Source: Escherichia phage PSD2001. Taken from it: a stretch of DNA of 64,000 nucleotides. The stretch lies in the sequence record OK254198.1; one strand, given 5' to 3'. Every line of letters starts with the position of its first letter. Position 1 is the first letter of the stretch. Under the pieces are notes generated by a model, which did no database searches, was not told the origin of the DNA, and was given only the letters and a program-made list of their open reading frames with translations. This document shows, piece after piece, positions 1 to 64,000 of this stretch. The translations under genes were made by a program, and so were the position numbers.

Positions 1-1194
1 GAAGCAAACTATATTGGTGGGCTGAAACCTGTACAGGATTCGACAATTGTTATCGAATATCTTCGTACATCAGGGGCTGATGCAAATGGTGCAGTTGATT
101 TCAGCTATGCTGACTCCTTGTCTTATATCACAGTGGATAAAATTACTGAAAACTACAACGACGACCCTGATTATGTCGGTGCTGATGGTGGTGGTGACCC
201 GGAAGATATCGAACGAATCCGTGAACTGGCTGTTGTTAAACGTGAAGCACAGATGCGTGCTGTCACCGGGACGGATTATGATACCTTCGTATCCGAAAGA
301 TTTGGCTCAATCGTGCAAGCCGTACAGACGTTTACAGACGCAAATAAACCTGGGTATGCGTTTATATCAGTTAAGCCTAAATCGGGCTTGTATCTCACCG
401 CAGTGCAACGTGAGGACATCCAGAACTACCTTAGCGAGTTCAACGTATCAACAATTACACCATCGGTTATTTCTCCGGATTATTTGTTCCTTAAACATAA
501 TATCAAAGTATCTTATGCGCTGAACAAATTACAAGAATCTGAACAATGGTTGCAAGCACAAATCATTAATCAGATTGACCGTTATTATATCGATGAAGTT
601 GAAATCTTTAACAGAAGTTTTGCTAAGTCAAAAATGCTTACGTATGTGGATAATACTGACCATAGTATTCTTGGTTCATCTGCAACCATTTCGATGGTGC
701 GTGAAGTCCTGAACTTCTTTAAGACTCCAGAATCCGGCATTAAATACTATAACCAGTATGGCAACCGTTCAGTCGAATCAAGTGAATTTGAATTTGTTCC
801 GACCACGGGTGAAGCCTATAACGTTCGCATTGTTGCAACTGATAAAGATTCTCGTGGTGATGGTAAAATGGTAATTGGTCCATTCCGTCCAGGCGATGTT
901 ATTGAAAATGTAAACATCCAGCCTTACCTGCAAGATGACTTTAATAAAATGGAAGCTCCGGCTGACCAAACAGTTTATTACGCAATTGGCGAAATTGACT
1001 ATTACTCTGATTATATTTTTTGGGATATCGCTGCGATTGGATTGACCTCCGACCGCTTTGAAGTTCAATCAATCGAACTTTATGCAAGTCCCAACCAAGA
1101 TAATATATACACGCAAGATGGTTCACTGATTGTATTTGAGAATGACCTTCGTCCGCAATATACAAAGATTGACCTTGAACCAATTACACTATAA
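1..1194 (+). CDS. 6: Baseplate wedge protein gp6, C-terminal part (reading frame open to window start)
   Basis: Frame open from position 1 to stop at 1194; lies directly upstream of gp7 as in T4. Confidence 0.8.
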   Translation, partial: EANYIGGLKPVQDSTIVIEYLRTSGADANGAVDFSYADSLSYITVDKITENYNDDPDYVGADGGGDPEDIERIRELAVVKREAQMRAVTGTDYDTFVSERFGSIVQAVQTFTDANKPGYAFISVKPKSGLYLTAVQREDIQNYLSEFNVSTITPSVISPDYLFLKHNIKVSYALNKLQESEQWLQAQIINQIDRYYIDEVEIFNRSFAKSKMLTYVDNTDHSILGSSATISMVREVLNFFKTPESGIKYYNQYGNRSVESSEFEFVPTTGEAYNVRIVATDKDSRGDGKMVIGPFRPGDVIENVNIQPYLQDDFNKMEAPADQTVYYAIGEIDYYSDYIFWDIAAIGLTSDRFEVQSIELYASPNQDNIYTQDGSLIVFENDLRPQYTKIDLEPITL

Positions 1195-1213
1195 GCCTCT
1201 TCGGAGGCTTTTT
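1195..1213 (+). terminator. Hairpin GCCTCTTCGGAGGC plus T-run between genes 6 and 7
   Basis: Perfect 5-bp GC stem with TTCG loop followed by TTTTT. Confidence 0.5.
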
Positions 1214-1222
1214 AAGGAAACC

Positions 1223-4200
1223 ATGATGAGTGTTAAAGCCCCTTATGTAACCAGCTTACGGATTGATAAACTATCTGCTAACCAGGTTAGCATAAAATGG
1301 GATAATGTTGGCGCCAACTTTTATTATTTTGTTGAGATTGCTACGACAAAAGAAAATGGTGTTGCTATTCCAGAAGAAAATCTGTTATGGAGGAATTTAG
1401 GTTATACTCCAGACAATGAATGGTTCGAACAAGATTTTATTCGTCCAGTATCATTTTACAAAATGCGTGTTGCTGTTGCAGCAATGGGTTTTGAACAATC
1501 TGATTGGGTTTATACCGAAGAATTTGAAACCTTTGCAACTAACGCATACACATTTGAACACATGCGTGAGTTTACATTAACAAATAAATTCATCGAAGAA
1601 AAATTTACAAACAATAACCAAGCTTATATCAACTTTAATAATGATGCAATTATGGCATCGCTGATGTCTGAAGATTTTAGCTTTACTCCTGCATATTCTC
1701 ATTTGTCTTCAATTTCAAACTATGTATTAAAAGAAGACCAATACCACGAAATCCAGGGTAGCATTCAGCCAGTATGTAACGATGTTAATCGTACGATGAT
1801 TGCTGAACTCGGTGGTGTACTGTATTTGTTTGAACGATTCCAGACAACTGTCAAAGTCTCCAATGATAAAGGGCAGAACTGGTATTATGTAAAATTGTTT
1901 AATGACCGCATCGGCAACCCAGTATCGCGCACAATTTATTATCAATCAGATACGACAACTTATGTACTCGGATATGACCGAATTTTTTACGGCCGCAAAT
2001 CAAGTGACATAAGATGGTCTGCTGATGATGTTCGATTCAGTTCTCAGGATATAACATTTGCAAAAATTGGTTCGGATATCAATCTCGGATTTGATATTGA
2101 AATATTTGGCACATACGCAAGACTCCCGGCATACATCTCGACAATCGCTGAAGCAATTACTACGACCGATTCCATGATTTATGTTGCTGGTCGTGACCGC
2201 GTATACAAGGCTAAATCTTCTGATGCTCCAATTGATAACGACCCTAACTCCCCAACATTCGGTGAAAAATTATTTGAAGCTGGATATAGCACAATAAGCG
2301 GCAACCCAAAAGCTGTTTGTTACAAGATGGATTCAATTGACGGTGAAGTGTTTGCATTAATCACGGGTGAAGTAAAGGAAGAACGTCAAGACCCGACTAA
2401 GCCTGAAAACGTTGTCGATTCATTATCAAAGGGCGTTTATAAATTAAATACCGATACCGATACATGGACACGAGTTTTTGGCAATACAGAGGATGAACGC
2501 CGTCGTATTGAACATGGTTACACAAGCATGTCAACTGATGGAATTGAACTTTTTATCAGTTCAAGTAACTTTCGCTATTCCGTTGAGCCAGATACCGAAC
2601 TCCCTGCTAAGTATCCTGAAGAAGTTAACGAAGCAGTCAAATATGTGTATGATGAACAATGGATACATGACAAGCATTATTTGATGATGAGTTTTAGGTC
2701 GAATAAAGATTCAGGTTGGGAAGAGTTTAAACCTGGACGTATGTCATATTACGCTGAACCGTTCTTTAACTGGTCTCGCCGTGATGATACTCGTTGTTGG
2801 ATTACCACATCAGACAGAGCTCTGGTTGTATATAATGACATGCTGTATCAAAAGATTATCGATACCTTTGGTGGTTCATCCCCTGAACGTATTGTGCACG
2901 AATACTGGAATAAAGGTCAAGTAAAAGTTACTTCTCCTAACATCGAATTCAATGGCTTTAAAAAATATGCCTCGGGTATTATGTTACATAAAAATACTGG
3001 TGAGCTTATTGGTTATTTTGAATTTGACTATCGTATGCGTGATGAAGTTAGATTAATCTGGAAACCGAAAGAAGTTATGTTCACTGCAGAATTACAGAAC
3101 CAGGAACATGATATTCCATGGACCCCGGATAATGATGAACAAGAGAAAGACCCGGACTTGCGTCCTCTTTTAACAAAGATGGTTCCGGATAGTTATTTGC
3201 TCCAGGATAGCAACTTCGAAAAATTCTGTGAATATTATTTACAGTTTATCAGTGATGGTTCTGGCACATATTATAACAACCTTTTGAACTTGATTCGCAA
3301 CCAGTACCCACGCGAGGAAGATGCATGGGAATACCTTTGGAGTGAAATGTACAAAAGAAATATATATTTGTCAAAGACCAAGCGTGACGAAGTAGTTCGT
3401 TTCTTTGAAGCAAGACAGTCTGATTTTTGGGCAACCAAGGGGACTGAAGCATCCTATAAGTTTTTATTCAAATTGTTATATAATGAAGACGTTGAAATCG
3501 ATATTGAATCCAAGAACGGAACCGAGTATGACATAATCGTCGAATCTGATAATATCAGCGAAGATATTGTTGGGCAAACAATTTACACACCAACTGGCCG
3601 CAGTAACGTTACCTATATGGAGCGTGACTACAAACAGGGTAAATTGAGATGGCGTATCACAATTCATAACTTGCTTGGTCGCTTTATTGTTGGGCAAGAA
3701 ATTAAATCCGAAAGGACTTCCTTTGAAGGCATGATTGTTCAGGGCGTTCGCGGGAAAGAATTACTTAGCAATAACATCGATTATATCAACCGAAATCGTT
3801 CTTACTATGTAATGACCATTAAATCAAGTCTCCCAACATCTCGTTATCGTAATGACGTATTGCGATTTGTTCATCCGGTTGGATTTGGATTCGTTGGAAT
3901 TACATTATTGACAATGTTTGTTAATGCTGGTCTGTCATTAAAACACACAGAAACCATTATCAATAAACTGAACAACTATCGTTGGTCGTCGGGTATTCCG
4001 TCAGAATGGTGTGACCGTATCGCAGTTATTGGAGCCGATGGAAACATTGAGCATAATGCTGTTACAGGCGAAGCAGTATATAATATTGCTCCTAACGCAG
4101 GTTTACCGTTCCCATTACCGGCAGATTATGATGCCGAAAACGATTTTTCAGATTTTCATGGGACTCTCCCGTCTGAACGTCGTAAAAAATACAGTCCATT

Positions 4201-4321
4201 GTTTGACCAGTCCGCCGTGACTTTTGCTAACTGGCGCAATTTGGTTAATCAACGTCTTAAGGATGATATTGGTAATCCACGCGACCCGAAAGACCCAACA
4301 CAGGTAAAGGTAAATGAATAA
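1223..4321 (+). CDS. 7: Baseplate wedge protein gp7
   Basis: About 1032 aa from ATG at 1223 (AAGGAAA upstream); size and position match T4 gp7; N-terminus resembles T4 gp7. Confidence 0.9.
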   Translation: MMSVKAPYVTSLRIDKLSANQVSIKWDNVGANFYYFVEIATTKENGVAIPEENLLWRNLGYTPDNEWFEQDFIRPVSFYKMRVAVAAMGFEQSDWVYTEEFETFATNAYTFEHMREFTLTNKFIEEKFTNNNQAYINFNNDAIMASLMSEDFSFTPAYSHLSSISNYVLKEDQYHEIQGSIQPVCNDVNRTMIAELGGVLYLFERFQTTVKVSNDKGQNWYYVKLFNDRIGNPVSRTIYYQSDTTTYVLGYDRIFYGRKSSDIRWSADDVRFSSQDITFAKIGSDINLGFDIEIFGTYARLPAYISTIAEAITTTDSMIYVAGRDRVYKAKSSDAPIDNDPNSPTFGEKLFEAGYSTISGNPKAVCYKMDSIDGEVFALITGEVKEERQDPTKPENVVDSLSKGVYKLNTDTDTWTRVFGNTEDERRRIEHGYTSMSTDGIELFISSSNFRYSVEPDTELPAKYPEEVNEAVKYVYDEQWIHDKHYLMMSFRSNKDSGWEEFKPGRMSYYAEPFFNWSRRDDTRCWITTSDRALVVYNDMLYQKIIDTFGGSSPERIVHEYWNKGQVKVTSPNIEFNGFKKYASGIMLHKNTGELIGYFEFDYRMRDEVRLIWKPKEVMFTAELQNQEHDIPWTPDNDEQEKDPDLRPLLTKMVPDSYLLQDSNFEKFCEYYLQFISDGSGTYYNNLLNLIRNQYPREEDAWEYLWSEMYKRNIYLSKTKRDEVVRFFEARQSDFWATKGTEASYKFLFKLLYNEDVEIDIESKNGTEYDIIVESDNISEDIVGQTIYTPTGRSNVTYMERDYKQGKLRWRITIHNLLGRFIVGQEIKSERTSFEGMIVQGVRGKELLSNNIDYINRNRSYYVMTIKSSLPTSRYRNDVLRFVHPVGFGFVGITLLTMFVNAGLSLKHTETIINKLNNYRWSSGIPSEWCDRIAVIGADGNIEHNAVTGEAVYNIAPNAGLPFPLPADYDAENDFSDFHGTLPSERRKKYSPLFDQSAVTFANWRNLVNQRLKDDIGNPRDPKDPTQVKVNE

Positions 4322-5318
4322 TTCATCTGTAGTTTATCGTTCGATAATTACCTCGAAATTTCGAACTGAAAAAATGTATAACTTTTATAAAATGATTGGT
4401 AATGAGCCCGACCAGAATACGATGTATGTAACGTTCGGTCGTGCTGAACCCTGGGCTTCGAATGAGAATGACCCGGGGTTCGCCCCTCCTTATCCGGTTG
4501 ACACAGCACAAGGTGTTGAAGATACTTGGACAAATATGATGGGTGCAGTCAAAGTTTATAAGTCAATGCTTGATTGTGTTGTCCCACGTAAAGACTGGGG
4601 CGATATCAGATATCCTAATCCGCTTAACTTCCAGGTAGGGGAAATTGTTGTAGCTAACAGTGCTCCATATAACCGAACTGATGTTGGTAAAGGTTGGATG
4701 GTTTATCGTTGTGTAGACGTTCCTGATGTTGGGACTTGCTCCATTTATTCTATTATCAATAAAGAAGAGTGTTTAAAACTCGGTGGTAAATGGACTGCAG
4801 AATATAACTCGACGAGAGCTCCAGCTGGGACTGGTGATACAGAAGGACGAGTAGATATGGGCGATGGTTATCTCTGGGAATATTTGTATGAGATTCCACC
4901 TGATGTATCCATCAACCGTTGTACTAACGAATATATTGTTGTTCCATGGCCTGAAGAAATCGAAGAAGACCCATCACGTTGGGGCTACAAAGACAATATC
5001 AGCTGGCAACAAGATGATTTCGGTTTAATATACAGAATCAAAGGATATACAATCAGATTTAAAGCATTTATGGATTCCATTTATTTCCCAGAGTTCAGCC
5101 TCCCGGGGAACAAAGGCTTCCGCCAGCTGTCGATTATATCCAACCCACTTGAAGTTAAAGTACATCCTAATGACCCAAATATCAAAGCAATCAAAGAATA
5201 CTACGATGCAATTGATTTGGACCGTCATTCCGGGGAAATGATTTATATGGAAAACCGTCCACCGATTATTCGTGCAATGGACCAGACAGAAGAAGTTAAC
5301 ATTATTTTTGAATTCTAA
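4314..5318 (+). CDS. 8: Baseplate wedge protein gp8
   Basis: 334 aa, same length as T4 gp8; N-terminus MNNSSVVYRSIITSKFRTEKM closely matches T4 gp8. Confidence 0.92.
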   Translation: MNNSSVVYRSIITSKFRTEKMYNFYKMIGNEPDQNTMYVTFGRAEPWASNENDPGFAPPYPVDTAQGVEDTWTNMMGAVKVYKSMLDCVVPRKDWGDIRYPNPLNFQVGEIVVANSAPYNRTDVGKGWMVYRCVDVPDVGTCSIYSIINKEECLKLGGKWTAEYNSTRAPAGTGDTEGRVDMGDGYLWEYLYEIPPDVSINRCTNEYIVVPWPEEIEEDPSRWGYKDNISWQQDDFGLIYRIKGYTIRFKAFMDSIYFPEFSLPGNKGFRQLSIISNPLEVKVHPNDPNIKAIKEYYDAIDLDRHSGEMIYMENRPPIIRAMDQTEEVNIIFEF

Positions 5319-5321
5319 CAA

Positions 5322-5343
5322 GGGACCTTCGGGTCCCTTTTTT
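5322..5343 (+). terminator. Rho-independent terminator after gene 8
   Basis: GGGACCTTCGGGTCCC hairpin followed by TTTTTT. Confidence 0.7.
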
Positions 5344-5347
5344 ATTC

Positions 5348-5355
5348 TATAAATA
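5348..5355 (+). promoter_or_regulatory. T4-type late promoter (TATAAATA) for gene 9
   Basis: Exact TATAAATA 28 nt upstream of the gp9 ATG. Confidence 0.6.
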
Positions 5356-5382
5356 TAGCTATATCAATAACGAGGCTTACCT

Positions 5383-6252
5383 ATGATTAATCAAACCCCA
5401 AAATTATTAGTAGACATCGGCGAGATTGGTAACGCCAGCACCGGTGATATTCTATATGAAGGCGGTCGTAAACTGAACGTGGATTTAGACAGTTTGTATA
5501 ATACATTCGGCGACCAGCGTCTGTACTCTGTGAACAATGGAGAAAACTCCCAGGTACTTCATGCGACTGGCTACTATCAAAAAGCCACAAATATCATCGA
5601 ATGGAACTCGACTGTTGCTCTCGGTTCTATGCGAGATGTCAATACTGCCGAAGGTGTTATCACTGCAAGAATTGCAAAAGGTAAAGCAGGCGAAGGTGTT
5701 ATCTTTATTAACTCCAATGGTTCATTATCCACCTCGATGCCTCTGGAAGTTGAATTACAAGGCACGGATTCATTCCTGACTGCTGCAACGAACAAAATGA
5801 AATTTACTCAGCCTTATACAAAAATTACATTGTGGTGTATTGACGATGCTAACGGTGTAGGGACCTGGGACTACAAAATTGAAAGTATGTTTGGCAACCA
5901 ATCTGTATTGCTCGACAAAACATACAATATGAGCTCGGTTGTTCGTGATATTCCACTTGCTTTCCGCGCAGATTATAAAACTATCAAATTGATGCTGACA
6001 GCTATTTCAACAGACGAAACTAAATACAAAGCATCAGAAATATTACTTTACATCGACCTTAAGGACCGCAAGGTATATAGCACAGAATACGCTGTAATCA
6101 GACGTGGACAAACTAATGAAGAAGATGAGATATATGCCATCGATTTTAGAATTGATAACCAGGATATCATTCAGGCGGCTATAAGCTCACCCACTGCCAT
6201 GAAGCTCGCTATTAAAGTAATTTCCGCCCAAACAATCGGAGTACCGGTATAA
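5383..6252 (+). CDS. 9: Baseplate wedge protein gp9 (long tail fibre socket)
   Basis: 289 aa vs 288 aa in T4; synteny between 8 and 10. Confidence 0.9.
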   Translation: MINQTPKLLVDIGEIGNASTGDILYEGGRKLNVDLDSLYNTFGDQRLYSVNNGENSQVLHATGYYQKATNIIEWNSTVALGSMRDVNTAEGVITARIAKGKAGEGVIFINSNGSLSTSMPLEVELQGTDSFLTAATNKMKFTQPYTKITLWCIDDANGVGTWDYKIESMFGNQSVLLDKTYNMSSVVRDIPLAFRADYKTIKLMLTAISTDETKYKASEILLYIDLKDRKVYSTEYAVIRRGQTNEEDEIYAIDFRIDNQDIIQAAISSPTAMKLAIKVISAQTIGVPV

Positions 6253-8063
6253 TGAAACAGAATTTAAAAATTGGCAATATGGTTGATGATGGTACTGGTG
6301 ATTACCTTCGTCTCGGCGGTCAAAAAATAAACAATAACTTTGACGACCTTTATTATCAGCTGGGTGACGGTGAAAATCCTCATGCGGCTGGTGCATGGAA
6401 AACTTGGACTACACAAGAAGGCACCGAGTTGTCTGCTGTTATGGGTCGAAGCTATACTATCGATACATCAGCCGGTGCGGTTCGAGTCGTCCTCCCGAAA
6501 GGAACAACTCAAGAATACAATTATGTAATTCGATTGCGTGATGTGTTTGCTACCTGGCAAATCAACCCGGTGACAATTGTTCCTGCAGTCGGGGATACGA
6601 TTAAAGGCTCACCAAATCCAGTAGAAATTAAACGCAACTTAGCTGACCTTGAACTTGTATATTGTTCACCAGGTCGTTGGGAATATATCGATAATAAACA
6701 AGTCGATAAAATTTCAAATAACGACGTTGCTACGGTTGCATCCCAACAGTTTATTGCTACCGAAGGGCAAACTGACTTTATCAATGTGTTTGGTGCTATT
6801 CCGTATAGCGTATCGAACTTAGAAGTCAAACATCGTGGTAACGACCTGTTTTATGGTAAAGATGATATTTTCGACCCGGTGAATGCTGAATTTGGTTCCC
6901 CTGGTGCAAACCCTGGTGAAATCGTTGCGCTTGATGGTAAAAGCATCCGTCTGAAAATGCCATGTGCTGAAGGTGATACTGTTATCATCCGAACATTTAA
7001 TGATGGTATTGCTCAATGGCGTAGTTCGTATAATCGTCGTGATATACTTGTTCGTAGTCAAGACAGGGCCAAAGAAACAACAATTAATGGCTCTTTGATT
7101 GTTACGGATTTGACAACCAAACACACCTTTACAATTGAAGAACTTGGTATTTCTCCGGGTAGCCCAATTAACCCAAACGCATGTCAGGTATTCATTAACA
7201 GTATTTTACAACACCAAGCCGGGACCGCAGGAACTCCAGTATTTTATTGCGAAGGTGCACAAGGTTCTACTGCTGCAGAATGTAGTGCAAATGGTGGTAG
7301 CTGGTCTGAATCGACCCAGGATTATTTGCTGCAATTTGATGATGATAACCGTATCGAAGGCATTAGCATTTATCGTGAATTTGAAGACGGTGATATTCTG
7401 TCGGTCATTTGGTACAATAACGATATCGGCACAACTATGACCATGGATGAAATCCGTGATGAGACTGATACTCTTTATGTTTCTCAGGGAAATACATTGA
7501 GCCTAACCGGTCGTGTGCGTATCACAGATTTTGATAATCCGTTTGCACCAAACGTTGAACCAGTCGGTCTTCAGGAAGTTGTTCCATCTTCTGTTGGCGC
7601 TATCTTTGAATTATTCTATCCGGTTGGCACAATTTACGAAAATACGGTTAACCCGAATAACCCGGTTACTTATATGGGATTCGGTTCATGGAAACGTTTG
7701 AAAGAACGTGTAATCGTTGCCTGGTCTGATGACCCTGCCTCAAACTTCCATACAAACAATAATGACCTGGATTCTGGTGGTAACCCACAAGCGACAGCGG
7801 GTGGCACAGGTGGTAGTGTTGAAGTTCATATTAAAGATATAAATGTACCTAAACTTGAAACCGATGAGAAAGTATTAGTTGTTGATGATAATGGTCCGAT
7901 TGTTGTCGGCGGTTGTCAGGTAGACCCAGATGCACAAGGTCCAGCCTATACCAAATACAGAGAAGACAAAGTCACTATTAATCAGGCACAAGACCCTCAA
8001 GCTCAACCGGTTTATACAATGCCTCCATATTTGATTGCTCATCGCTGGGTAAGGATTGCTTAA
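6252..8063 (+). CDS. 10: Baseplate wedge protein gp10
   Basis: 603 aa vs 602 aa in T4; start overlaps gp9 stop (TAATG). Confidence 0.9.
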   Translation: MKQNLKIGNMVDDGTGDYLRLGGQKINNNFDDLYYQLGDGENPHAAGAWKTWTTQEGTELSAVMGRSYTIDTSAGAVRVVLPKGTTQEYNYVIRLRDVFATWQINPVTIVPAVGDTIKGSPNPVEIKRNLADLELVYCSPGRWEYIDNKQVDKISNNDVATVASQQFIATEGQTDFINVFGAIPYSVSNLEVKHRGNDLFYGKDDIFDPVNAEFGSPGANPGEIVALDGKSIRLKMPCAEGDTVIIRTFNDGIAQWRSSYNRRDILVRSQDRAKETTINGSLIVTDLTTKHTFTIEELGISPGSPINPNACQVFINSILQHQAGTAGTPVFYCEGAQGSTAAECSANGGSWSESTQDYLLQFDDDNRIEGISIYREFEDGDILSVIWYNNDIGTTMTMDEIRDETDTLYVSQGNTLSLTGRVRITDFDNPFAPNVEPVGLQEVVPSSVGAIFELFYPVGTIYENTVNPNNPVTYMGFGSWKRLKERVIVAWSDDPASNFHTNNNDLDSGGNPQATAGGTGGSVEVHIKDINVPKLETDEKVLVVDDNGPIVVGGCQVDPDAQGPAYTKYREDKVTINQAQDPQAQPVYTMPPYLIAHRWVRIA

Positions 8064-8728
8064 TGAAAACATTAACGAATAAAAAGGCTGGAGTAATTTC
8101 CCGCCTTGCTAGTTACTTAGAATTTCAAAATACATCAAAAAATATTACGGCTGTCATGGGTCAACGAGCAATCGGCGGCCCATCCGCAACACAAACAACC
8201 GAGGGTATTTTTTATCCAACAGTTCAGAGCGCAATAGATGATATTGCGTTTCGATATGAGCTTCCGGTTGGCAGTGTAATTACTAATACGAATAACCTTT
8301 CTCCTGCAGCAATCAGCCAGTCGGATAAAATTAAATTTACCGGGTCTATTTCTGGTGCTGGGGTTGGTGATACTGTTTTGTTTTTCATTTTTGGTATTCC
8401 AGTTGAGGTTATTGTCGGGGATTCGGCTGTATTAGTTGCTTCCAAGGTTAACGATGCTTTGCTGACGGCTGTTGCTGATAGCTTAATCGTGTCAAGCTCT
8501 GCAATTGATAGTGTGGACCAGTCTATATTAAATATTACATATAACGACTACCAAAACCATAATTTTGCACCTTTTGCTCAATATGGTTGTACGCTTAGCC
8601 AGACTATTACACAGCAACCGCGCGGTGGTTATGGTTCCTGGGAATATCTTGGAACTTCAACCCAGACATTATCAGGTGGCACAGCAAATGGCGCAATTTC
8701 ACTTTACCATTATAAGCGAGTATCGTAA
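8063..8728 (+). CDS. 11: Baseplate wedge protein gp11 (short tail fibre attachment)
   Basis: 221 aa vs 219 aa in T4; translationally coupled to 10 and 12. Confidence 0.9.
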   Translation: MKTLTNKKAGVISRLASYLEFQNTSKNITAVMGQRAIGGPSATQTTEGIFYPTVQSAIDDIAFRYELPVGSVITNTNNLSPAAISQSDKIKFTGSISGAGVGDTVLFFIFGIPVEVIVGDSAVLVASKVNDALLTAVADSLIVSSSAIDSVDQSILNITYNDYQNHNFAPFAQYGCTLSQTITQQPRGGYGSWEYLGTSTQTLSGGTANGAISLYHYKRVS

Positions 8729-10278
8729 TGACAACGACTAACACGCTAAAACACATTAGCGATAAATCCGAATATAAAACATTCGACCCGACGGGAACAG
8801 CTTTCCCGTCGACTGTTACCAACGTACAAGAGGCTTTAGGGTCTCTTAATAAAATTGCGTTAGATGGATATATCCCAGCCTCTTCCGAAACGACCGCAGG
8901 GCTCATCAGACTAGCCACCACACAAGAAGTTATTGATGGTATTAGTCCAGACTCTGCAGTTACTCCAGCGACCTTAAAAGCTCGTTTAGACATCCCTACG
9001 CAAGCCACAGAAACTTATGTCGGTATTACCCGTTATGCAACTAATGCCGAAGCAATTGCCGGAACAGTAACCGATGCGGCTATTGTTCCATCTTCATTAA
9101 AAGCAACAATTGATGATGTTTTTACTGTTCGTGTCGGTACTGAAAATAACCTGGGTGTTCTTCGTATTAGTACCGAGGATGCAGCTTTAGCTGGTACAGA
9201 TGATACAACCGCTATGTCTCCGTTGAAAGTTGCTCTGGCAATTGGCAAAGCAACAGCAGCTCTTCCGACTTATTCAACTGCCACACAAACTGTTTCTGGT
9301 TTAGTACGAATTGCTACAAATGCTGAAGTGCAAGCAGGAACCCTGGGCGACGGTGTAGCAATTTCTCCGGCAGGTTTAAATGCTCGCACAGCAACACAAG
9401 ACCGCACAGGGATTATTCGTCTGGGCAACCAGTCAGAGATTAATAACAGTGCTGATGGTGTTGCAGTAACTGGCGCAACTCTTAATGGTCGTGGTGCTAC
9501 AACCGATATTCGTGGCGTTGTTAGATTAACTACTCAGGCTGGGGTTGCTCCTGGTGGTGATGGTGCCGGTGCACTGGCTTGGAACGCAGATGTAATCAAC
9601 ACTCGCGGTGGTCAACGAATTAATGGAAGTCTTTCTTTAGATTATATTTCCACCGGCAATTTTGATTCCAATACAGCTCATATGGGCGGTCAATTACTTT
9701 CGACACAGCGTTATGCTTCTGAACGGGTTCCAGTTGGAACGGTGATGATGTTCGCAGGTGATAGTGCTCCTCCTGGCTGGATTATGTGTCATGGTGGCAC
9801 CGTTAATGGTGACCAATTCCCTGACTATCGAAATACTGTTGGAACTCGTTTCGGTGGCGATTGGACCAACGTCGGTATTCCTGATATGCGTGGTTTGTTT
9901 GTTCGTGGTGCTGGTACCGGTGGACATATTCTGAATAACCGCGGTCAAGATGGTTATGGCAAAGACCGTTTGGGTGTTGGTTGTGATGGTTCATGGGTCG
10001 GTGGTGTACAAGCTCAGCAAATGTCATATCATAAACACGCGGGTGGTTGGGGTGAATACCAACGTAACGAAGCCCCATTTGGTGCATCAGTTTATCAGGG
10101 TTATCTGGGCACAAGAAAATATGCAGACTGGGATAACGCTTCATATTTTACTAACGATGGATTTGAACTCGGTGGCGGCAGAGATGCTTTAGGTACGTTA
10201 AACCGTGAAGGTCTTATTGGTTATGAAACTCGCCCATGGAATATGTCTTTAAACTATATTATCAAAATTCATTACTAA
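8728..10278 (+). CDS. 12: Short tail fibre protein gp12
   Basis: 516 aa; N-terminus (KFDPTGTAFP..., ATTQEVIDG...VTPATL) resembles T4 gp12; repetitive Gly/Thr/Ala-rich shaft. Confidence 0.9.
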   Translation: MTTTNTLKHISDKSEYKTFDPTGTAFPSTVTNVQEALGSLNKIALDGYIPASSETTAGLIRLATTQEVIDGISPDSAVTPATLKARLDIPTQATETYVGITRYATNAEAIAGTVTDAAIVPSSLKATIDDVFTVRVGTENNLGVLRISTEDAALAGTDDTTAMSPLKVALAIGKATAALPTYSTATQTVSGLVRIATNAEVQAGTLGDGVAISPAGLNARTATQDRTGIIRLGNQSEINNSADGVAVTGATLNGRGATTDIRGVVRLTTQAGVAPGGDGAGALAWNADVINTRGGQRINGSLSLDYISTGNFDSNTAHMGGQLLSTQRYASERVPVGTVMMFAGDSAPPGWIMCHGGTVNGDQFPDYRNTVGTRFGGDWTNVGIPDMRGLFVRGAGTGGHILNNRGQDGYGKDRLGVGCDGSWVGGVQAQQMSYHKHAGGWGEYQRNEAPFGASVYQGYLGTRKYADWDNASYFTNDGFELGGGRDALGTLNREGLIGYETRPWNMSLNYIIKIHY

Positions 10279-10286
10279 GGACCAAA

Positions 10287-11912
10287 ATGATTAATAAACT
10301 CAGTCTCAAAGAACTGCCGTATAGCATCGGTATTCCAGACGAAGGTCAACAGAGAATTCGTTGGATACAAAACGGCGATTGTATGACTGCGGCCAGTACC
10401 AAATATGGTTATGATGGTAATTTGAACGCCGCTGCAGTTGGCGTTCAAACAAACGTAGATACACTCGACGACAACTCAAATGCATCTAAAGAAAAAATCA
10501 ACGAAATTATTGATAATGTCAATAATATTCAGGAAGCTTTGGATATAACAACTAACACAGAAGTTGTTAAACAAATTGAAAAAAACCGTACGGACATTCT
10601 TGACCTTGATGAACGTCAATTTAATACCGAATTGCTGTCAAGTGAAACATCCGAAGGTCTTAAAACGTTAAAAGAAGATGTTGGTGCTTATGACCCGTTA
10701 ACCGATTCATATTATCGCACAGTTCGTAATGACCTCGTATGGATTAAAAATGAATTAGGCCAGTATGTTGACCAAGATATAAATGGTCTCCAGGTTATCG
10801 ACAATCCGTCAAAAGGCATGAAACGCCGCATCATCGATAACAGTTCGGCTATTGTTGCTCATGGAGTTCGTATTAAGACTCTTGAAGATAACTATCATGA
10901 TTCTGATGTTGGTTCTCTTAACATAAAAGTAATTAAAATTCGTGAAGAATTAGGTGAGTCTACTTTAGCAACAGGTAAACCGGCTGTATTTGTTAGACTG
11001 AATACTCTTGATGGTAAAGCGGTCGAAATTGATGAAGATATTACCAACATTCAAGAAGCTATTGGTTTTGGTACAGGGATTGCAATCACAACTCGCGTTG
11101 AAAATCTTGGTGGACGTGTTTCGGTCAATGAAACAGATATTGCGAATATCAAACCAAGACTTGCTAAGGTTGAAGCTGATATCGGCACCGCTCTGGAACC
11201 ATTAACAATTAATGGTCGAATCAGTGCTTTGCGCTCGGATGTTAATGGCTTACAGGTTGTTGTTGGTCAGGATTCAAGCTCTGGTTTACGCGGAACCACT
11301 GCATGGCTTTCTCAGAGAATTGGTACAGAGCAATCTCCGGAGCCAAACACTATCACGTATAAGTTGAATGCGACCACTACACTGGCTAATGAAACCGCAT
11401 CAGGTCTTCAGGATGTACAAGCCGAAATCGGTACAAATAACACTGGTATGAAAGGTTCTATTTTGACTTTAACTAGTCAGATGAACGGAACTAACCCTAA
11501 CGGTGCTACCGTGGCTGAACGTGGTGTTCTTCCGGTTGTAATTAACTTGGATATGCTGATGGCGTCCAAGCTGAACGATGCACCATTGGACAATAAGTTA
11601 TATGGTCGCAAGCAAGGAACCTGGACTGAAATTATCGATACCAAAACCGAGATTGATGCAATTAAACTCGATACTGCGAAAATTGCACCATTAACCACTC
11701 GCGTGACAACCCTTGAAGGTACAGTAACTCCGCTCCCTGGTCGCCTGGATGCGGCCGAGGCGAAGATAACTACTTTAGAAGGTAAAGTATCAGCCTTAGA
11801 AACAGAGCTCGCCAAAAGGCCTCCTGTCGCTCCTGCAGCTGATGGTCTCCCTTATGTGCTCGTTGATAATGCATGGGTTCTTTTGTCTACATTCGTGACT
11901 GTTGGACCATAA
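10287..11912 (+). CDS. wac: Fibritin (whisker antigen control protein)
   Basis: Coiled-coil-rich protein ending in a foldon-like C-terminus (...PYVLVDNAWVLLSTFV); start chosen at the internal ATG at 10287 just after the gp12 stop. Confidence 0.85.
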   Translation: MINKLSLKELPYSIGIPDEGQQRIRWIQNGDCMTAASTKYGYDGNLNAAAVGVQTNVDTLDDNSNASKEKINEIIDNVNNIQEALDITTNTEVVKQIEKNRTDILDLDERQFNTELLSSETSEGLKTLKEDVGAYDPLTDSYYRTVRNDLVWIKNELGQYVDQDINGLQVIDNPSKGMKRRIIDNSSAIVAHGVRIKTLEDNYHDSDVGSLNIKVIKIREELGESTLATGKPAVFVRLNTLDGKAVEIDEDITNIQEAIGFGTGIAITTRVENLGGRVSVNETDIANIKPRLAKVEADIGTALEPLTINGRISALRSDVNGLQVVVGQDSSSGLRGTTAWLSQRIGTEQSPEPNTITYKLNATTTLANETASGLQDVQAEIGTNNTGMKGSILTLTSQMNGTNPNGATVAERGVLPVVINLDMLMASKLNDAPLDNKLYGRKQGTWTEIIDTKTEIDAIKLDTAKIAPLTTRVTTLEGTVTPLPGRLDAAEAKITTLEGKVSALETELAKRPPVAPAADGLPYVLVDNAWVLLSTFVTVGP

Positions 11913-11917
11913 CAAAA

Positions 11918-11935
11918 GGGCTTCGGCCCTTTTTT
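11918..11935 (+). terminator. Rho-independent terminator after wac
   Basis: GGGCTTCGGCCC hairpin followed by TTTTTT. Confidence 0.7.
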
Positions 11936-11937
11936 CG

Positions 11938-11945
11938 TATAAATA
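11938..11945 (+). promoter_or_regulatory. T4-type late promoter (TATAAATA) for gene 13
   Basis: Exact TATAAATA followed by AAGAGGAAAA RBS and ATG at 11964. Confidence 0.6.
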
Positions 11946-11963
11946 CAGTAAAGAGGAAAACAT

Positions 11964-12902
11964 ATGGCAACTGAATCATACAACCCGAAACAATTAAAAG
12001 ATGCAATCCTTCGTCGTCTTGGTGCTCCAATCACGAATATCGAAGTTACAACCGAACAGGTTTATGATTGCATCCAGCGCGCATTAGAATTATATGGTGA
12101 ATATCATTATAATGGTTATAACAAAGGTTATCAGGCTTTTTATATCGGTCATGATGAAGTTTCACAACAGAAATTCCGTGATGGTGTTTTCGATTTAAAA
12201 GGACGTAATATTTTTGCAGTAACGCAGATTATTCGTACTAACGTCGGTTCATTAACTTCGATGGACGGACAAGCCACATATCCGTGGTTCACAGATTTTG
12301 TTCTGGGGCTGGCCGGGATTAACGGTGGAATGGGTAGCTCATGTAACAGCTTTGGTCCAAATGCTTTTGGTGCGGACCTTGGTTATTTTACACAGCTTAT
12401 GCAATACCGTTCAATGATGCAAGACCTGATGGTTCCGCTGCCAGATTACTGGTATAATGACGATACCGAACAACTTAAAATTATGGGCAACTTCCGCCAG
12501 GGAGATGTGATTGTAATTGAAGTTTATACCAAATCGTATAACGGTGTGGATTCAATGGTAGGCAATACAGCTGGCTATGGTTTTGCTTCAGCCGATTGTG
12601 ATAATCCGTGGAATGCTGGCGCACAGTGGGATAACCCAGCGCGCAGAATAAGCGGTATGAGAGCCGGTGAGGACCTTGGACTTCAAGATGGTGCATACAA
12701 CAACCGTTGGGTGAAAGACTATGCCACAGCGCTCGTTAAGGAAGTTAACGGCAACGTATTGGCTAAACACCAGGGAATGATGATGCCAGGTGGCGTCACA
12801 GTTGATGGTGTTCGTTTAATTGAAGAAGCTCGTATGGAAAAAGAACGTCTTCGTGAAGAACTTGACCTGCTGGATGCACCGACTCCTATATTGGTGGGCT
12901 AA
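11964..12902 (+). CDS. 13: Neck protein gp13
   Basis: 312 aa vs 309 aa in T4; synteny. Confidence 0.88.
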
Positions 12903-13687
12903 TGGCTACTTATGACTCAAGATTATTCGCCCGGCTCGAAGACGGGACCGGGTATGACAATACTAATGCTACAGAGATATTAAACCCTTATGTAAACTTT
13001 ATGCATCATGAAAATACCCAGACTTTAGCTGATGCTATTGTTGCCGAAAGTATTCAGATGCGCGGAATGTCTCTCTATTATATCCCAAGACAATTCGTTA
13101 AGCCGGATTTGTTATTCGGTGAAGACCTCCAGAGTAAATTTGATAAAGCATGGAAATTTGCAGGTTATCTGGATACGTTTGATGCATATCAGGGTGATGG
13201 TTCTATCTTTAGTAAATGGGGTATGTCTGTGAACGATGAAATCACAATATCGATTAACCCTAATCTGTTTAAACATCAATGCAACGGAACCGAACCTATT
13301 GCCGGGGATTTGATTTATTTCCCTCTTGATAACAGTCTGTTCGAAATTACATGGGTGCAACCTTACGACCCATTCTATCAGGTAGGTCAAAACGCCATTC
13401 GTAAAATCACCGCGAGCAAATACATTTACTCCGGGGAAGAACTTAAACCTGAATTGCAACGGAATGAAGGTATTAATATTTCAGAATTCAGCGAGCTCGA
13501 TTTACAACCAATCCACAATATCGATGGCCTTACAGATATCAGCGATATCCCTTATGCAGAATCTGATGAGATTAACGCAGAAGCAGCTGAATATGTTAAA
13601 CCATATTTTGTGCAGAATGGCCGTGGACTTGAGGCTCCTCCGAAGGCAAAACAGGATAGCTTTGACGATAGTTTCTTTGATGAATAA
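12902..13687 (+). CDS. 14: Neck protein gp14
   Basis: 261 aa vs 256 aa in T4; start overlaps gp13 stop. Confidence 0.88.
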
Positions 13688-13730
13688 ATACATTTATTAA
13701 TGCGCCCGAATTGGGCGCCTGGAGGTTACT

Positions 13731-14602
13731 TTGTTTGGGCATTTTTATAATTCGTCTCTGCGTCGCTATATCGTTTTAATGGGCGATTTATTTTCCCATG
13801 TACAAGTGGCCAGAACCAGAGAAGACACTGGACTTAAATATATTAAGGTCCCTATTTCTTATGCTTCAAAAGAAAAATTCATGATGCAGCTTGGAAAATG
13901 GACCGCTATTCAGAATACACCTACTCCTGACATGACACCGCAAGAACGTGCTGCTCAGAAGGCTAAAATCGAGACCGTATTGCCCCGTATGAACCTACAT
14001 ATGGTTGACTTGATGTATAACGGGCAATATAAAACGGCTCTCCAGAATCACACACAGGCGCGATTTGCTAATAACGACCCTCGCAAGCAGATATCTCAAT
14101 ATTCTCCGGTGCCGGTCAAAATGATTTTCGAGCTTGGAATATATACAAGGCATCAAGATGATATGTTCCAGATTATCGAACAAATCATGCCTTACTTCCA
14201 GCCACATTTTAATACAACCATCACCGAACTTTATACGAATGAAATTACGTTCGAACGTGATATAAGAATCGTGCTTCAGTCCATTGCTATGGATGAGCAA
14301 ATTGAAGGTGATGCAATGACTCGCCGTAGACTCGAATGGTCCATTATGTTCGAAGTCAACGGTTGGTTGTATCCACCGGTTAAGGAAGTGGCCGGGGAAA
14401 TCCGTACTATCTATCTTGACTTCTTTGCAAATTCCAGAGAGCTTGCACCGGAAGGTAATTTCGAATCTGTTGACTCGGAAGCCGTTCCACGAGACGTCGA
14501 CCAAGAAGACTGGCAAGGTGAATCTGTTCAAACCTACTCGCAGGATATTCCTGTACCGGTTGACCCAGCACCGTCAGCCCCAAGAAAAAATAGGGTACCA
14601 CT

Positions 14603-14606
<4 letters not shown>
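13731..14606 (+). CDS. 15: Tail sheath stabiliser / tail completion protein gp15
   Basis: N-terminus [13 protein letters not shown]... closely matches T4 gp15; the first codon here is TTG and no in-frame ATG lies upstream after the stop at 13698-13700. Confidence 0.85.
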
Positions 14607-16913
<2,307 letters not shown>

Positions 16914-16942
16914 AAGTAAAGCAAACTATTAGAGGACTCAAA

Positions 16943-18922
16943 ATGGCTTTATTATCTCCGGGCATTGAGCTCAAAGAAACAACGGTCCAAAGCACTGTTG
17001 TTCGTAACGCGACGGGTCGTGCGGCGCTGGTTGGTAAATTCCAGTGGGGCCCAGCTTTCCAGGTAACTCAGATTACAAACGAAGTTGAACTTGTTGATTT
17101 GTTTGGTGGCCCGAATAATGAAACAGCAGATTACTTTATGAGTGGGATGAACTTCCTGCAATATGGTAATGACCTCCGTACTGTACGTGTTGTTAACCGT
17201 GACGAAGCTAAAAACGCATCCCCTATTGCTGGCAATATTGAAACTACCATCGTAACTGCTGGTACAAACTATGCTGTCGGTGATGTTATTCAGGTTAAAC
17301 ACAACCAGACTGTTGTTGAACCGGCTGGCCGTGTGACCAAGGTCGACGTTGATGGTAAAATTCAGGCAATCTTTATTCCTACCGATAAGATTATTGCATT
17401 TGCCAAAACTATTAACCAGTATCCTAATTTAGGTAGTGCATGGACCGCAGAAGTTACGACCACTTCTTCCGGTGTATCTGGTACCATCACTGTCGGAAAA
17501 ATTGTTACTGATTCTGGCATTCTGTTGACTGAAGCAGAAAACAGTGAAGAAGCAATTACTTCTCTGGAATTCCAGGCATCATTGGCAAAATATGCAATGC
17601 CAGGTGTTGTTGCTCTTTATCCTGGTGAAATTGGTTCGACTCTTGAAGTTGAAATCGTATCCAAAGCTGAATTTGAAAAAGGCGCAACTGCAAATCTGGA
17701 TATTTTCCCCGGTGGTGGTTCCCGTGCTTCTATAGCTCGTGCAGTGTTTAACTATGGTCCTCAGACCGAAAACCAATATGCAATTATCGTTCGCCGCGAT
17801 GGTGCAATCGTCGAAAACGTTGTTTTGTCTACCAAGCAGGGCGAAAAAGATGTTTATGGTAATAACATTTACCTGGATGACTACTTTGCAAAAGGTACTT
17901 CCAACTACATCTATGCAACATCTCGCAACTGGCCTGTAGGCTTCAGTGGTATCATCAATCTGTCTGGTGGTATTTCTGCAAACGATAAGATTACCGCTGG
18001 TGATTTGATGCAAGGTTGGGACCTGTTCGCTGACCGTGAAGCTCTGCATATCAACCTGCTTATCGCTGGTGCAGTAGCTGGTGAAGGCGATGCGACCGCT
18101 TCCACTGTTCAGAAGCACGTAGTTTCTATCGCTGATGAACGTCAGGATTGCCTGGCATTTATCTCTCCACCGAAAGGTCTGTTGGTTAACGTTCCTCTGA
18201 CCCGTGCAGTGGATAACCTGATTGACTGGCGTACAGGTGCTGGTGCATTTGATACTGATAATATGAATATCAGCACGACTTATGCAGCAATTGATGGCAA
18301 CTATAAATATCAGTATGATAAATATAACGACGTTAACCGTTGGGTTCCTCTGGCAGCTGATATGGCTGGGCTGTGTGCTCGTACTGATGATGTTTCTCAG
18401 CCTTGGATGTCTCCGGCCGGCTATAACCGTGGTCAGATTCTGAACGTTCTGAAATTGGCTGTTGAACCACGTCAGACCCAGCGTGACCGCATGTATCAGG
18501 AAGCTATCAACCCGGTTGTTGGTTTCGCAGGTGGTGATGGTTTTGTTCTGTATGGTGATAAGACTGCAACTAAAGTTCCATCTCCGATGGACCATATCAA
18601 CGTTCGCCGTCTTACGAATATGCTGAAGAAAAATATCGGTGACGCATCCAAATATAAACTGTTTGAGCTTAACGATAACTTCACTCGTGCATCATTCCGT
18701 ATGGAAACTTCTCAATACTTGGATGGTATTCGTGCGCTCGGTGGCATTTATGAAGGTCGTGTGGTTTGTGATACTACTAACAACACCCCGTCGGTCATAG
18801 ACCGAAATGAGTTTGTTGCGAGCATTTATTTCAAACCTGCACGCAGCATCAACTACATCACGCTTAATTTCGTAGCAACAAGCACCGGTGCTAATTTCGA
18901 TGAGCTGATTGGGCCACAATAA
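16943..18922 (+). CDS. 18: Tail sheath protein gp18
   Basis: 659 aa, same length as T4 gp18; synteny. Confidence 0.93.
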   Translation: MALLSPGIELKETTVQSTVVRNATGRAALVGKFQWGPAFQVTQITNEVELVDLFGGPNNETADYFMSGMNFLQYGNDLRTVRVVNRDEAKNASPIAGNIETTIVTAGTNYAVGDVIQVKHNQTVVEPAGRVTKVDVDGKIQAIFIPTDKIIAFAKTINQYPNLGSAWTAEVTTTSSGVSGTITVGKIVTDSGILLTEAENSEEAITSLEFQASLAKYAMPGVVALYPGEIGSTLEVEIVSKAEFEKGATANLDIFPGGGSRASIARAVFNYGPQTENQYAIIVRRDGAIVENVVLSTKQGEKDVYGNNIYLDDYFAKGTSNYIYATSRNWPVGFSGIINLSGGISANDKITAGDLMQGWDLFADREALHINLLIAGAVAGEGDATASTVQKHVVSIADERQDCLAFISPPKGLLVNVPLTRAVDNLIDWRTGAGAFDTDNMNISTTYAAIDGNYKYQYDKYNDVNRWVPLAADMAGLCARTDDVSQPWMSPAGYNRGQILNVLKLAVEPRQTQRDRMYQEAINPVVGFAGGDGFVLYGDKTATKVPSPMDHINVRRLTNMLKKNIGDASKYKLFELNDNFTRASFRMETSQYLDGIRALGGIYEGRVVCDTTNNTPSVIDRNEFVASIYFKPARSINYITLNFVATSTGANFDELIGPQ

Positions 18923-18963
18923 TTATCATCGCTTAGAATTAATCAGTTAGAAACCGTAGAACC

Positions 18964-18992
18964 ATTATACAGTGTTATAAATAAAAGCATAA
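18964..18992 (-). promoter_or_regulatory. Middle-promoter-like element (MotA box ATGCTTTT, 13 nt spacer, TATAAT) antisense to the late genes
   Basis: Minus strand reads ATTATGCTTTTATTTATAACACTGTATAATGGTTCTACGG; same architecture as the uvsY and rnlB promoters in this window. Confidence 0.4.
18976..18983 (+). promoter_or_regulatory. T4-type late promoter (TATAAATA), distal copy upstream of gene 19
   Basis: Exact TATAAATA in the loop of the inverted repeat. Confidence 0.45.
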
Positions 18993-19062
18993 TCGGTTCT
19001 ACGGACTCCTGTGATTGATTCTGGGAAGCCATTATCTTGAGATGATGAATCATATTACCTAG

Positions 19063-19070
19063 TATAAATA
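19063..19070 (+). promoter_or_regulatory. T4-type late promoter (TATAAATA), proximal copy upstream of gene 19
   Basis: Exact TATAAATA 53 nt upstream of the gp19 ATG. Confidence 0.55.
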
Positions 19071-19122
19071 CATGCATCAGGGACGCGTTCACGCGACCTG
19101 TGTCTATAAAGAGGATTCCTTA

Positions 19123-19614
19123 ATGGAGTTGACCGATATCACACGTGCTTTCGAATCCGGCGACTTTGCTCGCCCTAACCTGTTCGAAGTCGAAATCCCA
19201 TTCCTGGGTAAAAACTTTGCTTTCCATTGTAAAGCAGCCCCGATGCCTGCTGGCATTGTAGAAAAAGTTCCTGTCGGTTACATGAACCGTAAAATCAACG
19301 TTGCGGGCGACCGTACATTTGATGACTGGACTATTACGATTTATAACGACGATGCTCATAAAGTTCGTCAAGCAATTGTTGATTGGCAAAATCTGTGTCA
19401 CGGTATGACTAACGAAATCACCGGTGCAGCTCCTGCTGATTATAAGAAAACTGCTACTGTCCGCCAGTTCCATCGTGATGGCAAGACCGTTACGAAAGAA
19501 GTTGTTATTACCGGCATGTGGCCAACCAACGTTGGGGAAGTCCAGATGGATTGGGACAGTAATAATGAGATTGAGACGTTCGAAGCGACGTTCGCAATTG
19601 ACTGGTGGGAATAA
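19123..19614 (+). CDS. 19: Tail tube protein gp19
   Basis: 163 aa from ATG at 19123 (AAAGAGGA RBS); near-identical to remembered T4 gp19 (TRAFESGDFARPNLF...); the upstream ATG at 19072 lies inside the promoter. Confidence 0.92.
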   Translation: MELTDITRAFESGDFARPNLFEVEIPFLGKNFAFHCKAAPMPAGIVEKVPVGYMNRKINVAGDRTFDDWTITIYNDDAHKVRQAIVDWQNLCHGMTNEITGAAPADYKKTATVRQFHRDGKTVTKEVVITGMWPTNVGEVQMDWDSNNEIETFEATFAIDWWE

Positions 19615-19615
19615 G

Positions 19616-19623
19616 TATAAATA
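19616..19623 (+). promoter_or_regulatory. T4-type late promoter (TATAAATA) for gene 20
   Basis: Exact TATAAATA immediately after the gp19 stop. Confidence 0.6.
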
Positions 19624-19631
19624 AAGTTATT

Positions 19632-19649
19632 ATGAGGCTTCGGCCTCAT
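19632..19649 (+). other. Hairpin in gene 20 leader (ATGAGGC TTCG GCCTCAT)
   Basis: 7-bp stem with TTCG tetraloop between the late promoter and the GGAG RBS of gene 20; no U-tract follows. Confidence 0.5.
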
Positions 19650-19671
19650 TTCCCAAACTTCGGAGACTCTA

Positions 19672-21246
19672 ATGGCAGGTTTTAACACAATACTAAATTT
19701 TCTTAAGCCTTGGGCTAAAGAAGATGAACAAGAATATAAGCAACAAGAAAAAAATAATTTAGAGTCAATGACCGGGCCGAAGTTTGATGATGGGGCTCGC
19801 GAAATTGAGTCACAAGAACAAAACGTCCCGTATAATGCATTGATGCAACAGATGTTCGGGAGCAATGAACCTGAAGTAAAAAATACCAGGGAATTAATTG
19901 ACACTTACCGCAACCTACTAAATAATTATGAAGTTGATAACGCGGTGCAAGAAATTGTGTCTGATGCTATCGTTTTTGAAGACGGTAAAGATGTTGTAGC
20001 TCTTAACCTTGATGCTACCGAATTTAGTCAGAAAATTAAAGACCGAATCCTCGAAGAATTCGCGGAAGTTAATAACCTCCTTAATTTCGAGCGTAAAGGT
20101 TCTGACCACTTTAAACGTTGGTATGTGGATTCTCGAATTTTCTTCCACAAAATTATCAACCCATCAAAACTTAAAGATGGAGTTCAAGAACTTCGTCGCC
20201 TTGACCCAAGACAAATCCAGTTCATCCGTGAAATCGTTACACGCATGGAAAATGGTACAAAAATTGTCGATGGTTACAGAGAATATTTTGTATACGATAC
20301 GGGCCATGAAAGTTATTGTGCCGATGGTCGTATATATGAAGCAGGTACTAAAATAAAAATTCCTCGTGCGGCAATTGTATATGCGCATTCTGGATTACTT
20401 GATTGCTGCGGCAAGAATATCATCGGATACTTGCAACGAGCAATTAAACCTGCAAACCAATTAAAACTATTAGAAGATGCTTTAGTCATTTATCGTATAA
20501 CTCGTGCTCCAGACCGCCGAGTCTTTTATATCGATACCGGGAATATGCCGTCTCGTAAAGCAGCAGCACACATGCAACATATTATGAACACGATGAAAAA
20601 CCGTGTCGTATATGATGCAACTACGGGTAAAATCAAAAACCAACAGCACAACATGTCAATGACAGAAGACTATTGGTTGCAACGTCGTGATGGTAAAGCA
20701 GTCACTGAAGTTGATACCCTCCCGGGTGCACAAGGCATGTCGGATATGGACGATGTTCGCTGGTTTAAGAACAACCTATATCAGGCTCTCCGAATTCCAT
20801 TATCTCGTATCCCTAATGACCAAAACAGTGGCGTTATGTTTGATGCGGGCGCGACAATTACTCGCGATGAATTGAATTTCTCTAAATGGATTCGACAGCT
20901 ACAGAATAAATTTGAAGAAGTTTTCCTCGACCCGCTTAAAACCAACCTTATCCTGAAAAAAATTATTTCAGAAGAGGAATGGGAAAAGGAACTAAATAAT
21001 ATTAAAGTTACGTTCAACCGTGATAGCTATTTCACCGAAATGAAAGATGCAGAAATCATGGAACGCAGAATCAATATGCTAACGATGGCTGAACCGTTTA
21101 TCGGTAAATATATTTCGCATCAAACGGCTATGAAGGATTTCCTCCAGATGTCTGATGAAGAAATTAATCAAGAAGCTAAGCAAATTGAATTGGAGTCCAA
21201 AGAGGCTCGTTTCCAAAACCCTGAAGAAGAAGAAGAGGATTTCTAA
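19672..21246 (+). CDS. 20: Portal vertex protein gp20
   Basis: 524 aa, same length as T4 gp20; synteny. Confidence 0.93.
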
Positions 21247-21500
21247 TGGATGATTTATTTGAAGCCATTAAATCAAACGACCTCGTAGCCGTTCGCAAAT
21301 ATTTTGCTGAAAACATTGGCCCAGTATGCGGTAGTTTGATTGAAGAACGTAAGATTGAAATTGCACGTTCCATCATGATTGAAGGCGAAGAGCCTAAAGA
21401 TGATGAAGATGAAGACGACGGTAAAGCAGAAAAGAAAGACAAAAAAGAATCTGATGACGCTGACGAAGGCGACGATGATGAAGATGAGGACGATGAATAA
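21246..21500 (+). CDS. 67: Prohead core protein gp67
   Basis: 84 aa with acidic C-terminus; between 20 and 68 as in T4. Confidence 0.8.
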
Positions 21501-21928
21501 TGTTTATTATCCCTGATGATTACGAATTAACTCTTGAAAACATCGAAAGTGTTTCCGAAGAAGCTCAGGGACAATTTGATTCATTATCTGAAGCCTTAGA
21601 AAAAGACGATATAAATATTATTGTAGAAAACATGTTTGCAGCCGGTGAATACGAAAAAGCAACGGTTATCGGCGCTCTGAATGAAGGTGTTCAGCTTAAC
21701 GAATTTATCGTTAAACATGTATCGTCTCGCGGTGAGTTAACCCGCACAAAAGACCGAGCTACTCGTAAGCGTAATGCTTTCCAAACAACTGGTCTTTCTA
21801 AAGCTAAACGTCGTCAAATTGCCCGTCTGGCTACTAAAACGAAAAGAGCAAACCCATCTACGCAAATTAGAGCAGAGCGCAAGCGCAAAAAAGCTCGAGC
21901 TAAGCGTAAAGCATTCGGACTTGATTAA
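21500..21928 (+). CDS. 68: Prohead core protein gp68
   Basis: 142 aa vs 141 aa in T4; basic C-terminal tail. Confidence 0.8.
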
Positions 21929-22566
21929 TGGAACAGAAACCAGAGTTACTAATCGAACACTGGGGTCAACCGGGCGAAATTAAAGATGGTGTACCGATGT
22001 TGGAATCTCATGATGGTTCCAGCAGCGGTTTAAAGCCAGGACTTTATATTGAAGGTATTTTCCTACAAGCTGAAGTTGTTAACCGTAATAAACGACTTTA
22101 TCCTAAACATATTTTGGAAAAAGCTGTTGCGGACTATATCGCCGAACAGGTTGAAACCAAGCAGTCTCTTGGAGAATTAAACCATCCACCTCGTGCAAAC
22201 GTTGACCCTATGCAGGCGGCAATTATTATCGAGGAAATGTGGTGGAAAGGGAATGATGTATATGGCCGCGCGCGTATTATCGAAGGCGACCATGGCCCAG
22301 GTGATAAACTTGCTGCGAATATAAGAGCAGGTTGGATTCCTGGCGTATCTAGTCGTGGACTTGGTTCCCTGACTAAATCAGCAAAAGGTTATAGCATCGT
22401 TAATGAAGGTTTTAAATTGACGGTTGGAGTAGACGCAGTATGGGGGCCAAGTGCTCCGGACGCTTGGGTCAAACCAAAGCAGATTACAGAATCACAAACG
22501 GCTGTTGCCGATACCAGTGCCGATGACGCCTTTATGGCTCTCGCAGAGGCTTTAAAGACGTTATAA
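21928..22566 (+). CDS. 21: Prohead core protease gp21
   Basis: 212 aa, same length as T4 gp21; synteny. Confidence 0.9.
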   Translation: MEQKPELLIEHWGQPGEIKDGVPMLESHDGSSSGLKPGLYIEGIFLQAEVVNRNKRLYPKHILEKAVADYIAEQVETKQSLGELNHPPRANVDPMQAAIIIEEMWWKGNDVYGRARIIEGDHGPGDKLAANIRAGWIPGVSSRGLGSLTKSAKGYSIVNEGFKLTVGVDAVWGPSAPDAWVKPKQITESQTAVADTSADDAFMALAEALKTL

Positions 22567-22569
22567 ATA
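22562..22569 (+). promoter_or_regulatory. T4-type late promoter (TATAAATA) for gene 22
   Basis: Exact TATAAATA overlapping the gp21 stop. Confidence 0.55.
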
Positions 22570-22598
22570 AATGTATATCTTAACAACAGGACTACAAA

Positions 22599-23417
22599 AT
22601 GCTTAAAGAACAACTCATTTCTGAAGCTCAGAATATCGATGCTTCCGTTGCTCTCGATAGTATTTTCGAATCAGTTAATTTGTCCCCGGAAGCGAAAGCT
22701 ACCTTCGGCACTGTATTCGAAGCTACCGTCAAGCAACACGCCATCAAACTGGCAGAATCTCACATTCACGCCATCGCTGAAAAAGCTGAAGAAGAAGTCG
22801 AAAAGAATAAAGAAGAATCCGACGAAAAAGCAGAGAAAAAACTGAAAGAATCTGCAGCTAAATTCCTGGACCACGTTGCTAAAGAATGGCTCGCTGAAAA
22901 TAAACTGGCTGTCGACCGCGGCATTAAAGCTGACCTGTTCGAATCCATGTTCACCGGCATGAAAGAACTGTTCGTTGAGCACAACGTTGTTGTTCCAGAA
23001 GAATCTGTCGATGTTGTTGCAGAAATGCAGGAAGAACTGGCTGAACAGAAAGAAGAAACCGCTAATCTGTTCGAAGAAGTTGCTAAGCGTGATGCTTATA
23101 TCAATTATGTCCAACGTGAAGTTGCGTTGACTGAAGCGACTAAAGACCTGACTGAATCCCAAAAAGAAAAAGTTGGTTCTCTGGTAGAAGGCATGGAATA
23201 CTCTGATGCATTCGGTACCAAAATTGGCGCTATCGTTGAAATGGTTAAAGGTCAGGTAGAACCCACCAACAAACCAATCACCGAAGCCGCTATAAATAAA
23301 AATGTAGACGATGCTGCGGCACTGAATTACATTTCAGAAGCAGTTGAAGAAAAAGGCGCCAAGCCTACCCTGTCCTTCGCGGACTTGTCTGCTCTCGCAG
23401 CATCACGAATTTCTTAA
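22599..23417 (+). CDS. 22: Prohead scaffold protein gp22
   Basis: 272 aa, Glu/Lys/Ala-rich coiled-coil composition; 269 aa in T4. Confidence 0.88.
   Translation: MLKEQLISEAQNIDASVALDSIFESVNLSPEAKATFGTVFEATVKQHAIKLAESHIHAIAEKAEEEVEKNKEESDEKAEKKLKESAAKFLDHVAKEWLAENKLAVDRGIKADLFESMFTGMKELFVEHNVVVPEESVDVVAEMQEELAEQKEETANLFEEVAKRDAYINYVQREVALTEATKDLTESQKEKVGSLVEGMEYSDAFGTKIGAIVEMVKGQVEPTNKPITEAAINKNVDDAAALNYISEAVEEKGAKPTLSFADLSALAASRIS
23291..23298 (+). promoter_or_regulatory. Candidate late promoter (TATAAATA) inside the 3' end of gene 22, upstream of gene 23
   Basis: Exact TATAAATA 141 nt upstream of the gp23 ATG; could be fortuitous. Confidence 0.35.
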
Positions 23418-23438
23418 TTTAATAAGGTTATACAACAC

Positions 23439-24998
23439 ATGAAAAAGAATGCATTAGTTCAAAAATGGTCCGCTCTGTTGGAAAACGAAGCTCTTCCGGA
23501 AATCGTTGGTGCTTCTAAACAAGCTATCATCGCTAAAATCTTTGAAAACCAGGAACAAGATATTCTGACCGCTCCTGAATACCGTGACGAAAAAATCTCC
23601 GAGGCATTTGGTTCTTTCCTGACCGAAGCTGAAATCGGTGGTGACCATGGTTATGATGCTACCAATATTGCTGCTGGCCAGACCTCTGGTGCAGTAACTC
23701 AGATTGGGCCGGCAGTTATGGGCATGGTTCGTCGTGCTATCCCGCATCTGATTGCGTTTGATATTTGCGGCGTACAGCCTCTGAACAACCCGACTGGCCA
23801 GGTATTTGCACTGCGTGCAGTATACGGTAAAGACCCTGTCGCTGCTGGTGCTAAAGAAGCTTTCCATCCGATGTATGCTCCGAACGCTATGTTCTCTGGT
23901 CAGGGCGCTGCTAAGACTTTTGAAGCACTGGCTGCAAGCAAAGTTCTGGAAGTTGGTAAAATTTATTCTCACTTCTTCGAAGCAACTGGTTCCGCGCACT
24001 TCCAGGCTGTTGAAGCTGTAACCGTTGATGCTGCTGCTACTGATGCTGCTAAACTTGACGCTGAAGTTACCAAACTGCTCGAAGCTGGTAAGCTGGCTGA
24101 ATTGGCTGAAGGTATGGCTACCTCCATCGCCGAACTGCAAGAAGGTTTTAACGGTTCCTCTGATAACCCGTGGAACGAAATGGGCTTCCGCATCGACAAA
24201 CAAGTTATCGAAGCTAAATCCCGTCAGCTGAAAGCAAGCTACTCCATCGAACTGGCACAGGACCTCCGCGCTGTTCATGGTATGGATGCTGATGCCGAAT
24301 TGAGTGGTATTCTGGCTACCGAAATTATGCTGGAAATCAACCGCGAAGTTATCGATTGGATTAACTACTCCGCACAGGTTGGTAAATCTGGTATGACCAA
24401 CACCGTTGGCGCTAAAGCTGGTGTGTTTGACTTCCAGGACCCGATTGATATCCGTGGTGCTCGTTGGGCTGGTGAAAGCTTCAAAGCTTTACTGTTCCAG
24501 ATTGATAAAGAAGCCGCTGAAATCGCTCGTCAGACCGGTCGTGGTGCAGGTAACTTCATCATCGCTTCCCGTAACGTAGTTAACGTGCTGGCTGCTGTTG
24601 ATACTTCTGTTAGTTATGCTGCTCAGGGTCTGGGTAAAGGTTTCAACGTTGACACCACTAAAGCTGTGTTCGCTGGTGTTCTGGGTGGCAAATACCGTGT
24701 CTATATCGACCAGTATGCTCGTGCAGATTACTTCACCATCGGTTACAAAGGCGCTAACGAAATGGATGCTGGTATCTACTACGCACCATATGTTGCACTG
24801 ACCCCGCTGCGTGGTTCTGACCCGAAAAACTTCCAGCCGGTTATGGGCTTCAAAACCCGTTACGGTATCGGTATCAACCCGTTTGCTGACCCTGCTGCTC
24901 AGGCTCCGACCAAGCGCATTCAGAACGGCATGCCGGACATCGTTAACAGCCTTGGCTTGAACGGTTACTTCCGCCGCGTATATGTTAAAGGAATTTAA
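23439..24998 (+). CDS. 23: Major capsid protein gp23
   Basis: 519 aa; long stretches identical to remembered T4 gp23 (e.g. GGDHGY.ATNIAAGQTSGAVTQIGPAVMGMVRRAIP). Confidence 0.95.
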   Translation: MKKNALVQKWSALLENEALPEIVGASKQAIIAKIFENQEQDILTAPEYRDEKISEAFGSFLTEAEIGGDHGYDATNIAAGQTSGAVTQIGPAVMGMVRRAIPHLIAFDICGVQPLNNPTGQVFALRAVYGKDPVAAGAKEAFHPMYAPNAMFSGQGAAKTFEALAASKVLEVGKIYSHFFEATGSAHFQAVEAVTVDAAATDAAKLDAEVTKLLEAGKLAELAEGMATSIAELQEGFNGSSDNPWNEMGFRIDKQVIEAKSRQLKASYSIELAQDLRAVHGMDADAELSGILATEIMLEINREVIDWINYSAQVGKSGMTNTVGAKAGVFDFQDPIDIRGARWAGESFKALLFQIDKEAAEIARQTGRGAGNFIIASRNVVNVLAAVDTSVSYAAQGLGKGFNVDTTKAVFAGVLGGKYRVYIDQYARADYFTIGYKGANEMDAGIYYAPYVALTPLRGSDPKNFQPVMGFKTRYGIGINPFADPAAQAPTKRIQNGMPDIVNSLGLNGYFRRVYVKGI

Positions 24999-25020
24999 TC
25001 CTAGATTAAGTTAAATAAAA

Positions 25021-25049
25021 AGGGACCCTTGAGGTCCCTTTCTTGTTTT
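25021..25049. terminator. Bidirectional terminator between gene 23 (plus) and the 93-aa minus-strand ORF
   Basis: AGGGACCCTTGAGGTCCCT hairpin flanked by an A-run and a T-rich tract. Confidence 0.65.
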
Positions 25050-25330
25050 CATACCATACCATTTAAATGAACTTCTACCCGGCGCTTGATGAGGTCTCTG
25101 AAGTTAACATTGTTTTCTTGAAGTTTCAACCAGTTACCATTTTTATCTTTAGTGTGAGTAGAATAATTACCATTCCACCAGAAATCAGTGTCATATGCTA
25201 AGTTTTCATATTTTTTAACTAATTTGTTCAGAGCATTACCATTAACACCATTTGGGTATTTGTTGACCAATGCAATAACTTCAATTTCCAATTTTTTAAA
25301 GGTGTTCAGAAGGAAAGTTGATTTGTTCAT
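25049..25330 (-). CDS. Hypothetical 93-aa protein on the antisense strand between genes 23 and 24
   Basis: ATG-initiated ORF with a GGAG RBS and its own early-type promoter; no recognisable motif. Confidence 0.5.
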   Translation of the reverse strand: MNKSTFLLNTFKKLEIEVIALVNKYPNGVNGNALNKLVKKYENLAYDTDFWWNGNYSTHTKDKNGNWLKLQENNVNFRDLIKRRVEVHLNGMV

Positions 25331-25370
25331 TTTAAACTCCAGGTTTTGTTTGTTAACTCAGTATGGAATC

Positions 25371-25400
25371 ATTATGTCTTATCTTAATCTGGTTGTAAAC
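25371..25400 (-). promoter_or_regulatory. Early-type promoter (GTTTAC, 18 nt, CATAAT) for the 93-aa ORF
   Basis: Minus strand GTTTACaaccagattaagataagaCATAAT; leader nearly identical to the one at 50734-50804. Confidence 0.5.
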
Positions 25401-25406
25401 AACTTT

Positions 25407-25414
25407 TATAAATA
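25407..25414 (+). promoter_or_regulatory. T4-type late promoter (TATAAATA) for gene 24
   Basis: Exact TATAAATA 26 nt upstream of the gp24 ATG. Confidence 0.6.
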
Positions 25415-25440
25415 AAGTATATCACAAAAGGAAAGCGCAA

Positions 25441-26721
25441 ATGGCAAAGATTAACAAATTACTGCGCGAGTCAACTACCACTACCAGCAACTCCTTGGGC
25501 CGCCCGAATCTTGTTGCTTTGACCCGCGCTACAACCAAATTGATTTACCGCGATATTATCGCTGAACAACGTACGAACCAGCCAGTTGCGGCTCTGTACG
25601 GTGTTAAATATCTTACTCCTGATAATGAATTCAGTTTCCAAACTGGTGCCGTTTATGGTGGTGAAGTTGGTTCTAAAGACCGTGAAACTATCCCGGAATT
25701 TACAACCCCAACTCAAGCCGTAGCTAAAGGTGGATACATTAAATTCCAGAATATCGTTTATAAAGCTCTGGTTGATAATCCATTTGCATCGACTACCGAA
25801 ACTGTATTATCCGATGTTCTGCAAGAAGGTCTTATTGCATTAACTATTCGTTTGGTTCCTGATGCGGCGCACACCGAGAAATTTGAAGCCGGGGATGTTG
25901 AGATTAGTAATGCTGTATTCCAGGTCAACAAATGGAATGCTCCGGTTAAAACACGTAAATTGAAAACTGCATTAACTGTTGAGCTTGCTCAGGATATGGA
26001 AGCAAATGGGTTTAATGCTCCTGCTTTCCTGGAAGACTTGCTTGCCACTATTATGGCAGATGAAATTAACAAAGATGTTCTTCAGTCTCTTATTACCGTT
26101 TCCAAGCGTTATAAAGTAACTGGTGTTTCTGACAATGGCGTCATCGATTTAACATATGATGCAGCTCCAGAAGGCGCACGTAAACTGTACGAACTAGTTT
26201 GTGAAATGAACTCCGAGATTCAGAAAACTACATCTTATTCCGGTACCTTTGTTGTTGCCTCTAGCCGTGTTGCTGCTATGTTGGCTGGCTCTGGCTGGCT
26301 GAAACATAAACCAGAAGATGAACAATGGCTTCCTGAAACAGCGTACGGTTATTTGATTAATGGCCTCCCTGTATTCTGTGATGTTAACAGTCCATTAGAT
26401 TATGTAACCGTTGGCGTTAAAGAAAATTACGGCGGAAACGAAGTCGTAGGCTCAATCTTCTATGCTCCTTATACCGAAGGTCTGGACTTAGATGATGAAG
26501 AGCATGTAGGCGCGTTTAAGGTCATTGTGGACCCTGACAGTTTGCAACCAGCTATCTCTTTGATGGTTCGTTATGCACTTTCAGCTAACCCGTACACCGT
26601 TGCTAAAGACGATAAAGAAGCTCGTATTATCGACGCAACCAATATGGATTTAATGGCCGGTCAGAGCAATATGTCTTATCTGCTCGGTGTTAAACTTCCG
26701 CCAATCATTTATGAGGCGTAA
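25441..26721 (+). CDS. 24: Capsid vertex protein gp24 (copy 1, T4-like)
   Basis: 426 aa; N-terminus MAKINKLLRESTTTTSNSLGRPNLVALTRATTKLIY closely matches T4 gp24. Confidence 0.92.
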   Translation: MAKINKLLRESTTTTSNSLGRPNLVALTRATTKLIYRDIIAEQRTNQPVAALYGVKYLTPDNEFSFQTGAVYGGEVGSKDRETIPEFTTPTQAVAKGGYIKFQNIVYKALVDNPFASTTETVLSDVLQEGLIALTIRLVPDAAHTEKFEAGDVEISNAVFQVNKWNAPVKTRKLKTALTVELAQDMEANGFNAPAFLEDLLATIMADEINKDVLQSLITVSKRYKVTGVSDNGVIDLTYDAAPEGARKLYELVCEMNSEIQKTTSYSGTFVVASSRVAAMLAGSGWLKHKPEDEQWLPETAYGYLINGLPVFCDVNSPLDYVTVGVKENYGGNEVVGSIFYAPYTEGLDLDDEEHVGAFKVIVDPDSLQPAISLMVRYALSANPYTVAKDDKEARIIDATNMDLMAGQSNMSYLLGVKLPPIIYEA

Positions 26722-28005
26722 ATGCAAAAGATTAACGCACTAATTCACGAATCAACATTAACGGCGGCCAACCAGGTCGCCCGTCCTAATTTACTTTCTT
26801 ATACTCAGGCTACGAATAAACGAATTTTTAAAGCGCTCGTGGCTGAACAGAAAACTACCCAGCCTGTTGCTGCGTTGTATGGTGTTCGTGTTCTGAACCC
26901 AGATGATAAAATGACTTATCTTGGCGGAGCAACATTTGCAGGTCAGATTGGTATGTTCGAGCGTAAGAATATCCCAGAATTTACGAACAAAGACGAAGAT
27001 TATGCAGTCGGTGATATGTTCCAGTTTGAAAGTGTTGTGTTCAAAGTTTTGGAAGCATCACCATTCGCCGGGACTCTCGAAACTGATTTGGGTGAAGTTA
27101 TTTCTGAAGCCATTGCGGCTGGCCATATAAGAATGATGTCAGATGCAGCTTTCACTGATAAATTTGAAAAAGGTCATCCTGAAATTGCTGAAGCTGGTTT
27201 TCGTATTGATAAATGGCAGACTGAAGTTAAATCCAGAAAGCTGAAAACTTCTTTAACTGTTGAGCTTGCTCAAGACCTGGAAGCAAACGGTTTCGATGCA
27301 ACAGACTTCATCGATAATATTCTCGGCATTCAAATGGCAGAGGAAATTAATAAGGATGTACTGCAATCCCTTATTACTGTCAGTTCTCGCTTCAAGGTGC
27401 AAGGTGTTTCTGAAAAAGGTGTATTGAATCTAACTGACCCGAAATATGATAATGCTCAGGACCGTGCGCGAACCCTGTATTATTATATGTGTGAAATGAA
27501 CTCTGCAGTTCAACGTCAGACTTCGTTTGCTGGCACATATGCAGTCGCTTCTTCCCGTTGTGCAGCTATTTTAGCAGCTTCTGGTTGGGTTGAGAAAAAG
27601 GAAGACCAGGATGAATTAGCCTATGGCGTTCTGAAGAACGGTTTACCACTTTATGCAGATATGAATAGTCCATGTGATTATGTTATTGTCGGTGTAAATG
27701 CTGATATGGGTGAAGGTCAGACGGTCGCATCTTTGTATTATGCGCCTTATACGGAAGGTCTTAGCGAAGTTGATGATGAGGGTGATACCTCGGTCGGGGA
27801 ATTCAAGGTTATTGTTGACCCTGAAAGCTTGCAGCCTACTGTTGCGCTATTAGCTCGTTATGCATTGACAGCGAACCCTTATACGGTTGCGAAAGATGAT
27901 AAAGAAGCTCGCATTATTGATGGTGCTGATATGGATAAGATGGCTAACCAAAGCCAATTGAGTTCTTATCTTGGTGTTAAACTTCCACCACTGGAAAAAG
28001 AATAA
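26722..28005 (+). CDS. Capsid vertex protein gp24 paralog (copy 2, diverged)
   Basis: 427 aa, collinear with copy 1 (shared blocks RKLKT.LTVELAQD.EANGF, EINKDVLQSLITVS, ANPYTVAKDDKEARIID); starts at the ATG directly after the copy 1 stop. Confidence 0.85.
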   Translation: MQKINALIHESTLTAANQVARPNLLSYTQATNKRIFKALVAEQKTTQPVAALYGVRVLNPDDKMTYLGGATFAGQIGMFERKNIPEFTNKDEDYAVGDMFQFESVVFKVLEASPFAGTLETDLGEVISEAIAAGHIRMMSDAAFTDKFEKGHPEIAEAGFRIDKWQTEVKSRKLKTSLTVELAQDLEANGFDATDFIDNILGIQMAEEINKDVLQSLITVSSRFKVQGVSEKGVLNLTDPKYDNAQDRARTLYYYMCEMNSAVQRQTSFAGTYAVASSRCAAILAASGWVEKKEDQDELAYGVLKNGLPLYADMNSPCDYVIVGVNADMGEGQTVASLYYAPYTEGLSEVDDEGDTSVGEFKVIVDPESLQPTVALLARYALTANPYTVAKDDKEARIIDGADMDKMANQSQLSSYLGVKLPPLEKE

Positions 28006-28027
28006 GGGCCTTGCGGCCCTTTTTTTT
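28006..28027. terminator. Bidirectional terminator between gp24 copy 2 (plus) and rnlB (minus)
   Basis: GGGCCTTGCGGCCC hairpin with an A-run upstream and TTTTTTTT downstream. Confidence 0.7.
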
Positions 28028-29033
28028 ATTCACTAACTAATGCAATCCAAACGTGTCTTAATGTTTCTCTTACATTTGCGATGAGTTGCTTTTTAACTTC
28101 AACAGGATTTTCCGCCAGGGTCAATTCAAGGCCTTCGCGCCCGGCTTCTTCCAGAATATCTTGAACTGTTAGCCCCATTACCTTTCCAAAATCCTTCGGT
28201 GTTACTTCCCCAATTTTACTGATAACATTGTTGATACGGTTAACAGTCACATAATCAGTGAAATTCCACAGTAAATCCATATCATTTTGGCTCAGAACCA
28301 CTGCAGCCTTAATAGGCTTATCAGACTTTTTCTTTTCACTGAATTTAGAGTTCTTACATTTAATCGCTACACGCTCGCCGTTAGGTAACCATGCAGGAAC
28401 ATCAGGTTTTAATACAAATCCTTCAGCAGTGAATACTTTACCTTCCACCTTTGCATCAAAATCAGTGGTATTTGCTGTAGTCAATCCTGCGTTATCCACT
28501 GTAAAATTGTAATCAGGGACCACAGAATCCAGGTCATTAGGTAGCTTAATTAATTCTTCAAAACTACCTGTAGCCAGGCGCGGGGCAACTTTAAACTTAT
28601 GAATAATACAAAAGGCTTCCATAAGTGTGTCAGTCAGGACGGATTCAGAGCCATCTTCCTTAGTAACGCGGATATCAAACACATAGAAATCTTTATCGCC
28701 GTAATTCACATTCTTCTGAATACCTGTACCAGCAAACTCACCATAAATCTGATATGCCTGATAATTAATATCCTGCAAAAGTTTCTGCACAGATTTAATA
28801 GAATCTGCATAGTTCTTTAATACAATTTCATAACCATAGAAATCTTCTGCAGGTAGGATAGGTCCAGTGCGTTTCGCACATGTCACATTGTCTTGTTCAA
28901 TGATTAATGAAAAGTTGGTACCATGAATCTTCTCGCGAGCTACCCATTCACCGCTGGTGAAGCCTTGCAGGCGAATCTTTTCAATGAACTTGTTGTTATA
29001 GTGATTTTCAAGGCTGTTGTATTTCTTAAACAT
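28026..29033 (-). CDS. rnlB: RNA ligase 2
   Basis: 335 aa; N-terminus and motif I ([10 protein letters not shown]) closely match T4 Rnl2. Confidence 0.92.
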
Positions 29034-29132
29034 AATCTCTCACTTTTGATGTTATAAATATCATTATAAATTAGACCCACTATACTTTCTTTCTTTGAAA
29101 GGAATTAATAGTCGCAAAGGGGTCTAGAACCA

Positions 29133-29159
29133 TTATACCACAATTTTATTTGAAGCAAA
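29133..29159 (-). promoter_or_regulatory. Middle promoter for rnlB (MotA box TTTGCTTCA, 13 nt, TATAAT)
   Basis: Minus strand TTTGCTTCAaataaaattgtggTATAATGGTTCTAGACCCC. Confidence 0.55.
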
Positions 29160-29163
29160 AAGG

Positions 29164-29427
29164 TCAGAATTTTACATACAATGTTGGCTTGTTTTCTTGC
29201 CAGTCATAATTCCAGGTAAATGATGTAAATTTTTCTGCTCGCAGAAATTCAGATATCTTTGCGCGGTTTCCTTCTTCATACTCTTTTTCAGAAACTGCCA
29301 TATTAACAGCATCTTTGCCATTTTCAGCGGCGGCAATAGCCACTTTGCGAAATATAGCAATAAAGTCATTTGCAACTTTATCTTGTGACTCTTTGGCTAT
29401 TTGGCGTAGTTCTTCTGCAAATGTCAT
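29164..29427 (-). CDS. Hypothetical protein (position of T4 24.2/24.3)
   Basis: 87-aa ATG-initiated ORF, 4-nt overlap with the upstream ORF. Confidence 0.55.
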   Translation of the reverse strand: MTFAEELRQIAKESQDKVANDFIAIFRKVAIAAAENGKDAVNMAVSEKEYEEGNRAKISEFLRAEKFTSFTWNYDWQENKPTLYVKF

Positions 29428-29627
29428 TTCTTCACCTTTTTGTTATTCAAACGTTTACGATAAACAATCTTTTCTTTCGCTTTAAATTTAGCTTTGGCTT
29501 GTTCTACATCAACCCAGGCTTTTGCCATCTCTTTAGCAGTCCCGCCTAATACCTTGGCGATTTCAATAAATGTCATACCAGATTCATGCAGAAAATGTAC
29601 TTTAACCTTATCCATAATGATTCTCAT
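29424..29627 (-). CDS. Hypothetical small basic protein with a helix-turn-helix-like segment
   Basis: 67 aa; MTFIEIAKVLGGTAKEMAKAW resembles an HTH; lysine-rich C-terminus. Confidence 0.5.
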   Translation of the reverse strand: MRIIMDKVKVHFLHESGMTFIEIAKVLGGTAKEMAKAWVDVEQAKAKFKAKEKIVYRKRLNNKKVKK

Positions 29628-29644
29628 GTTGAGTTAGTGAAGCT

Positions 29645-29674
29645 ATCTTAACATGGAATTTTTAACTTGTAAAC
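29645..29674 (-). promoter_or_regulatory. Early-type promoter (GTTTAC, 18 nt, TAAGAT)
   Basis: Minus strand GTTTACaagttaaaaattccatgtTAAGAT upstream of the 67-aa ORF. Confidence 0.4.
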
Positions 29675-29773
29675 AGGAGTTTTATGCCAGATGGACAATT
29701 GTTATGGTATGACCACAAAGACTCACTGGAGAAAGGGCCCAAGACAACGTTTGCTCAGTACCATAAAAACAAA

Positions 29774-29794
29774 GGGACCCGAAGGTCCCTTTTT
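29774..29794. terminator. Terminator after hoc
   Basis: GGGACCCGAAGGTCCC hairpin with flanking A/T runs; same sequence as the terminator at 41507. Confidence 0.65.
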
Positions 29795-29796
29795 AA

Positions 29797-30930
29797 TTAA
29801 TAAACGTAATCGTATATAATACCAGCTTCTAAAGCGGTGCGATGAATAATTCGACCATTACGAGATTCTTGTACATCAACCTCTGGATAGTCGGTAATCA
29901 TTTTTTGAAGGGTATATCGGTGCAAATAATACGGGCTATCTGGAGCATCAGTTTTCCAGTCTTGTCCAGCAAGAGTCATTTTCTGAATTTCGTCCATAAC
30001 CCACCAACCACACCAGATATAAGCTGAATTACGAACTGGCAGCGGATGAACGTAAGGTAATTCGCCATCTGGAACAGGTGCTACTTTAGCTGTGATAGTT
30101 ACATTACCAGTTTTTGTGACAGTCGCCGGGTTATAATCTGTAGCAGATACAACAACAGAAACTTCAATTACCTGTGAACCTTCAGCGCTTGTATCGATTG
30201 CTAGAGTATCCGTGGTGCCAACTACAGGAGAACCGTCTTTCTTCCAAGAATAGGCAAAAGTAGCTCCACTCGGTGCGCCAACTACATCTGCTTTAAATGA
30301 AGCTAGGGTGTCTTCCGGAACATTAATCGAAGCTGGGGTTAATGTCACAGAAACACCTGTCATAGTTTTCTTAACAAAAGTTACCGCAGCTCCTTTAGTT
30401 GCGGTGCCATTATTATAATCGGGTGCAGAAACAGTAACTTCACAGTTCAATGTATAATTTGCTTCTGCTGATTCGGTAACAGTAATAGTTTTACCGGTTT
30501 GACCTGGGATTACGCTAGTGTTACGTTTCCAAACATAAGCGATTGTTGCACCAGAAGGAGCGCCTGTCACGTTAGCAGTAACAACTTGAGATTGCCCCAC
30601 TTCTTTAGTAACAGAGGCCGGGTCTAAAGTCAATGTAATAGCAGGCATTGTTTTATTCTGGATAGTTAAAGTTGTCTCAGCTTCAGCTGTTTCTGGTTCG
30701 CCGTCCGCTGGTGTAGTTGTTGCAACAACTTTAATAGTCTTACTGCCTGCTGGACCAACAGCAATATAATCCATTGCAGCAGTCACAGAAGATTGAGGAA
30801 CGCCATCAACGGTCCAGACAAATGATTCGGTACCTTCAGCTGCAGCACCAGAACCGGTCGCAGTGAAATTGGTTGTTGCTCCAATAACGGCCGTAGCCGC
30901 CAAAGGAGCAATAGTTACGGTATAAGCCAT
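29797..30930 (-). CDS. hoc: Highly immunogenic outer capsid protein Hoc
   Basis: 377 aa vs 376 aa in T4; Ig-like repeats and conserved C-terminal capsid-binding block (ELPYVHPLP...YIWCGWWVMDEIQKMT). Confidence 0.92.
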   Translation of the reverse strand: MAYTVTIAPLAATAVIGATTNFTATGSGAAAEGTESFVWTVDGVPQSSVTAAMDYIAVGPAGSKTIKVVATTTPADGEPETAEAETTLTIQNKTMPAITLTLDPASVTKEVGQSQVVTANVTGAPSGATIAYVWKRNTSVIPGQTGKTITVTESAEANYTLNCEVTVSAPDYNNGTATKGAAVTFVKKTMTGVSVTLTPASINVPEDTLASFKADVVGAPSGATFAYSWKKDGSPVVGTTDTLAIDTSAEGSQVIEVSVVVSATDYNPATVTKTGNVTITAKVAPVPDGELPYVHPLPVRNSAYIWCGWWVMDEIQKMTLAGQDWKTDAPDSPYYLHRYTLQKMITDYPEVDVQESRNGRIIHRTALEAGIIYDYVY

Positions 30931-30939
30931 AATAAACCC

Positions 30940-31605
30940 TTATTTTAAAGTGACAAAAGATGAGTTACGAGTTTCTCGTACTAGAACAGACCCATTACGA
31001 TTGATGTAATAAATCAAACTGAATAGGGTTTGATGCGCGGTAGGATGTGGGAAAGCAGTTGGACGTTCTTTCCAATCTGGAGTCTCGGCAATCCACTGAT
31101 AAATCCACCATGGAACAGTACAGAATCCAGGGTTCTTACCAATAAGCATTAAATTAGGGCTAAAGTTTTTTGGCAAAGTAAATACAGGTTTTTCAGATTC
31201 GATAACCTTAGCAACAGCTGCTTCGAACTTTTCTTCGACAAAAGGAACATCTTCTTCAACCACAACAACTGGTTCTTCGATTTCTACAACTTCAACCTTT
31301 GCTTCGGTTGGAGCATCAAATAATAGTTTGGCTTCTTCTTTAGCAGACTCATCGCCATCAAATTTAGCACCTGACAATTCATCATCGGCATCGATAAGGT
31401 CAGTGATGCTCAGGCCTTCATTATCATCAGGCATAGGCATGTCAGCAAATGCTTTAAGTCCTGCTTCCAGGTCAGCCAACATATTATCAAAGGTTTTTGT
31501 TTTCTTAACATCAACACCAAGTGATGCTGCATATTCGGCTAATTTTTCTTTGGCTTCTTTTTTCTCGAGGACACGAATTTCCTCAATATAGTTCTTGTCA
31601 ATCAT
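30940..31605 (-). CDS. inh: Inhibitor of prohead protease Inh
   Basis: 221 aa vs 226 aa in T4; directly upstream of hoc. Confidence 0.8.
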   Translation of the reverse strand: MIDKNYIEEIRVLEKKEAKEKLAEYAASLGVDVKKTKTFDNMLADLEAGLKAFADMPMPDDNEGLSITDLIDADDELSGAKFDGDESAKEEAKLLFDAPTEAKVEVVEIEEPVVVVEEDVPFVEEKFEAAVAKVIESEKPVFTLPKNFSPNLMLIGKNPGFCTVPWWIYQWIAETPDWKERPTAFPHPTAHQTLFSLIYYINRNGSVLVRETRNSSFVTLK

Positions 31606-31623
31606 GATGAACCTCGGTTAGTG

Positions 31624-31631
31624 TATAAATA
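31624..31631 (+). promoter_or_regulatory. T4-type late promoter (TATAAATA) for uvsW
   Basis: Exact TATAAATA 28 nt upstream of the uvsW ATG. Confidence 0.55.
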
Positions 31632-31659
31632 TAGATATATTTATTACCTTGGAATCATC

Positions 31660-33159
31660 ATGGATATTAAAATCAACTTTCTAAATTTTAGTCACGTGCA
31701 TGTTGAATGTGAAGATGGAATCTTCTACGAACTCCGTGATTACTTCAGCTTCGAAGCTGAAAACTATCGCTTCAATCCAAAGTTCAAGCAGGGAGTTTGG
31801 GACGGACGAATCCGCCTCCTGGATTACAATCGTAAATTACCATACGGTTTGGTTAATCAAATTAAAAAGTTCGCTGACCAGTTTGGTTATTCATTCTGGA
31901 TTGACCCGCAAATCACCGAGAAAGAAGAAATCTCTCGCGAAGAATTCGACAAATGGGTCGAGTCAAAAGAAATCTATTCAGGCAATACCAAGATAACGCC
32001 CCATTGGTATCAATCTGACGCCGTATATGATGGTCTGGTCAACAGAAGAAAGATTCTGAACTTACCTACGTCTGCAGGTAAAAGCCTCATCCAGGCGCTT
32101 CTGGCGCGATATTATCTCGAGAACTATGAAGGCAAGGTGCTTATCCTTGTTCCCACAACTGCCCTTGTTGACCAGATGATTAATGACTTTGTTGATTATC
32201 GACTTTTCCCTCGTGCAGCTTGTCTGGGTATTCGTTCCGGGACTAAACGCGATTCGGATGCGATGATTTATGTATCGACTTATCAGACGGCTGTAAAACA
32301 ACCTAAAGAATGGTTTGGCCAGTTTGGCCAGTTTATGAATGACGAATGCCACATGGCTACAGGTAAATCGATTTCGACGGTTATCGAAGGCCTTACGAAT
32401 TGCATGTTTAAATTTGGTCTGTCAGGTTCACTCCGTGATGGCAAAGCCAATCTTATGCAATATATGGGTCTGTTTGGTGATATCTTTAAACCAGTATCAA
32501 CATCTAAATTAATGGAAGATGGCCAGGTTACTGACCTTAAAATAAATAGTATTTTCCTTCGTTACCCTGATGAATTCACCGTTAAAATGAAAGGTAAAAC
32601 TTATCAGGATGAAATCAAGGTAATTACAAAAGCTACACGCAGAAATAAATGGGTAACAAACCTTGCTATCAAACTTGCCAAAAAAGAAGAAAACGTATTC
32701 TTGATGTTTAAGAATATCGAACATGGTAAATCAATGTTTGAAATGATTAAGGAAGCCGGCCATGAGAAAGTGTATTATGTTTCTGGAGAAGTTAATACAG
32801 AAACCCGTAATGCATTAAAGGTTATGGCCGAACAAGGGAAGGGAATTATTGTTGTAGCATCATATGGTGTATTCTCAACGGGGATTTCCGTTAAAAATCT
32901 TCATCATGTTATTTTTGCACATCCCGTAAAATCAAAAACTATAATCCTTCAAACAATTGGGCGTGTGCTTCGAAAACATGATTCAAAAGCACAAGCTAAC
33001 GTTTTTGACATTGTGGATGATATGGGGGTCAAACCCAAATCAGCAAACGCTAAAAAGAAATATGTTCACCTCAATTATGCGCTTAAACATGCACTAGAAC
33101 GTATTCAGCGGTATGCAGACGAAAAATTCAATTATGTAATTAAACAGGTGGAAATATAA
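31660..33159 (+). CDS. uvsW: UvsW RNA-DNA and DNA-DNA helicase
   Basis: 499 aa from ATG at 31660; helicase motifs (NLPTSAGKS, MNDECH) and strong similarity to T4 UvsW; the track's upstream start at 31621 is GTG inside the promoter. Confidence 0.92.
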   Translation: MDIKINFLNFSHVHVECEDGIFYELRDYFSFEAENYRFNPKFKQGVWDGRIRLLDYNRKLPYGLVNQIKKFADQFGYSFWIDPQITEKEEISREEFDKWVESKEIYSGNTKITPHWYQSDAVYDGLVNRRKILNLPTSAGKSLIQALLARYYLENYEGKVLILVPTTALVDQMINDFVDYRLFPRAACLGIRSGTKRDSDAMIYVSTYQTAVKQPKEWFGQFGQFMNDECHMATGKSISTVIEGLTNCMFKFGLSGSLRDGKANLMQYMGLFGDIFKPVSTSKLMEDGQVTDLKINSIFLRYPDEFTVKMKGKTYQDEIKVITKATRRNKWVTNLAIKLAKKEENVFLMFKNIEHGKSMFEMIKEAGHEKVYYVSGEVNTETRNALKVMAEQGKGIIVVASYGVFSTGISVKNLHHVIFAHPVKSKTIILQTIGRVLRKHDSKAQANVFDIVDDMGVKPKSANAKKKYVHLNYALKHALERIQRYADEKFNYVIKQVEI

Positions 33160-33386
33160 TGAAATCCTTCGAAGAAATTATGTACGAAGCATCAATTGAA
33201 GGCTTTATGGCTAAGATTGGTTCCTGTCAGACCATGGACGGTCTGAAGGAGTTGGAAGGCTATTATAAGAAACGCAGCAAAGAAGCTGAACTGAAAGATT
33301 CCGATGATATCAGTGTTCGCGATGCTCTTGCCGGTAAACGCGCCGAGCTTGAGGATATGGACGACGAAGAAGACGAAGATTTCTAA
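33159..33386 (+). CDS. uvsW.1: UvsW.1 small acidic protein
   Basis: 75 aa with acidic tail, immediately after uvsW as in T4. Confidence 0.75.
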   Translation: MKSFEEIMYEASIEGFMAKIGSCQTMDGLKELEGYYKKRSKEAELKDSDDISVRDALAGKRAELEDMDDEEDEDF

Positions 33387-33444
33387 ATAAAAAGGCCCCA
33401 ACCAAAAGGAAGGGGCAAAACCAAAAAATGGTTAACAACACTAG

Positions 33445-33612
33445 CTAAATTAAAAGTTGGGTCTCGTTCAGTTGCTCTTCTGTATTTTCCGTAACTGGCA
33501 AACTCTGAACATAATTATAACAGGCGCCCGGATGCACCGGACCTTGGTCTGTATCCACAACCAATGCAGAATCGATTGGAGTTTTACAGACAACACAAAT
33601 CTTATCTGACAT
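33445..33612 (-). CDS. Small Cys-rich protein (uvsY.-2 position)
   Basis: 55-aa ORF found by manual translation; strong GAGGAG RBS; CVVC...HPGAC zinc-ribbon-like spacing. Confidence 0.5.
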   Translation of the reverse strand: MSDKICVVCKTPIDSALVVDTDQGPVHPGACYNYVQSLPVTENTEEQLNETQLLI

Positions 33613-33640
33613 GATTGTCTCCTCAGTTAAACTTACATAT

Positions 33641-33757
33641 CTATTTAGTGCTCTTCATAATAGCAGCGCGAGCTTTCATCTCATTAACAATTTCGGTTAT
33701 TCGGTTTGCAGAGATAACCATCTCGTCGAGAATCTTACTGATATTCTGTTTCATCAT
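33641..33757 (-). CDS. Small ORF (uvsY.-1 position)
   Basis: 38-aa ORF whose ATG overlaps the uvsY stop (ATGA). Confidence 0.35.
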   Translation of the reverse strand: MMKQNISKILDEMVISANRITEIVNEMKARAAIMKSTK

Positions 33758-34188
33758 TTACCTGCCTCGAATTGTCTTATTTCTAACATATGTTTAAGTG
33801 CAAAACTTCGTGACTTAACACCATCTAATGCAGCGCTACAGAAGTCCTGGAGCAGTGCCCAATACTGAATTGAAGTATCAATCTTCAACACGCTTGAATC
33901 TGCGGCCATGACTGTTTTCAATTCTGACTTCTCGTATACATCCATGCATACTTCTTCCCCTGGGTCACCCCTTCCCGTATAATGGTCTAGTCGTTTTTTC
34001 AGTGCAGTTTTCTTCTGAATCTCAAGACGCATTATTTCTTTCTTGCAGTTGGTATACAATCTCAACCATTTGCTATGCAACAAAACGTTGTTTTGTGTTT
34101 CATATTGAAGTTGTGTACCATCAATTTTTAAATCTGCATCTAGCTCGTCCTGAAATACTTCCAACTTATATTCAATCTCTTTTTTCAT
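33754..34188 (-). CDS. uvsY: Recombination mediator protein UvsY
   Basis: 144 aa from the internal ATG at 34188; conserved blocks (TQLQYETQNNVLLHSKWL, YTGRGD, LKIDTSIQYWALLQDFCSAALD) match T4 UvsY. Confidence 0.9.
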   Translation of the reverse strand: MKKEIEYKLEVFQDELDADLKIDGTQLQYETQNNVLLHSKWLRLYTNCKKEIMRLEIQKKTALKKRLDHYTGRGDPGEEVCMDVYEKSELKTVMAADSSVLKIDTSIQYWALLQDFCSAALDGVKSRSFALKHMLEIRQFEAGK

Positions 34189-34216
34189 AATGTATCCAAT
34201 GTAAGGGTCTAGAACC

Positions 34217-34244
34217 ATTATACAGCCATAAAATTAAAGCATTA
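34217..34244 (-). promoter_or_regulatory. Middle promoter for uvsY (MotA box AATGCTTTA, 12 nt, TATAAT)
   Basis: Minus strand TTAATGCTTTAAttttatggctgTATAATGGTTCTAGACCC in the 25-uvsY junction. Confidence 0.6.
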
Positions 34245-34631
34245 ACCGTTTTGACTTAGCTGAATCCTGATTTGTTCGAGGGTATCAGGGTCATCAACAA
34301 TGCTGAACTGAACCGTTACGATAATGGAGTTATCATCATACATAGGGACAACTGCAACCTGTAGATTGCTTATCCTTGGTTCGAAGTTCCGCACCGCGGA
34401 GACGATGTTGCGTTTAATGGTATCTGTGATTAATGGAGTGATATTCTCAAAAAGCTGATTACTTATATCACATCCAAATTCAGGCATAAAAGGCCTTGAC
34501 CCTTTTCTTGTGGTGATTATTCCCAGAAGACTGTTCTTAACGGACCTTGCACCAGTTACTTTAGCAACGTCTTTATCCCAACTCATTGACAAGTCGGGAG
34601 ACACATCGCTATACATTTTGTTTATATTCAT
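34242..34631 (-). CDS. 25: Baseplate wedge protein gp25
   Basis: 129 aa vs 132 aa in T4; LLGIITTRKGSRPF.PEFGCD block conserved. Confidence 0.9.
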   Translation of the reverse strand: MNINKMYSDVSPDLSMSWDKDVAKVTGARSVKNSLLGIITTRKGSRPFMPEFGCDISNQLFENITPLITDTIKRNIVSAVRNFEPRISNLQVAVVPMYDDNSIIVTVQFSIVDDPDTLEQIRIQLSQNG

Positions 34632-35255
34632 TTACATAAACTTAAAGAATTCTTTAAGCCCCTTAATTACATGGACAGAATGCGCTCCACACTCGCAAGA
34701 GATAGGAATAGCCATTTGGACCTGTGGCTTGAGAAGTTCTTCCGTTAGTGCATTTATATCATCGAGGGTAATTGCATTGTACAGGTCTTCGATTTCGGCT
34801 TCATTTAAGTCATCAACAACGATGCGCTCACCGCCTTCCGTGATAATATATTCGATACAACAAGCAATCATTTTTCCTTTATCGCCATCTTCAAACAGAC
34901 CAGGATAACGGAATTTAATTTTAAACGCCCCGAAATCACGAATAACTTCAGACTCATCCACGATGCTTGCGCGACTTATAGTCACAGGAATATCTTGTTC
35001 CTTTCCGCACTCACATACCCATGTATGCTCGACGTTAACAGCTCCGAGACTATTTGCCCAGAGATTAATAAGAAGCAGCTCGGCTTCCTGTTTGTTTAAC
35101 CCTTTAGCATCAGTGCATTTATTAAGCAGTTCAATTATTGCAGGTTCCATACGCTTTTCTAATTTTGCCTGAAGCAAATCTTTGTATTCGCGCAATGTAA
35201 AAGCCCTACAATTTATAGTTTTATTTTTAATTTGGACAATAAATTCATAAGTCAT
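34632..35255 (-). CDS. 26: Baseplate hub protein gp26
   Basis: 207 aa from ATG at 35255 with AAGGAG RBS; position upstream of 25 on the minus strand as in T4. Confidence 0.8.
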   Translation of the reverse strand: MTYEFIVQIKNKTINCRAFTLREYKDLLQAKLEKRMEPAIIELLNKCTDAKGLNKQEAELLLINLWANSLGAVNVEHTWVCECGKEQDIPVTISRASIVDESEVIRDFGAFKIKFRYPGLFEDGDKGKMIACCIEYIITEGGERIVVDDLNEAEIEDLYNAITLDDINALTEELLKPQVQMAIPISCECGAHSVHVIKGLKEFFKFM

Positions 35256-35273
35256 AATTTGCTCCTTTACTGT

Positions 35274-35284
35274 ATTTATAAATA
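35274..35284. promoter_or_regulatory. Overlapping divergent late promoters (TATTTATAAATA) for gene 26 (minus) and gene 51 (plus)
   Basis: The 12-mer reads TATAAATA on both strands; ATG of 51 is 25 nt downstream and ATG of 26 is 19 nt downstream on the minus strand. Confidence 0.55.
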
Positions 35285-35308
35285 TCAATAAAGATAAAAG
35301 GGGATTCT

Positions 35309-36061
35309 ATGGCCAATATCGTAAGATGTGAAATGCCAGACGGAGTTCATCGTTTCAAACCGTTTACAGTCGCTGATTACCGTGATTTACTGCTTGTGCG
35401 AAACGACATGAACAACAAACCCGTCGAAGAACAAAAACAATTATTAGACGAACTGTTGGAAGATTATTTTGGAGAATATCCAAAAGCATGGAGGCCTTAC
35501 ATATTCCTGAAGGTATTCACTTCCTCTATCGGTAAGACAAAAGTCCCGGTAGCGTTTGAATGTCAAAAATGTAAAAAGACAAAGCAGACTTTGTTTAACA
35601 TGAATCAGGGTCCATTAGTAAATCCAACGATGGAAACCGCCGGGATAAAAATACAATTTAAGTTCCCTGAAGTGGAATATAAAGATAAGTCAGAGCTTGT
35701 CTTGAATACCATCCAGACTGTCGAAGACTCGGAACAAAAATACAATTGGGAAGACCTTCCTGAAGAAACAAAGATGCAGGTTATCGATGCAATTGATATA
35801 GAGAGCCTCGAAGCACTCCTTAAGAAAATGCATTCGGTTTATATTCCATTTACATATGGCTGTTGTGAAAAGCACAAAACCGAATACACTGACCTGCTTG
35901 ACGTCTTTAAGCTTATCCTTAACCCGGATGAAGTCTTTGTATTTTATCAAATTAACCACTTGCTGGTAAAGAATCAATATTCGCTGGATAGCATCATGCA
36001 TATGATTCCTATTGAACGAGGTATTGCTTTATCACTAGTTGAGAAGGACTTGAAAAAATGA
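35309..36061 (+). CDS. 51: Baseplate hub assembly protein gp51
   Basis: 250 aa vs 249 aa in T4; synteny. Confidence 0.85.
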
Positions 36062-37227
36062 CAGTTAAATCTATGCAGCGTGAAGGCTTTCCTAATATCA
36101 GCATCCGCCTTTACGAAGATTATGATGCATGGCTTGAACACCGTTTTGTGGAACTAGCTGCCACCTTTACAACGTTAACCATGCGCGATTCCCTTTATGG
36201 AAGAAACGAGGGACTCTTGCAATTCTATGATACGAAAAACCTGCATACAAAAATGAATGGTGAACAGGTTATTCAGATTTCCGTTAAGAATGCCAACTCT
36301 GACCGAACCCAATCCAGAATATATGGAAGTAAACACTTTGCCGTTTCCGTGGATTCAAAGGGTGATAACATAATTACAATTCAGCTGGCTCCTATTCACG
36401 AAATTGAAGACTTGAAATTTAGTCGTATGTTTTACCCGAGCGTACAGGAAACATTAGTCGAAATGACTGGGGTAATTTATCAAGATAGACCATTACTTTC
36501 CCCACCAATAAACGGCATAAACGTTTATGCTCCTAACGTTCCATGGTGTGATTCGATGAACCAATATATGGAATTCATAAGGGAAGTTGGCCTGTCGGTA
36601 GAAACTGATAAATTTGTTTTTGTATGGGAAGATATTGATGGGATAAGTATCCAGGATTATGAATGGTTAACATCACAAGAGCCAATTAATTTTGTGGTGG
36701 GTGAACCTCGATTGGTTGGTCAATTTGTACAAAACCTCGAGACCCCATTGGCCTTCGATTTCGAATGGTTAACAAAGGCAAACCAACACACAAGAAAACC
36801 ATACGAAAACGCAACTGTGTATGCGCATTCATTCCTTGATAAGAACGCAACCAGAATAACTTTTGGGGAAGGTCAAAACAGTATTCTGGTATCTCGTTCC
36901 GGGGGCTATGCAGATTACACATACCGAAATGGTTTCGAGGAAGCTCAGCGATTAATAACCATGTCACAATATGATGGTTACGCACATTGCAAAACATACG
37001 GGAACTTTGAATTAACTCCGGGCGATAAGATAAATTTCTATGACCCGAAGAACCAATTCAAATATGATTTTTACGTAGACGAAGTTATTCATGAAGTGAG
37101 TAACAATACATCAATTACAAACCTCTATATGTTTACCAATGGTAAGCCTATCGAAGTTGAAGAACCACCGAAGGTTAAAAATGAACTTAAAACTGATTCT
37201 GCCGACGAAGAAAATACAGCTGGGTGA
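36058..37227 (+). CDS. 27: Baseplate hub protein gp27
   Basis: 389 aa vs 391 aa in T4. Confidence 0.88.
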
Positions 37228-37699
37228 TAAAGAGATTCACGTTCCCAAGCTTGGACTCAAGCATCACAATCTGATTAAAAACGAACCTAACCCATACGCT
37301 GCATTAAGAAAGATTATGCAATCGATATTCCCTAATCTTACAGCAGCCGAATCCGACTTTGTATCTTTACATCTTCTGGAATTTAATGGTAAGCTAAAAG
37401 ACAAACGCGAGATTAACGGATTTACATATAAGCTGGATGATGTTTATATCTGTCAGCGCCTTGAATTCTCTTATCAAGGAAAGACATTTAAATTCCGCTC
37501 GAATAAGCCGTATGAAGAATTCGGACCAGTTGACAATCTCCTGGAGACCCTTTATCTCGGTGAAGATGTTCCAGACTTTCTGGATATGCCTGCTTTTGTT
37601 GCTAAGTGGGCAGACGATATCACAAGCACATTAGCAATCCCGGGTCCGAATGGTCCTGTTAAGGGGTTACTGAAAATAATGGAACTCCTAAATGAATAA
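37181..37699 (+). CDS. 28: Baseplate hub distal subunit gp28 (start uncertain; 37139 also possible)
   Basis: ATG at 37181 has a GAAGG RBS; overlaps the 3' end of gene 27. Confidence 0.7.
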
Positions 37700-39437
37700 G
37701 AACTCCGAACAAACGAGCTTCAGACGCGGTGGACCTAATAAAAAGCTTATCGAAGAATTAGCACCACAAAGGAGGGCGGAAGCCCTCTCTGCTGAACAGA
37801 ATGATGAATTATCGAATCTGAATACAACTCTTACAAATACTCAGGCTGCAACCGAACTTGTATCGGAAGCTATTGAGGATAAGGGTAATCAGATTATAGA
37901 GAATATCCAAACCAATAATGGAGTCCTCCAGGATATCAGTGCTGGGGTCGAACTGACGGCCGAAGCCACCGAGAAGACTCAACAAGGGATTAAAAACCTC
38001 ACGGATATTCTCTCGGATAAGCTCGACAAACTCAGCGCAATGATAAGTGGTAAACTAGGCGTCACGTCTCCTGTGGCTGGTTCTGAAAGCCTTAAACCTG
38101 TGGAGGATGCACTACCAGAGCCTGAAGAGAATAAGCCCACGGCGAGCGTTCCAACGCTCATACCGCCTGAAGAACAAAAGCCCGACGCTGACTTCATTCC
38201 GGAACCAGAACAGCCAAAAACCGATGCAGAAGGCAAAGAGACTAATACCTGGTCACTTGGTGATAAGCTTGATACCCTTTCGAAGATAACCGAAAAAGGA
38301 TTTAAGGCATCGATTTCTGTAGCCGACCGAATCTCCGGAATGTTGTTCAAATATACAATTACAGCTGCAGCCGAAGCAGCCAAGCTTATTGGTGGATTAT
38401 TGTTGTTGGTATTCGGTATCGATGCAATACGAGTTTACTTCCAATATTTCATGAAGCAATTCGAAAAAGGATGGGCCGAATTTAATGATAAGTTCAAAGA
38501 ATGGGGCCCACTGCTTGAAGGACTAATGACTTGGGCTAAGAACGCGCAAGCGATGTTTAGTGAAAAGAATTGGTTGGGATTAGCTGAAGCTATTATCCGT
38601 GGGATGGTCAACTTAACGAAGAACATGGCTCAACTTCTTATGCTTGGTATTTCGAAACTGATTTCAGCTATCTTAAGCAAAATCCCTGGGATGGGCGATT
38701 TAGCAGATAATGTGGAAGCCTCAGCTTTGATGTCTTATCAGCAAAATACAGGGGCAACTCTGGATGATGAAGACCAAACCAAGATAGCAAAATATCATGA
38801 CAAACGTTCGGCTGAAGCAATGGAAGCTGCAGAGAAGATGAATAAGAAGTATAAGGATAAACCTGAACTAATTAATCAAGCCGAAAAATATGGTAACCTT
38901 ACCAAGGAACAAGCTGACCAGCTTCGCGCGGGTGGGATTGACACAAGCTTCAGAGACCTTCCGGAAGAAGAACGTCTGGACTATTTCAAGAAGCGTGACA
39001 AAGCACAGGCTGATATTATTCGTTTGACCCAAACTGCTGACAACCTAATGAAGCCAGACGCAACCGATAAAAAGAATGCGATGGAAATGAGAGCTAACAT
39101 TGAAAAACAATTAGCTGACCCAGCTATGGCAAAAGGTGGAGCTCCGAAAGACCTGAATATGCGCGCCCTGTTGGAAAAACTTGATAAGTCTCTCGAGAAG
39201 TTCAAAGACGAACCGAAAGTTAAACCGCCGGATGTTAAGACTTCTCCGGATGCACAACAAGCTGCAAAGGTTGACGAAGGCATGAAGGCCAAAGAAAATA
39301 AATACAAGGATGCACCAGCTCAGGCACAAATTAACACGGTCAATAATATTCAGAAGACTTCCAGGACGCAATACAATATGCCTCCTCAAAGTTCAACCCC
39401 TGCCCCTGGCATGAGACAGGCCACGAGAATTAACTAA
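37692..39437 (+). CDS. 29: Tail tube length determinant (tape measure) gp29
   Basis: 581 aa vs 590 aa in T4; synteny. Confidence 0.88.
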   Translation: MNKNSEQTSFRRGGPNKKLIEELAPQRRAEALSAEQNDELSNLNTTLTNTQAATELVSEAIEDKGNQIIENIQTNNGVLQDISAGVELTAEATEKTQQGIKNLTDILSDKLDKLSAMISGKLGVTSPVAGSESLKPVEDALPEPEENKPTASVPTLIPPEEQKPDADFIPEPEQPKTDAEGKETNTWSLGDKLDTLSKITEKGFKASISVADRISGMLFKYTITAAAEAAKLIGGLLLLVFGIDAIRVYFQYFMKQFEKGWAEFNDKFKEWGPLLEGLMTWAKNAQAMFSEKNWLGLAEAIIRGMVNLTKNMAQLLMLGISKLISAILSKIPGMGDLADNVEASALMSYQQNTGATLDDEDQTKIAKYHDKRSAEAMEAAEKMNKKYKDKPELINQAEKYGNLTKEQADQLRAGGIDTSFRDLPEEERLDYFKKRDKAQADIIRLTQTADNLMKPDATDKKNAMEMRANIEKQLADPAMAKGGAPKDLNMRALLEKLDKSLEKFKDEPKVKPPDVKTSPDAQQAAKVDEGMKAKENKYKDAPAQAQINTVNNIQKTSRTQYNMPPQSSTPAPGMRQATRIN

Positions 39438-39445
39438 GGAATAAC

Positions 39446-40540
39446 ATGAAAGTAAAAGAACTCGATATTGATATTGCGGGTTTATTTAACGGAGGTTCTA
39501 AGACCTCCGCTGGGCAGTCAAAAGCTGCCCAGACTCAAGCTACTATTGTGGCGCAATATCCAGCAGAACGAGCTTCCGGTAATGATTCTTCAGATGATAT
39601 GCGAGTTAATGACCTTTATAAAAATGGTCTGTTATTCACGGCATACAATTTCAGTTCAAGAACATCTCCGGAATTACGCTCAGACAGGTCAAGCCAATTG
39701 ACTTCATTAAAGAAAGTTTCCAATGGTGCTTCATTTAACCCGGTTAAAAGTTTAACATCTTTTGCTAAATCGAAATTAACCGGCGCTGGCTCAACAGGTA
39801 AAAGTTTTGATTCAAACGCTGTTGCAAATATCCTGTTGCCTCGTTCGAAGTCTGATGTAGAATCCGTATCGCATCGATTCAACGATGTTGGTGAGTCTCT
39901 TATTACGAAAGGTGGTGGCTCAGCTACAGGTATTCTTAGTAACATCGCATCGACTGCAGTTTTCGGCGCACTCGAATCAGTTACAAACGGTGTAATGGCC
40001 GACCATGGCGAACAGATTTACACAACGGCAAGAAGCATGTATGCTGGTCCAGACAACAGGACAAAAGTTTACACATGGGAAATGACTCCACGTTCGGCCC
40101 AGGACTTAATCCAGATAGTGAAGATATATGAGATTTTTAACTATTATTCCTATGGGGAAACCGGTAAAAGTTCGTTTGCTTCCGAGCTGAAAGATAAAAT
40201 CGATACATGGTATAAATCCACCTTCAAAAAAGAAGCAATCGATAACTTTGACGGCAAGTTGCTCGGTGAAGAGATAACAAGCTTCCTAACGAACGTTCTG
40301 GTGGTCTCTAACCCTACTATCTGGTATATCCGCAACTTCGGCGATACAAGCTCGTACGATGGCCGTGGGGAGCTATTTGGGCCGTGTCAGATTCAGAGCA
40401 TAAGATTCGATAAATCTCCGGATGGTCATTTCGGTGGATTAGCTATTGCTCCTAACCTGCCATCGACTTTTGTACTTGAAATCACTTTCCGTGAAATCAT
40501 TACGCTTAACCGTGGCTCACTATATGCGGAAGGTTTCTAA
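39446..40540 (+). CDS. 48: Baseplate tail tube cap gp48
   Basis: 364 aa, same length as T4 gp48. Confidence 0.88.
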   Translation: MKVKELDIDIAGLFNGGSKTSAGQSKAAQTQATIVAQYPAERASGNDSSDDMRVNDLYKNGLLFTAYNFSSRTSPELRSDRSSQLTSLKKVSNGASFNPVKSLTSFAKSKLTGAGSTGKSFDSNAVANILLPRSKSDVESVSHRFNDVGESLITKGGGSATGILSNIASTAVFGALESVTNGVMADHGEQIYTTARSMYAGPDNRTKVYTWEMTPRSAQDLIQIVKIYEIFNYYSYGETGKSSFASELKDKIDTWYKSTFKKEAIDNFDGKLLGEEITSFLTNVLVVSNPTIWYIRNFGDTSSYDGRGELFGPCQIQSIRFDKSPDGHFGGLAIAPNLPSTFVLEITFREIITLNRGSLYAEGF

Positions 40541-41499
40541 TGTTTACTTTACAAGAATTTCAAACACAAGCGATTAATATCGACTTACAAAGGAATAACC
40601 TTTTTAGTGTGGTCTTCGCGACCGCACCTTCCTCTAAATCTCAGAATCTTCTGGACCAGTTTGGTGGCGCATTATTCAGCAACCTTCCTGTTAACTCAGA
40701 TTGGTTCGGATTAACACAAGGTGACTTAACTCAAGGGATAACAACTCTTGTTACTGCCGGAACACAAAAGCTTATTCGTAAATCAGGGATAAGCAAATAT
40801 CTTATCGGGGCAATGAGTAACCGTGTTGTGCAATCATTATTAGGTGAATTTGAGGTTGGTACTTACCTGCTAGATTTCTTTAATATGGCTTATCCAACGG
40901 CTGGTCTATTAGTTCACTCTGTTAAGCTTCCGGATAACACATTGAACTACGAAATGGACCTTAACCATAATGCACCAAATATCAAGATAACAGGGAGAGA
41001 ATATTCTCCGTTGGTATTGAGCTTTAGAATGGATTCAGAGGCAGGGAACTTCAGAGCATTTAACGATTGGGTTAACTCTGTACAGGACCCAGTTACCCAG
41101 CTAAGGGCTTTGCCTGAAGACGTTGAAGCTGATATTCAGGTTAACCTGCACTCACGTAACGGATTACCGCATACGGTTGTTATGTTAACTGGTTGTGTTC
41201 CTGTAAGTGTATCAGCGCCTGAATTGAGTTATGAAGGGGATAATCAGATAGCTACATTTGATGTAACTTTTGCTTATCGCGTTATGTCAACGGGAGCAGT
41301 GGGAAGAGCTGCTGCACTGGAATGGTTGGAAGATAAGGTTATTAAGGGTGTATCTGGTATTAGTTCAGATAACAACTTGAACGCAGAAGTTGCCAAATTG
41401 AGCCGCTTGTCTGGTGCTCAATCTGGATTAACAAGTCTGTACAATACGTTCACTGGTTCTGGGAGAACAGTCTCTGGTGGAAGTCAACGTATATTATAA
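40540..41499 (+). CDS. 54: Baseplate tail tube initiator gp54
   Basis: 319 aa vs 320 aa in T4. Confidence 0.88.
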   Translation: MFTLQEFQTQAINIDLQRNNLFSVVFATAPSSKSQNLLDQFGGALFSNLPVNSDWFGLTQGDLTQGITTLVTAGTQKLIRKSGISKYLIGAMSNRVVQSLLGEFEVGTYLLDFFNMAYPTAGLLVHSVKLPDNTLNYEMDLNHNAPNIKITGREYSPLVLSFRMDSEAGNFRAFNDWVNSVQDPVTQLRALPEDVEADIQVNLHSRNGLPHTVVMLTGCVPVSVSAPELSYEGDNQIATFDVTFAYRVMSTGAVGRAAALEWLEDKVIKGVSGISSDNNLNAEVAKLSRLSGAQSGLTSLYNTFTGSGRTVSGGSQRIL

Positions 41500-41506
41500 A
41501 AAGAAA

Positions 41507-41528
41507 GGGACCCGAAGGTCCCTTTTTT
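41507..41528. terminator. Terminator after gene 54
   Basis: GGGACCCGAAGGTCCC hairpin followed by TTTTTT; A-run upstream. Confidence 0.7.
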
Positions 41529-41817
41529 ATTTGCGGAATGAAATGAAACCTGCTGCAGTCATTACAACTTCTTTTTTAGCAAAGACTGTAATTGCAATTG
41601 GTGCTTCAGATTCAAGTTGCCCAGTTACTACACCATTAAAAATATTTTCTGTTTGTTCAGAATTTACAAAGTTTTCAACAGGGCGAAGGTCAAACTTCTT
41701 ATCTTCGCCAAACACGCGCCGTAGTTCATTACCCACCGCGCTGTCAAACTCTTCTGAAGCCGGGATAACATTCTCAACTACCAGTTCCTGACCATTAAAG
41801 CGAAAAGATGATTTCAT
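41527..41817 (-). CDS. Hypothetical protein (alt.-x position)
   Basis: 96 aa from the ATG at 41817 with a GAGGA RBS; the upstream ATG at 41850 lies within the promoter -10. Confidence 0.5.
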   Translation of the reverse strand: MKSSFRFNGQELVVENVIPASEEFDSAVGNELRRVFGEDKKFDLRPVENFVNSEQTENIFNGVVTGQLESEAPIAITVFAKKEVVMTAAGFISFRK

Positions 41818-41848
41818 TTTATTTTCCTCATGTGCAATTGATATGAAC

Positions 41849-41878
41849 ATTATATCGCACTTCCTTGTGCTTGTAAAC
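41849..41878 (-). promoter_or_regulatory. Early-type promoter (GTTTAC, 18 nt, TATAAT)
   Basis: Minus strand GGGTTTACaagcacaaggaagtgcgaTATAATGTTC just downstream of the alt copy 1 stop. Confidence 0.5.
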
Positions 41879-41880
41879 CC

Positions 41881-43941
41881 CTACGAAAGGAATTTAGGAG
41901 GAATAGCTTCCAAATTAATACAACTAGCAAGAATACCAAGACCTTGATTGACTTTCTTCGTTACCCCAGAGGATGCAAACGATGCAAAGTCAACAGATTC
42001 TGCTGGCTCTTCTGGTTCCTTGCCCTGATAAACGACAAGCTCACCAGTTTCCATCAACACATCACCATCATAGATAACTGCATTTTCATCCAGTTGGTCC
42101 GTAGTCTGGATATCAGCTTCCAGCATTTTGACGTTCGCGTTTCCTTGATACGAAGCATCAGTAATTTTGGTAATCTTAACTACAGTCCCACGAGGAAGAA
42201 TAACTTCCTGCTCGGATGGGTTGCTTGACAATTCCCCAGGAACAATTACGTTAATTAAGTCCGCCCCAGAAATTTTCCAACCAACATGCATCATTACGTG
42301 GTCGCGGCGTGCAGCCGGCATATCTGGTAAAACAATTTCGTCATCAGCCTGGAAAGATGTCCCATCACGATAGTCCTGATGAACTGCAGCCATAGCAACG
42401 TTCGCCACCCAGCCACCAAAGATAATCGGTTTAAACGACGTTGATACATAGTTCCTGAAATAAAATAATTTAGATTTCTTAATTTTATCAAATGTAGGAA
42501 CGTTTAAATATTGACCACGCCAAAGAGTTGTATTAGGCGGCAACTTATGTCCAATTTCAAAGGCCGAATCCAATTCCTTAATTGTTTCGACAACTCTGTC
42601 TAGATTTAGGAATTCAGCTTCTTCTTCATAATATTTACCCATCAAATAATTATTAATATCGGCATAGTTTGCTCCACAATAATCTGCAATTGCTTCTCGC
42701 TGGCCATAATGGAAACGGTTGTCAGTATACCCTGCTGTGAAATTAAGAGTATTTTCTGATGCTTCTTCGGCAAAGTCTTTAACTGCAACACGAATGGCGC
42801 TCGTGTATTCTTTTTCCCAGAGCGAGGCTGCATAAGTAGCTGCATCCAGGTTAGGAGGAGCATCATTCATTTTTCTTTCGATAAATGCAGCTTTGCGAAG
42901 GTTAAGAATCTCGGCACATGATTCGGCAAAAATCTGCATCTGCTTCATACTACCAACCGGAGCACGTTTAAGTTCACGATGCATACGGTTAAAAATTGGG
43001 TCAGAGTCTTCAACACGAATTTCTTCTTTCCAAACACCATTTGCTCGCATAGCCGTATCTGCTGCACGCATACGAGCCATAGTATTCGTTTCGGAAGGTC
43101 GAACAAAAATTTCCAGTTCTTCATAATCATCGATAAGTTCTGCCGTAGCCGGTCGACTAAACTTAGCAGCTTCTGCATCAATTTCGTCCCAGCCATCGGG
43201 CACGGAATCACTTGGAGCGTACTGGGCTTGTGCAATAGCTCGGCGACTGATTTTAGTTTTCTGGGCAACAGCAGCATCGGTCTTTTTGTTTGCTGCATCA
43301 ATCAGAACTTCGGCTGCGATTTCTTGTTTGGAGACTTGTGCGCCTGTATCTTTATTAGTGAATACATCGCCGACTTTAGTTTCAACTTTTTGATATTTCT
43401 CAGGGACCGGTGGCATACCATCAACCGAAAGCAGGTCAACACCCTTTTTGTACATAATTACATAAGCGTTCTTTTTACCGAGGCCAGAAGCATTCGGAAG
43501 AACATGATAACGCCCGCTGGTTTTCATTTGAATCAGTCGATTCATAATACGAATAACAGCTTGGTCTTGTCCTTTCATCTTTTTGGATGGGAAACGGAAC
43601 AAGACTACATCAGGTTTACCTAGTTTAATGCTTTCCCAGACTGTAACAAAAATCAGGTTAATTGCATCAAGAGGTTTTTCACCTAGACCACCCTTCAGAG
43701 GAACAGCATGGCCATGTGAAGTCCCGGAGAGCAGGAATACCTCGGCAATTGCATCACCACGTTTATATTGTTTAACTGTTTCTTTGCCCGTAAATTGCAT
43801 CAAACGAGCCATAAGAGAATTGGTCCCAGGAACACCGAATTGCCAAACCTGTGGGACCTTGTATTTTGGATTCATATTAATGACAGGATAACCGAAGGCT
43901 TCGATATATTTGTCAAAGAGTTCATTTAATTGTTCAGACAT
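41881..43941 (-). CDS. alt: Alt-like ADP-ribosyltransferase, paralog 1 (distal)
   Basis: 686 aa (T4 Alt 682 aa); C-terminal ART-like motifs (YVSTSF, SEQEVILPRGT). Confidence 0.8.
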   Translation of the reverse strand: MSEQLNELFDKYIEAFGYPVINMNPKYKVPQVWQFGVPGTNSLMARLMQFTGKETVKQYKRGDAIAEVFLLSGTSHGHAVPLKGGLGEKPLDAINLIFVTVWESIKLGKPDVVLFRFPSKKMKGQDQAVIRIMNRLIQMKTSGRYHVLPNASGLGKKNAYVIMYKKGVDLLSVDGMPPVPEKYQKVETKVGDVFTNKDTGAQVSKQEIAAEVLIDAANKKTDAAVAQKTKISRRAIAQAQYAPSDSVPDGWDEIDAEAAKFSRPATAELIDDYEELEIFVRPSETNTMARMRAADTAMRANGVWKEEIRVEDSDPIFNRMHRELKRAPVGSMKQMQIFAESCAEILNLRKAAFIERKMNDAPPNLDAATYAASLWEKEYTSAIRVAVKDFAEEASENTLNFTAGYTDNRFHYGQREAIADYCGANYADINNYLMGKYYEEEAEFLNLDRVVETIKELDSAFEIGHKLPPNTTLWRGQYLNVPTFDKIKKSKLFYFRNYVSTSFKPIIFGGWVANVAMAAVHQDYRDGTSFQADDEIVLPDMPAARRDHVMMHVGWKISGADLINVIVPGELSSNPSEQEVILPRGTVVKITKITDASYQGNANVKMLEADIQTTDQLDENAVIYDGDVLMETGELVVYQGKEPEEPAESVDFASFASSGVTKKVNQGLGILASCINLEAIPPKFLS

Positions 43942-43950
43942 TTTTAACCC

Positions 43951-45825
43951 TTAATTGAGAAGGTGTACAAGTTTTTCCATAGACAAATCATAAGAGATTC
44001 TGTCATATTTTTTCAAAAGCGAATTTGATTCGTCTATCTGGTCATTTTCTAAGATAGAGCATTCAACGAGAATGTATTTACCCATCGAACCCATCATGCC
44101 AGCTGTAGCACCATAGACTTTATCAATCTTAAGCATTGTTCCACGTGGAAGAATAACTTCGGTTTCAACGGACCAGTTTGCCAGGTCACCAGGAATAACT
44201 ACCTTGATATTTTCTGCACCTTTGATAATCATACCAATCTTGATTGTAGGTTTCGCCGAACCAGTTGCACTTTTAATAGTTGCATCGATTGCCCCATCAT
44301 CGATATCACTCGATAATGCATTTGGGTCAAGGTTCGCAGCGGTGTGGCCCATACGACCGAAAATATTTGGCGCCAGAGATGTACTCGCAAACATAGGAAG
44401 ATACATCGTTTTATTTTTGATGGAATTAATTGCCATATCGGTTGGCATGACTTGAGCACGGTAGATGATAGTTCCTTTTGGAAGCTTAACACCGTTTTCA
44501 AATACTTTATCCATATCGGAAATCATTTTGATTTCGCTTTCTTTTGCGTCAGCTTTCCCTAGCAGGAAATTATTGATTGCAGTATATTTTCCGCGAGTAT
44601 ACGCCTTAATTGCTTCGGCCTGGTCTTCAGTTATTTCAGGGTTGTCGGAGATATGAAATAATGGTTGGATGGCCTTGGTGTAAATTTCATCTGCAATAAT
44701 ACGAATAGCTTCTTTAGTCTTATCTTCGCGCGCCCAGGTTCCCACAATGGAGTCGTCAAGCAACATATCAGCAACTCTACGCAATGTATCAACAGGATTC
44801 TTTGAGGCTCGCAGGACGTTCGAAAACTCACTTATTTTGTGTTCCATGCCGACTTCTTTAAGAGCATTAAGCACATCCATAGCTACACGAGTTTTTGTCT
44901 TATCTTCACCGACATCGCCTTGCGCGACTAAATCAAAATAATCTGCATATTCATCACCTGCTCGGTCGATTACTTTTATCGAAGCTTTAGCTATCTGACT
45001 TTCTCTGGCATCATCTGTTGAATGCACTGCGCTGGTAGTCGAGAGCTTCGTATAAATCTCTTTATGTTCTGGCGAGAATTTAGCAAGCCCAGTTGGTTCG
45101 TTCCCCGAATACAACGCATTAATAGCCGCGCGTTTAGAAAACTTGGTTTTAACAACAACTGCCTGGTCTGTACGTTTTTCTTCAACCTTTGCAATGGATG
45201 CTGCAATAGCTTCATTTTTGGTAACAGTTTCACCGCTGGCTTTATCCACATAAACATCACCAACTTTCGATTCCACTTTTGTGTATAGCTCAGTGTTGAT
45301 GCCTGGAATTCCGGCGATAGATTCAATCGGTTTGGATTTACGATAAATCAATACGTAAGTATGTTTACCTGTGTATTGATACATATCATCCAGGACTTTG
45401 AATTGGCCACCCGCGCGAGCCATAATAAGTCGAGCAAGAACACGCTGAATGGTTCGTTCTTGCCCCTTCATTTTACGGGTCGGGAAGCGGAACATAATTG
45501 CATCCATTTTCATCAGTTTTACTTGTTCGTAAACTACATCAAAAATGGATTTAATTGCTCCAATCGGGTTATCACCAAGACCACCTTTAAGAATAGCTGG
45601 AGTACCGTTTGAATTTAATGACATCAAAATAACGTGTGCATACTTATCGCCAGTTTTGACCTGTTTAATAGCATCGCCTTCGGATGCGTAAGACACCATA
45701 CGAGCAATAAGATTATCATTCCCCGGGACCTGGATATTCCAAATCTGTGGAACTTTTGACTTTGAAAGGTTAATGGCCGGGATATTAGATTCCCCTTCAA
45801 AAACCTCTGACAATAATTCGGTCAT
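43951..45825 (-). CDS. Alt-like ADP-ribosyltransferase, paralog 2 (proximal)
   Basis: 624 aa; collinear with paralog 1 (PQ.W...VPG...L.ARM, FASTSL, ETEVILPRGT); 9-nt spacer to paralog 1. Confidence 0.75.
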   Translation of the reverse strand: MTELLSEVFEGESNIPAINLSKSKVPQIWNIQVPGNDNLIARMVSYASEGDAIKQVKTGDKYAHVILMSLNSNGTPAILKGGLGDNPIGAIKSIFDVVYEQVKLMKMDAIMFRFPTRKMKGQERTIQRVLARLIMARAGGQFKVLDDMYQYTGKHTYVLIYRKSKPIESIAGIPGINTELYTKVESKVGDVYVDKASGETVTKNEAIAASIAKVEEKRTDQAVVVKTKFSKRAAINALYSGNEPTGLAKFSPEHKEIYTKLSTTSAVHSTDDARESQIAKASIKVIDRAGDEYADYFDLVAQGDVGEDKTKTRVAMDVLNALKEVGMEHKISEFSNVLRASKNPVDTLRRVADMLLDDSIVGTWAREDKTKEAIRIIADEIYTKAIQPLFHISDNPEITEDQAEAIKAYTRGKYTAINNFLLGKADAKESEIKMISDMDKVFENGVKLPKGTIIYRAQVMPTDMAINSIKNKTMYLPMFASTSLAPNIFGRMGHTAANLDPNALSSDIDDGAIDATIKSATGSAKPTIKIGMIIKGAENIKVVIPGDLANWSVETEVILPRGTMLKIDKVYGATAGMMGSMGKYILVECSILENDQIDESNSLLKKYDRISYDLSMEKLVHLLN

Positions 45826-45850
45826 ATTGTTTTCCTTATAAAATATGATG

Positions 45851-45858
45851 TATTTATA
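45851..45858 (-). promoter_or_regulatory. T4-type late promoter (TATAAATA) for the alt pair
   Basis: Minus strand CGTATAAATACATC, 26 nt upstream of the paralog 2 ATG. Confidence 0.5.
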
Positions 45859-45866
45859 CGAAAAAA

Positions 45867-45890
45867 GGGCCGAAGCCCTTTTGTTATTTT
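45867..45890. terminator. Terminator after gene 30
   Basis: GGGCCGAAGCCC hairpin; on the minus strand it is followed by TTTTTTCG. Confidence 0.65.
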
Positions 45891-47425
45891 AATCCAGTCT
45901 TTGACCAGTCGCCAAATACATCTTCGAATGTGTCTGCATGGTCTTTATCGAAACGGAACCCTTTGATAATCGGCAGGAACAATGCAACCGTATTATCTTT
46001 ACGAGTCTCGGAAGTCAACCAACCATTACATTCACAGTCAGCAATCATTCCAACCAATTCACCTTTACGAGCTTTAACCATTAAGGCTTCACGGTCCATT
46101 TCATGACGCTCATCAATCGGAATAGAAACCCATTTTTTGGTTTTCTTATCTTTAACTTGAGTTGTGTCTTTAAAACCAGAACCACAGTTATTTCTAATCT
46201 TACCACAAGAAGAACGAAGCACAACACCGCCAATCTTATTCGGGTCTTTATCGTGCTCGTAATATTCAATGATTTCCATTGCAATGTCAATTACTTCTTT
46301 GAACTTATACAGGTTCTTTGAGCGCTTGTTTTCCCAAATCGATGCCATGTTCTTAAGGATAATACCTTCAAGACCTTCATCCACATATTTCTTATAGATA
46401 ACCTTCGCTTCATCGAGATTGTTAACAACATGGTTTTCAATCAGAATCATGCGGTCGAAACCATGTAGCACCACGTTATCTGCAATCATCTTTTCCAGAA
46501 CAGCAAAACGCACATCATATTTCAACGGATTGAGAATCTTAACATCAGAATAGACTTCAATCAGTGGAACATAATCCCAAACCTGGAATTTCATGCAAGA
46601 AGCTTCTGTTGCAGAAATAGTTCCTTTTAATGATTTGTTTGCCAGACCATTTGAAAAGGTTCTTGATTCTGCGAATTCCGCGAATTCTTTTGCCTTACTA
46701 AGCTCAGGCATATCGTCAAAAAGGAAGCCCAAACCGTCATTCTGGGGAGCTACTTTCTGTTCATGGTATACTAACTCGCCGTCAATCAAAACGCCCTCAG
46801 GATGTCTCTCACGCGCTTCACGGGTAGCTTCAATCAATTCCTTTTTAAGGAGGTCAAGCTTGAGGTATTCGTTGCCAGCTCGGGATAACAATCGAACATC
46901 ATCCAACTCATCGCCACGAACTTCTGCAAAACACCGAGCGCCGTCGGCTTTCAATTGCGCAAAGGCCGGGAACTTAATGTTCTTGGCAATACCGGCTTCA
47001 TCATAGGAAGAAGCGAGCATCTGTGGTTGTTCAGGAATTAAACCTTTCCAAACCTTATTCGCAATTGATACGGATGCCCCGCATTCCAGGTCACGCATCA
47101 TCACACGGCGAAGAACTTCAACATCAGCCTTTTTACCATCTGCAATATAGCCAGATAATTCCTCGATTGCAGCATTACCTGTCAATTTGCGAGAGGCCAA
47201 TGTGAATTCGATAAAGTCAAGCATATCATCGATATTCAGCATACCAAAGCTTTGTGTCGTTGCCCCAGGTTTAGGCCATTTCTTAATATAGAACTGGATG
47301 CCTTTGGAATATGTCAAACGATACACGCGTTTAAGGGTTTCATTGTCAGAATACGATTCCAGGATAGCTTGTTTCTCTTTAGTGGAATCGGTTGCAGCAA
47401 TTTCATTTAAAATATCTAAAATCAT
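45884..47425 (-). CDS. 30: ATP-dependent DNA ligase gp30
   Basis: 513 aa from ATG at 47425 (AAGAGGTGA RBS); strong similarity to remembered T4 DNA ligase (MIL.ILNEIA...KRVYRLTYS...YIKKWPKPG). Confidence 0.92.
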   Translation of the reverse strand: MILDILNEIAATDSTKEKQAILESYSDNETLKRVYRLTYSKGIQFYIKKWPKPGATTQSFGMLNIDDMLDFIEFTLASRKLTGNAAIEELSGYIADGKKADVEVLRRVMMRDLECGASVSIANKVWKGLIPEQPQMLASSYDEAGIAKNIKFPAFAQLKADGARCFAEVRGDELDDVRLLSRAGNEYLKLDLLKKELIEATREARERHPEGVLIDGELVYHEQKVAPQNDGLGFLFDDMPELSKAKEFAEFAESRTFSNGLANKSLKGTISATEASCMKFQVWDYVPLIEVYSDVKILNPLKYDVRFAVLEKMIADNVVLHGFDRMILIENHVVNNLDEAKVIYKKYVDEGLEGIILKNMASIWENKRSKNLYKFKEVIDIAMEIIEYYEHDKDPNKIGGVVLRSSCGKIRNNCGSGFKDTTQVKDKKTKKWVSIPIDERHEMDREALMVKARKGELVGMIADCECNGWLTSETRKDNTVALFLPIIKGFRFDKDHADTFEDVFGDWSKTGLK

Positions 47426-47434
47426 AATCACCTC

Positions 47435-47713
47435 TTAGTCGTTGGCTCTATTATATGCCACATCTTCCAAAAGCAAATCCAGGCGTTTGTGATAAGTGAA
47501 CACAAATTTAGTCGCTCCATCTGGTTTCATTTTAGTCATGAAGTGAACATAGATAAATCCTTGCTCAACACATTCACGCCAAACCGGATGGTCTTTGGCC
47601 GGATTAATATCAAACGAGTAATCATGATTCACATGACGAATAAACTGATTAACATGGCCATAATCCATGGTAGTAGTAGGACCGTAATCAGAAATAGTAT
47701 GAACGACAAACAT
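47435..47713 (-). CDS. Hypothetical protein (30.1 position)
   Basis: 92-aa ORF from ATG at 47713 overlapping the upstream stop (TGATG). Confidence 0.55.
   Translation of the reverse strand: MFVVHTISDYGPTTTMDYGHVNQFIRHVNHDYSFDINPAKDHPVWRECVEQGFIYVHFMTKMKPDGATKFVFTYHKRLDLLLEDVAYNRAND
47450..47477 (-). promoter_or_regulatory. Middle promoter for gene 30 (MotA box TTTGCTTTT, 13 nt, TATAAT)
   Basis: Minus strand ATTTGCTTTTggaagatgtggcaTATAAT within the 3' end of the upstream ORF. Confidence 0.45.
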
Positions 47714-48528
47714 CAATTACCCCCTTGGCCGCCAGTCGGTTGATTGTACCAATATTCAATGCCAGTACCTACGCGTGGACCATATTGATATGGATACGCT
47801 GGATTATATCCAGGAGTCCATGGTTGTCCAGGGCGCCAGCCTTGTTGCAGAAGACGACGAGTTTCACGAAACAGCTCGCCCAGTTTACGGAGTTCATCAG
47901 GGGTGTATTCTGGCTTGACCGGTTCATCTTTGTGTTTCAGTTTAAGCTGTCCAGCAACATCGTCCCAGTTAAAAACTTTGGAAGCTGTTTTAGGAATAGC
48001 ATCACGTTCACCACGAGCCATCCAATAAACCGGGACTTCAAGGATTTCACTCGCATGGTCGCAATGGTGTGCAAGGTCATCAATATAACAAACGACATTA
48101 TATTTGTCTTTTGCCTTCTGAAATAACTCTTCTTTAGAGGCTGTATGACCACACATCATCACTTCTTTAAACGCCCCAGGGAACAAAGCATTCAGGTTGA
48201 ATTGACGATTCAGGCGAGCATCAATAGAATCACCCAGGGCTGTAACAGCCACAAAATCATATTGCTCTTTGAGGTTATTAATAACCCTTAACGCATCTGT
48301 GTAAGGAGACAAATAGCGAATAAAATCTGAACAGTTATATTTTTCAATTAACTGTGCACCCAACTCTTCATCGCAATTGAACAGTTTACCAGGGGTCACA
48401 AATTTTTCATCCTGAATCATTTTAAGGATATGTTCCAGGGGTAAATTATATTTTTGGGCGAAATAAGGCAAGCCAGACTGCCATGACAAACATACGCCAT
48501 CAATATCTGTTAAAATAACGGGTTTCAT
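47713..48528 (-). CDS. HAD-superfamily phosphatase-like protein with Gly/Pro/Tyr-rich C-terminal tail
   Basis: 271 aa; HAD motif I ILTDIDGV and YIDD motif; last about 45 aa are low-complexity (GWRPGQPWTPGYNPAYPYQYGPRVGTG...GGQGGN). Confidence 0.6.
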   Translation of the reverse strand: MKPVILTDIDGVCLSWQSGLPYFAQKYNLPLEHILKMIQDEKFVTPGKLFNCDEELGAQLIEKYNCSDFIRYLSPYTDALRVINNLKEQYDFVAVTALGDSIDARLNRQFNLNALFPGAFKEVMMCGHTASKEELFQKAKDKYNVVCYIDDLAHHCDHASEILEVPVYWMARGERDAIPKTASKVFNWDDVAGQLKLKHKDEPVKPEYTPDELRKLGELFRETRRLLQQGWRPGQPWTPGYNPAYPYQYGPRVGTGIEYWYNQPTGGQGGN

Positions 48529-48983
48529 AATGCATCTCTCAATTGGTTAAGTATGTCAATAAATTCTTGTTCAGTCAATATTGTATCATGAACAGTAAGG
48601 TGACTTGCCATCGAATGCTTTAAAACTTTGCCCTTTGTGGCTTGTAATGCGTCGCGGAATCCTTTGTTTTGGAGCGCTGCTTCAAAATATGCATTTGTAT
48701 ACAACTCTTTCCATGATGTAGAGTATCTTGAAAAGGGAATTCCAAGCCAGAAAAGCGTCCCACGGTCCGCAGCTCTTGCATAAGCTCTTCCACTTTGCTG
48801 GGCGGCCAATCCGGACATCCCAAATATACGTTTTTGTTGTTCATTATTTCTCACCTTGCACCCTTGGAGGAAGCCTTCAAGACCTCCAAACTGGATACCC
48901 TCCATAACAAAAGGCCATTTAGCAAAGTTACTTAATGCACATGACGGCCATGGGAAATTGCTTCTGATTTCTAACTCAGACAT
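48525..48983 (-). CDS. YbiA/NADAR-like (DUF1768-type) protein (30.3 position)
   Basis: 152 aa from the internal ATG; LSNFAKWPF...GIQF...EGFLQGCK resembles the FSNFA.WP...EHYFQA.K core of E. coli YbiA. Confidence 0.55.
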   Translation of the reverse strand: MSELEIRSNFPWPSCALSNFAKWPFVMEGIQFGGLEGFLQGCKVRNNEQQKRIFGMSGLAAQQSGRAYARAADRGTLFWLGIPFSRYSTSWKELYTNAYFEAALQNKGFRDALQATKGKVLKHSMASHLTVHDTILTEQEFIDILNQLRDAL

Positions 48984-49188
48984 CTTTGACACTGATAATC
49001 TTGGTTGCATACCACATGCCATGGTCTGGCAATCTTTCTTTAATTGACCGTCCGCGATATGTTTTTCGCATAACAACAGTTTTAATAGCATCTTCATCGC
49101 AAGCATATGGCGGTGATAAATCAATAACACGATAAGTCACTTCAACCATTTCCAAGCCAAACAGCTTTTTAAATAATTTCTTAATCAT
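48976..49188 (-). CDS. Hypothetical 70-aa protein, tandem paralog B
   Basis: Shares M.KKL..K..G.EMVEVTYR..D.SP...R.P..G.W....IISVKD with the adjacent ORF. Confidence 0.55.
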   Translation of the reverse strand: MIKKLFKKLFGLEMVEVTYRVIDLSPPYACDEDAIKTVVMRKTYRGRSIKERLPDHGMWYATKIISVKDV

Positions 49189-49197
49189 GAAGATTCC

Positions 49198-49410
49198 TTA
49201 AATATCTTTGACGCTGATAATCTCTACATCAGCCCAATGACCATAACCAGGTAGACGGTCTTTAATAGATAATCCACCGTCAGATTTCAGCATTTTAATT
49301 GTTTTAGTATATGGTTCAATATTTCGGGCCCATGGACTCACGTCTGTTATGCGATAAGTCACTTCAACCATTTCTGTTCCCAAAATTTTCTGAATCAGTT
49401 TCTTAAACAT
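49198..49410 (-). CDS. Hypothetical 70-aa protein, tandem paralog A
   Basis: About half the residues identical to paralog B. Confidence 0.55.
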   Translation of the reverse strand: MFKKLIQKILGTEMVEVTYRITDVSPWARNIEPYTKTIKMLKSDGGLSIKDRLPGYGHWADVEIISVKDI

Positions 49411-49411
49411 A

Positions 49412-49606
49412 TTATCCTCGCCTTAAACATTTGATTACAGACAGTTCACCGTCCATGCGAACGTCTTCAGTTCCATCAACCCACAGGACTACATAGGCTT
49501 CTTTAATTTGGTTATTACCCAATTTAAAAGCAGGTAAGACCTTAGAAATCATTCCAGGAATACCCACACCTTTTAACTGGACAGTTTGCGATAAGAATAG
49601 TTGCAT
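49412..49606 (-). CDS. Hypothetical protein
   Basis: 64-aa ATG-initiated ORF in the tightly packed minus-strand block. Confidence 0.45.
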   Translation of the reverse strand: MQLFLSQTVQLKGVGIPGMISKVLPAFKLGNNQIKEAYVVLWVDGTEDVRMDGELSVIKCLRRG

Positions 49607-49893
49607 TAGAACCTCATCTGGAAACCGTGTGATTTAACATTACCGCCATTAATATCAGACGAATTAATTTCACGTGCTGCAATTGGTTCAATATCAATGT
49701 CGCGTCTAAGCTTGGTGATTGCCAGAGTATCACGTCCATTAACAGTCCTGAATTCAACTGGACAAACTATATCAACATAGTTCTTAATGGATTCTTTAGT
49801 TGGTTCACGCCCAGCAGGAACATTAGGGCCTTTTTTAGAGAAAACAACTTCACAGAAATTTTTGCGTGTATCAAAGTAGGTAGTCATAAACAT
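49606..49893 (-). CDS. Hypothetical protein
   Basis: 95 aa from the ATG at 49893 with a GAGGA RBS; the track start at 49923 has no RBS. Confidence 0.45.
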   Translation of the reverse strand: MFMTTYFDTRKNFCEVVFSKKGPNVPAGREPTKESIKNYVDIVCPVEFRTVNGRDTLAITKLRRDIDIEPIAAREINSSDINGGNVKSHGFQMRF

Positions 49894-49929
49894 AGTATTT
49901 TCCTCAAGGGGCTTTCGCCCCATTTAAGA

Positions 49930-50295
49930 TTAGATATCAAATTCATTAAGAACTACATCAAAGATTGCTTCCAGGTGTTCAGGTTTTGCTTTGTTGCTCA
50001 GGATGTGACGAATCCAAGTTTTAACCAGAAGCTTGCGATTAACACCATTCCAGCAAGGATGAGTCCCTAAATCACGTTCACGGAAATCATCATCTAAAGC
50101 AATTTTAAAAGTTGAACCAGTCATAGTGATTGAAAGAGTGATACCATTTTCAAATCGCATATAAACGTAGTTAGGAGTCATATATTGTTCAATTTCACAT
50201 ACTGAACCGTTTTGATGTTTCCACAAGCAAATAACTTCAGAAGAACCTGGGATGCAGTTAGAAACATATTTGCGTTCAAAGTTGATGTAGTTCAT
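49930..50295 (-). CDS. Hypothetical protein
   Basis: 121-aa ORF preceded by the shared leader and GGAG RBS. Confidence 0.55.
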   Translation of the reverse strand: MNYINFERKYVSNCIPGSSEVICLWKHQNGSVCEIEQYMTPNYVYMRFENGITLSITMTGSTFKIALDDDFRERDLGTHPCWNGVNRKLLVKTWIRHILSNKAKPEHLEAIFDVVLNEFDI

Positions 50296-50331
50296 TTTAT
50301 TCTCCAGTGTTTGGTTTGTTGGTACAGGTCT

Positions 50332-50360
50332 ATAATATCATAACCTGTACCAAAGTAAAC
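50332..50360 (-). promoter_or_regulatory. Early-type promoter (GTTTAC, 17 nt, TATTAT) embedded in a 9-bp inverted repeat
   Basis: Minus strand GTTTACtttggtacaggttatgaTATTATAGACCTGTACC; the arms GGTACAGGT (50321-50329) and ACCTGTACC (50343-50351) bracket the -10. Confidence 0.45.
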
Positions 50361-50364
50361 TGTT

Positions 50365-50733
50365 TTATGCGACTTTAATCCAATTATCTAAATTTAATTC
50401 ACCCTTAGCTTTCATTTTTTCAATCAAATCATCAGCAGTAGTGCGACCATTTTGATACCATGTAACATCTTCAGAATAACCAGTTTCTTCATCTTCATAG
50501 GTCTTACAACGAATCTTACCAGTTATGATAGTTTTCAGTTCGTAGGTATCACCAGTAAAAAAGTTTGTTACCATAATTTTCCAGGAGAAGTCATCAGAAG
50601 GACCTTCTGGAGTCATGCAAGAAACGAATTCAAATTGTTCTTTATACAAGTGCCATTGCATTTCTTTAGTTTCAATGGCTTTGTAACCGTCGTGGTCTTT
50701 ACCTTTGATGTATGAGTTAAGATTGATTTTCAT
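50365..50733 (-). CDS. Hypothetical protein
   Basis: 122-aa ORF preceded by the promoter-leader cassette. Confidence 0.55.
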   Translation of the reverse strand: MKINLNSYIKGKDHDGYKAIETKEMQWHLYKEQFEFVSCMTPEGPSDDFSWKIMVTNFFTGDTYELKTIITGKIRCKTYEDEETGYSEDVTWYQNGRTTADDLIEKMKAKGELNLDNWIKVA

Positions 50734-50774
50734 TTTATTCTCCAGTGTTTTATTGTGTAACTCAGTATGGAATC

Positions 50775-50804
50775 ATTATGCACTGGACCAACCCTGTTGT
50801 AAAC
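50775..50804 (-). promoter_or_regulatory. Early-type promoter (GTTTAC, 18 nt, CATAAT) with conserved leader
   Basis: Minus strand GTTTACaacagggttggtccagtgCATAATGATTCCATACTGAGTTACAC, near-identical to the cassette at 25331-25400. Confidence 0.5.
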
Positions 50805-50813
50805 CCCTTTATG

Positions 50814-50842
50814 GAAAATAAAAAGGGACTCCGAAGAGTCCC
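50814..50842 (-). terminator. Rho-independent terminator after the 53-aa basic protein gene
   Basis: Minus strand GGGACTCTTCGGAGTCCC followed by TTTTTATTTT. Confidence 0.65.
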
Positions 50843-50847
50843 TGAAC

Positions 50848-51009
50848 TTATGCTTTCGGCTTACCAAAGCAAGCTGCATCGGCACGCAATACCGCACGAG
50901 CACGAGCCTGAAGTTTATCAGTTACCTGATTGATTCGCTTGTTGGACGCACGCTTGTAACCAGCGCGTTTGGAGGAGCCATCAACAACTTTAACTTCTTT
51001 CTTAGCCAT
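50848..51009 (-). CDS. Small basic protein (53 aa)
   Basis: Manually translated ORF MAKKEVKVVDGSSKRAGYKRASNKRINQVTDKLQARARAVLRADAACFGKPKA; absent from the ORF track because it is under 60 aa; followed by its own terminator. Confidence 0.45.
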   Translation of the reverse strand: MAKKEVKVVDGSSKRAGYKRASNKRINQVTDKLQARARAVLRADAACFGKPKA

Positions 51010-51303
51010 ATTAAATTCTCTTTAAAATAGAATGCAGGACTTATTGGCATTGCCTGCGCAAGCCCTCGAAGGGAACATTAGGTTTCGGATATTTAACGAC
51101 AGGATAACCATAAACCTCGTCATCATACCAACCACGGCTTAGACAGATAACCTTTTTCTGACGCGTGATAGTACAAAATACATTCAAGAGGTACACCACA
51201 AAATTATCGGGGTCTAAAACTATAATGATTCGCAAATCATTAATCAGATAATTCGGTGGCTCCTCGATTTTAGCTCACACTAAGGTAGCGAATCACCTAC
51301 AGC

Positions 51304-51558
51304 TTACTTCAGGGTTACGACAAAATGACGAACAGCTTTACGGGCAGCAGATGCCAGCGGCTTAGCAAATTTCAGTTCATCTTTTGCTTCGAGCACAGCG
51401 CGAAGGTCGGTTTGAATCGGGTTAAGATGTTTGAAATACTGCAGAATTTCCAGTGCTTCGGCTTCAACATCAATAGATGCGCCATAGTTTTCGTGACCGT
51501 TATTCCATGCAGTGCGTTGCAGTTCAAGAGCGTGTTGTAATTGTTTGTTTAAAGACAT
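51304..51558 (-). CDS. rIII: Putative RIII lysis-inhibition accessory protein
   Basis: 84 aa from the internal ATG with GAGG RBS (T4 RIII is 82 aa); adjacent to gene 31 as in T4; assignment by position and size only. Confidence 0.5.
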   Translation of the reverse strand: MSLNKQLQHALELQRTAWNNGHENYGASIDVEAEALEILQYFKHLNPIQTDLRAVLEAKDELKFAKPLASAARKAVRHFVVTLK

Positions 51559-51712
51559 TTTAGAAGCCTCAATATGAGGTGAATATTTGGTGGACACGTT
51601 CTTCTGAATTTCACTTCCTTTCGGCAAGTCTCTCAGTTGTAGTCCACCGTTTAGGATTAGCTAACCCCATACACCAGCAAAGCTCTGTATGACATCAACC
51701 AATCCATATTAT

Positions 51713-51720
51713 TATTTATA
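51713..51720 (-). promoter_or_regulatory. Candidate late promoter (TATAAATA on the minus strand) in the rIII leader
   Basis: Minus strand GTTATAAATAAT just downstream of the gene 31 stop; could be fortuitous. Confidence 0.3.
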
Positions 51721-51729
51721 ACGCTAATT

Positions 51730-52077
51730 TTACTTATAAAGACAAGGAACAGCTTTATAATGACAGGTCACAAATTTCTGCTTAACTTCTTTAGCCTGCT
51801 TAAGTCCTAGAGCAACCAGAGGATGTGGAACGTTTGCAATCTTGCCAACCGGAAGAGGAGTCAAATCACCCACTTCACAGAAACCTTCAGGAACATCTGG
51901 ACCAACCGAAAATACTTCACACATCTCTGGGATTTCACCCTGATGGAGTTTTCCGATAACGATACCTGATGCCGTAGTTTCTTCATCACCAGCTTGCTTT
52001 GGCTCAGAAACCAAAATAATATATTCACCTACTGCTTTAATTGGTAATTCCATATTTAATCCATGTTGTTTGGTCAT
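51730..52077 (-). CDS. 31: Co-chaperonin for GroEL gp31
   Basis: 115 aa; [21 protein letters not shown] and C-terminal [16 protein letters not shown] match T4 gp31; start could instead be the internal Met 9. Confidence 0.88.
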
Positions 52078-52108
52078 GTATTAATAATAACACGCACCGT
52101 TTGAAGCA

Positions 52109-52408
52109 TTAAAGGACAAGCAGAGTCTCGGTCTGTAGCCCATTCACGGAAATCAATTTATTGAAACAGAATGAACGCCATTCATTAAGCTTGGTATCAA
52201 ATACCCGGATATAGCTAACTGGTTCTTTATTGACTTCTGGTCCAGGGGCCTGGATTTCTTTATACGGTAGCAGGTCCAGGTCGCGAGTACAAGTCATACG
52301 ACGGATGCTACCATCTGCTTTTTCAAACAGAACTTCGTGAAAACCAACAGACAAAATAGTCTTGACTTTTTCGCGAAGGCGAATTGTTTCTTGTTCAGTT
52401 AAAATCAT
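52109..52408 (-). CDS. Hypothetical protein (31.1 position)
   Basis: 99-aa ATG-initiated ORF. Confidence 0.5.
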   Translation of the reverse strand: MILTEQETIRLREKVKTILSVGFHEVLFEKADGSIRRMTCTRDLDLLPYKEIQAPGPEVNKEPVSYIRVFDTKLNEWRSFCFNKLISVNGLQTETLLVL

Positions 52409-52410
52409 AA

Positions 52411-52644
52411 TTATTCCAGAATAGTTTTGATAGTGGTTGCATTACGCTCTTTTAGAGCTCTTAATAGGCTATGACAATTATCAAGAATAGGCACCGTTTT
52501 ATATTTCATTTCGGCGCGAACCCACTCGGATTTATAGTACGATTTCCAACGAGAGAAAAAGTACTTTTTATATTCTACTGAAAAGGCTACCAGGTTTTCA
52601 CCTTTTGAGTTCAGACCTGAAAACTTAACTAGACGAAATTTCAT
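52411..52644 (-). CDS. Hypothetical protein (31.2 position)
   Basis: 77-aa ATG-initiated ORF with 3-nt spacing to its neighbours. Confidence 0.5.
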   Translation of the reverse strand: MKFRLVKFSGLNSKGENLVAFSVEYKKYFFSRWKSYYKSEWVRAEMKYKTVPILDNCHSLLRALKERNATTIKTILE

Positions 52645-53225
52645 TATTCACCACAAAATTCGTTAATGTTTTCCCAGTTCAATTTGTCTAGACTACGCTT
52701 AGGCACATTGAACACCTCAATTCCCGCGTTCTTCAGGATATCATCCCAACCAGGAATATTCTTATCATACGTTTCACAGTAAACCAATTTCTTGATTCCT
52801 GATTGAGAAATTGCCTTTGCACAATCAGGGCAAGGAGAAAGCGTCACATACATAGTAGCGCCTTCAATTGACGAACCCATTCTGGCAGCGAACAGAATCG
52901 CATTAAGCTCGGCATGAATTTCGTTGTTCTTTGACCAGGCCGAATGAGCTTCGCGATGAGCTTTCGCCAATACAAAACGGTCAACCTGACTGAATCTCAC
53001 GCATTCTGGCTTATGACCAGGGATGAGAACAGGTTTAGGTTTATTCAGTAACCAACCTTGCTCTTCCGCATGCTCGCAACAGTTAACCCCACCTGCAGGG
53101 GAACCATTATACCCTGTAGAAATAATGCGGCCATTCTTTTCAATAACAGCTCCCACTTTCCAGGAGCAACATTTGGATTCTTGAGATACAAGGTATGCGA
53201 TTTGCAGAACAGTAGTTGGTTTCAT
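52644..53225 (-). CDS. cd: dCMP deaminase
   Basis: 193 aa; zinc-binding motifs HAELNAI and PCPDCAKAI typical of the cytidine/deoxycytidylate deaminase family. Confidence 0.88.
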   Translation of the reverse strand: MKPTTVLQIAYLVSQESKCCSWKVGAVIEKNGRIISTGYNGSPAGGVNCCEHAEEQGWLLNKPKPVLIPGHKPECVRFSQVDRFVLAKAHREAHSAWSKNNEIHAELNAILFAARMGSSIEGATMYVTLSPCPDCAKAISQSGIKKLVYCETYDKNIPGWDDILKNAGIEVFNVPKRSLDKLNWENINEFCGE

Positions 53226-53561
53226 TTACATCACCACAAGATAATTGGTTTTAATAGTTTCAACACGATATAATTCATGTCGCAATTTAGTAATGCTCTT
53301 AACATGTGTTGTAATTATACTATCACCATCACTGAAGCGTTTTTTCTTATCGCCAAAAATCACCCCAAACATTCGCTCACCAATTTCTACAGGAGCTTCT
53401 GTGATAACAACCGCATCATAATTACTTGGGTGAATACTTTTAAACAGAGCATCATTCGCAAGTGTTACTTTGATAAATGCAGCTGTCTCCGGGTCCAACT
53501 TACGATGGTCGCCCAAATCATTTTTAAGGGCTTCTTTGAAAATATCCATTAAATTCATCAT
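53226..53561 (-). CDS. Hypothetical protein (cd.1 position)
   Basis: 111-aa ORF abutting cd. Confidence 0.5.
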   Translation of the reverse strand: MMNLMDIFKEALKNDLGDHRKLDPETAAFIKVTLANDALFKSIHPSNYDAVVITEAPVEIGERMFGVIFGDKKKRFSDGDSIITTHVKSITKLRHELYRVETIKTNYLVVM

Positions 53562-53803
53562 TGAATATACACTCGCTGCGCTTCAACCAGACCATCAGAA
53601 CCCAATTTCAGTTGGGTCAACTGGTCACCACCCTTTAGAGTAATTTTCGGATTAATGACAATCATAAAACTGCGTGCAGATTCCTGAATAACTTGCAAAG
53701 TCGCAGCAGGGAATCGCTGTGATACACGGTTAATCATCTCTTGAGCAAATGCCTTCACTTTTTCGTGAAACTCTTCAACAGTAATTGGGGTTTCGCTAAG
53801 CAT
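53558..53803 (-). CDS. Hypothetical protein (cd.2 position)
   Basis: 81-aa ORF with 4-nt overlap. Confidence 0.5.
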   Translation of the reverse strand: MLSETPITVEEFHEKVKAFAQEMINRVSQRFPAATLQVIQESARSFMIVINPKITLKGGDQLTQLKLGSDGLVEAQRVYIQ

Positions 53804-54345
53804 CAGATTGTCTCCTGTTTAACTTGTTTAACGATAGAAGCTTTTGTGATATCGCCTTTGATAATATAGCAATCTTCTGCAGTACCACGGTTTAACAAAC
53901 GCTCGGCTTCGCCTTCTGCGTGTTCTTTTGACACATGACGAGAGTTAATCTCAATCTTGCCATTTTTAACCACAAGCAATTTCCAAACTGATGCAAGTTT
54001 TACTGGCACAGGTTCAACTTCTGGCTTAACACCAACTTCTACCTGGATGAAATATTCAAATTCATCTGACAATGGACCAACAGAAACAAACATTGCCCCA
54101 TGATGCCTGTTTTCTGCACCAGATATTTTTGCCAAATCCACAAAATTCTTTTCATCAATCAAACGAATCTCACAAACTTTTCTTCCACCGCTAGCAGTAT
54201 CAGGGACAATCTTAACTTCAAACGGAGTCATACCGATGTATTTGGCAATTTGGTAATTAGCTGCCCAGCCTCCGGCAATAAACTGTTTTTTGGCATTTTC
54301 AGACGTGAACTTGTAAAACTTACCTTCTTCAAAGAAATTGCTCAT
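53803..54345 (-). CDS. Hypothetical protein (cd.3 position)
   Basis: 180-aa ORF; no motif recognised. Confidence 0.5.
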   Translation of the reverse strand: MSNFFEEGKFYKFTSENAKKQFIAGGWAANYQIAKYIGMTPFEVKIVPDTASGGRKVCEIRLIDEKNFVDLAKISGAENRHHGAMFVSVGPLSDEFEYFIQVEVGVKPEVEPVPVKLASVWKLLVVKNGKIEINSRHVSKEHAEGEAERLLNRGTAEDCYIIKGDITKASIVKQVKQETI

Positions 54346-54405
54346 TTTGTTTTCCTCATGTGTTGATAAAATTCATTATACACCATCCGTGGTGAAAGTA
54401 AACAC

Positions 54406-54684
54406 TTAAATTGCTTCGACAACTACCGTTTGTTTCTGGAAGTCCATTTTGCATGAAATAGCTAAAATGTGGTTATCAATTTTAAACGGAACAATTGCAA
54501 ATGCTGCACCAGGTGTGAGTTGAACAGTGATTGCATCAACTGCATCCGGGAACATGATTTCCAGAATAGCAGACAAACGACCATGCACCTTTAGTTCAGT
54601 CGACGTGTCGACGCTTTCGTATAGATAATCAGATGCAATCTGACTAAAAACTACTTTAACAATTTCAGAATATGTAGGAAACAT
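54406..54684 (-). CDS. Hypothetical protein (cd.4 position)
   Basis: 92-aa ORF downstream of a middle-promoter-like element. Confidence 0.5.
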   Translation of the reverse strand: MFPTYSEIVKVVFSQIASDYLYESVDTSTELKVHGRLSAILEIMFPDAVDAITVQLTPGAAFAIVPFKIDNHILAISCKMDFQKQTVVVEAI

Positions 54685-54730
54685 TTCTTTTCTCGCTTAG
54701 TTATTGGGGTATCCAAAGGACCTAGACCCC

Positions 54731-54757
54731 ATTATACCATAAAATTTTTAAAGCGTT
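54731..54757 (-). promoter_or_regulatory. Middle-promoter-like element (AACGCTTTA box, 12 nt, TATAAT)
   Basis: Minus strand AACGCTTTAaaaattttatggTATAATGGGGTCTAGGTCC; the box has CGCTT rather than the TGCTT consensus. Confidence 0.4.
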
Positions 54758-54971
54758 AATGAACGGTATGCACCTTGACATTAACGATAAATCGGTCAAT
54801 GACTTCAGTCAGCGGAACGAATTCAACATAATATTCGCCCTTGTATCGTTCGTTGATATCATTGCGCAGTGCAGCCAGGTTGTTGATAAGAGCAGGAGAC
54901 ATATTCTGCCCTACCAGTTTCTGAAGCTCTTTATAAGCTTCTTCTTCAACTTCATGGTGTTTGTTATACAT
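54756..54971 (-). CDS. Hypothetical protein (cd.5 position)
   Basis: 71-aa ATG-initiated ORF. Confidence 0.45.
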   Translation of the reverse strand: MYNKHHEVEEEAYKELQKLVGQNMSPALINNLAALRNDINERYKGEYYVEFVPLTEVIDRFIVNVKVHTVH

Positions 54972-55173
54972 AATGTTCTTCCAAGAAGGCTAAGAGTTCT
55001 GGAGCGGATTTAAAGATACCGCCATCGACCTTGTCTTCATCTTTATAGTCCATTACATCCAGGCCAATACGTCCATCGGTTAAAGGCCATACGCCGAAGA
55101 AAAAGCATTTACGTTTTTCAATCTCTTCGATTGTACGAAAAATCTTTTCGATATTATTCATAGGGTTCCACAT
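54964..55173 (-). CDS. Hypothetical small protein (start uncertain)
   Basis: ORF open to 55218, but that ATG overlaps the RBS of the plus-strand HNH gene; internal ATG at 55173 preferred. Confidence 0.3.
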   Translation of the reverse strand: MWNPMNNIEKIFRTIEEIEKRKCFFFGVWPLTDGRIGLDVMDYKDEDKVDGGIFKSAPELLAFLEEHYV

Positions 55174-55187
55174 CTCCACTACTTGAG

Positions 55188-55195
55188 TATAAATA
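55188..55195 (+). promoter_or_regulatory. T4-type late promoter (TATAAATA) for the HNH endonuclease gene
   Basis: Exact TATAAATA followed by AAAGAGGA RBS and ATG at 55222. Confidence 0.5.
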
Positions 55196-55221
55196 TAGTA
55201 TATCACCAAAGAGGACATACA

Positions 55222-57079
<1,858 letters not shown>

Positions 57080-57083
<4 letters not shown>

Positions 57084-57562
57084 ACGCCAAGCTCCTTATA
57101 AAGTTCTTCGCGACAGGTTTTAAGGATTTTACCAGTTTCATAAGCATCACTTTCAGAAACATCACCAAGTGCAGCGGCAGATTGCATTTGACCATGGCGT
57201 TTAGCTGCATATTCAAAACTTTTTACTAGCTCACGAATACGTTCTTTTTCATTGTATTCTTCAATAAATTCTGGGTATTCCCAAACAGGTCGCATCATAC
57301 GATACCAATGCTGAATAGTAATATAATTACTTCCATCCAGATTAATAATTTGCGAAGGCTTAATAGCGCCCGGAGCATAAAAAGTTACCTGTCTTACTAC
57401 ATCAATACCGTCCACCATAGCCCAAGCAAAATCAAAAGTTGCCTTCTTTTCAATTGGTGTACTTGCGCAGGACCCTAATTTTAAGAGCTTTTGTAATGCA
57501 GGGGATTTAACACCTGAAATGTATTCAGGATTAGATACAAAAGAATTGTCACGTAAAGTCAT
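57080..57562 (-). CDS. Hypothetical protein
   Basis: 160 aa from the ATG at 57562 with GAGGAA RBS; the track's upstream start lies in the promoter. Confidence 0.5.
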
Positions 57563-57596
57563 AATAATTTCCTCAAATTTTATAATCCGTGGGAAC

Positions 57597-57626
57597 ATTA
57601 TACTCTGCTCCCATGAGTTTGTACAC
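57597..57626 (-). promoter_or_regulatory. Early-type promoter (GTGTAC, 18 nt, TATAAT)
   Basis: Minus strand GTGTACaaactcatgggagcagagTATAATGTTCCC. Confidence 0.4.
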
Positions 57627-57729
57627 TACTTTCCAAAAAGACCTTGGACACATAAAGTGGCCGCAATTCCAAAACAAAAACAGAATGCACCAAATCTAAC
57701 AATATCCCAACCAAGGCTACAGGTCTCTA

Positions 57730-58020
57730 TCATTTGCAACGTTCCTCTTTTAGTTCAGAACGATAATAGCATAACATACCTTTTTGGTCATGTACATATC
57801 TTTTTACATCATTCATCCAAATCCTGAATTCTTGCGATGCTTCAAAAGGCATACCAACCCAGGCTTGACCCTCAATTACCTTCACTTCCCATTGCTGCTT
57901 ATAATCAGCCAATGCAACAGGCCAATTAGGATGAACTTGAATTGTGGGCTCCACAACGGGCTTCTGGGCGCATGAAACGAGTCCAATAGCCAAACATACT
58001 GCCATGATAGATTTCATCAT
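57730..58020 (-). CDS. Outer-membrane spanin (o-spanin) lipoprotein (pseT.2 position)
   Basis: 96 aa; signal peptide with lipobox GLVSC; overlaps the i-spanin gene by 4 nt. Confidence 0.7.
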   Translation of the reverse strand: MMKSIMAVCLAIGLVSCAQKPVVEPTIQVHPNWPVALADYKQQWEVKVIEGQAWVGMPFEASQEFRIWMNDVKRYVHDQKGMLCYYRSELKEERCK

Positions 58021-58370
58021 TTGGTGAGCTCCTGGAAGTCCTGTGCGAACTTATCAAAAGACTGATTAATCTGTTTTTCAACTAATTTAGGCTTCGCGGC
58101 CACAACCTTAGTGCGTTTTGCATCTGCACGGAGTTTATCATTTTCCTTCTGCAGGTGTTCAACATATTCCTGACGTTCCTGGTCAAGGAGATTAATTTGA
58201 TTAATCTGGTCTTTTACTGATTGCAGATTTTTCGCGTTATCTTCTGCAACTTTGGTGACTTCCGCCACCGCTGTCTTGAGATTATCCACTTTTGCTTTTA
58301 GATAGAAACCACTACCAGCAGTTACTACCAGGGCGAGCATAAGCCCTGCAGTGAGATTACTTATTTGCAT
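58017..58370 (-). CDS. Inner-membrane spanin (i-spanin) (pseT.3 position)
   Basis: 117 aa; N-terminal TM helix followed by a charged coiled-coil domain. Confidence 0.7.
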   Translation of the reverse strand: MQISNLTAGLMLALVVTAGSGFYLKAKVDNLKTAVAEVTKVAEDNAKNLQSVKDQINQINLLDQERQEYVEHLQKENDKLRADAKRTKVVAAKPKLVEKQINQSFDKFAQDFQELTK

Positions 58371-58864
58371 AACTTGATGATTACCTCAACAATATCATCC
58401 TGGGATAAACCATTCAGGAGGATGTGATTTGTACTGTCAGATGCTGAAATGCGGAACTGATTACCAACTTCATCCGCCATATCATCCTGGGTCAACACTG
58501 GGTGTTTAATTCCCAGACGGTGTTGAAGTGTCAGGGGTTCAACCACAACATAACAAACACATCCATTGATATGCACATTAGGTTGGGTCTGATTGATGAA
58601 CACTTCTGCATCATATTTAACCAAATGGTTCTTTAAGAAGTCAACCATTTCAGGAACAGATTCATGCAGTGCTTCTTTCCGCTCTTCTGATTTTTTATCA
58701 CGATATTCTTTTTGTTTCGCCTTCAACTTTTTATCGGAGGCGAGTTTTTTCCGCAAGTCAGTCATGAGACCAATTTTCTTGGTCCCTTTATAGACATAAA
58801 TTCCGTCATGACGGTCACCATATTCATTGACAATCATTTCATTTGAAATCAGTTGCATATCCAT
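58361..58864 (-). CDS. alc: Alc-like protein (assigned by position and size)
   Basis: 167 aa from the ATG at 58864 with GAGGA RBS, same length as T4 Alc; lies between the spanin pair and rnlA. Confidence 0.45.
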   Translation of the reverse strand: MDMQLISNEMIVNEYGDRHDGIYVYKGTKKIGLMTDLRKKLASDKKLKAKQKEYRDKKSEERKEALHESVPEMVDFLKNHLVKYDAEVFINQTQPNVHINGCVCYVVVEPLTLQHRLGIKHPVLTQDDMADEVGNQFRISASDSTNHILLNGLSQDDIVEVIIKLCK

Positions 58865-58877
58865 AATATTTTCCTCA

Positions 58878-59111
58878 TTAGTAGCGGTTGTAACCCCGGG
58901 GACCAAAAGAGTTGGCACCCAGGCGTTCATCTTTCTTTTTGGCTCTTGCTCTAAACCCAGAATCACCTGTTTGAGCTTTCAGTTCTTTTAACAATTTGGC
59001 CTTCAGGTCAGTAATGAAACCAATCCGGCGGTCTCCCTTGTAGACATAGATTCCGTCATTACTGTCACCATATGCCTGTGTAACTCTTTCATTTGTAATT
59101 AAGTTTAACAT
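58878..59111 (-). CDS. Hypothetical 77-aa protein paralogous to the N-terminal domain of the Alc-like protein
   Basis: Shares L..NE.V...YGD..DGIYVYKG...IG..TDL..KL with the downstream gene. Confidence 0.5.
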   Translation of the reverse strand: MLNLITNERVTQAYGDSNDGIYVYKGDRRIGFITDLKAKLLKELKAQTGDSGFRARAKKKDERLGANSFGPRGYNRY

Positions 59112-59142
59112 GTTTTAGTCCTCATCAGTAGTTGATGGAACC

Positions 59143-59172
59143 ATTATGTATAGAAAGGAGGGGCTTGTACAC
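59143..59172 (-). promoter_or_regulatory. Early-type promoter (GTGTAC, 18 nt, CATAAT) with its -35 in a terminator hairpin loop
   Basis: Minus strand GGGGTGTACAAGCCCCtcctttctataCATAATGGTTCC. Confidence 0.4.
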
Positions 59173-59181
59173 CCCTTTTTT
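59160..59181. terminator. GC hairpin (GGGG CTTGTACA CCCC) with T-run after rnlA
   Basis: 4-bp GC stem; the T-run (TTTTTT) is on the plus strand, A/G-rich on the other side. Confidence 0.4.
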
Positions 59182-59182
59182 A

Positions 59183-60319
59183 TTATTCAGGAAGGATTAC
59201 TTCCGCTTGGTAGTCCGACGGAATGTAAAGTTTATGATTTTTAAGGAAAACTTTATTGATTTGAGCAATCGTTTGTTCAGTTTCCTGTGGGCGTTGATAG
59301 GTGTTCATTAATACGGAGAACAATCCCGGGTATGGTTTGCACAACTCTTGACCTTTAATCGCAAACTCGCGCCGGTCTTTTCCTGCCAGTTGTTTCTGAG
59401 CATCAAGCAACAATCCCAATGTATTGGACAGATAATCCAGATGCGTTACAGTAAAGGCATTAACTTTTTCGCGAGCATAAGTATCGCCAGTAAACATGGC
59501 AATAACATCATCTGCCCCGCCAGCAACAACAACTTCAAACAGTCGCTCATTATTATTAATGGAGTCTTTAGTATGATGCAGAGCACAATACCATTCTGTT
59601 TTCATCTTGAACTTCTGACCACTTGCCAGCTCATAGACGAAGCCTTCAATCTCTTTCATACCACGAACATTCTCAATGCTCGCCGGGTCATATGCTTCAA
59701 CCAGGAAAGGACGGAGCGCAGCATCTTTGAACAGTTCCTGATAAGGAATATATTCACCAGTTTCATTATGGCGAACGTTCAGTAAAATCAGGTCACGTTC
59801 CAGGTAAGGCAAAACAATGCGGTTGGTTGGTGCAACATATTCCATATTGCATGTATAACCAGCTTCAGTGATTTCAGTTACGCGAGCCCTGAATGCACTG
59901 CGATGCTCTTGTTTAAACACCTGCAAGGATTCAGCAGCTTGGGAGCTTTTGATTGACCCTTTGGATTTAAAGGCGATATTAGTCTGGTCCATATAAGTAG
60001 AAACCAAGCTACCATCAGCTTTTGCAGTAACCAGGACAACCTCATCAAGGTTAAGGTCCATGGTCATTGGATTCTCACCCAGATTAAAGAATTTTTCCAT
60101 AGGACGGGCGGCAATGCGAACTGGACCATTGTCATCCATTTCAAACATAATGCCACGACACTCCAGCGCATCATCAAGAAGCCAATCACTATAGGAAGCA
60201 TAGTTATAGCTAAAGATGCGGAACTTAGTTTCAAATGGAGAAACAAAATCCGTATAGAAAAACTTACCTTTATCGGATTCGGCGCAAAGCTTCATTAAGT
60301 TATCATATAATTCAATCAT
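59183..60319 (-). CDS. rnlA: RNA ligase 1
   Basis: 378 aa vs 374 aa in T4; position between alc and denA. Confidence 0.85.
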   Translation of the reverse strand: MIELYDNLMKLCAESDKGKFFYTDFVSPFETKFRIFSYNYASYSDWLLDDALECRGIMFEMDDNGPVRIAARPMEKFFNLGENPMTMDLNLDEVVLVTAKADGSLVSTYMDQTNIAFKSKGSIKSSQAAESLQVFKQEHRSAFRARVTEITEAGYTCNMEYVAPTNRIVLPYLERDLILLNVRHNETGEYIPYQELFKDAALRPFLVEAYDPASIENVRGMKEIEGFVYELASGQKFKMKTEWYCALHHTKDSINNNERLFEVVVAGGADDVIAMFTGDTYAREKVNAFTVTHLDYLSNTLGLLLDAQKQLAGKDRREFAIKGQELCKPYPGLFSVLMNTYQRPQETEQTIAQINKVFLKNHKLYIPSDYQAEVILPE

Positions 60320-60726
60320 TTCTTCACCTTATGTTGGTAATTCCACGGGGGATTAAAAAGCTTGATGAACATCGGCTCTTCCAGAGACATCGTTTCGACT
60401 GACATTGTGCCAAGTTCATTGGTCATTGACAGATTGAAACATTGTCGTGCATAGAATACCACCTTTTTACCTTCTTGTAAAGCTTCATGTATCATCCGGG
60501 ATTTGTTTGAATCGCTCGTCTGGTCGATTCGGTTAATCGCAGTCCGGTAATAGTTGATACGCTTCTTAAGGTTGTTCGTCTTACCAATATACACTAGTTC
60601 ATCATCAACTGAAATAGCATAGATAACATTTTTCTTGTTCGCGAGAGTAAGAATAGGGATTTTACCATCGACTAACTCTAACTCCGCGTATTTTATAAAA
60701 CTGTATTCATCAGCGATTTGTTTCAT
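60316..60726 (-). CDS. denA: Endonuclease II (GIY-YIG family)
   Basis: 136 aa from ATG at 60726, same length as T4 EndoII; GIY-YIG-like VIYAISVDDELVYIGKTNN; the track start at 60732 is TTG. Confidence 0.85.
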   Translation of the reverse strand: MKQIADEYSFIKYAELELVDGKIPILTLANKKNVIYAISVDDELVYIGKTNNLKKRINYYRTAINRIDQTSDSNKSRMIHEALQEGKKVVFYARQCFNLSMTNELGTMSVETMSLEEPMFIKLFNPPWNYQHKVKK

Positions 60727-60735
60727 GGGCAAAAA

Positions 60736-60750
60736 GGGCCGAAGCCCTTT
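60736..60750 (-). terminator. Hairpin terminator between nrdB and denA
   Basis: Minus strand GGGCTTCGGCCC followed by TTTTTGCCC immediately before the denA ATG. Confidence 0.5.
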
Positions 60751-60752
60751 CC

Positions 60753-61931
60753 TTATAGATATTTACGGAAACCAGCAAGAACATTCTCATCGACGTCATT
60801 GTCAATCTGGGCTACCAGGTAAGCAGACAACTCAACTTCTTGTGGTGCAGATTGCACATTATCAGAGTTAAGATATTCGCGAATCCATGGAATCGGGTGC
60901 TTAGTAGATTCTAACACGATTTCACAAGGGAGACCGCATTGCTTCATACGAGAAACCGTCAGGTAATCGATGAACCGGTTAAGAATCTCGACGCTCAACC
61001 CAGGGAGTCCACCGTCTTTAAACAGATGCACGGCCCATTCTTTTTCCTGGCGATTAACTTCCATGAAAATGGCTGCGGCTTCTGCTTCACATTCGTGTGC
61101 AATTTTAACCCATTCGTCGCCGTCGGTGCCAGTCTGCAACTGACGAAGAATATATTGGGTCCCCTTAAGGTGGAGCTGTTCATCACGGGCGATGAACTTC
61201 ATTATCTTCGCATTGCCTTCCATGATTTCCATGTTCTTATGGAAGTTGAAAGTACAGGCAAAAGATACATAAAAACGAATGGCTTCCAGGGCATTAATGA
61301 CATGCAGACAGAGATAAAGAGACTTCATCAATGCTCGTTTGGCGATAGCTTCTTGTTTGATAGCTCGTTCCAAACGTTCGTCCGCTTCGGGAGTTTCTTT
61401 GGCCAGTTCAACAAAAGCAATCTGGTTTTGCCATTGACGAGTTTTATTCAGAACATCATCATAGTAATGGCCAATGGATTCTGCTCGCTTCATGATTGCA
61501 TCATCTAACAGGATTTCGTCGAATACCTTCGCCGGGTCCGTATAGAGATTTCGCATGATGTGCGTATAAGAACGAGAGTGAATTGTCTCGCTGAATGTCC
61601 AGGTCTGAATCCATGTATCAAGACTCGGGTCGGAAACTAATGCGGCTAATGCTGCAGCTGGAGCACGACCCTGTATACTATCCAGAAGTGATTGGTATTT
61701 CAGGTTATTTGTAAAAATATTTTGCTGATGGACAGGAAGCTTATTAAATTGGGCTCCATCCATCATCAGGTTTACTTCCTCAGGTCGCCAGAAGAATGAT
61801 AATTGCCTTTCTGTTAATTCTTCGAAAACTTTATGACGCTGGATATCATAACGGGCGATGCCCAATCCAGAACCGAAGAACATCGGCTCGGCTAAAACAT
61901 CCACCGGAGTGGTATTAAAAACTGTACTCAT
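60753..61931 (-). CDS. nrdB: Ribonucleotide reductase small subunit NrdB (class Ia beta)
   Basis: 392 aa, uninterrupted; diiron-tyrosyl radical protein signature blocks. Confidence 0.92.
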   Translation of the reverse strand: MSTVFNTTPVDVLAEPMFFGSGLGIARYDIQRHKVFEELTERQLSFFWRPEEVNLMMDGAQFNKLPVHQQNIFTNNLKYQSLLDSIQGRAPAAALAALVSDPSLDTWIQTWTFSETIHSRSYTHIMRNLYTDPAKVFDEILLDDAIMKRAESIGHYYDDVLNKTRQWQNQIAFVELAKETPEADERLERAIKQEAIAKRALMKSLYLCLHVINALEAIRFYVSFACTFNFHKNMEIMEGNAKIMKFIARDEQLHLKGTQYILRQLQTGTDGDEWVKIAHECEAEAAAIFMEVNRQEKEWAVHLFKDGGLPGLSVEILNRFIDYLTVSRMKQCGLPCEIVLESTKHPIPWIREYLNSDNVQSAPQEVELSAYLVAQIDNDVDENVLAGFRKYL

Positions 61932-61969
61932 TTTATTTCCTCAATAGCTCATCCATGAGCATAATTATA

Positions 61970-64000
61970 TCAAAGTTTACAGGCGGAGCAGTCTTCTGCT
62001 TTAGGAGCTTCGATTTCGTAATCGTCTGTTCCGGAACCATCTCTAGTGTTATGATAATAAAGGTTTTTTCCACCAAAATACCAGAAGTACATCAGGTCGT
62101 CAAGCATAACTGACATCGGAACTTTTCCTTTCGGATAATTCTGCGGGTCATAATACGTATTTGCCGATGCTGACTGACAAATCCATTTCAACATAATCGC
62201 GACTTGGGTCAGATAAGGTTTGTTACCTTGCTTAGCTAGCACCCATGCGTAATCGTACAATCCTTTATTGTGCTCAATATTGGGCACGACTTGATTAAAG
62301 GAACCCTCTTTTGACTCTTTAATAGAGACTGGTCCACGCGGAGGTTCGATACCGTTTGTACTGTTAGAAACTTGGGAAGATGACTCACAAGGCATAAGTG
62401 CTGATAATGTGCTATTACGGATGCCATATTCAACCAGGTCTTCCCGCAACTGCGCCCAGTCACAAACGTAGTTTGGAGCTGCGATTTGGTCAATCTTTTT
62501 ATTGTACCAGTCGATAGGTAATTCGCCTCGAGCCCAACGAGTGTCTGAATAATATTCGCAAGGTCCTTTTTCTTTGGCGAGCTTGATTGATGCTCGGATA
62601 AGGCCATATTGTAATCTCTCGAACAGTTCATGCGTTAAATCGTTTGCATCAGCGTAGGAAGCGAAATTGCTTGCCAGCCATGCAGCATAGTTAGTAACCC
62701 CAACACCCAGGTTACGGCGTTTTTTGGCTTTCAGAGCTTCTTTAACCGGATAACCCTGATAGTCCAACAGGTTATCAAGAGCACGAACTTGAACTTCGGC
62801 CAGTTCATTAATCTTATCTTGGTCTTGCCAGTCAAAACTATCCAGAACAAATGCAGACAATGTGCACAATCCGATTTCAGCGTCTTCGTTGTTCACATCA
62901 GTAGTCGGGATTGCAATTTCGCAGCAAAGGTTTGATTGACGAATCGGAGCCTTGTCACGGATAAACGGAGTGTAGTCATTCACGTTATCGACGAACTGCG
63001 GATAAACCCTGGCTGTACCGGAACGTTCGGTCATGAATAATTCAAATACATCTTTTGCTTTGATGCGCTTCTTACGAACCGTCGGGTCTTTTTCTAAGGC
63101 TTCATATAACTCGCGGAATTTATCCGGGTTATCAAAATATGAATAATACAATTCACCGCCAGCTTCGTGTGGACTAAACAGAGTGATGTAATCATTCTTA
63201 GCCAGTCGTTCCATCATCAGGTTATTCAGCTGGACACCATAGTCCATATGTCTGATGCGGTTTTCTTCAACGCCCTTGTTGTTCTTCAGAACGAGTAAAT
63301 TTTCAACTTCCAAATGCCAAATAGGATAATAAGCAGTAGCAGCGCCGCCACGGATTCCACCTTGTGAACATGATTTAACAGCCGTTTGGAAATGTTTCCA
63401 GAACGGAATAACACCAGTATGCTTGACTTCGCCCATACCGATTTTCGAACCTTCGGCACGAATCATGCCAACGTTGATACCGATACCTGCACGCTTACTG
63501 ATATATTCGATGATTGAATTAGCAGTCTTATTAATTGACTTCAGGGAGTCAGCCGCTTCGATAACCACACAGGAACTGAACTGTCGGGTAGGTGTTCTGG
63601 CGCCCGCCATGATAGGTGTGGGCAACGAAACCTGTCGGGTGGATACTGCATCATAAAAACGGCAAACGTGCTTCAGGCGGTCCGTTGGTTCATCCTGGTG
63701 CAGTGCCATGCCGATAGCCATGATAGCGAATTGCGGAGTCTCGTAGATTTTACCAGTGGTTTTATCTTTAACCAGGTATTTCTCTTTAAGTTGCATCGCG
63801 CCTGCATAAGTCAGGTCAAAATCACGTTCATGCTTGATACGAGATTCCAGATAAGTAATCTCTTCGGCCGAGTAGCTTGACAACAGCTCCGGGTCGTATT
63901 TGCCTTCATTAACACAATAAGAAATCTGGTCAATAAAAGAACGCGGCTCAAATTGTCCATAAACATCTTTACGCAGAGCAAACATCGTAGCTTTGGCTGC
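61970..64000 (-). CDS. nrdA: Ribonucleotide reductase large subunit NrdA (class Ia alpha), N-terminus beyond window end
   Basis: Frame open to position 64000; more than 670 aa matching remembered T4 NrdA over long stretches (e.g. PTPIMAGARTPTRQFSSCVVIE, SNLCCEIAIPT, C-terminal DDYEIE...C.ACKL). Confidence 0.93.
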   Translation of the reverse strand, partial: AAKATMFALRKDVYGQFEPRSFIDQISYCVNEGKYDPELLSSYSAEEITYLESRIKHERDFDLTYAGAMQLKEKYLVKDKTTGKIYETPQFAIMAIGMALHQDEPTDRLKHVCRFYDAVSTRQVSLPTPIMAGARTPTRQFSSCVVIEAADSLKSINKTANSIIEYISKRAGIGINVGMIRAEGSKIGMGEVKHTGVIPFWKHFQTAVKSCSQGGIRGGAATAYYPIWHLEVENLLVLKNNKGVEENRIRHMDYGVQLNNLMMERLAKNDYITLFSPHEAGGELYYSYFDNPDKFRELYEALEKDPTVRKKRIKAKDVFELFMTERSGTARVYPQFVDNVNDYTPFIRDKAPIRQSNLCCEIAIPTTDVNNEDAEIGLCTLSAFVLDSFDWQDQDKINELAEVQVRALDNLLDYQGYPVKEALKAKKRRNLGVGVTNYAAWLASNFASYADANDLTHELFERLQYGLIRASIKLAKEKGPCEYYSDTRWARGELPIDWYNKKIDQIAAPNYVCDWAQLREDLVEYGIRNSTLSALMPCESSSQVSNSTNGIEPPRGPVSIKESKEGSFNQVVPNIEHNKGLYDYAWVLAKQGNKPYLTQVAIMLKWICQSASANTYYDPQNYPKGKVPMSVMLDDLMYFWYFGGKNLYYHNTRDGSGTDDYEIEAPKAEDCSACKL

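Follow-up and report, generated by a model that had tools for sequence, protein, structure and literature searches.

Between the tail sheath gene (18) and the tail tube gene (19) of the T4-type phage analysed here lies an element that we interpret, with moderate confidence and on the strength of its motifs, as a MotA/AsiA-dependent middle promoter on the minus strand, nested together with an oppositely oriented late promoter in the A+T-rich loop of a palindrome (Table 1). The window, the whole 64-kb stretch of DNA that was analysed, comes from a Gaprivervirus, a T4-type phage similar to VR7, VR20 and SP18. In the arrangement that we propose, the minus-strand promoter would be the conserved and selected part of the element and would fall into one subclass with the phage's uvsY and rnlB promoters. 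During the middle phase of infection, AsiA would remodel RNA polymerase and MotA would recruit it to initiate at A18957; the resulting RNA, devoid of an open reading frame, would extend in the antisense direction into the 3' end of gene 18. The distal TATAAATA would act as an additional, genus-specific late promoter, supplementing the proximal one at 19063. The hairpin would form only in RNAs that cross the whole element, such as late read-through mRNA from gene 18, where it would take the place of the stem-loops that follow gene 18 in T4 and other relatives, and transcripts from either internal promoter would lack one of its arms.

In T4-type phages, a middle promoter is usually read as a signal for gene expression; the known exceptions are oriF and oriG of T4, whose transcripts prime replication. 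A middle promoter that is orphan and antisense and that three genera keep between the sheath and tube genes would be a candidate origin or a candidate source of antisense RNA to late genes; were the promoter silent, all that would remain is an ordinary hairpin between cistrons plus a second late promoter. Whether other origins use R-loops, and what governs R-loop formation, are listed as open questions in a review of T4 replication (PMC3016281). The first-pass annotation had read promoter-like elements on both strands, the minus-strand one being either a MotA-type promoter antisense to the 3' end of gene 18 or the relic of a mobile promoter cassette; the first part of that reading stands as a sequence-based prediction, and the relic is not supported.

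Table 1. Features of the 18-19 spacer and of related promoters in the window
Feature	Position	Strand	Sequence or remark
Gene 18 (tail sheath)	16943-18922	+	stop codon TAA at 18920-18922; product names from annotation of relatives
18-19 spacer	18923-19122		length about 201 nt; ATG of gene 19 (tail tube) at 19123
A+T-rich 40 bp, possible short unwinding element	18917-18956		72% A+T; directly downstream of the predicted minus-strand start
Extended imperfect palindrome	18932-19025		about 95 nt; begins 10 nt past gene 18
Outer stem	18932-18945 / 19012-19025		CTTAGAATTAATCA pairs with TGATTGATTCTGGG; three G.U pairs on the plus strand
Inner stem			10-bp repeat plus ATTAT/ATAAT; top of the palindrome
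Left arm of the repeat	18954-18963		CCGTAGAACC; invariant in the 17 relatives having the repeat
Right arm of the repeat	18995-19004		GGTTCTACGG; perfect inverted repeat
Predicted transcription start	18957	-	A; seventh nt past the -10; placed by alignment
-10 hexamer	18964-18969	-	TATAAT; perfect, sigma-70-type; 13-nt spacer
MotA-box-like sequence	18983-18992	-	TTATGCTTTT; 13 nt upstream of the -10
Distal late promoter	18976-18983	+	TATAAATA; in the hairpin loop, 140 nt upstream of the gene 19 ATG
Proximal late promoter	19063-19070	+	TATAAATA; gene 19; offset conserved in Dhakavirus loci
Gene 19 leader hairpin	19078-19100	+	CAGGGACGCG...CGCGACCTG; between proximal late promoter and Shine-Dalgarno
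Shine-Dalgarno of gene 19	19110-19115	+	AGAGGA
rnlB promoter paralogue	29125-29160	-	TTTTGCTTCA-13-TATAAT-GGTTCT-A-GACCCC
uvsY promoter paralogue	34210-34244	-	TAATGCTTTA-12-TATAAT-GGTTCT-A-GACCC; positional homologue of T4 PuvsY (oriF)

A predicted, near-consensus middle promoter without a gene of its own

On the minus strand, the spacer reads ATTATGCTTTTATTTATAACACTGTATAATGGTTCTACGG, a sequence unique within the window, in which the MotA-box/TATAAT arrangement recognized by the first-pass annotation is readily found. Its layout, TTATGCTTTT-13 nt-TATAAT-GGTTCT-A, is that of a near-consensus MotA-type promoter: the box matches (a/t)(a/t)(a/t)TGCTT(t/c)A at nine of ten positions, the final A being replaced by T, and 6 of the 25 listed motif-like sites have the same final T. 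MotA boxes are centred near -30 and MotA tolerates deviations from the consensus, while a middle promoter also has an excellent sigma-70 -10 element (TAtaaT) located 12 ± 1 bp past the box (Hinton 2010, PMC2988021). The predicted start A aligns with the mapped T4 starts of PuvsY (115371) and P34i (153011).

The combination of motifs is far more frequent than expected, as TGCTTnn-(11-13)-TATAAT occurs 15 times in a composite Gaprivervirus genome versus 0.80 ± 0.97 in 100 dinucleotide shuffles (about 19-fold), and 14 of these 15 sites lie on the early/middle strand. The genus encodes the factors for both promoter classes, namely MotA (VR20_271), AsiA (VR20_264), gp55 (VR20_064) and gp33 (VR20_255) in VR20; motA and asiA, both of which lie outside the 64-kb window, were read from this phage, which is 96% identical over the 18-19 region. 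The likeness to the uvsY and rnlB promoters that had been pointed out at the outset amounts to identity over the 13 nt that cover the -10 and the start region: TATAATGGTTCTA is common to the spacer element (18957-69), PrnlB (29125-37) and PuvsY (34210-22), on the minus strand in all three places. The spacer element and the PuvsY of this genome agree at about 27 of the 34 positions that run from the box to +1.

Downstream of the predicted start there is indeed no minus-strand gene, as had been claimed: gene 18, gene 17 and every gene further upstream lie on the plus strand, and in the relative VR20 the next minus-strand gene is gene 4, some 23 kb away. We considered and rejected a hidden minus-strand gene. 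A 338-aa antisense ORF (17579-18595) lies in the codon-aligned antisense frame and has a junk-like translation, the antisense ORF has 370 codons in the window, 287 in VR20, 148 in VR25 and 50 in T4, and the long antisense ORF in gene 18 is an artefact of codon bias. A 12-codon ORF at the 5' end of the minus-strand RNA is missing in VR7. Our literature search found no paper describing this promoter and no transcriptome of Gaprivervirus, Dhakavirus or Marfavirus.

Conservation of the predicted minus-strand promoter in three genera

Each of the 18 distinct Gaprivervirus sequences examined (the window and 17 relatives) has an intact box, spacing, -10 and start; the substitutions fall within the spacer of the promoter or upstream of its box. 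In VR26, the palindrome and both flanks have been replaced and the hairpin is gone (fold z about -0.8); a block extending from ATTATA to AAAAGCATA remains, 94% identical and with TATAATGGGTCTA preserved, and this block starts and stops at the boundaries of the promoter. Retention of the promoter in VR26 despite the missing hairpin means that promoter and hairpin do not have to act as a single unit.

An orthologous minus-strand promoter is found in the same spacer of Dhakavirus and Marfavirus, 141-153 nt from gene 19, and an upstream C(G/C)GAT(T)TAT is common to the copies in all three genera. The Dhakavirus (JS98) copy reads CGCTGTA-13-TGgTATAAT-ggtttt-A and the Marfavirus copy TGCTAAA-13-TATAAT-gacttc-A. 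Both boxes stray further from the consensus than that of the window; JS98 PuvsY has the same GCTGT box variant as the JS98 spacer copy, and the copies in VR7, VR26, JS98 and Marfavirus all have the 13-nt spacing. The first-pass annotation had weighed conservation solely as part of the late leader of gene 19 against its own reading; we observe the opposite pattern, the JS98 and Marfavirus phages keeping the minus-strand promoter and missing the in-loop TATAAATA. Because sites conserved on one strand overlap those on the other, the late promoter or the hairpin loop could account for part of the conservation. The 18-19 spacer of T4 contains no homologue of the element, and the curated T4 promoter list gives no middle promoter between genes 1 and rnlB. 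A scan of viral contigs with the 14-mer GTATAATGGTTCTA was non-specific, with at least 120 unrelated matches.

The palindrome and the predicted late promoters

The perfect 10-bp inverted repeat with 31 nt between its arms, from which the first-pass annotation had started, is present in the spacer (Table 1), and on the minus strand its left arm comprises GGTTCT, the last six nucleotides before the start, together with the predicted start A and positions +2 to +4. We nevertheless rejected the repeat alone as significant, as the window holds six such repeats with a loop of up to 45 nt versus 3.8 ± 2.1 in shuffles; the feature that rises above chance is the extended structure rather than the perfect repeat. 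The 201-nt spacer folds with a z-score of -4.2 and the 120 nt around the promoter with -4.7 to -5.5 on either strand, and the minimum free energy of the hairpin is about -35 kcal/mol on the plus strand and -33 to -38 kcal/mol on the minus strand. Plus- and minus-strand folding energies differ by ±3-5 kcal/mol, in both directions, and do not tell which strand's hairpin matters. Among the 15 middle-promoter-like sites, strongly structured DNA is found only here and at an orphan plus-strand site between genes 3 and 2.

The loop carries the plus-strand late promoter that had been reported there, TATAAATA, which overlaps the last base of the MotA box and the spacer of the middle promoter on the opposite strand. 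By T4 standards it qualifies as a predicted late promoter, with the motif, an orientation sense to a late gene, and gp55 and gp33 encoded by the genus. It occurs in all Gaprivervirus sequences examined and is absent from the JS98 and Marfavirus spacers, and the predicted distal late transcripts would start at about 18989-91, without the 5' arm. A comparable layout, a late promoter within a hairpin such that late transcripts lack the 5' arm and read-through RNAs fold, is known for I-TevI, segB, e and soc of T4 and for Aeh1 mobE (PMC2988022). Unlike in hairpins that sequester a ribosome-binding site, the 3' arm of the element does not pair with the Shine-Dalgarno sequence of gene 19, and no translational switch is apparent. 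We accordingly rejected an RBS-sequestering switch for gene 19: the 3' arm lies 119 nt upstream of the ATG, and both the Shine-Dalgarno (19110-15) and the ATG (19123) fall outside the hairpin in the predicted fold. An intrinsic terminator was likewise rejected, given the 31-nt loop, the lack of a U-run and a terminator scan that reports no site here; the sequence past the stem is ACTCCTG on the plus strand and TTTCTAAC on the minus strand. A search with the covariance models of Rfam 15 over 18600-19400 gave no match at E ≤ 1 on either strand.

These plus-strand features could in principle suffice: the hairpin would be a 3' stem-loop of gene 18, serving as stabiliser or processing site, the distal TATAAATA a second late promoter of gene 19, and the minus-strand promoter silent or a by-product of the A+T-rich loop. 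We regard this as rather unlikely, even though parallels are at hand. T4 has a stem-loop GGCCTG...CAGGCC directly after gene 18, followed by ATATAAATA, and L178, from another lineage, carries TATAAATA within a GCCGATATA/TATATCGGC stem-loop after gene 18. The late promoter motif is strongly enriched in the window, with 19 occurrences versus 4.3 expected, mostly on the plus strand. Furthermore, stable hairpins with differing stem sequences surround the promoter in VR7, JS98 and Marfavirus, the G.U pairs of the outer stem are possible on the plus strand only, and most changes among relatives retain pairing. Near-identical genomes differ in the outer stem by one double change and about 11 single changes compatible with wobble pairing, so that the changes are mostly one-sided; the inner stem is invariant and thus provides no covariation evidence. 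For a late promoter, however, about 8 bp are enough, and a loop can have any sequence, yet the MotA box, the 13-nt spacing, the TATAAT and the A start are kept in three genera. The minus-strand elements are retained in VR26 despite the lost hairpin and in JS98 and Marfavirus despite the missing TATAAATA, and a 13-nt identity with two bona fide middle promoters is unexpected from composition. Finally, the stem is not followed by a U-run, hence the hairpin is no intrinsic terminator.

ORF 19.1 and mobile elements

The 18-19 spacer is also a hot spot for an HNH-like ORF, 19.1, so labelled for a DH...N...N motif read by eye, which lies upstream of the element in VR7, RZ, DK-13, TH57 and DCP80 and downstream of its core in VR26. 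The two 19.1 proteins are 35% identical, and a Pfam search with the two ORFs gave no match. Invading endonuclease genes can carry in promoters that yield antisense transcripts (Edgell review, PMC2988022), and paralogues with an identical -10 and start region occur elsewhere in the genome. The element might accordingly be a passenger or relic of mobile DNA, either a cassette copied from PuvsY or PrnlB or a regulatory end left behind by ORF 19.1, a scenario that we find highly improbable. It is single-copy and occupies one fixed site per genome record, and in 24 of 33 matching phage-database records the spacer is too short for ORF 19.1 and the element is present nonetheless. In VR7, ORF 19.1 has its own late-promoter hairpin upstream, and a decaying relic would not retain a perfect -10, spacing and box in every sequence. 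Being orthologous in three genera, with shared upstream sequence, the element predates the 19.1 insertions; single-copy, fixed in position and independent of ORF 19.1, it does not bear out the mobile-cassette relic entertained in the first-pass annotation.

Known composites of promoter and stem-loop differ as well. The PeSLs of RB49/phi1, T4/PST and KVP40/nt-1 resemble the spacer element as short composites of this kind located between T4-type phage genes, but they consist of a sigma-70 early promoter (a -35 with A+T-rich sequence upstream) beside a G/C-tract terminator hairpin and occur in many copies in hyperplastic regions, where they flank ORFans (PMC2839356, PMC4122927). We rejected a PeSL cassette, as the element here has a MotA-type promoter inside the loop and is single-copy within a conserved block of virion genes. 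It has no -35, TTATGC at 17-nt spacing matching TTGACA at only two of six positions, and its stem CCGTAGAACC has no U-run. We conclude that the element is neither a PeSL nor a terminator, nor the relic of a homing endonuclease, a reading to which we give very little credence.

Relationship to the T4 origins oriF and oriG

Judged by sequence and layout, the element most resembles the replication-priming promoters of T4, and its closest analogue is P34i/oriG [ori(34)], an orphan middle promoter that lies in a late-gene block, antisense to a late gene and with no downstream gene of its own. P34i (TGCTTCA-13-TATAAT-GGTCCC-A) and the spacer element (TGCTTTT-13-TATAAT-GGTTCT-A) share the same architecture, and oriG is annotated in T4 as a minus-strand primer RNA opposite gene 34, started at P34i, a homologue of which is present in VR20. 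OriG is located inside a coding sequence, whereas the spacer element is intergenic, enclosed by a palindrome and overlapped by a late promoter on the opposite strand; origin activity is demonstrated for oriG, whereas the spacer element is a candidate from its sequence. PuvsY/oriF is similar in another respect: in the window, its -10 through +1 are identical to those of the element, with the start position as mapped in T4. Unlike the spacer element, PuvsY also expresses a gene, uvsY, and its DNA is not structured (z about -0.5); it has a near-palindrome, GGTTCTAGACC, centred on +1, whereas the element has GGTTCTACGG, with its complement 31 nt upstream.

The antisense orientation and the lack of a gene make the spacer promoter a counterpart of P34i, and its RNA would thus either act antisense, as an 'anti-late' transcript, or serve as an R-loop primer. 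In the latter case, the minus-strand RNA would stay as an R-loop in 18917-56, be trimmed by RNase H and prime early leading-strand synthesis, which we consider possible but improbable. The two R-loop origins of T4 each combine a MotA-dependent promoter with a downstream unwinding element in about 100 bp in total, and most early T4 synthesis begins inside late-gene regions (PMC3016281). The spacer element shares its -10 and start region with the oriF homologue (PuvsY) and TATAATGGTyCyA with the oriG homologue; no ORF follows its promoter, and oriG, which runs opposite to a late gene, likewise lacks a gene to express. The 40 bp past the predicted start belong to the least stable 5% of windows, a value similar to the 6% of PuvsY. 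This low-stability tract, however, spans only about 40 bp, a 60-bp window being ordinary (30th percentile), and T4 oriF and oriG are themselves unremarkable by the same measure. GC skew, a weak test in T4-type genomes, shows no inflection near 19 kb. A promoter is moreover necessary but far from sufficient, most middle promoters not being origins, and no palindrome is described for the minimal oriF and oriG sequences in the replication review (PMC3016281), so that the hairpin would be unexplained under the origin reading.

More speculatively, and as a proposal that we ourselves consider doubtful, the element may be a previously unmapped R-loop origin common to Gaprivervirus, Dhakavirus and Marfavirus and form one class with the uvsY (oriF), gene-34-internal (oriG), rnlB and gene 3-2 promoters. 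All of these lie in late-gene blocks and have the start region TATAATGG(n)YCTA in common, and the start region appears to change in step among the paralogues of each genus (TCTAAGTCC in T4, CCTAGGTC in JS98 and TCTAGACC in Gaprivervirus). If such a class exists, the in-step change would indicate a genus-specific factor or a structural requirement at the start site, and the surrounding palindrome would serve to modulate origin firing or to insulate late mRNA. We found no origin mapping for Gaprivervirus, Dhakavirus or Marfavirus in the literature.

Relative to the first-pass annotation, the present analysis adds a much larger hairpin, the homing-endonuclease polymorphism of the spacer and the tie to the oriF and oriG origin promoters of T4. 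In several GenBank records, a small 'hypothetical protein' is annotated across the palindrome, an annotation that is probably spurious.

A predicted antisense middle promoter behind gene 18

Around the element the sequence shares 98.5% identity with Escherichia phages TH41 and P479 and 92-97% with VR20, VR25 and SP18 (genus Gaprivervirus, Straboviridae); the element and its repeat lie where the 200-nt spacer between genes 18 and 19 begins. The inverted repeat, the gap between its arms, the plus-strand late promoter and the minus-strand MotA-type sequence reported in the first-pass annotation are all found where it placed them. On the minus strand the element reads GATTATGCTTTTATTTATAACACTGTATAATGGTTCTACGG, that is, a TTATGCTTTT box, a 13-nt spacer and a perfect TATAAT; the T4 middle-promoter consensus is (a/t)(a/t)(a/t)TGCTTtA, 12 ± 1 bp from a sigma-70 -10 TAtaaT, and, according to the Hinton review, requires an excellent -10 and tolerates changes in the MotA box (PMC2988021). 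VR20 encodes MotA, AsiA, gp55 and gp33. In a composite genome consisting of the window and the parts of VR20 outside its coverage, TGCTTnn-(11-13)-TATAAT occurs 15 times versus 0.80 ± 0.97 in shuffles, so that such a match is rarely due to chance, and 14 of the 15 lie on the early/middle strand. The previously noted likeness to the uvsY and rnlB promoters proves stronger than claimed, with the 13-mer TATAATGGTTCTA identical at all three sites. The mapped T4 starts of PuvsY, the uvsY middle promoter (115371), and of P34i, the middle promoter inside gene 34 (153011), are both an A seven nucleotides past the -10, and alignment places the predicted start of the element at minus-strand A18957. Motif statistics, paralogy and preservation of the element in three genera together lend good support to the antisense reading, that of a predicted MotA-type middle promoter directed against gene 18 and overlapped by a late promoter.

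As also proposed initially, no minus-strand gene follows: 3' of the element there is solely antisense sequence, of gene 18, gene 17 and the genes that precede them, and in VR20 the next minus-strand gene is ~23 kb away. An antisense ORF inside gene 18 was rejected as a gene, its product being junk-like and its length unconserved (148 to 370 codons among close relatives, 50 in T4); it is a codon-usage/codon-bias artefact. A short minus-strand ORF across the palindrome and both promoters, labelled 'hypothetical protein' in some GenBank relatives (pEC-M719-6WT.2, UPEC07, vB_YenM_P8), is very probably a spurious call.

Coordinates of the element, its surroundings and related sites (window positions unless another sequence is named)
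Feature	Position	Strand	Remarks
Gene 18, tail sheath	16943-18922		659-aa ORF
Antisense ORF in gene 18	17579-18595	-	338 aa, ATG-initiated; codon-aligned antisense frame
Inverted repeat CCGTAGAACC/GGTTCTACGG	18954-63 and 18995-19004		perfect, 10 bp; 31 nt between arms
Late promoter TATAAATA	18976-83	+	in loop
Second TATAAATA copy	19063-70	+	
ORF across palindrome	18943-19092; L012 325-459	-	44-49 aa
Gene 19, tail tube	19123-19614		
ORF 19.1	VR7 (extract L001) 791-1396; VR26 (extract L003) 2930-3613		also DK-13, RZ, TH57, DCP80
P34i/oriG homologue	VR20 about 151.66 kb (extract L143 about 7620-7660)	-	
Gene 3-2 site, VR20	75139-75180 (extract L142 25139-25180)	+	
Gene 3-2 site, VR26	extract L147 669-705		
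Gene 3-2 site, JS98	extract L228 about 1380-1420		-10 at 74902
Gene 3-2 site, T4	-10 at 75988-93 (extract L229)	+	predicted start 76000

Conservation within and beyond Gaprivervirus

Across the phage database the element is present in Gaprivervirus only, in one copy per genome, and 18 of 18 distinct sequences (the window and 17 relatives) retain box, spacing, -10 and start, their substitutions falling within the promoter spacer or in the stretch that precedes the box. The alternative view of the element as the relic of a mobile promoter cassette is not supported. In most phages, including the window, the palindrome stands immediately 3' of gene 18, while in VR7, RZ, DK-13, TH57 and DCP80 a 201-aa ORF 19.1 intervenes, the inner hairpin is retained and the outer stem is built from other sequences (CAGTAAATGTA with TACATTTATTG). 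VR26 diverges most from the rest of the genus: its 19.1 homologue, 35% identical, is found downstream of the element, neither flank can be aligned and the hairpin is missing (z about -0.8); the minus strand nonetheless reads TTATGCTTTT-13-TATAAT-GGGTCT-A, and the block ATTATAC..TG.TATAAATAAAAGCATA is 94% conserved. Since VR26 keeps this block without flanks or hairpin, the conserved block runs from the -10 to the MotA box.

Comparison of the 18-19 spacers of 74 T4-type loci, anchored on gp19, confines the strict motif to Gaprivervirus and reveals orthologous minus-strand promoters in two other genera at a matching distance from gene 19 (141-153 nt), namely CGCTGTA-13-TGgTATAAT-ggtttt-A in Dhakavirus (JS98 group) and TGCTAAA-13-TATAAT-gacttc-A in Marfavirus (Klebsiella phages); the promoter was not found in the spacers of T4 or the other lineages sampled. 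All three genera share C(G/C)GAT(T)TAT upstream of the box, the GCTGT box variant recurs in JS98's own uvsY promoter, and differences among four Dhakavirus spacers spare the -10 and box. Because TATAAATA is absent at this place from the Dhakavirus and Marfavirus spacers, the old, conserved feature is the predicted minus-strand promoter and not the in-loop late promoter. Both the Dhakavirus and the Marfavirus promoter sit inside a stable hairpin with unrelated stem sequences (z -2.6 to -5.8).

Some of the spacers hold the free-standing ORF 19.1 (201 or 227 aa) and others do not; its position is upstream of the element for the VR7 group, downstream for VR26. Annotated as resembling T6 gp19.1, it displays by eye a DH...N...N HNH-like motif; a Pfam search with both versions gave no match at E <= 0.01. 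Immediately 5' of its start codon, the VR7 copy carries a late promoter of its own within a GCGCGTAT/ATACGCGC hairpin. VR26 also carries, immediately 3' of gene 18 (L003 2700-2800), a terminator-like hairpin AGGGGA...TCCCCT, which on the minus strand falls about 40-60 nt past the predicted start, with a U/A-rich tract behind it, so the predicted antisense RNA there could be short, about 60-75 nt.

A hairpin around the predicted promoter

Six perfect 10-bp repeats in the window have a loop of at most 45 nt, versus 3.8 ± 2.1 in dinucleotide shuffles, and a repeat of this size is not unusual when taken alone. It is merely the inner stem of a larger structure, extended inward by five further pairs (ATTAT/ATAAT) and outward by a 14-bp outer stem (18932-45 paired with 19012-25) to a hairpin of ~95 nt. 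Folding gives z = -4.2 for the entire spacer and -4.7 to -5.5, on both strands, for the 120 nt surrounding the element; the folding energies favour neither strand. The covariation signal is weak: the inner stem is invariant across the relatives compared, and in the outer stem near-identical genomes differ by one compensatory change and about eleven wobble-compatible ones. Strongly structured DNA surrounds 2 of the 15 middle-promoter-like sites, exactly the two orphan antisense ones.

Neither internal promoter would yield a transcript with both arms; the hairpin could arise only in read-through RNA or, at the DNA level, as a cruciform. T4 and one other lineage likewise have stem-loops immediately 3' of gene 18 that contain or precede a late promoter, so the simplest role of the hairpin would be to structure the 3' end of the gene 18 message, the distal late promoter serving gene 19. 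An intrinsic terminator was ruled out, there being no U-run, as was, on the predicted fold, sequestration of the gene 19 ribosome-binding site. The hairpin matched no Rfam family.

Likeness to T4 origin promoters and related sites

The curated T4 middle-promoter list has no entry from gene 1 to rnlB. The closest relative of the element is the T4 oriG promoter P34i, an orphan inside late gene 34 annotated as oriG with the remark '(-) strand direction; primer RNA is opposite direction of adjacent gene 34'; PuvsY is likewise oriF, and in T4 replication is primed from a persistent R-loop formed by the origin transcript (PMC3016281). TATAATGGTyCyA is common to five Gaprivervirus promoters, all in late-gene blocks: PuvsY (oriF homologue), the gene 34 internal promoter (oriG homologue), rnlB, the 18-19 element and a plus-strand site in the gene 3-2 spacer. 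Duplex stability was measured as a test for an unwinding element: the 40 bp past the predicted start rank among the least stable 5% of windows (PuvsY, 6%), by a measure that is unimpressive for T4's real origins, and a 60-bp window is of ordinary stability. GC skew shows nothing at 19 kb. The predicted RNA might serve as a replication primer, work as an antisense RNA or have no function. The VR20 homologue of P34i, ATTTGCTTCA-13-TATAAT-GGTCCC-A-GAGCG, is nearly identical to that of T4.

The gene 3-2 site, a near-consensus middle promoter antisense to the minus-coded genes 2 and 4, is shared by Gaprivervirus, JS98 and T4. The T4 sequence is ATAATGCTTTA-13-TATAAT-GGGTCT-A-AGTCC, and the VR20 site is embedded in structured DNA (z about -3). 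The promoter start regions (34210-34222, 29125-29137 and 18957-18969, as well as those of JS98 and T4) form a near-palindrome centred on +1 that varies between genera and is similar among paralogues within one genus: GGTTCTAGACC in Gaprivervirus, GG(T/G)(C/T)CTAGGTC in JS98 and G(GG/AA)TCTAAGTCC in T4 (PuvsY, 3-2 site). This pattern suggests either gene conversion between the promoters or the action of a genus-specific factor on their start site. Finally, the predicted 5' end of the rnlB mRNA, AGACCCC, could pair with GGGTCT about 46 nt downstream (29040-29125, minus strand), which belongs to another, degenerate copy (TATAGTGGGTCTA, 29072-84), to give a 5'-terminal stem-loop in the predicted leader.

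Follow-up and report, generated by a model that had tools for sequence, protein, structure and literature searches.

A repeated, predicted early promoter–leader cassette with a near-invariant start-of-transcript block in a Gaprivervirus genome

Results

The window analysed here is a stretch of 64,000 nucleotides from Escherichia phage PSD2001 (OK254198.1), and coordinates refer to it unless another genome is named. It derives from a Gaprivervirus, a VR7/SP18-like T4-type phage of the family Straboviridae, and its closest record is Escherichia phage P896. The surroundings of the two sites discussed below are 97.5–98.9% identical to P896 and 92–96% identical to VR7, SP18, VR20, VR25 and VR26. 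At the first site, a 93-aa ORF (25049–25330, minus strand) lies antisense between g23 (23439–24998), which encodes the major capsid protein, and the first g24 gene of a tandem pair (25441–26721, plus strand). It corresponds to VR7ORF190c and to JS98 orf173. Its protein has no Pfam family and no PDB relative, and its sole family is phrog_6003, of unknown function. A bidirectional terminator hairpin (25017–25043) separates the 3′ ends of g23 and the ORF. The two g24 (capsid vertex) paralogues, of which the second occupies 26722–28005 on the plus strand, are named 24(1) and 24(2) in VR7; the repeat finder aligns their 3′ ends with 71% identity across 198 nt. The second site precedes the gp30.8 gene (50365–50733, minus strand; PF06019, E 8e-44), with the gp30.7 gene (49930–50295, minus strand; PF06919, E 6e-52) next to it.

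The initial annotation had described near-identical stretches of 70 bp upstream of the 93-aa ORF and of the gp30.8 gene that share a −35 element, a CATAAT −10 hexamer and a CTGGAG ribosome binding site (RBS). Alignment and an exact 23-mer search confirm that this likeness is real. A 23-nt core, TAACTCAGTATGGAATCATTATG, is found exactly twice in the window, at 25354–25376 and 50758–50780, on the minus strand in both cases. Allowing up to 3 mismatches reveals no further copy in the window, and 100 dinucleotide shuffles gave none. Without gaps, the two sites are alike over 34 nt at 88% (25343–25376 versus 50747–50780; repeat family D11). The core had been described as a leader core. Its 23/23 identity stands, but it is not confined to the leader: it includes the −10 hexamer and therefore spans about −12 to +11. 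The similarity is also not limited to generic promoter and RBS positions, the limitation that the initial annotation had named as the case against itself, since it extends well past the −35, −10 and Shine–Dalgarno (SD) elements.

Read on the minus strand, both copies contain GTTTACAAC, a 17-nt spacer counted from TTTACA, and then CATAAT; the spacer sequences are unrelated. The downstream part comprises at both sites CATAATGATTCCATACTGAGTTA, an A/C-rich leader, CTGGAG and the ATG, with GGAG 6 nt before the ATG. TTTACA-17-CATAAT matches the consensus at 10 of 12 positions and predicts a sigma70-type early promoter at both copies; a TGn (extended −10) is absent before either −10. From the usual 7-nt distance to the −10, transcripts are predicted to start at the A that follows CC in CCATACTG, at 25364 and 50768.

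In copy 1, the −35 element GTTTACA (25394–25400, minus strand) of the 93-aa ORF early promoter is conserved in JS98 and Shf125875. The −10 hexamer CATAAT runs from 25376 to 25371 and is followed by the discriminator GATTCC and the initial transcribed sequence ATACTGAGTTA. The leader ACAAACAAAACCTGGAGTTTAAA (25331–25353, minus strand) is A/C-rich and unstructured (MFE −1.0 kcal/mol, z +0.9 for the identical P896 copy), has its SD GGAG at 25340 to 25337 and shows a partial match to the RegB consensus. On the opposite strand, the box TATAAATA (25407–25414, plus strand) lies 26 nt before the g24 ATG and is present in JS98 and Shf125875 too; judged by the T4 late consensus, it probably serves as the T4-type late promoter of g24. 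This box is arranged back-to-back with the 93-aa early promoter. Its reverse complement makes up the A/T-rich stretch immediately before the early −35, where copy 1 reads tttatttataaaag. No stem-loop is found upstream of copy 1, complementarity around its −10 is restricted to 3 bp, and the sole hairpin of the unit follows the ORF.

Copy 2 shows the full order of terminator hairpin, AT-rich region, −35, −10, SD and ATG. The terminator hairpin AGGGACTCTTCGGAGTCCCT, followed by a T-run (50824–50843, minus strand), is located directly upstream of the gp30.8 promoter and is conserved in T4 and IME08. The −35 element GTTTACA occupies 50798–50804 and the −10 hexamer runs from 50780 to 50775, both on the minus strand. 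The leader CACAATAAAACACT continues into GGAGAATAAAATG, which holds the SD (50731–50757, minus strand), and is predicted to be unfolded (MFE 0.0 for the identical P896 copy).

A third partial copy, which had been proposed before the ORF at 49930–50295, is also borne out. Positions 50291–50312 and 50729–50750 are identical at 22 of 22 positions (TTCATTTTATTCTCCAGTGTTT; repeat family D6), so that the SD/RegB-site block AAACACTGGAGAATAAAATGAA before gp30.7 (50291–50312, minus strand) equals the gp30.8 block. The copy is partial because the RBS and RegB module is common to both genes and is here attached to a different promoter. The gp30.7 early promoter is of another type, TTTACT-16-TATTAT (50321–50359, minus strand), and the core is absent from it. 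Its −10 TATTAT is bracketed by a 9-bp inverted repeat, GGTACAGGT/ACCTGTACC (50321–50351, minus strand). The same layout is found in T4 (about 9860–9915 of locus L030) and IME08 (locus L028), and an analogous repeat, GGTAGAG/CTCTACC, is seen at T4 cd.2. At the 93-aa ORF, positions 25326–25347 match the 22-nt RBS block of gp30.8 and gp30.7 at 82%.

This block bears on RegB. The strong RegB/S1 cleavage consensus in T4 early Shine–Dalgarno regions is GG*AGRAYARAA (Uzan & Miller 2010, PMC3014915). The sequence GGAGAATAAAA before both gp30.8 and gp30.7 agrees fully with GGAGRAYARAA (11/11) in an unstructured leader and is predicted to be a RegB site, whereas the 93-aa gene site GGAGTTTAAAA agrees at 9 of 11 positions and differs at the other two. 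P896, the nearest relative, encodes RegB. In P896, GGAGAATAAAATG is present 12 times, always on the minus (early) strand, and 9 of these 12 lie behind cores of the type described here.

Both stretches are members of one early promoter–leader family, for which we coined the name class A; family counts refer to the whole P896 genome. The genome-wide search for the core and the search in related phages that had been suggested for it revealed a multi-copy family of about 14 members per genome in P896, with 10 exact and 4 near copies of the 23-mer. The 11-mer CATACTGAGTT of the core is found at 14 P896 promoters, all on the early (minus) strand and 18–38 nt upstream of an SD and ATG; by our own calculation, about 0.08 occurrences are expected by chance. 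A run of four successive small genes at 150.8–152.6 kb of P896, beside tRNA genes, has a copy before each. Many copies directly follow a terminator hairpin, as window copy 2 does, and at others the stem-loop is absent. Every copy is in register with the start of an early-strand ORF and none has terminal repeats or target duplications, and selfish mobile DNA of a MITE or homing-like kind was rejected.

In an exact scan of IMG/VR, VR20, VR25 and VR26 contain 6–7 exact 23-mers each, and none was found outside these three phages. BLAST with a 90-bp cassette yields 6–11 places per Gaprivervirus record. An 18-mer scan of IMG/VR adds only Morganella phage MP1 and five metagenome matches; none of the five has a promoter context, and we regard them as chance matches. 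The start sequence CATACTGAGTTA(A/C)CAAA is found at at least 6 promoters of MP1 and also in a Providencia phage, both Gualtarvirus, where −10 and discriminator differ from class A. The MP1 paper gives promoters as a list of 12 found by MEME. A few Dhakavirus and Tequatrovirus genomes have the core in single copy. Among the frd.1 (DUF5417) genes, those of P896, IME341, ECp13 and MP1 carry the core and that of T4 lacks it. From this distribution, the frd.1 core looks like an old copy of a type that later expanded in Gaprivervirus. The core sequence was not found in the literature searched; the VR7 genome papers and the T4 review PMC150520 lie outside that coverage, and an earlier description is possible.

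The information content across the 14 copies shows one main block, G-CATAATGATTCCATACTGAGTTA, which coincides with the core. Lesser peaks are AAAAAgt-GTgTACA upstream, with AAAAAgt as the AT-rich element before the −35 in the family consensus, and cCAAATaAA downstream. We compared nine orthologue groups across P896, the window, VR7, VR20, VR25 and VR26. Variable columns make up 1.9% of the core, 28% of the spacer and 4.3% of the first 36 nt of coding sequence, where the variability of the upstream region is inflated by swapped promoter halves. Leader differences are seen in 7 of the 9 groups. A variant copy, GATTTCAT, is present in VR7-type phages. Each cassette combines an A/T-rich upstream region, a T4-type −35 (GTTTACA or GTGTACA) and a 17-nt spacer of free sequence with the near-invariant CATAAT-GATTCC-ATACTGAGTTA, made up of the −10, the discriminator and, by prediction, the initial ~11 bases of the transcript. 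The leader that follows is short, A/C-rich and unstructured and usually ends in GGAGAATAAAATG, which would be at once the RBS and an optimal RegB/S1 target.

RNA structure was considered for the leader. For the class A 5′ UTRs, 13 of 14 have an MFE of 0 to −2.7 kcal/mol and 12 of 14 have positive z-scores, that is, they are less structured than their shuffles. The one exception is the srd copy with −6.7 kcal/mol and z −1.1. A search of the cassettes against Rfam returned no family, and the sub-threshold matches, far below gathering scores, are driven by the terminator hairpin. With 13 of 14 leaders near-unfolded, an RNA structure or riboswitch in the leader was rejected. A hairpin around the −10 was likewise rejected as the cause of core conservation, because the window copies pair over only 3–4 bp, so that it cannot account for them. 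Beyond the window copies, inverted repeats of at least 6 bp around the −10 are enriched: they are present at 9 of 35 predicted P896 early promoters, where permutation gives a mean of 3.3 and a maximum of 7. Three class A copies have a spacer exactly complementary to the core, TCAGTATGGA/TCCATACTGA.

Class A is not the only early promoter type in this genome. A profile built from the 14 P896 copies matches the window strongly only at the two reported sites (E 1e-22 and 3e-17), and other early promoters score weakly. A second type, here named class B, consists of a −10 plus g.t.CCATCAACTACTGA(T)GAGGA, in which start and leader are conserved and lead directly to the SD; in P896 it is found at 52933, 61337, 91762, 103877, 134844, 155552 and other positions. 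The presence of class B and of inverted-repeat promoters in the same genome makes class A one sub-family and not the sole early type. Weak profile matches at 57590–57637 and 59126–59182 of the window are likely class B counterparts. The class A start ATACTGAGTTA and the class B start CTACTGAGGAG are alike at 8 of 11 positions, and on sequence grounds class A may be derived from class B by leader extension. Near-identical terminator-like hairpins, AAAGGGACCCGAAGGTCCCTTTTT and AAAAGGGCCGAAGCCCTTT, recur in the window at 5311–5346, 29763–29798 and 41496–41531, and also at 45853–45887 and 60722–60756. These hairpins are to the stem-loops what the repeated promoters are to the early promoters.

Traces of recombination are found at several cassettes. 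Among the 14 copies, the similarity of upstream halves and that of downstream halves are uncorrelated (Spearman rho 0.03). Two copies 54 kb apart are 95% identical in terminator, −35 and spacer and differ in their leaders, and at one locus the P896 spacer is that of a copy 54 kb off. VR26 lacks exactly one promoter-to-promoter unit of 369 bp with one small gene; the HSPs on either side share 50 nt at the promoter, and the promoter left in VR26 is a hybrid with the crossover within CCATACTGAGTTA(C)CAAATAAA. At another gene, the upstream halves are unrelated between P896 and VR20, VR25 and VR26, and the core and leader are the same. In ECp13 (Tequatrovirus), a segment of ~430 bp of Gaprivervirus/Dhakavirus type (236–665 of locus L027) replaces the T4 frd.2 region. 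It consists of one gene (MMETGKFY...) and a class A promoter, and both its junctions lie at gene starts or SD blocks; at the right junction, the sequence becomes T4-like again from the GGAGAATAAAATG block that precedes frd.1. The segment seems to have been exchanged between genera. Crossover tracts are short throughout, at 13–50 nt. In T4 itself (about 3010–3080 of locus L040, between frd.2 and frd.1), an unannotated short ORF, MFAPYIMAAVMLVCLYLLIKAC, is located between an early promoter and frd.1; it is missing in ECp13 and in Gaprivervirus.

Discussion

The class A elements are probably early promoter–leader cassettes for host sigma70 that double as recombination homology, as in the model of promoter-early stem-loop elements (PeSLs). 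A cassette of this kind would fire immediately after infection and give an open, well-translated mRNA, which RegB would inactivate within minutes. Being identical over 13–50 nt, present about 14 times per genome and in one orientation, the blocks would act as portable homology. Recombination inside them would delete, insert or swap the small genes that they flank and would homogenise the promoters. The events found in VR26, VR20, VR25 and ECp13 are of the kind that the PeSL model predicts (PMC2839356, PMC4122927).

The initial annotation had gone further and suggested that cassette-mediated recombination brought the 93-aa gene to the capsid cluster. This is not supported, as the gene occupies the same g23–g24 site across three genera. 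In favour of a transplantation of gene and cassette into this gap, for example from the gene 30 region, the unit is self-contained, with promoter, ORF and bidirectional terminator antisense to late genes, the g23–g24 gap varies among T4-type phages (in T4 it presumably holds segD) and cassette-bounded gene exchange is seen elsewhere, in VR26 and ECp13. The position of the homologues speaks against it. In the three contexts examined, VR7, JS98 (Dhakavirus, 62% aa identity) and Shf125875 (Mosigvirus, 36% aa identity), the gene has the same antisense position between g23 and g24. Among 237 records the homologues are single-copy, with one record showing a second match. Window and JS98 are collinear in a single 2.7-kb HSP, and the divergence of the ORF scales with that of its neighbours (97% and 84% for gp23, 89% and 69% for gp24). 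The upstream promoter half tttatttataaaagttGTTTACA is orthologous in all three genera. From the shared site, the collinearity and the shared promoter half it follows that any insertion predates both the split of the genera and the local class A core, and we judge a transplantation very unlikely.

What differs between the genera is the other half of the promoter. A 23-nt upstream stretch with the g24 late box is identical in JS98 and nearly so in Shf125875, whereas the rest of the early promoter differs; the upstream half is probably frozen because of its dual use as early upstream region and as g24 late box TATAAATA. From the spacer onward, JS98 and Shf125875 read TACTATAGAC(C/T)TATCAA... without the class A core. 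At gp30.8, IME08 and T4 likewise keep the terminator hairpin and SD block with another −10 and other start sequences. Since relatives have another −10 and start at both loci, the class A core is an acquisition of ~60 bp in the Gaprivervirus lineage, with the gene unmoved. We infer that within this Gaprivervirus-specific patch of spacer, −10, start region and leader, it was the downstream half of the promoter that was exchanged or homogenised, and not the gene. For the 93-aa gene, the downstream half of an old promoter would have been converted to the family type with the gene already there.

Promoter function and recombination together leave the most striking feature aside. Contacts of sigma70 end short of +11, so that this account leaves the invariance to +11 or +16 unexplained. 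The block from about −1 to +16, CATACTGAGTTAMCAAA, with 5′-AUACUGAGUUAMCAAA as its 11–16 invariant transcribed bases, might be a regulatory signal that marks an immediate-early regulon, a reading that is compatible with the cassette and adds a function to it. In one possible form, it would act in DNA as a pause site at which sigma70 is re-captured by a second −10-like hexamer, CATACT, which lies 5 nt after CATAAT. Sigma re-capture causes a promoter-proximal pause at lambdoid late promoters. In other possible forms, the block would be an operator for the shut-off of T4-type early promoters, whose mechanism is stated to be unknown (PMC2988021), or it would act in RNA, where a phage or host factor would recognise it as the 5′ end common to these mRNAs. 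In favour of a signal, coding sequence varies more than the core does, the block has sharp boundaries, and frd.1 carries it in four genera. MP1, a distant Gualtarvirus, and Providencia phages retain the start sequence despite a different −10 and discriminator. Against this, the block has no dyad symmetry, no RNA structure and no Rfam family, the variant GATTTCAT occurs in VR7-type phages, and no candidate for a binding factor emerged. Early promoters with different start sequences exist in the same genome, which makes the class A motif unnecessary for early expression. On balance, we consider a regulatory signal possible but rather unlikely. If true, it would account for the conservation above that of coding sequence, for the sharing between Gaprivervirus and Gualtarvirus and for the spread to new Gaprivervirus promoters.

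The invariance could also be the product of concerted evolution alone, in which frequent gene conversion keeps the block identical and nothing depends on the exact bases past the −10. Recombination is very active in T4-type phages, and conversion-like events are visible here in the spacer shared with a copy 54 kb away and in the mosaic halves. Conversion should leave ragged tract ends, yet the edges are sharp and equal in 14 copies. Nor would drift with conversion predict that Gaprivervirus and Gualtarvirus, long separated, keep the same sequence. The occurrence of the same 16 bases in such distant lineages argues for selection on the sequence and not for gene conversion alone, an explanation that we consider unlikely. 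Chance or a generic promoter and RBS consensus can practically be set aside. Part of the third copy, GGAGAATAAAATG, is indeed a functional consensus of many early genes, but neither the 23/23 identity, with none in 100 shuffles, nor 14 11-mers against about 0.08 expected are reconciled with it. The preferred reading thus remains that of early promoter–leader cassettes that serve as recombination homology.

PeSLs have been described for RB49/phi1 (Arbiol et al. 2010, PMC2839356) and for PST/T4 and nt-1/KVP40 (Comeau et al. 2014, PMC4122927). The proposed likeness to these elements is upheld by the many copies, by the full layout at copy 2 and by the indel and replacement junctions inside the modules. 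Class A shares with PeSLs the composite intergenic module, in which an AT-rich region leads to a sigma70-type early promoter, an SD and an ATG, preceded at some class A copies by the stem-loop terminator. In both, a genome contains numerous copies, most of them ahead of small ORFs without a known function, with tandem arrays in variable regions. Both are located at indel and replacement junctions of close relatives, with some copies in conserved structural modules beside non-essential genes. In contrast to the published PeSLs, where promoter hexamers and stem-loop are conserved, class A shows its strongest conservation in the 23-nt −10/start block. Window copy 1 has no upstream stem-loop and is therefore only a partial PeSL. 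The RB49/phi1 PeSLs were studied with reporter fusions and inverse PCR (PMC2839356). No PeSL report for Gaprivervirus was found in the literature searched.

The T4 early promoters (Pe) are of the "uber" UP/−35/TGn/−10 type (Hinton 2010, PMC2988021). Class A resembles them in the GTTTAC-type −35, the 17-bp spacer, the TAnAAT-type −10, the A/T-rich upstream region, the orientation and the gene classes. It differs in that the window copies have no TGn and most class A copies have C, not T, at −12, and the orthologous T4 30.8 promoter has another −10 and start sequence. We know of no T4 early-promoter consensus that extends to +11. The 93-aa unit can further be compared with the morons of lambdoid phages, which are promoter-ORF-terminator units inserted between conserved genes. 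Like a moron, it has its own promoter and terminator, which predict autonomous transcription, and is wedged between two late structural genes. In contrast to a moron, it belongs to the early transcription of a lytic phage, not to a prophage, and it is old and vertically inherited across three genera.

These findings extend the PeSL idea to another genus, with promoter–terminator modules as both expression units and crossover points. They add sequence-resolved cases: the loss of one gene between adjacent cassettes, the conversion of half a promoter and an apparent inter-genus exchange that ends at the RBS block. For annotation, the lesson is not to deduce a joint movement of downstream genes from identical leaders that lie 25 kb apart. 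PeSLs and T4 early promoters are already well described, and what is unusual here is the invariant start-of-transcript block. Its invariant 11–16 nt represent a defined target for mutagenesis, which could bear on the control or shut-off of early transcription in T4-type phages.

Follow-up and report, generated by a model that had tools for sequence, protein, structure and literature searches.

Two gene 24-type capsid vertex protein genes in tandem in Escherichia phage PSD2001 and related T-even phages

The duplication of an HK97-fold capsid gene, giving rise to a specialised shell subunit that is encoded beside its parent, has a precedent in the T4-type phages. The vertex protein gp24 is held to be a derivative of gp23 (PMC10580926, PMC3012670), and the outcome of this paralogy is established: gp23 forms the hexamers and gp24 the pentamers of the capsid. 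The T4 protein (PDB 1YUE, 5VF3, 7VRT/7VS5) is the product of one gene, as the sequence-only reading of the PSD2001 locus had stated; a tblastn search of the T4 locus with both of the genes described below matches gene 24 and gene 23 alone. A closer precedent is found in those relatives of T4 in which GenBank records already annotate a pair of such genes, namely JS98 (24a/24b), VR7 (24(1)/24(2)), VR20 ('capsid vertex protein I/II'), S16 and others. The abstract of the 2004 J Bacteriol paper on JS98 by Chibani-Chennoufi et al. reportedly speaks of a 'gene 24 duplication in JS98'. Full-text searches of the accessible literature found neither a discussion of the gene 24 pair nor a study of two-copy virions by proteomics or cryo-EM.

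The DNA analysed here, referred to as the window, is a stretch of 64,000 nucleotides from Escherichia phage PSD2001 (OK254198.1), and it belongs to a Gaprivervirus-like T-even phage with a nucleotide identity of 98% to phage P896 and 91% to VR7. Its locus matches those of JS98, VR7 and VR20 (Dhakavirus, Gaprivervirus) in the genes, their order and the abutting junction, and also in the flanks, which run from gene 23 through a small reverse ORF and the pair to the convergent rnlB. There is no difference of substance, and the window represents a further isolate of this group. The pair is already known from public records (JS98, VR7, S16 and dozens more), and as a genome observation it is nothing new. 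The features of the locus are collected in Table 1; in the window the pair follows genes 21, 22 and 23 and precedes rnlB, hoc and inh.

Table 1. Features of the gene 24 locus of PSD2001 and its head-gene surroundings (window coordinates)
Feature	Position	Strand	Description
Gene 21, prohead protease	21928..22566	+	PHROG 207 'head maturation protease', E = 4e-76; syntenic with gene 21 of JS98 and VR7
Gene 23, major capsid protein	23439..24998	+	Pfam PF07068, 409 bits
Predicted bidirectional hairpin terminator 3' of gene 23	25019..25043	both	Stem of 9-12 pairs, then a T run; upstream edge of the gene 24 unit
T4-type late promoter motif	25407..25414	+	TATAAATA; 26 nt 5' of the copy 1 ATG; pattern search
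Gene 24 copy 1	25441..26721	+	426 aa, ATG start; T4-type capsid vertex protein; orthologue of JS98 24a and VR7 24(1)
GAGG ribosome-binding site of copy 2	26713..26716	+	Within the last codons of copy 1; read from the sequence
Gene 24 copy 2	26722..28005	+	427 aa, ATG start; vertex paralogue of the second type; orthologue of JS98 24b and VR7 24(2), 'capsid vertex protein II'
Predicted bidirectional hairpin terminator after copy 2	28004..28021	both	AAGGGCCTTGCGGCCCTT, then T8; common to the convergent rnlB

Judged by sequence, both copies are intact full-length homologues of gp24 and far nearer to it than to gp23. Pfam PF07068 covers the whole length of each (326 and 327 bits), and the assignment to PHROG 138 also backs their membership of the family. 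The T4 gp24 chain 1yue_A is matched end to end (residues 1-424) with 650 bits by copy 1 and 497 bits by copy 2, against just 46-51 bits over ~235 residues for gp23 chains. The ORF list, BLASTP, PF07068 and 1yue_A thereby all agree with the initial description of two full-length gp24-type genes lying head to tail, and its factual statements are all correct. In the pairwise alignments that the sequence-only reading had called for (MAFFT), copy 1 is 69.2% and copy 2 56.3% identical to T4 gp24, so that the closeness claimed for copy 1 amounts to 69% identity. The two copies share 240 of 428 positions (56%; BLASTP, E = 5e-174), a similarity that by this measure is far above chance level, and copy 2 is, as had been stated, diverged yet collinear with copy 1 from end to end. 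Compared with this full-length relationship, the split between gp23 and gp24 is much older, since gp23 aligns with both copies at 28-29% identity over the C-terminal ~250 aa only. The two genes also occupy the genomic slot of T4 gene 24, in the late head-gene cluster 3' of genes 21-22-23 and with a late promoter motif upstream. The likeness to T4 gp24 therefore extends from full-length homology and the N-terminal L-x-E|S motif to the genomic slot and its promoter; the difference is that T4 has one gene where PSD2001 has two, and that copy 2 represents a separate subfamily absent from T4.

The layout of the pair reads as one unit, consisting of a late promoter, copy 1, an abutting stop and start with an embedded GAGG, copy 2 and a terminator. 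At the junction, tatGAGGcgTAAATGcaa, the copy 1 TAA (26719-26721) is followed without a gap (0 nt) by the copy 2 ATG (26722-26724), just as had been noted at the outset, and the GAGG lies 5 nt 5' of that ATG. The motif TATAAATA is the single late promoter motif serving the pair: the pattern occurs at 19 sites in the window compared with 4.3 expected, and nowhere within 25415-28005. The window was also searched for a terminator separating the copies and for a late promoter inside the pair, and neither is present. The same arrangement recurs in relatives. In VR7, JS98, dhaeg, IME523, S16 and PWKp18 the late motif is located 33-36 nt 5' of copy 1 and is missing from the interior of copy 1. Stop and start are separated by -4 to +1 nt in all seven tandem junctions examined, six of which keep the GAGG, PWKp18 having GTGAG instead. 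Immediately after copy 2, a GC-rich hairpin-like inverted repeat can be discerned by eye, in unfolded sequence, in each of six other two-copy phages. Both vertex proteins would be made late, off one mRNA and in coupled amounts.

A survey of relatives, another of the checks suggested earlier, located the tandem pair in at least five genera (Gaprivervirus, Dhakavirus, Kanagawavirus, Gelderlandvirus and Marfavirus), in Erwinia phage FBB1 and in uncultured contigs. Named examples are S16 and SEA1 (Gelderlandvirus), PWKp18 (Marfavirus), IME523 (Kanagawavirus) and dhaeg, and the hosts of pair-bearing phages range over Salmonella, Klebsiella, Enterobacter and Erwinia too. Both genes are present in 77 of the 78 phage records matched by megablast, and an orthologue of copy 2 with at least 80% amino acid identity occurs in 106 phage records. 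A tandem pair with -4 to +1 nt between stop and start is the rule in VR7, JS98, dhaeg, IME523, S16, PWKp18 and the contigs L015, L016 and L018; SEA1 has the pair in the same order with a 1-nt overlap according to its annotated coordinates. The copy-2 type is the second tandem gene in every locus examined, those of the FBB1-like pair and the uncultured contigs included. Copy 1 is 94.8% identical to VR7 24(1) and 90.1% to JS98 24a, while copy 2 is 98.4% identical to VR7 24(2), 95.3% to JS98 24b, 84.3% to its S16 and 80.6% to its PWKp18 orthologue. The sequence-only reading had considered that copy 2 might be a recognised, widespread T4-like gene with a different established role; recognised and widespread it is, and a separately established role is not among its attributes.

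Copy 2 retains the hallmarks of a vertex protein and adds features of its own. In T4, gp21 removes the 10 N-terminal residues of gp24 (PMC9546572). A gp21 cleavage motif is recognisable, at the sequence level, at the N-terminus of both copy 1 (MAKINKLLRE|S) and copy 2 (MQKINALIHE|S); LLRE|S is kept in the copy-1 orthologues and L-I-x-E|S (residues 7-11) in eight of eight copy-2 orthologues, and the general motif (L/I-x-E, with the cut before Ser11) occurs in eight of eight aligned orthologues of either copy. Both proteins would be expected to enter the prohead and to be trimmed after Glu10 by the gp21 protease. Across all Tevenvirinae gp24 proteins compared, 180 alignment columns are invariant. 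At 17 further positions, copy 2 has an invariant residue of its own where all the other proteins share a different one; these positions cluster at T4 residues 25-36, 56-68, 244-245, 288, 335, 341 and 415, and the copy-2 subfamily also carries an acidic insertion of 2-3 residues in the 348-359 loop (T4 numbering). AlphaFold2 modelled copy 2 poorly (mean pLDDT 59, pTM 0.60). A Foldseek search with this poor model returned the T4 gp24 chains first (5vf3_a with E = 4e-33, then 7vrt and 1yue) and gp23 behind them, at TM scores of just 0.40-0.43, and so adds nothing to the outcome of the sequence comparison. For copy 2 we infer an HK97-like fold with the T4-specific insertion (I) domain from its 56% identity to a protein of solved structure rather than from the model.

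The age of the pair was addressed with neighbour-joining trees of Kimura-corrected distances, in which bootstrap values were counted as unrooted splits. With 21 taxa the copy-1 and the copy-2 clades each have 100% support, copy 1 joins T4, RB69 and Karamvirus at 94%, and monophyly of copy 1 plus copy 2 receives 0%; with 60 taxa, support is 100% for the copy-2 family and 94% for the T4-type superclade. Among polarised signature sites the ratio is 7 to 2 to 1 in favour of copy 1 plus T4. Copy 1 is, by these comparisons, nearer to the single T4 gp24 than to its own neighbour, and because its place in the trees is beside T4 gp24 rather than copy 2, the split between the copies would be older than the divergence of T4 gp24 and copy 1. 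In the 60-taxon tree the members of the FBB1-like pair take the basal position, each in its own half (90% and 94%), and for this reason the two halves mirror each other. The pair would accordingly be ancient in one of two ways: either the duplication preceded the radiation of the T4-type gp24 and the lines of T4, RB69 and Karamvirus later lost the second gene, or the pair arose once and later spread through recombination between conserved flanks. The copy-2 stem is long, with 0.21 substitutions per site and 13 autapomorphies compared with six for copy 1; given this stem and trees made by neighbour joining only, a burst of substitutions after the duplication, together with long-branch attraction, has still to be reckoned with. 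Reciprocal loss, with Jiaodavirus retaining the copy-2 type alone, was considered on the strength of a 62% grouping with 21 taxa and dropped when support fell to 3% with 60 taxa.

These results bear directly on two other accounts of where copy 2 comes from. The suspicion that it is a redundant spare, left over from a recent, lineage-specific tandem duplication and drifting under relaxed selection, draws on the head-to-tail layout and on the greater distance of copy 2 (56%) than of copy 1 (69%) from T4 gp24. Yet its orthologues are 78-98% identical across five genera, both genes are intact at each locus read, and the copies are never monophyletic in the bootstrap. The copy 1 and copy 2 clades are under equally strong purifying selection: dN/dS (NG86) is 0.022-0.056 for copy 2 (unsaturated pairs), which is not above the 0.051-0.062 of copy 1 or the 0.053 of gp24 between T4 and RB69. 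For the window, the values for copy 1 and copy 2 are 0.051 and 0.029 against VR7, and 0.052 and 0.022 against JS98, and eight orthologues of copy 1 have a mean pairwise identity of 84.2%, eight of copy 2 one of 84.8%. A recent spare is in our view vanishingly unlikely, and the spare under relaxed selection that the sequence-only reading had suggested falls with it. A duplication that is recent or peculiar to PSD2001 is not supported either, being at odds with the annotation of the pair elsewhere, its presence in nearly all matching records and the grouping of copy 1 with T4. A lateral origin, in which copy 2 stems from a diverged T4-like lineage, was inserted once beside gene 24 and spread by homologous recombination via the gene 24 and rnlB flanks, deserves more weight; we take it to be a genuine possibility that falls somewhat short of probable. 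Among single-copy phages, the Jiaodavirus gp24 proteins come nearest to copy 2 (63-65% identity), with the weak 62% grouping among 21 taxa, although copy 2 plus Jiaoda/Teguna drops to 3% in the 60-taxon set. Several pairs look mosaic. Contig L016 has a first copy (P0035) that falls within the T4/Karam/Moon clade (98%), while its second (P0013) groups with P0007, P0009, P0014 and P0015 (92%), three of which have Marfavirus-like first-copy partners; likewise, JS98 24b groups with Gaprivervirus and JS98 24a with other Dhakavirus. The two-copy genera are, moreover, non-monophyletic in the gp23 tree, and tblastn (E <= 10) detected no second-copy remnants 3' of gene 24 in the single-copy genomes of T4, RB69, Karamvirus, Jiaodavirus, Acinetobacter, Krischvirus and Slopekvirus. 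Against this stand the basal position that the FBB1-like pair holds in each half of the tree, which co-inheritance since an old duplication would predict, and the GC content of copy 2 (0.40-0.44), which resembles that of copy 1 (0.42-0.43) and gives no sign of foreign origin by composition. The trees of first copies, second copies and gp23 are partly incongruent, and recombination therefore blurs the choice between loss and transfer. A lateral origin would concern the origin alone and leave the function of copy 2 as under an old duplication.

With regard to function, we consider it likely that Gaprivervirus-like phages such as PSD2001 carry a conserved, ancient two-gene vertex module, 24(1)-24(2), in which both genes encode non-redundant vertex proteins. 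Both products would be HK97-fold penton subunits. In the most likely arrangement the pentamers would be of two kinds, or the 11 non-portal vertices of the prolate head would fall into classes that use different pentamers, and the earlier suggestion that two vertex proteins could mean different pentamer compositions is a plausible one. An alternative would be that the two pentons are not co-assembled and that each performs best under a different condition, such as temperature, host chaperones or pH, thereby widening the range of head assembly or survival. VR-type phages are described as low-temperature coliphages in the titles devoted to them, and vertex composition does affect stability, given that T4 bypass capsids lacking gp24 have reduced stability at low pH (PMC10580926). 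With one promoter and a coupled stop and start, on the other hand, there is no means of differential expression, and the pair is also found in Salmonella, Klebsiella, Enterobacter and Erwinia phages, which makes such alternative pentons improbable. We know of no unusual growth condition common to these two-copy phages. That copy 2 has ceased to be a shell subunit and acts, for instance, as a prohead-only assembly factor or as a decoy for capsid-sensing host defences is more doubtful still, and we would give it very little credence. Its specific invariant changes in the N-terminal arm and linker 1 could alter assembly behaviour, but copy 2 is still full-length, has all domains and the protease site, and keeps those blocks of gp24 that are most conserved. 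The I domain is, moreover, the most variable long region in copy 2 as in copy 1 (69% and 64% mean identity), which fits an I domain protruding at the surface as it does in T4 gp24 (PMC9546572).

What is of biological interest here is a second vertex protein that strong purifying selection has preserved while several phage genera radiated, that would always be expressed together with the first and that has invariant, presumably surface, changes of its own. The combination of purifying selection on copy 2, its pairing with copy 1 and these changes argues that the capsid corners of two-copy phages are not all built of one protein, and it suggests that T4, the structural model of the family, may be a reduced case. 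A bolder proposal, which we put forward tentatively and think unlikely to hold in full, is that the paralogues form two distinct pentons at defined, different classes among the 11 non-portal vertices, the two-penton state being ancestral for T4-type phages and the single T4 gp24 a secondary simplification. Equally speculative examples of such classes would be the axial apex as opposed to the ten off-axis shoulder vertices, or the portal-proximal as opposed to the distal rings. If true, two-copy phages would be the first tailed phages with capsid vertex proteins tied to particular positions.

Two minor observations concern the locus itself. Nucleotide identity between the copies ranges from 49 to 74% in 90-nt windows, and gene conversion between them was discarded for want of a high-identity tract. 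In PWKp18, IME523 and the contigs L015 and L016, extra ORFs lie between copy 2 and rnlB.

The two adjoining gp24-type genes of the window form a tandem pair that is real, correctly described, already known and ordinary for its phage group. The sequence-only reading held that two full-length gp24 genes lie head to tail, that the first is close to T4 gp24 and the second diverged but collinear, starting at the ATG next to the preceding stop codon, and that T4 has a single gene 24; all of these points hold. The TAA of the first gene (copy 1) at 26719-26721 is followed without a gap by the ATG of the second (copy 2); 5 nt ahead of this start codon, within the final codons of copy 1, there is a GAGG. 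Aligned over their whole length, the two proteins share 240/428 residues (56%, E = 5e-174), and in a single MAFFT alignment copy 1 is 69.2% and copy 2 56.3% identical to T4 gp24. Each copy matches Pfam PF07068 across its full length, and both match PHROG 138. In a search against solved structures the T4 gp24 chain 1yue_A (residues 1-424) scored 650 bits with copy 1 and 497 bits with copy 2, whereas gp23 chains reached only about 50 bits with both copies, in the C-terminal half; compared directly with the window's own gp23, both copies show 28-29% identity in their C-terminal ~250 aa.

Coordinates and distribution of the paired vertex protein genes and neighbouring features
Feature	Record or genus	Position	Strand	Size	Source or members
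Copy 1 ORF	window	25441-26721	+	426 aa	ORF list
Copy 2 ORF, adjoining copy 1	window	26722-28005	+	427 aa	ORF list
Late promoter motif TATAAATA	window	25407-25414			
Hairpin terminator after gene 23	window	25019-25043			
Hairpin terminator after copy 2	window	28004-28021, then T run			
Small ORF, PHROG 6003	window	25049-25330	-	93 aa	
Hoc-like gene, PHROG 1149	window	29797-30930	-	377 aa	
Collagen-repeat ORF	VR7 (L002)	7749-9032	+		
Tandem pair	contig L016	2724-5278			
JS98 pair (mosaic comparison)	L001	4059-6623			
dhaeg pair (mosaic comparison)	L010	2212-4775			
Two-copy locus	Gelderlandvirus				S16, SEA1
Two-copy locus	Marfavirus				PWKp18
Two-copy locus	Dhakavirus, second member				dhaeg
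Two-copy locus	Kanagawavirus				IME523

Only one T4-type late promoter motif lies near the pair, 26 nt ahead of the copy 1 start codon; a pattern search of the window found none inside copy 1 or ahead of copy 2, and no terminator was found between the copies, the next hairpin following directly after copy 2. The layout is the same in VR7, JS98, dhaeg, IME523, S16 and PWKp18. In each, a lone late promoter sits 33-36 nt ahead of copy 1, with none inside that gene; stop and start are -4 to +1 nt apart; and a GC-rich inverted repeat (judged by eye) lies directly 3' of copy 2. The final copy 1 codons contain GAGG in all but PWKp18, which has GTGAG. The pair is thus probably transcribed on one bicistronic late mRNA with translational coupling. 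Across the whole window the promoter motif occurs at 19 sites against 4.3 expected from shuffles, including 23291-23298 and 22562-22569, most of them on the + strand ahead of structural genes.

The sequence-only reading had also entertained a spare copy under relaxed selection, which dN/dS and orthologue identity rule out. Nei-Gojobori estimates for pairs with unsaturated dS gave, for copy 1 and copy 2, 0.051 and 0.029 (window vs VR7), 0.052 and 0.022 (window vs JS98) and 0.054 and 0.055 (JS98 vs dhaeg); T4 vs RB69 gp24 gave 0.053 for comparison. Averaged over pairs drawn from the same eight phages, identity comes to 84.2% in copy 1 and 84.8% in copy 2. By these measures copy 2 is as constrained as copy 1, a point added by the present analysis. 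There is no sign of gene conversion between the copies, since their nucleotide identity is 49-74% in 90-nt windows.

The copy 2 protein has features of its own. In T4 the gp21 protease removes 10 N-terminal residues of gp24, and the I domain forms protrusions on the capsid surface (PMC9546572). Copy 1 has LLRE/S, as in T4, and L-I-x-E/S is kept in 8/8 copy-2 orthologues. With limits set at T4 residues 82-142 (approximated from the linker limits in PMC9546572), the I domain is the least conserved long region in both copies, at a mean identity of 64% (copy 1) and 69% (copy 2). At seventeen positions copy 2 is invariant and differs from a residue that is itself invariant across copy 1, T4, RB69, Karamvirus and Jiaodavirus. 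Clusters lie at T4 residues 25-36 and 56-68, in the N-terminal region and linker 1 of the I domain, and further such positions are 244-245, 288, 335, 341 and 415. The copy-2-specific changes include an acidic insertion of 2-3 residues in the 348-359 loop, and in region 231-300 the copy-2 orthologues are 92% conserved, yet match T4 at only 42% identity. On these features copy 2 is a separate subfamily under constraint, not a decayed gene. Structure prediction adds nothing beyond the sequence match: an AlphaFold2 model from a 45-sequence alignment was of low confidence (pLDDT 59, pTM 0.60), and Foldseek with this model ranked T4 gp24 chains first (E = 4e-33 to 7e-26, TM only 0.40-0.43) and gp23 below them.

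A survey of relatives, also proposed at the outset, found the pair in several genera. Megablast with 25000-28100 returned 84 phage records, 77 covering at least 80% of the query, the best being Escherichia phages P896 and 212 (98.2%), VR20 (95.4%) and VR7 (91%); JS98-like phages come next, at about 82%. VR7 is filed under Gaprivervirus and JS98 under Dhakavirus. When only the pair served as query, both genes were present in one piece in 77 of the 78 records matched, and tblastn found a copy 2 orthologue of at least 80% identity in 106 phage records. A search of a large protein collection uncovered a deeper branch of copy-2-type proteins (66-70% identity), among them that of Erwinia phage FBB1, a phage with a first-type gp24 as well. 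In every contig examined the copy-2 type is second in tandem after a T4-type gene 24, with convergent rnlB downstream. Single-copy loci were confirmed in T4, RB69, Karamvirus, Jiaodavirus, an Acinetobacter phage, Krischvirus and Slopekvirus.

The simplest reading of the trees is that the two copies split before copy 1 and T4 gp24 diverged. In neighbour-joining trees of 21 sequences, with bootstrap values read as unrooted splits, the copy-1 and copy-2 clades each received 100%, copy 1 plus T4/RB69/Karamvirus 94%, and copy 1 plus copy 2 0%. Outgroup-polarised signature sites number 7 for copy 1 with the T4 group, 2 for copy 1 with copy 2 and 1 for copy 2 with the T4 group; copy 2 has 13 autapomorphies and copy 1 has 6. 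A set of 60 sequences, in which added taxa break the long copy-2 stem, supported the copy-2 family at 100% and, at 94%, a T4-type superclade of all first copies with the gp24 of T4, RB69, Karamvirus, Citrobacter phage Merlin and others. Both halves have the FBB1-like pair at their base (90% and 94%), so that the topologies mirror each other. A younger duplication followed by a rate burst in copy 2 is unlikely; it keeps some weight because only distance methods underlie the trees and the stem leading to copy 2 is long. On the older split, the single gene of T4 would reflect loss and may be a derived state; no remnant of a second gene was found in single-copy genomes. In the gp23 tree the two-copy genera are non-monophyletic, with T4/RB69 nested among them (93%). 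The present analysis adds that the pair is no peculiarity of JS98-type phages but has a much greater age and a wider distribution.

An alternative is a single origin followed by spread through recombination in the conserved flanks, which mosaic pairs favour. In L016 (uncultured contig SRR22802695_265) P0035, the first copy, belongs to the T4/Karamvirus/Moonvirus gp24 clade (98%) and P0013, the second, to a copy-2 subclade with P0007, P0009, P0014 and P0015 (92%), three of which have Marfavirus-like first-copy partners; this mosaic bears on repeated loss versus lateral movement of copy 2. JS98 24b is nearer Gaprivervirus copy 2 (95.3%) than that of dhaeg, the other Dhakavirus (91.3%), whereas 24a is nearer dhaeg (94.8%) than the window (90.1%). 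Bootstrap splits agree for both JS98 genes, and this differing grouping suggests a recombination breakpoint between or within 24a and 24b.

Two intact, co-oriented, tightly juxtaposed gp24 genes thus sit within one promoter-to-terminator unit, each under strong purifying selection and with the protease motif. Both products would be late virion proteins: on entering the prohead they would be cut by gp21, and as penton subunits neither would be redundant. The 11 gp24 pentamers of the T4 head, with 11 independent gp24 subunits per asymmetric unit (PMC9546572), fall into three symmetry classes under the five-fold axis. Position-specific pentons are the most attractive possibility, as a candidate arrangement; pentons alternating with conditions, or a role of copy 2 outside the shell, are less likely in view of the points counted against them.

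The pair lies in the T4 head cluster, with the gene 21 protease, gene 22 scaffold and gene 23 upstream; after gene 23 come a small reverse ORF, copies 1 and 2, convergent rnlB, 24.2, 24.3, hoc and inh. The reverse ORF has homologues in JS98 orf173 and VR7 ORF190c. In T4 the same slot between genes 23 and 24 is filled by the homing endonuclease segD; RB69 has two tiny ORFs there, and both KP15 and an Acinetobacter phage carry homing endonucleases. The slot looks like a hotspot for insertions. The ORF that VR7 carries downstream of 24.3 bears the label collagen triple-helix repeat protein, and in the window the Hoc-like gene takes the matching place; a faint collagen-repeat ORF directly follows copy 2 in the FBB1-like contig L015.

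Prior knowledge of the pair was judged from GenBank annotation, and a 2004 JS98 paper reportedly mentions a 'gene 24 duplication in JS98'. The genes are 24a and 24b (both 'gp24 head vertex protein') in JS98, 24(1) and 24(2) in VR7, 'capsid vertex protein I/II' in VR20, VR25, VR26 and VR5, and 'head vertex protein I/II' in CGG4-1. Public records are inconsistent: in ECML-359 neither copy is apparently annotated as a CDS, dhaeg labels the second gene 'capsid vertex protein I', and IME523 labels both copies 'major head protein' and attaches the note 'capsid vertex protein gp24' to its Hoc.

Follow-up and report, generated by a model that had tools for sequence, protein, structure and literature searches.

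Alt of bacteriophage T4 is the textbook case of a host-reprogramming phage enzyme that is injected along with the DNA. The protein, of 68.2 kDa in its mature form, is packaged into the capsid at about 40 copies, and it is known to modify RNA polymerase, translation factors and the MazF toxin. Its targets include R265 of the RNA polymerase alpha subunit and MazF (PMC8120803), its cut sites have been located at ITE-6 and LTE-619, and short N-terminal sequences were found to target internal proteins to the T4 core (PMC5694885). [quoted passage not shown] In at least four genera, we have found that this locus carries an array of 1 to 3 alt genes, and two or more ART copies occur in about half of the sampled Alt-bearing phage records; three copies are present in WG01 and QL01 and two in JK08 (alt_2/alt_1), VR5 and Aeromonas phage Riv-10. 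The original prediction held that T4 carries one alt gene. One intact gene is indeed what T4 has, but it is single only because a second copy was lost: alt.-1/alt.-2, which match the start of JK08 alt_1 at 95–97% identity, are the stump of that copy. Searching the literature returned nothing specific on Alt paralogs, the SP18 alt genes, virion proteomics of phages with two alt genes or a GNAT-like Alt domain, and apparently no comparison of the targets of Alt paralogs and no experimental study of the Alt proteins of SP18, P896 or phage 212.

In the window, which is the whole stretch of 64,000 nucleotides from Escherichia phage PSD2001 (OK254198.1) that was analysed, two tandem alt-family ORFs were identified on the minus strand, with copy A first in transcription and copy B following (Table 1). 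The lengths of both ORFs and the gap between them are exactly as originally described, and the two proteins share 33% identity over their full length. The window belongs to a Gaprivervirus that is ~97% identical to SP18, and the locus is very probably a tandem of two genes for arginine-specific mono-ADP-ribosyltransferases of the Alt family, in a T-even phage of the SP18 type, following the scheme of late expression, packaging and lateral gain proposed below. It lies between gene 30 (DNA ligase, 45884–47431) and alt.-3/gene 54, in the direction opposite to the baseplate genes, and the layout gene 30 - alt - alt.-3/gene 54 is shared by T4, SP18, VR7, VR20, RB69, WG01, QL01, VR5 and JK08. Plus-strand ORFs lying inside the alt genes (e.g. 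42979–43623, 214 aa) were regarded as antisense artefacts of the coding region.

The novelty implied by the original prediction does not stand, as the alta/altb names in the SP18, JS10 and IME08 records and the multi-copy arrays of WG01, QL01, JK08, VR5 and Riv-10 demonstrate. SP18 alta (ADO19552) and altb (ADO19551) are the same genes, arranged and spaced identically between gene 30 and alt.-3, and the Escherichia phages P896 and 212 carry the same pair; these three phages differ from the window by point differences only (96.6–97.5% identity for the locus DNA, 99.0–99.2% for the A protein). The pair is already known from the nearest relatives of this phage, and T4-like phages commonly carry arrays of this kind. 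It had also been considered that this might be a standard pair with known roles in close relatives; the pair is annotated in them, but no roles are known for it.

Table 1. Coordinates of the features of the alt locus and of the prohead protease gene in the window
Feature	Position	Strand	Remarks
Terminator of gene 30 (DNA ligase), G+C-rich hairpin with T-run	45863..45882	-	palindrome listing
Putative late promoter core TATAAATA, T4-type	45851..45858	-	25 nt upstream of copy A ATG
Shine-Dalgarno-like AAGGA of copy A	45833..45837	-	
Indel cassette, 1,890 nt	43942..45831	.	6 nt UTR + A ORF + spacer; blastn breakpoints 45832 and 43941
Copy A (alta type)	43951..45825	-	624 aa
ART domain of A	44029..44637	-	residues 397–599
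A R456 (catalytic Arg)	44458–44460	-	
A S481-T-S483	44377–44385	-	
A E554-T-E556	44158–44166	-	
A-B spacer GGGTTAAAA	43942..43950	-	9 nt, between TAA of A and ATG of B
Copy B (altb type)	41881..43941	-	686 aa
ART domain of B	42085..42711	-	residues 411–619
B R475 (catalytic Arg)	42517–42519	-	
B S500-T-S502	42436–42444	-	
B E577-Q-E579	42205–42213	-	
Sigma-70-like promoter of alt.-3, TTTACA-17-TATAAT	41877..41849	-	promoter scan 11/12
alt.-3 homologue (DUF5498)	41527..41817	-	next gene downstream of B; Pfam PF17602, 1.2e-33, residues 12–107
Terminator hairpin between converging alt.-3 and gene 54	41504..41525	-	
gp21-type prohead (head maturation) protease	21928..22566	+	PHROG 207, 4e-76

Both ORFs had been placed under one late promoter, preceded by a minus-strand TATAAATA, and the signals around the pair agree with this. 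No other exact match to this element lies within the pair or ahead of it on the minus strand, and in VR20, VR7, T4, JK08, WG01, QL01, VR5 and RB69 the alt promoter position always reads (T/C)ATAAATA. TATAAATA occurs 19 times in the window against 4.3 expected by chance, which fits a late-promoter regime of the T4 type. For B, no plausible site within one mismatch of TATAAATA was found, the two internal ones being unconvincing, and a single late promoter would at the sequence level serve both copies. In 9 phages the gene-30 terminator hairpin is retained ahead of the first alt gene, and it would shield the alt genes from transcription that starts further upstream; some read-through, or weak promoters off the consensus in front of B, may still contribute to B transcription. 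The alt UTR as far as AAGGA is common to the single-copy phages VR20 and VR7. At the A-B junction, TAAGGG offers a weak Shine-Dalgarno sequence for B, so that translation of B is probably coupled to that of A. Comparable gaps, of 3–8 nt, separate the genes in the arrays of WG01, QL01 and JK08 and T4 alt from alt.-1. Between B and alt.-3 there is no terminator, so late alt transcripts probably read through alt.-3, and the hairpin between alt.-3 and gene 54 is likely their 3′ end.

The assignment of both copies to the Alt type is confirmed by profile searches. PHROG 802 matches B over residues 1–685 (7.6e-225) and A over residues 1–603 (3.2e-198), and Pfam PF03496 matches B (2.2e-19, 70 bits) and A (2.4e-15, 56.8 bits) above its curated cut-off of 23.4 bits; no NCBIfam model matched A or B. 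Similarity extends outside the ART domain, with the N-domain aligning with 13 Alt proteins at 17 invariant columns. When single sequences were searched against the PDB, B gave nothing informative and A a marginal result, yet a profile of the Alt family matched C3cer, BECa, VIP2, Vis, CDTa and iota. AlphaFold2 models were obtained for A (pLDDT 81, pTM 0.71) and B (pLDDT 80, pTM 0.70), and with the B model Foldseek retrieved Vis, C3, VIP2 and Certhrax (E 2e-7); on these models both copies are predicted to adopt ART folds of the C3/VIP2/iota type. The STS and E-x-E motifs that had been noticed are present in both proteins, and so is the catalytic arginine, which had not been mentioned. In a family alignment of 65 sequences, this arginine is found in 64, and the first serine and both glutamates in all 65. 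Alignment to T4 Alt, ModA and ModB, proposed as a check, left neither copy without its catalytic residues: R475 and E579 of B align with R72 and E165 of T4 ModA, and the R and E-x-E of both copies fall on the ModA catalytic residues R72 and E163/E165 (PMC8120803). Both are apparently functional, full-length enzymes.

Copy A consists of a predicted N-propeptide (residues 1–7, LSE|V), an alpha/beta N-domain (8–240), a helical middle (241–396), the ART domain and a short predicted C-propeptide (600–624). Copy B follows the same layout, with a predicted N-propeptide at residues 1–7 (LNE|L) and, after LDE619, a long conserved C-propeptide (620–686) carrying YDGDxLMETGE...ASCI..P.KF. This tail is missing in A and in WG01_201 and kept in all other Alt types compared, and the 25 residues that follow the cleavage motif in A are unrelated to the 67-residue C-propeptide of B and T4 Alt. 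Purifying selection is strong on both copies, with dN/dS of 0.02–0.03 for A against SP18, P896 and phage 212 (54 synonymous and 6 non-synonymous differences between the window and SP18) and of 0.07–0.18 for B.

The two copies have different histories. Copy B is the resident alt of all Gapriverviruses; its ART domain is 100% identical to that of VR20 alt and 92% to that of SP18 altb, the ART tree places it in a lineage sister to the T4 type, and the B lineage appears to be the nearest to T4 Alt. Copy A is an accessory gene found in a subgroup of Gapriverviruses and is carried on an indel cassette that sits exactly in front of the B ATG in the window, SP18, P896, phage 212 and DCP80, the place of which is taken in VR20 and VR7 by six unrelated nucleotides. 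DCP80 has a truncated B. The A type is rare, forming just two clusters at 90% identity among 315 homologues. It is most closely related to a Dhakavirus alt (63%); the N-domain is 63–71% identical to Dhakavirus alts and 42% to B, and the ART domain is 69% identical to WG01_201 and 34% to B. Copy A would represent a separate, old Alt lineage common to the first alt of WG01-like Dhakaviruses, and its affinity points to lateral acquisition. Local tandem duplication was ruled out as its origin, since both domains are much nearer to Dhakavirus alts than to B and the cassette is a clean indel. What our analysis adds to the known pair is this distinction between a resident alt and a rare, laterally acquired accessory cassette.

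Packaging, cleavage, injection and targets of A and B are inferred by homology with T4 Alt, and on this analogy the following course may be proposed. Judging from the sequence and from T4, both genes would be transcribed late from the single TATAAATA behind the gene-30 terminator, and B would be translated by coupling or re-initiation over the 9-nt spacer. Both proteins would be built into the prohead core, where the gp21-type protease would trim both ends at (L/I)-x-E, leaving a mature A of ~64.9 kDa (cut after LSE7 and IDE599) and a mature B of ~68.6 kDa (cut after LNE7 and LDE619). These motifs lie at aligned positions, and in the family alignment the cleavage-site glutamate is present in all 65 sequences at the N site and in 64 of them at the C site, P3 being L or I. 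The models show disorder at residues 1–8 and 598–614 of A and 1–15 of B. A gp21-type protease, expected to trim both copies, is encoded in the window with PHROG 213, 1049, 237 and 138 as neighbours and with portal, scaffold and major head protein genes adjoining. At the next infection, mature A and B would be injected with the DNA and would ADP-ribosylate host proteins on arginine, as enzymes of the E-x-E type.

It was originally suggested that two diverged injected enzymes could target different host proteins. The 8-residue ARTT loop and the insert following the STS motif are the most variable ART segments (entropy of 2.0–2.5 bits against 1.0–1.3 in the core), and the loop carries W551 in A where B has N574. 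By analogy with the C3 and iota toxins, on which the ARTT-loop argument is built, such variability in substrate-facing segments makes different targets plausible; A and B would most likely have overlapping but non-identical target sets, with conserved cores and differing substrate-facing loops. It is possible, though rather unlikely, that the two copies are instead redundant, both mainly modifying RNA polymerase alpha Arg265 like T4 Alt, with the second copy adding dose or robustness. The two E-x-E (arginine-type) ARTs agree in architecture, promoter and processing motifs, B alone suffices for most Gapriverviruses, and T4 Alt is non-essential (PMC9026906). Nonetheless, their ART domains share just 34% identity and group by paralog type across genera, not with the adjacent copy, suggesting lineages kept apart for long; the most diverged parts are precisely the substrate-facing loop and insert, and the very strong purifying selection on A (dN/dS about 0.03) is unexpected for a redundant spare.

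Should entry into the core depend on the C-propeptide tail, A might be left out of the capsid altogether, and would stay in the producing cell and act late, leaving B alone to be injected. The absence from A and its relative WG01_201 of a tail kept in all other Alt types compared would agree with this, and what the Alt propeptides do in targeting was left as an open question (PMC5694885). We consider this quite improbable, however, as the N-propeptide and N-domain, the best conserved part of the family (mean entropy of 1.03 bits), are intact in A, core targeting in T4 is by short N-terminal sequences (PMC5694885), and A keeps a C-terminal (I)-x-E at the aligned position, which would serve no purpose if A never met the prohead protease. 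Finally, that one copy is decaying or catalytically dead, as the alt remnants alt.-1/alt.-2 of T4 and the truncated B of DCP80 could suggest, is effectively refuted by two full-length ORFs with all catalytic residues, confident ART folds and dN/dS far below 1.

Returning to two packaged enzymes with differing targets, many T-even relatives carry 2 or 3 diverged Alts, exchanged as cassettes at a single locus, and this suggests an injected ART repertoire tuned to the host. A bolder reading, which we regard as unlikely, is that cassettes for injected effectors are exchanged at the alt locus, where a conserved N-domain packaging module would be combined with interchangeable middle-plus-ART modules, as in the mosaic QL01_200, and that A would be an accessory counter-defence effector with a target unlike that of T4 Alt. 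The N-domain, at present unannotated, might also be GNAT-like, with an invariant KGGLG..P loop; if this is true, Alt proteins would be two-enzyme effectors.

Compared with known systems, A and B share with T4 Alt (gpAlt, NP_049811) the locus, the terminator, the layout of late promoter and Shine-Dalgarno sequence, the three-part architecture, the R-S-ExE site and gp21 cleavage motifs at both ends. The identity to T4 Alt is 34% (A) and 39% (B) in the ART domain and 45% (A) and 38% (B) in the N-domain, and the C-propeptide of T4 Alt is common to B (58% identity), whereas A is without it. T4 ModA and ModB belong, like A and B, to the R-S-E clade, and their catalytic R and E-x-E align. Unlike A and B, they are early, non-packaged proteins of ~200 aa, 15–16% identical to the ART domains, encoded at another locus with no late promoter, and they have neither N-domain nor helical middle, in place of the 400-residue N-terminal region of A and B. 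A classification of A and B as early ARTs of the ModA/ModB type (single-domain proteins of ~200 aa in a modA-modB cluster) was rejected, with 624 and 686 aa encoded at the alt locus. The C3, VIP2, iota, CDTa, Vis and Certhrax toxins are 14–20% identical to the ART domains of A and B; bacterial ART toxins rely on secretion or a binary-toxin pore, whereas Alt proteins use the phage capsid and DNA ejection. Closest in organisation are the other T-even arrays, which are also head-to-tail, with spacers of 3–9 nt and one (T/C)ATAAATA at the same locus, and whose ART domains sort into paralog types common across genera. The combination of A and B types is confined to the SP18 subgroup, A being otherwise related just to the first alt of WG01-like Dhakaviruses. 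As a gene pair, A and B are not novel or unexpected; their only value lies in the natural comparison of paralog targets between phages with A and B (SP18, P896 and phage 212) and those with B only (VR7 and VR20).

Two minus-strand ORFs of 624 and 686 aa, lying 9 nt apart (GGGTTAAAA), were found exactly where they had been predicted and are referred to here as A (alta type) and B (altb type). Within the pair and ahead of it, the minus strand has a single exact TATAAATA, which lies downstream of the DNA ligase terminator hairpin, and no convincing second late promoter was detected ahead of B at up to 1 mismatch to TATAAATA, in agreement with the proposal of one late promoter for both genes. No terminator-like site was found at the boundary between B and alt.-3, whose start is probably the inner ATG rather than 41850, since the Pfam match begins at residue 12. 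Between the B stop codon and alt.-3, a near-consensus sigma-70-type promoter (TTTACA-17 nt-TATAAT, 11/12; 41849-41877, minus strand) was observed, thus alt.-3 may have its own early expression in addition to late read-through. Elsewhere in the window, an overlapping pair of TATAAATA motifs on opposite strands between divergent ORFs (35273-35280, minus; 35277-35284, plus) may represent back-to-back late promoters.

Features of the alt locus and the prohead protease gene in the window
Feature	Position	Strand	Basis
A, 624 aa	43951-45825	-	ORF scan
B, 686 aa	41881-43941	-	ORF scan
T4-type late promoter core TATAAATA	45851-45858	-	25 nt upstream of A's ATG
AAGGA Shine-Dalgarno for A	45833-45837	-	sequence
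G+C-rich hairpin and T-run, end of upstream DNA ligase gene	45863-45882	-	hairpin search
Hairpin ending alt.-3	41504-41525	-	hairpin search
alt.-3 (DUF5498), next gene after B	41527-41850; start probably ATG at 41817	-	Pfam match
gp21-type protease	21928-22566	+	profile match

PHROG 802 (Alt-like) covers the full length of both proteins (B, 7.6e-225; A, 3.2e-198), which share 33% identity, and Pfam PF03496 (ADPrib_exo_Tox) is present in each well over its curated cut-off. Alignment with Alt proteins, that of T4 included, gave complete catalytic sets, R456, S481-T-S483 and E554-T-E556 in A and R475, S500-T-S502 and E577-Q-E579 in B, so that the predicted STS and E-x-E motifs are kept together with the arginine. 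The Arg and E-x-E align to R72 and E163/E165 of T4 ModA, as listed in PMC8120803; nevertheless, overall identity to T4 ModA and ModB is only 15-16%, so that both enzymes are Alt-type rather than Mod-type. Across a 65-sequence Alt family alignment, the first Ser and both Glu are found in 65/65 and the catalytic Arg in 64/65, the sole exception being the RB69 reference Alt (L014 4001-6088; P0106). There, about 55 residues (…GDRYLKDKRYIELSLSECLF…RYSTSETMFPLHKLLLF…) replace the Arg and S-T-S region, which looks like an out-of-frame segment, due either to a sequencing error or to genuine inactivation.

The Alt family profile matches C3cer, BECa, VIP2, Vis, CDTa and iota toxin in the PDB. Alignments of 65 sequences gave confident AlphaFold2 models (pLDDT 81 and 80, pTM 0.71 and 0.70), which predict a common architecture: an alpha/beta N-domain spanning about 1-200, then a helical middle and, at the C-terminus, an ADP-ribosyltransferase (ART) domain. 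A possible GNAT-like fold of the N-domain is a side lead for which sequence support was sought and not found. PF26846, precomputed beside PF03496 on all 120 listed homologues (of 315), was not reported on A or B by the local Pfam copy even at E<=10; it is presumably a newer model over the non-ART part of Alt.

Do the two copies differ in their targets, as the original prediction suggested? Their ART domains are only 34% identical, which favours lineages kept separate for a long time. Moreover, the loop of 8 residues that separates the invariant P-G from E-x-E, which we take, on the model of the C3 and iota toxins, to be the ARTT substrate-recognition loop, is among the most variable ART segments of the family, and the insert following S-T-S is equally variable (entropy of 2.0-2.5 bits for both, against 1.0-1.3 bits for the catalytic core); in addition, W551 in A faces N574 in B. 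All of these count towards different targets, and simple redundancy of A and B is unlikely. The known targets of T4 Alt by itself number at least 27 host proteins, RNAP alpha, EF-Tu and MazF among them (PMC8120803), so that partly overlapping target sets are most likely.

Compared with Shigella phage SP18, A shows 54 synonymous and 6 non-synonymous differences (dN/dS about 0.03), and dN/dS for B is 0.07-0.18; purifying selection acts on both genes. Since the catalytic sets are complete and ART folds were modelled as well, the idea that one copy is dead fails. We count this evidence that both copies would be functional among the additions of the present work.

In T4, the prohead core contains about 40 copies of Alt, which are later ejected into the host (PMC9026906), and mass spectrometry showed trimming by gp21 at both ends, ITE-6 and LTE-619, to 68.2 kDa (PMC5694885). 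Aligned to these two sites, A carries LSE7 and IDE599, and B carries LNE7 and LDE619. Of 65 family members, all keep the cleavage-site Glu at the N site and 64 keep it at the C site, and P3 is L or I in almost every case. Disorder was modelled at 1-8 and 598-614 of A and 1-15 of B. The window also has genes for portal, gp68-like protein, gp21-type protease, scaffold and major head protein. From the sequence, we infer packaging and cleavage of both, with predicted mature masses of 64.9 kDa (A) and 68.6 kDa (B). B shares with T4 Alt the conserved 67-residue C-propeptide (YDGDxLMETGE...ASCI..P.KF; 58% identity), whereas A has only 25 unrelated residues past the cleavage motif, as does WG01_201, an alt of Dhakavirus WG01.

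SP18 and Escherichia phages P896 and 212, all members of Gaprivervirus, match the locus at 96.6-97.5% identity, and the pair is already called alta and altb in the SP18 GenBank record GQ981382. Most Gapriverviruses (VR7, VR20, VR25, VR26 and others) carry B alone between gene 30 and alt.-3. Homology to VR20/VR7 ends at 45832 and restarts at 43941, the ATG of B, thus A is a clean 1,890-nt cassette (6 nt UTR, ORF and spacer) that separates B from the shared terminator-promoter-SD; in single-copy phages that same promoter would drive B directly. In Escherichia phage DCP80 (PQ671644, a 141-kb record; L017 5887-6312), A is intact (99.7% identical) and B is shortened to 426 nt, abutting the rIIA region, owing to a large deletion or to an artefact of assembly.

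The origin of A was approached through identities by domain and neighbour-joining trees, in which the grouping of ART domains follows paralog type and cuts across genera: A goes with SP18 alta and WG01_201 (69%); B goes with VR7, VR20, SP18 altb and QL01_200 (75%) in a sister group of the T4-Alt type; and a further type unites JK08 alt_1 and the final alt of Dhakaviruses. The A N-domain is 63-71% identical to Dhakavirus alts against only 42% to neighbouring B, which rules out in-place duplication and argues for lateral gain from a Dhakavirus-like source. In Dhakavirus QL01, QL01_200 (L009 5998-8043) is a mosaic of a Dhakavirus-type N-domain (41% to B) and a B-type remainder (middle 82%, ART 75%), implying that recombination took place near residue 240, where the conserved KTKISRRA motif lies, and hence that alt modules recombine. 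A-type proteins are rare: of 1,215 phage records with a match, 5 were at >=99% and 8 at 60-80% identity, and of the 90%-identity clusters into which 315 homologues fall, only 2 are A-type.

Thus, the original prediction was correct in observation and interpretation, yet the pair was already annotated in the nearest relatives and the phenomenon is widespread and in the literature since 2006. In fact, Nolan et al. 2006 described alt duplications, full-length in 44RR and partial in RB49, 44RR and T4 (PMC1524935). Two full-length copies occur in IME08 and JS10 (in both named alta/altb), VR5, Tequatrovirus JK08 (alt_2/alt_1) and Aeromonas phage Riv-10, and three in WG01 and QL01; in the arrays compared, spacing is always 3-9 nt, after a single (T/C)ATAAATA. 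With the ART domain of B alone, tblastn found 1,823 places across 1,221 phage records; among 60 records sampled evenly, 28 had at least two. What we add are the exact cassette boundaries, the lateral Dhakavirus-like origin and rarity of A, the conservation of both protease sites and the match of the T4 stump to JK08 alt_1. The T4 record annotates alt.-1/alt.-2 as derived by duplication of the alt start; in two frames, they (L004 2066-2451) match residues 1-116 of JK08 alt_1 (L011 7056-9113), the second full-length alt of that phage, at 95-97% identity, so that T4 descends from a two-alt ancestor and lost the second copy, leaving a frameshifted stump.
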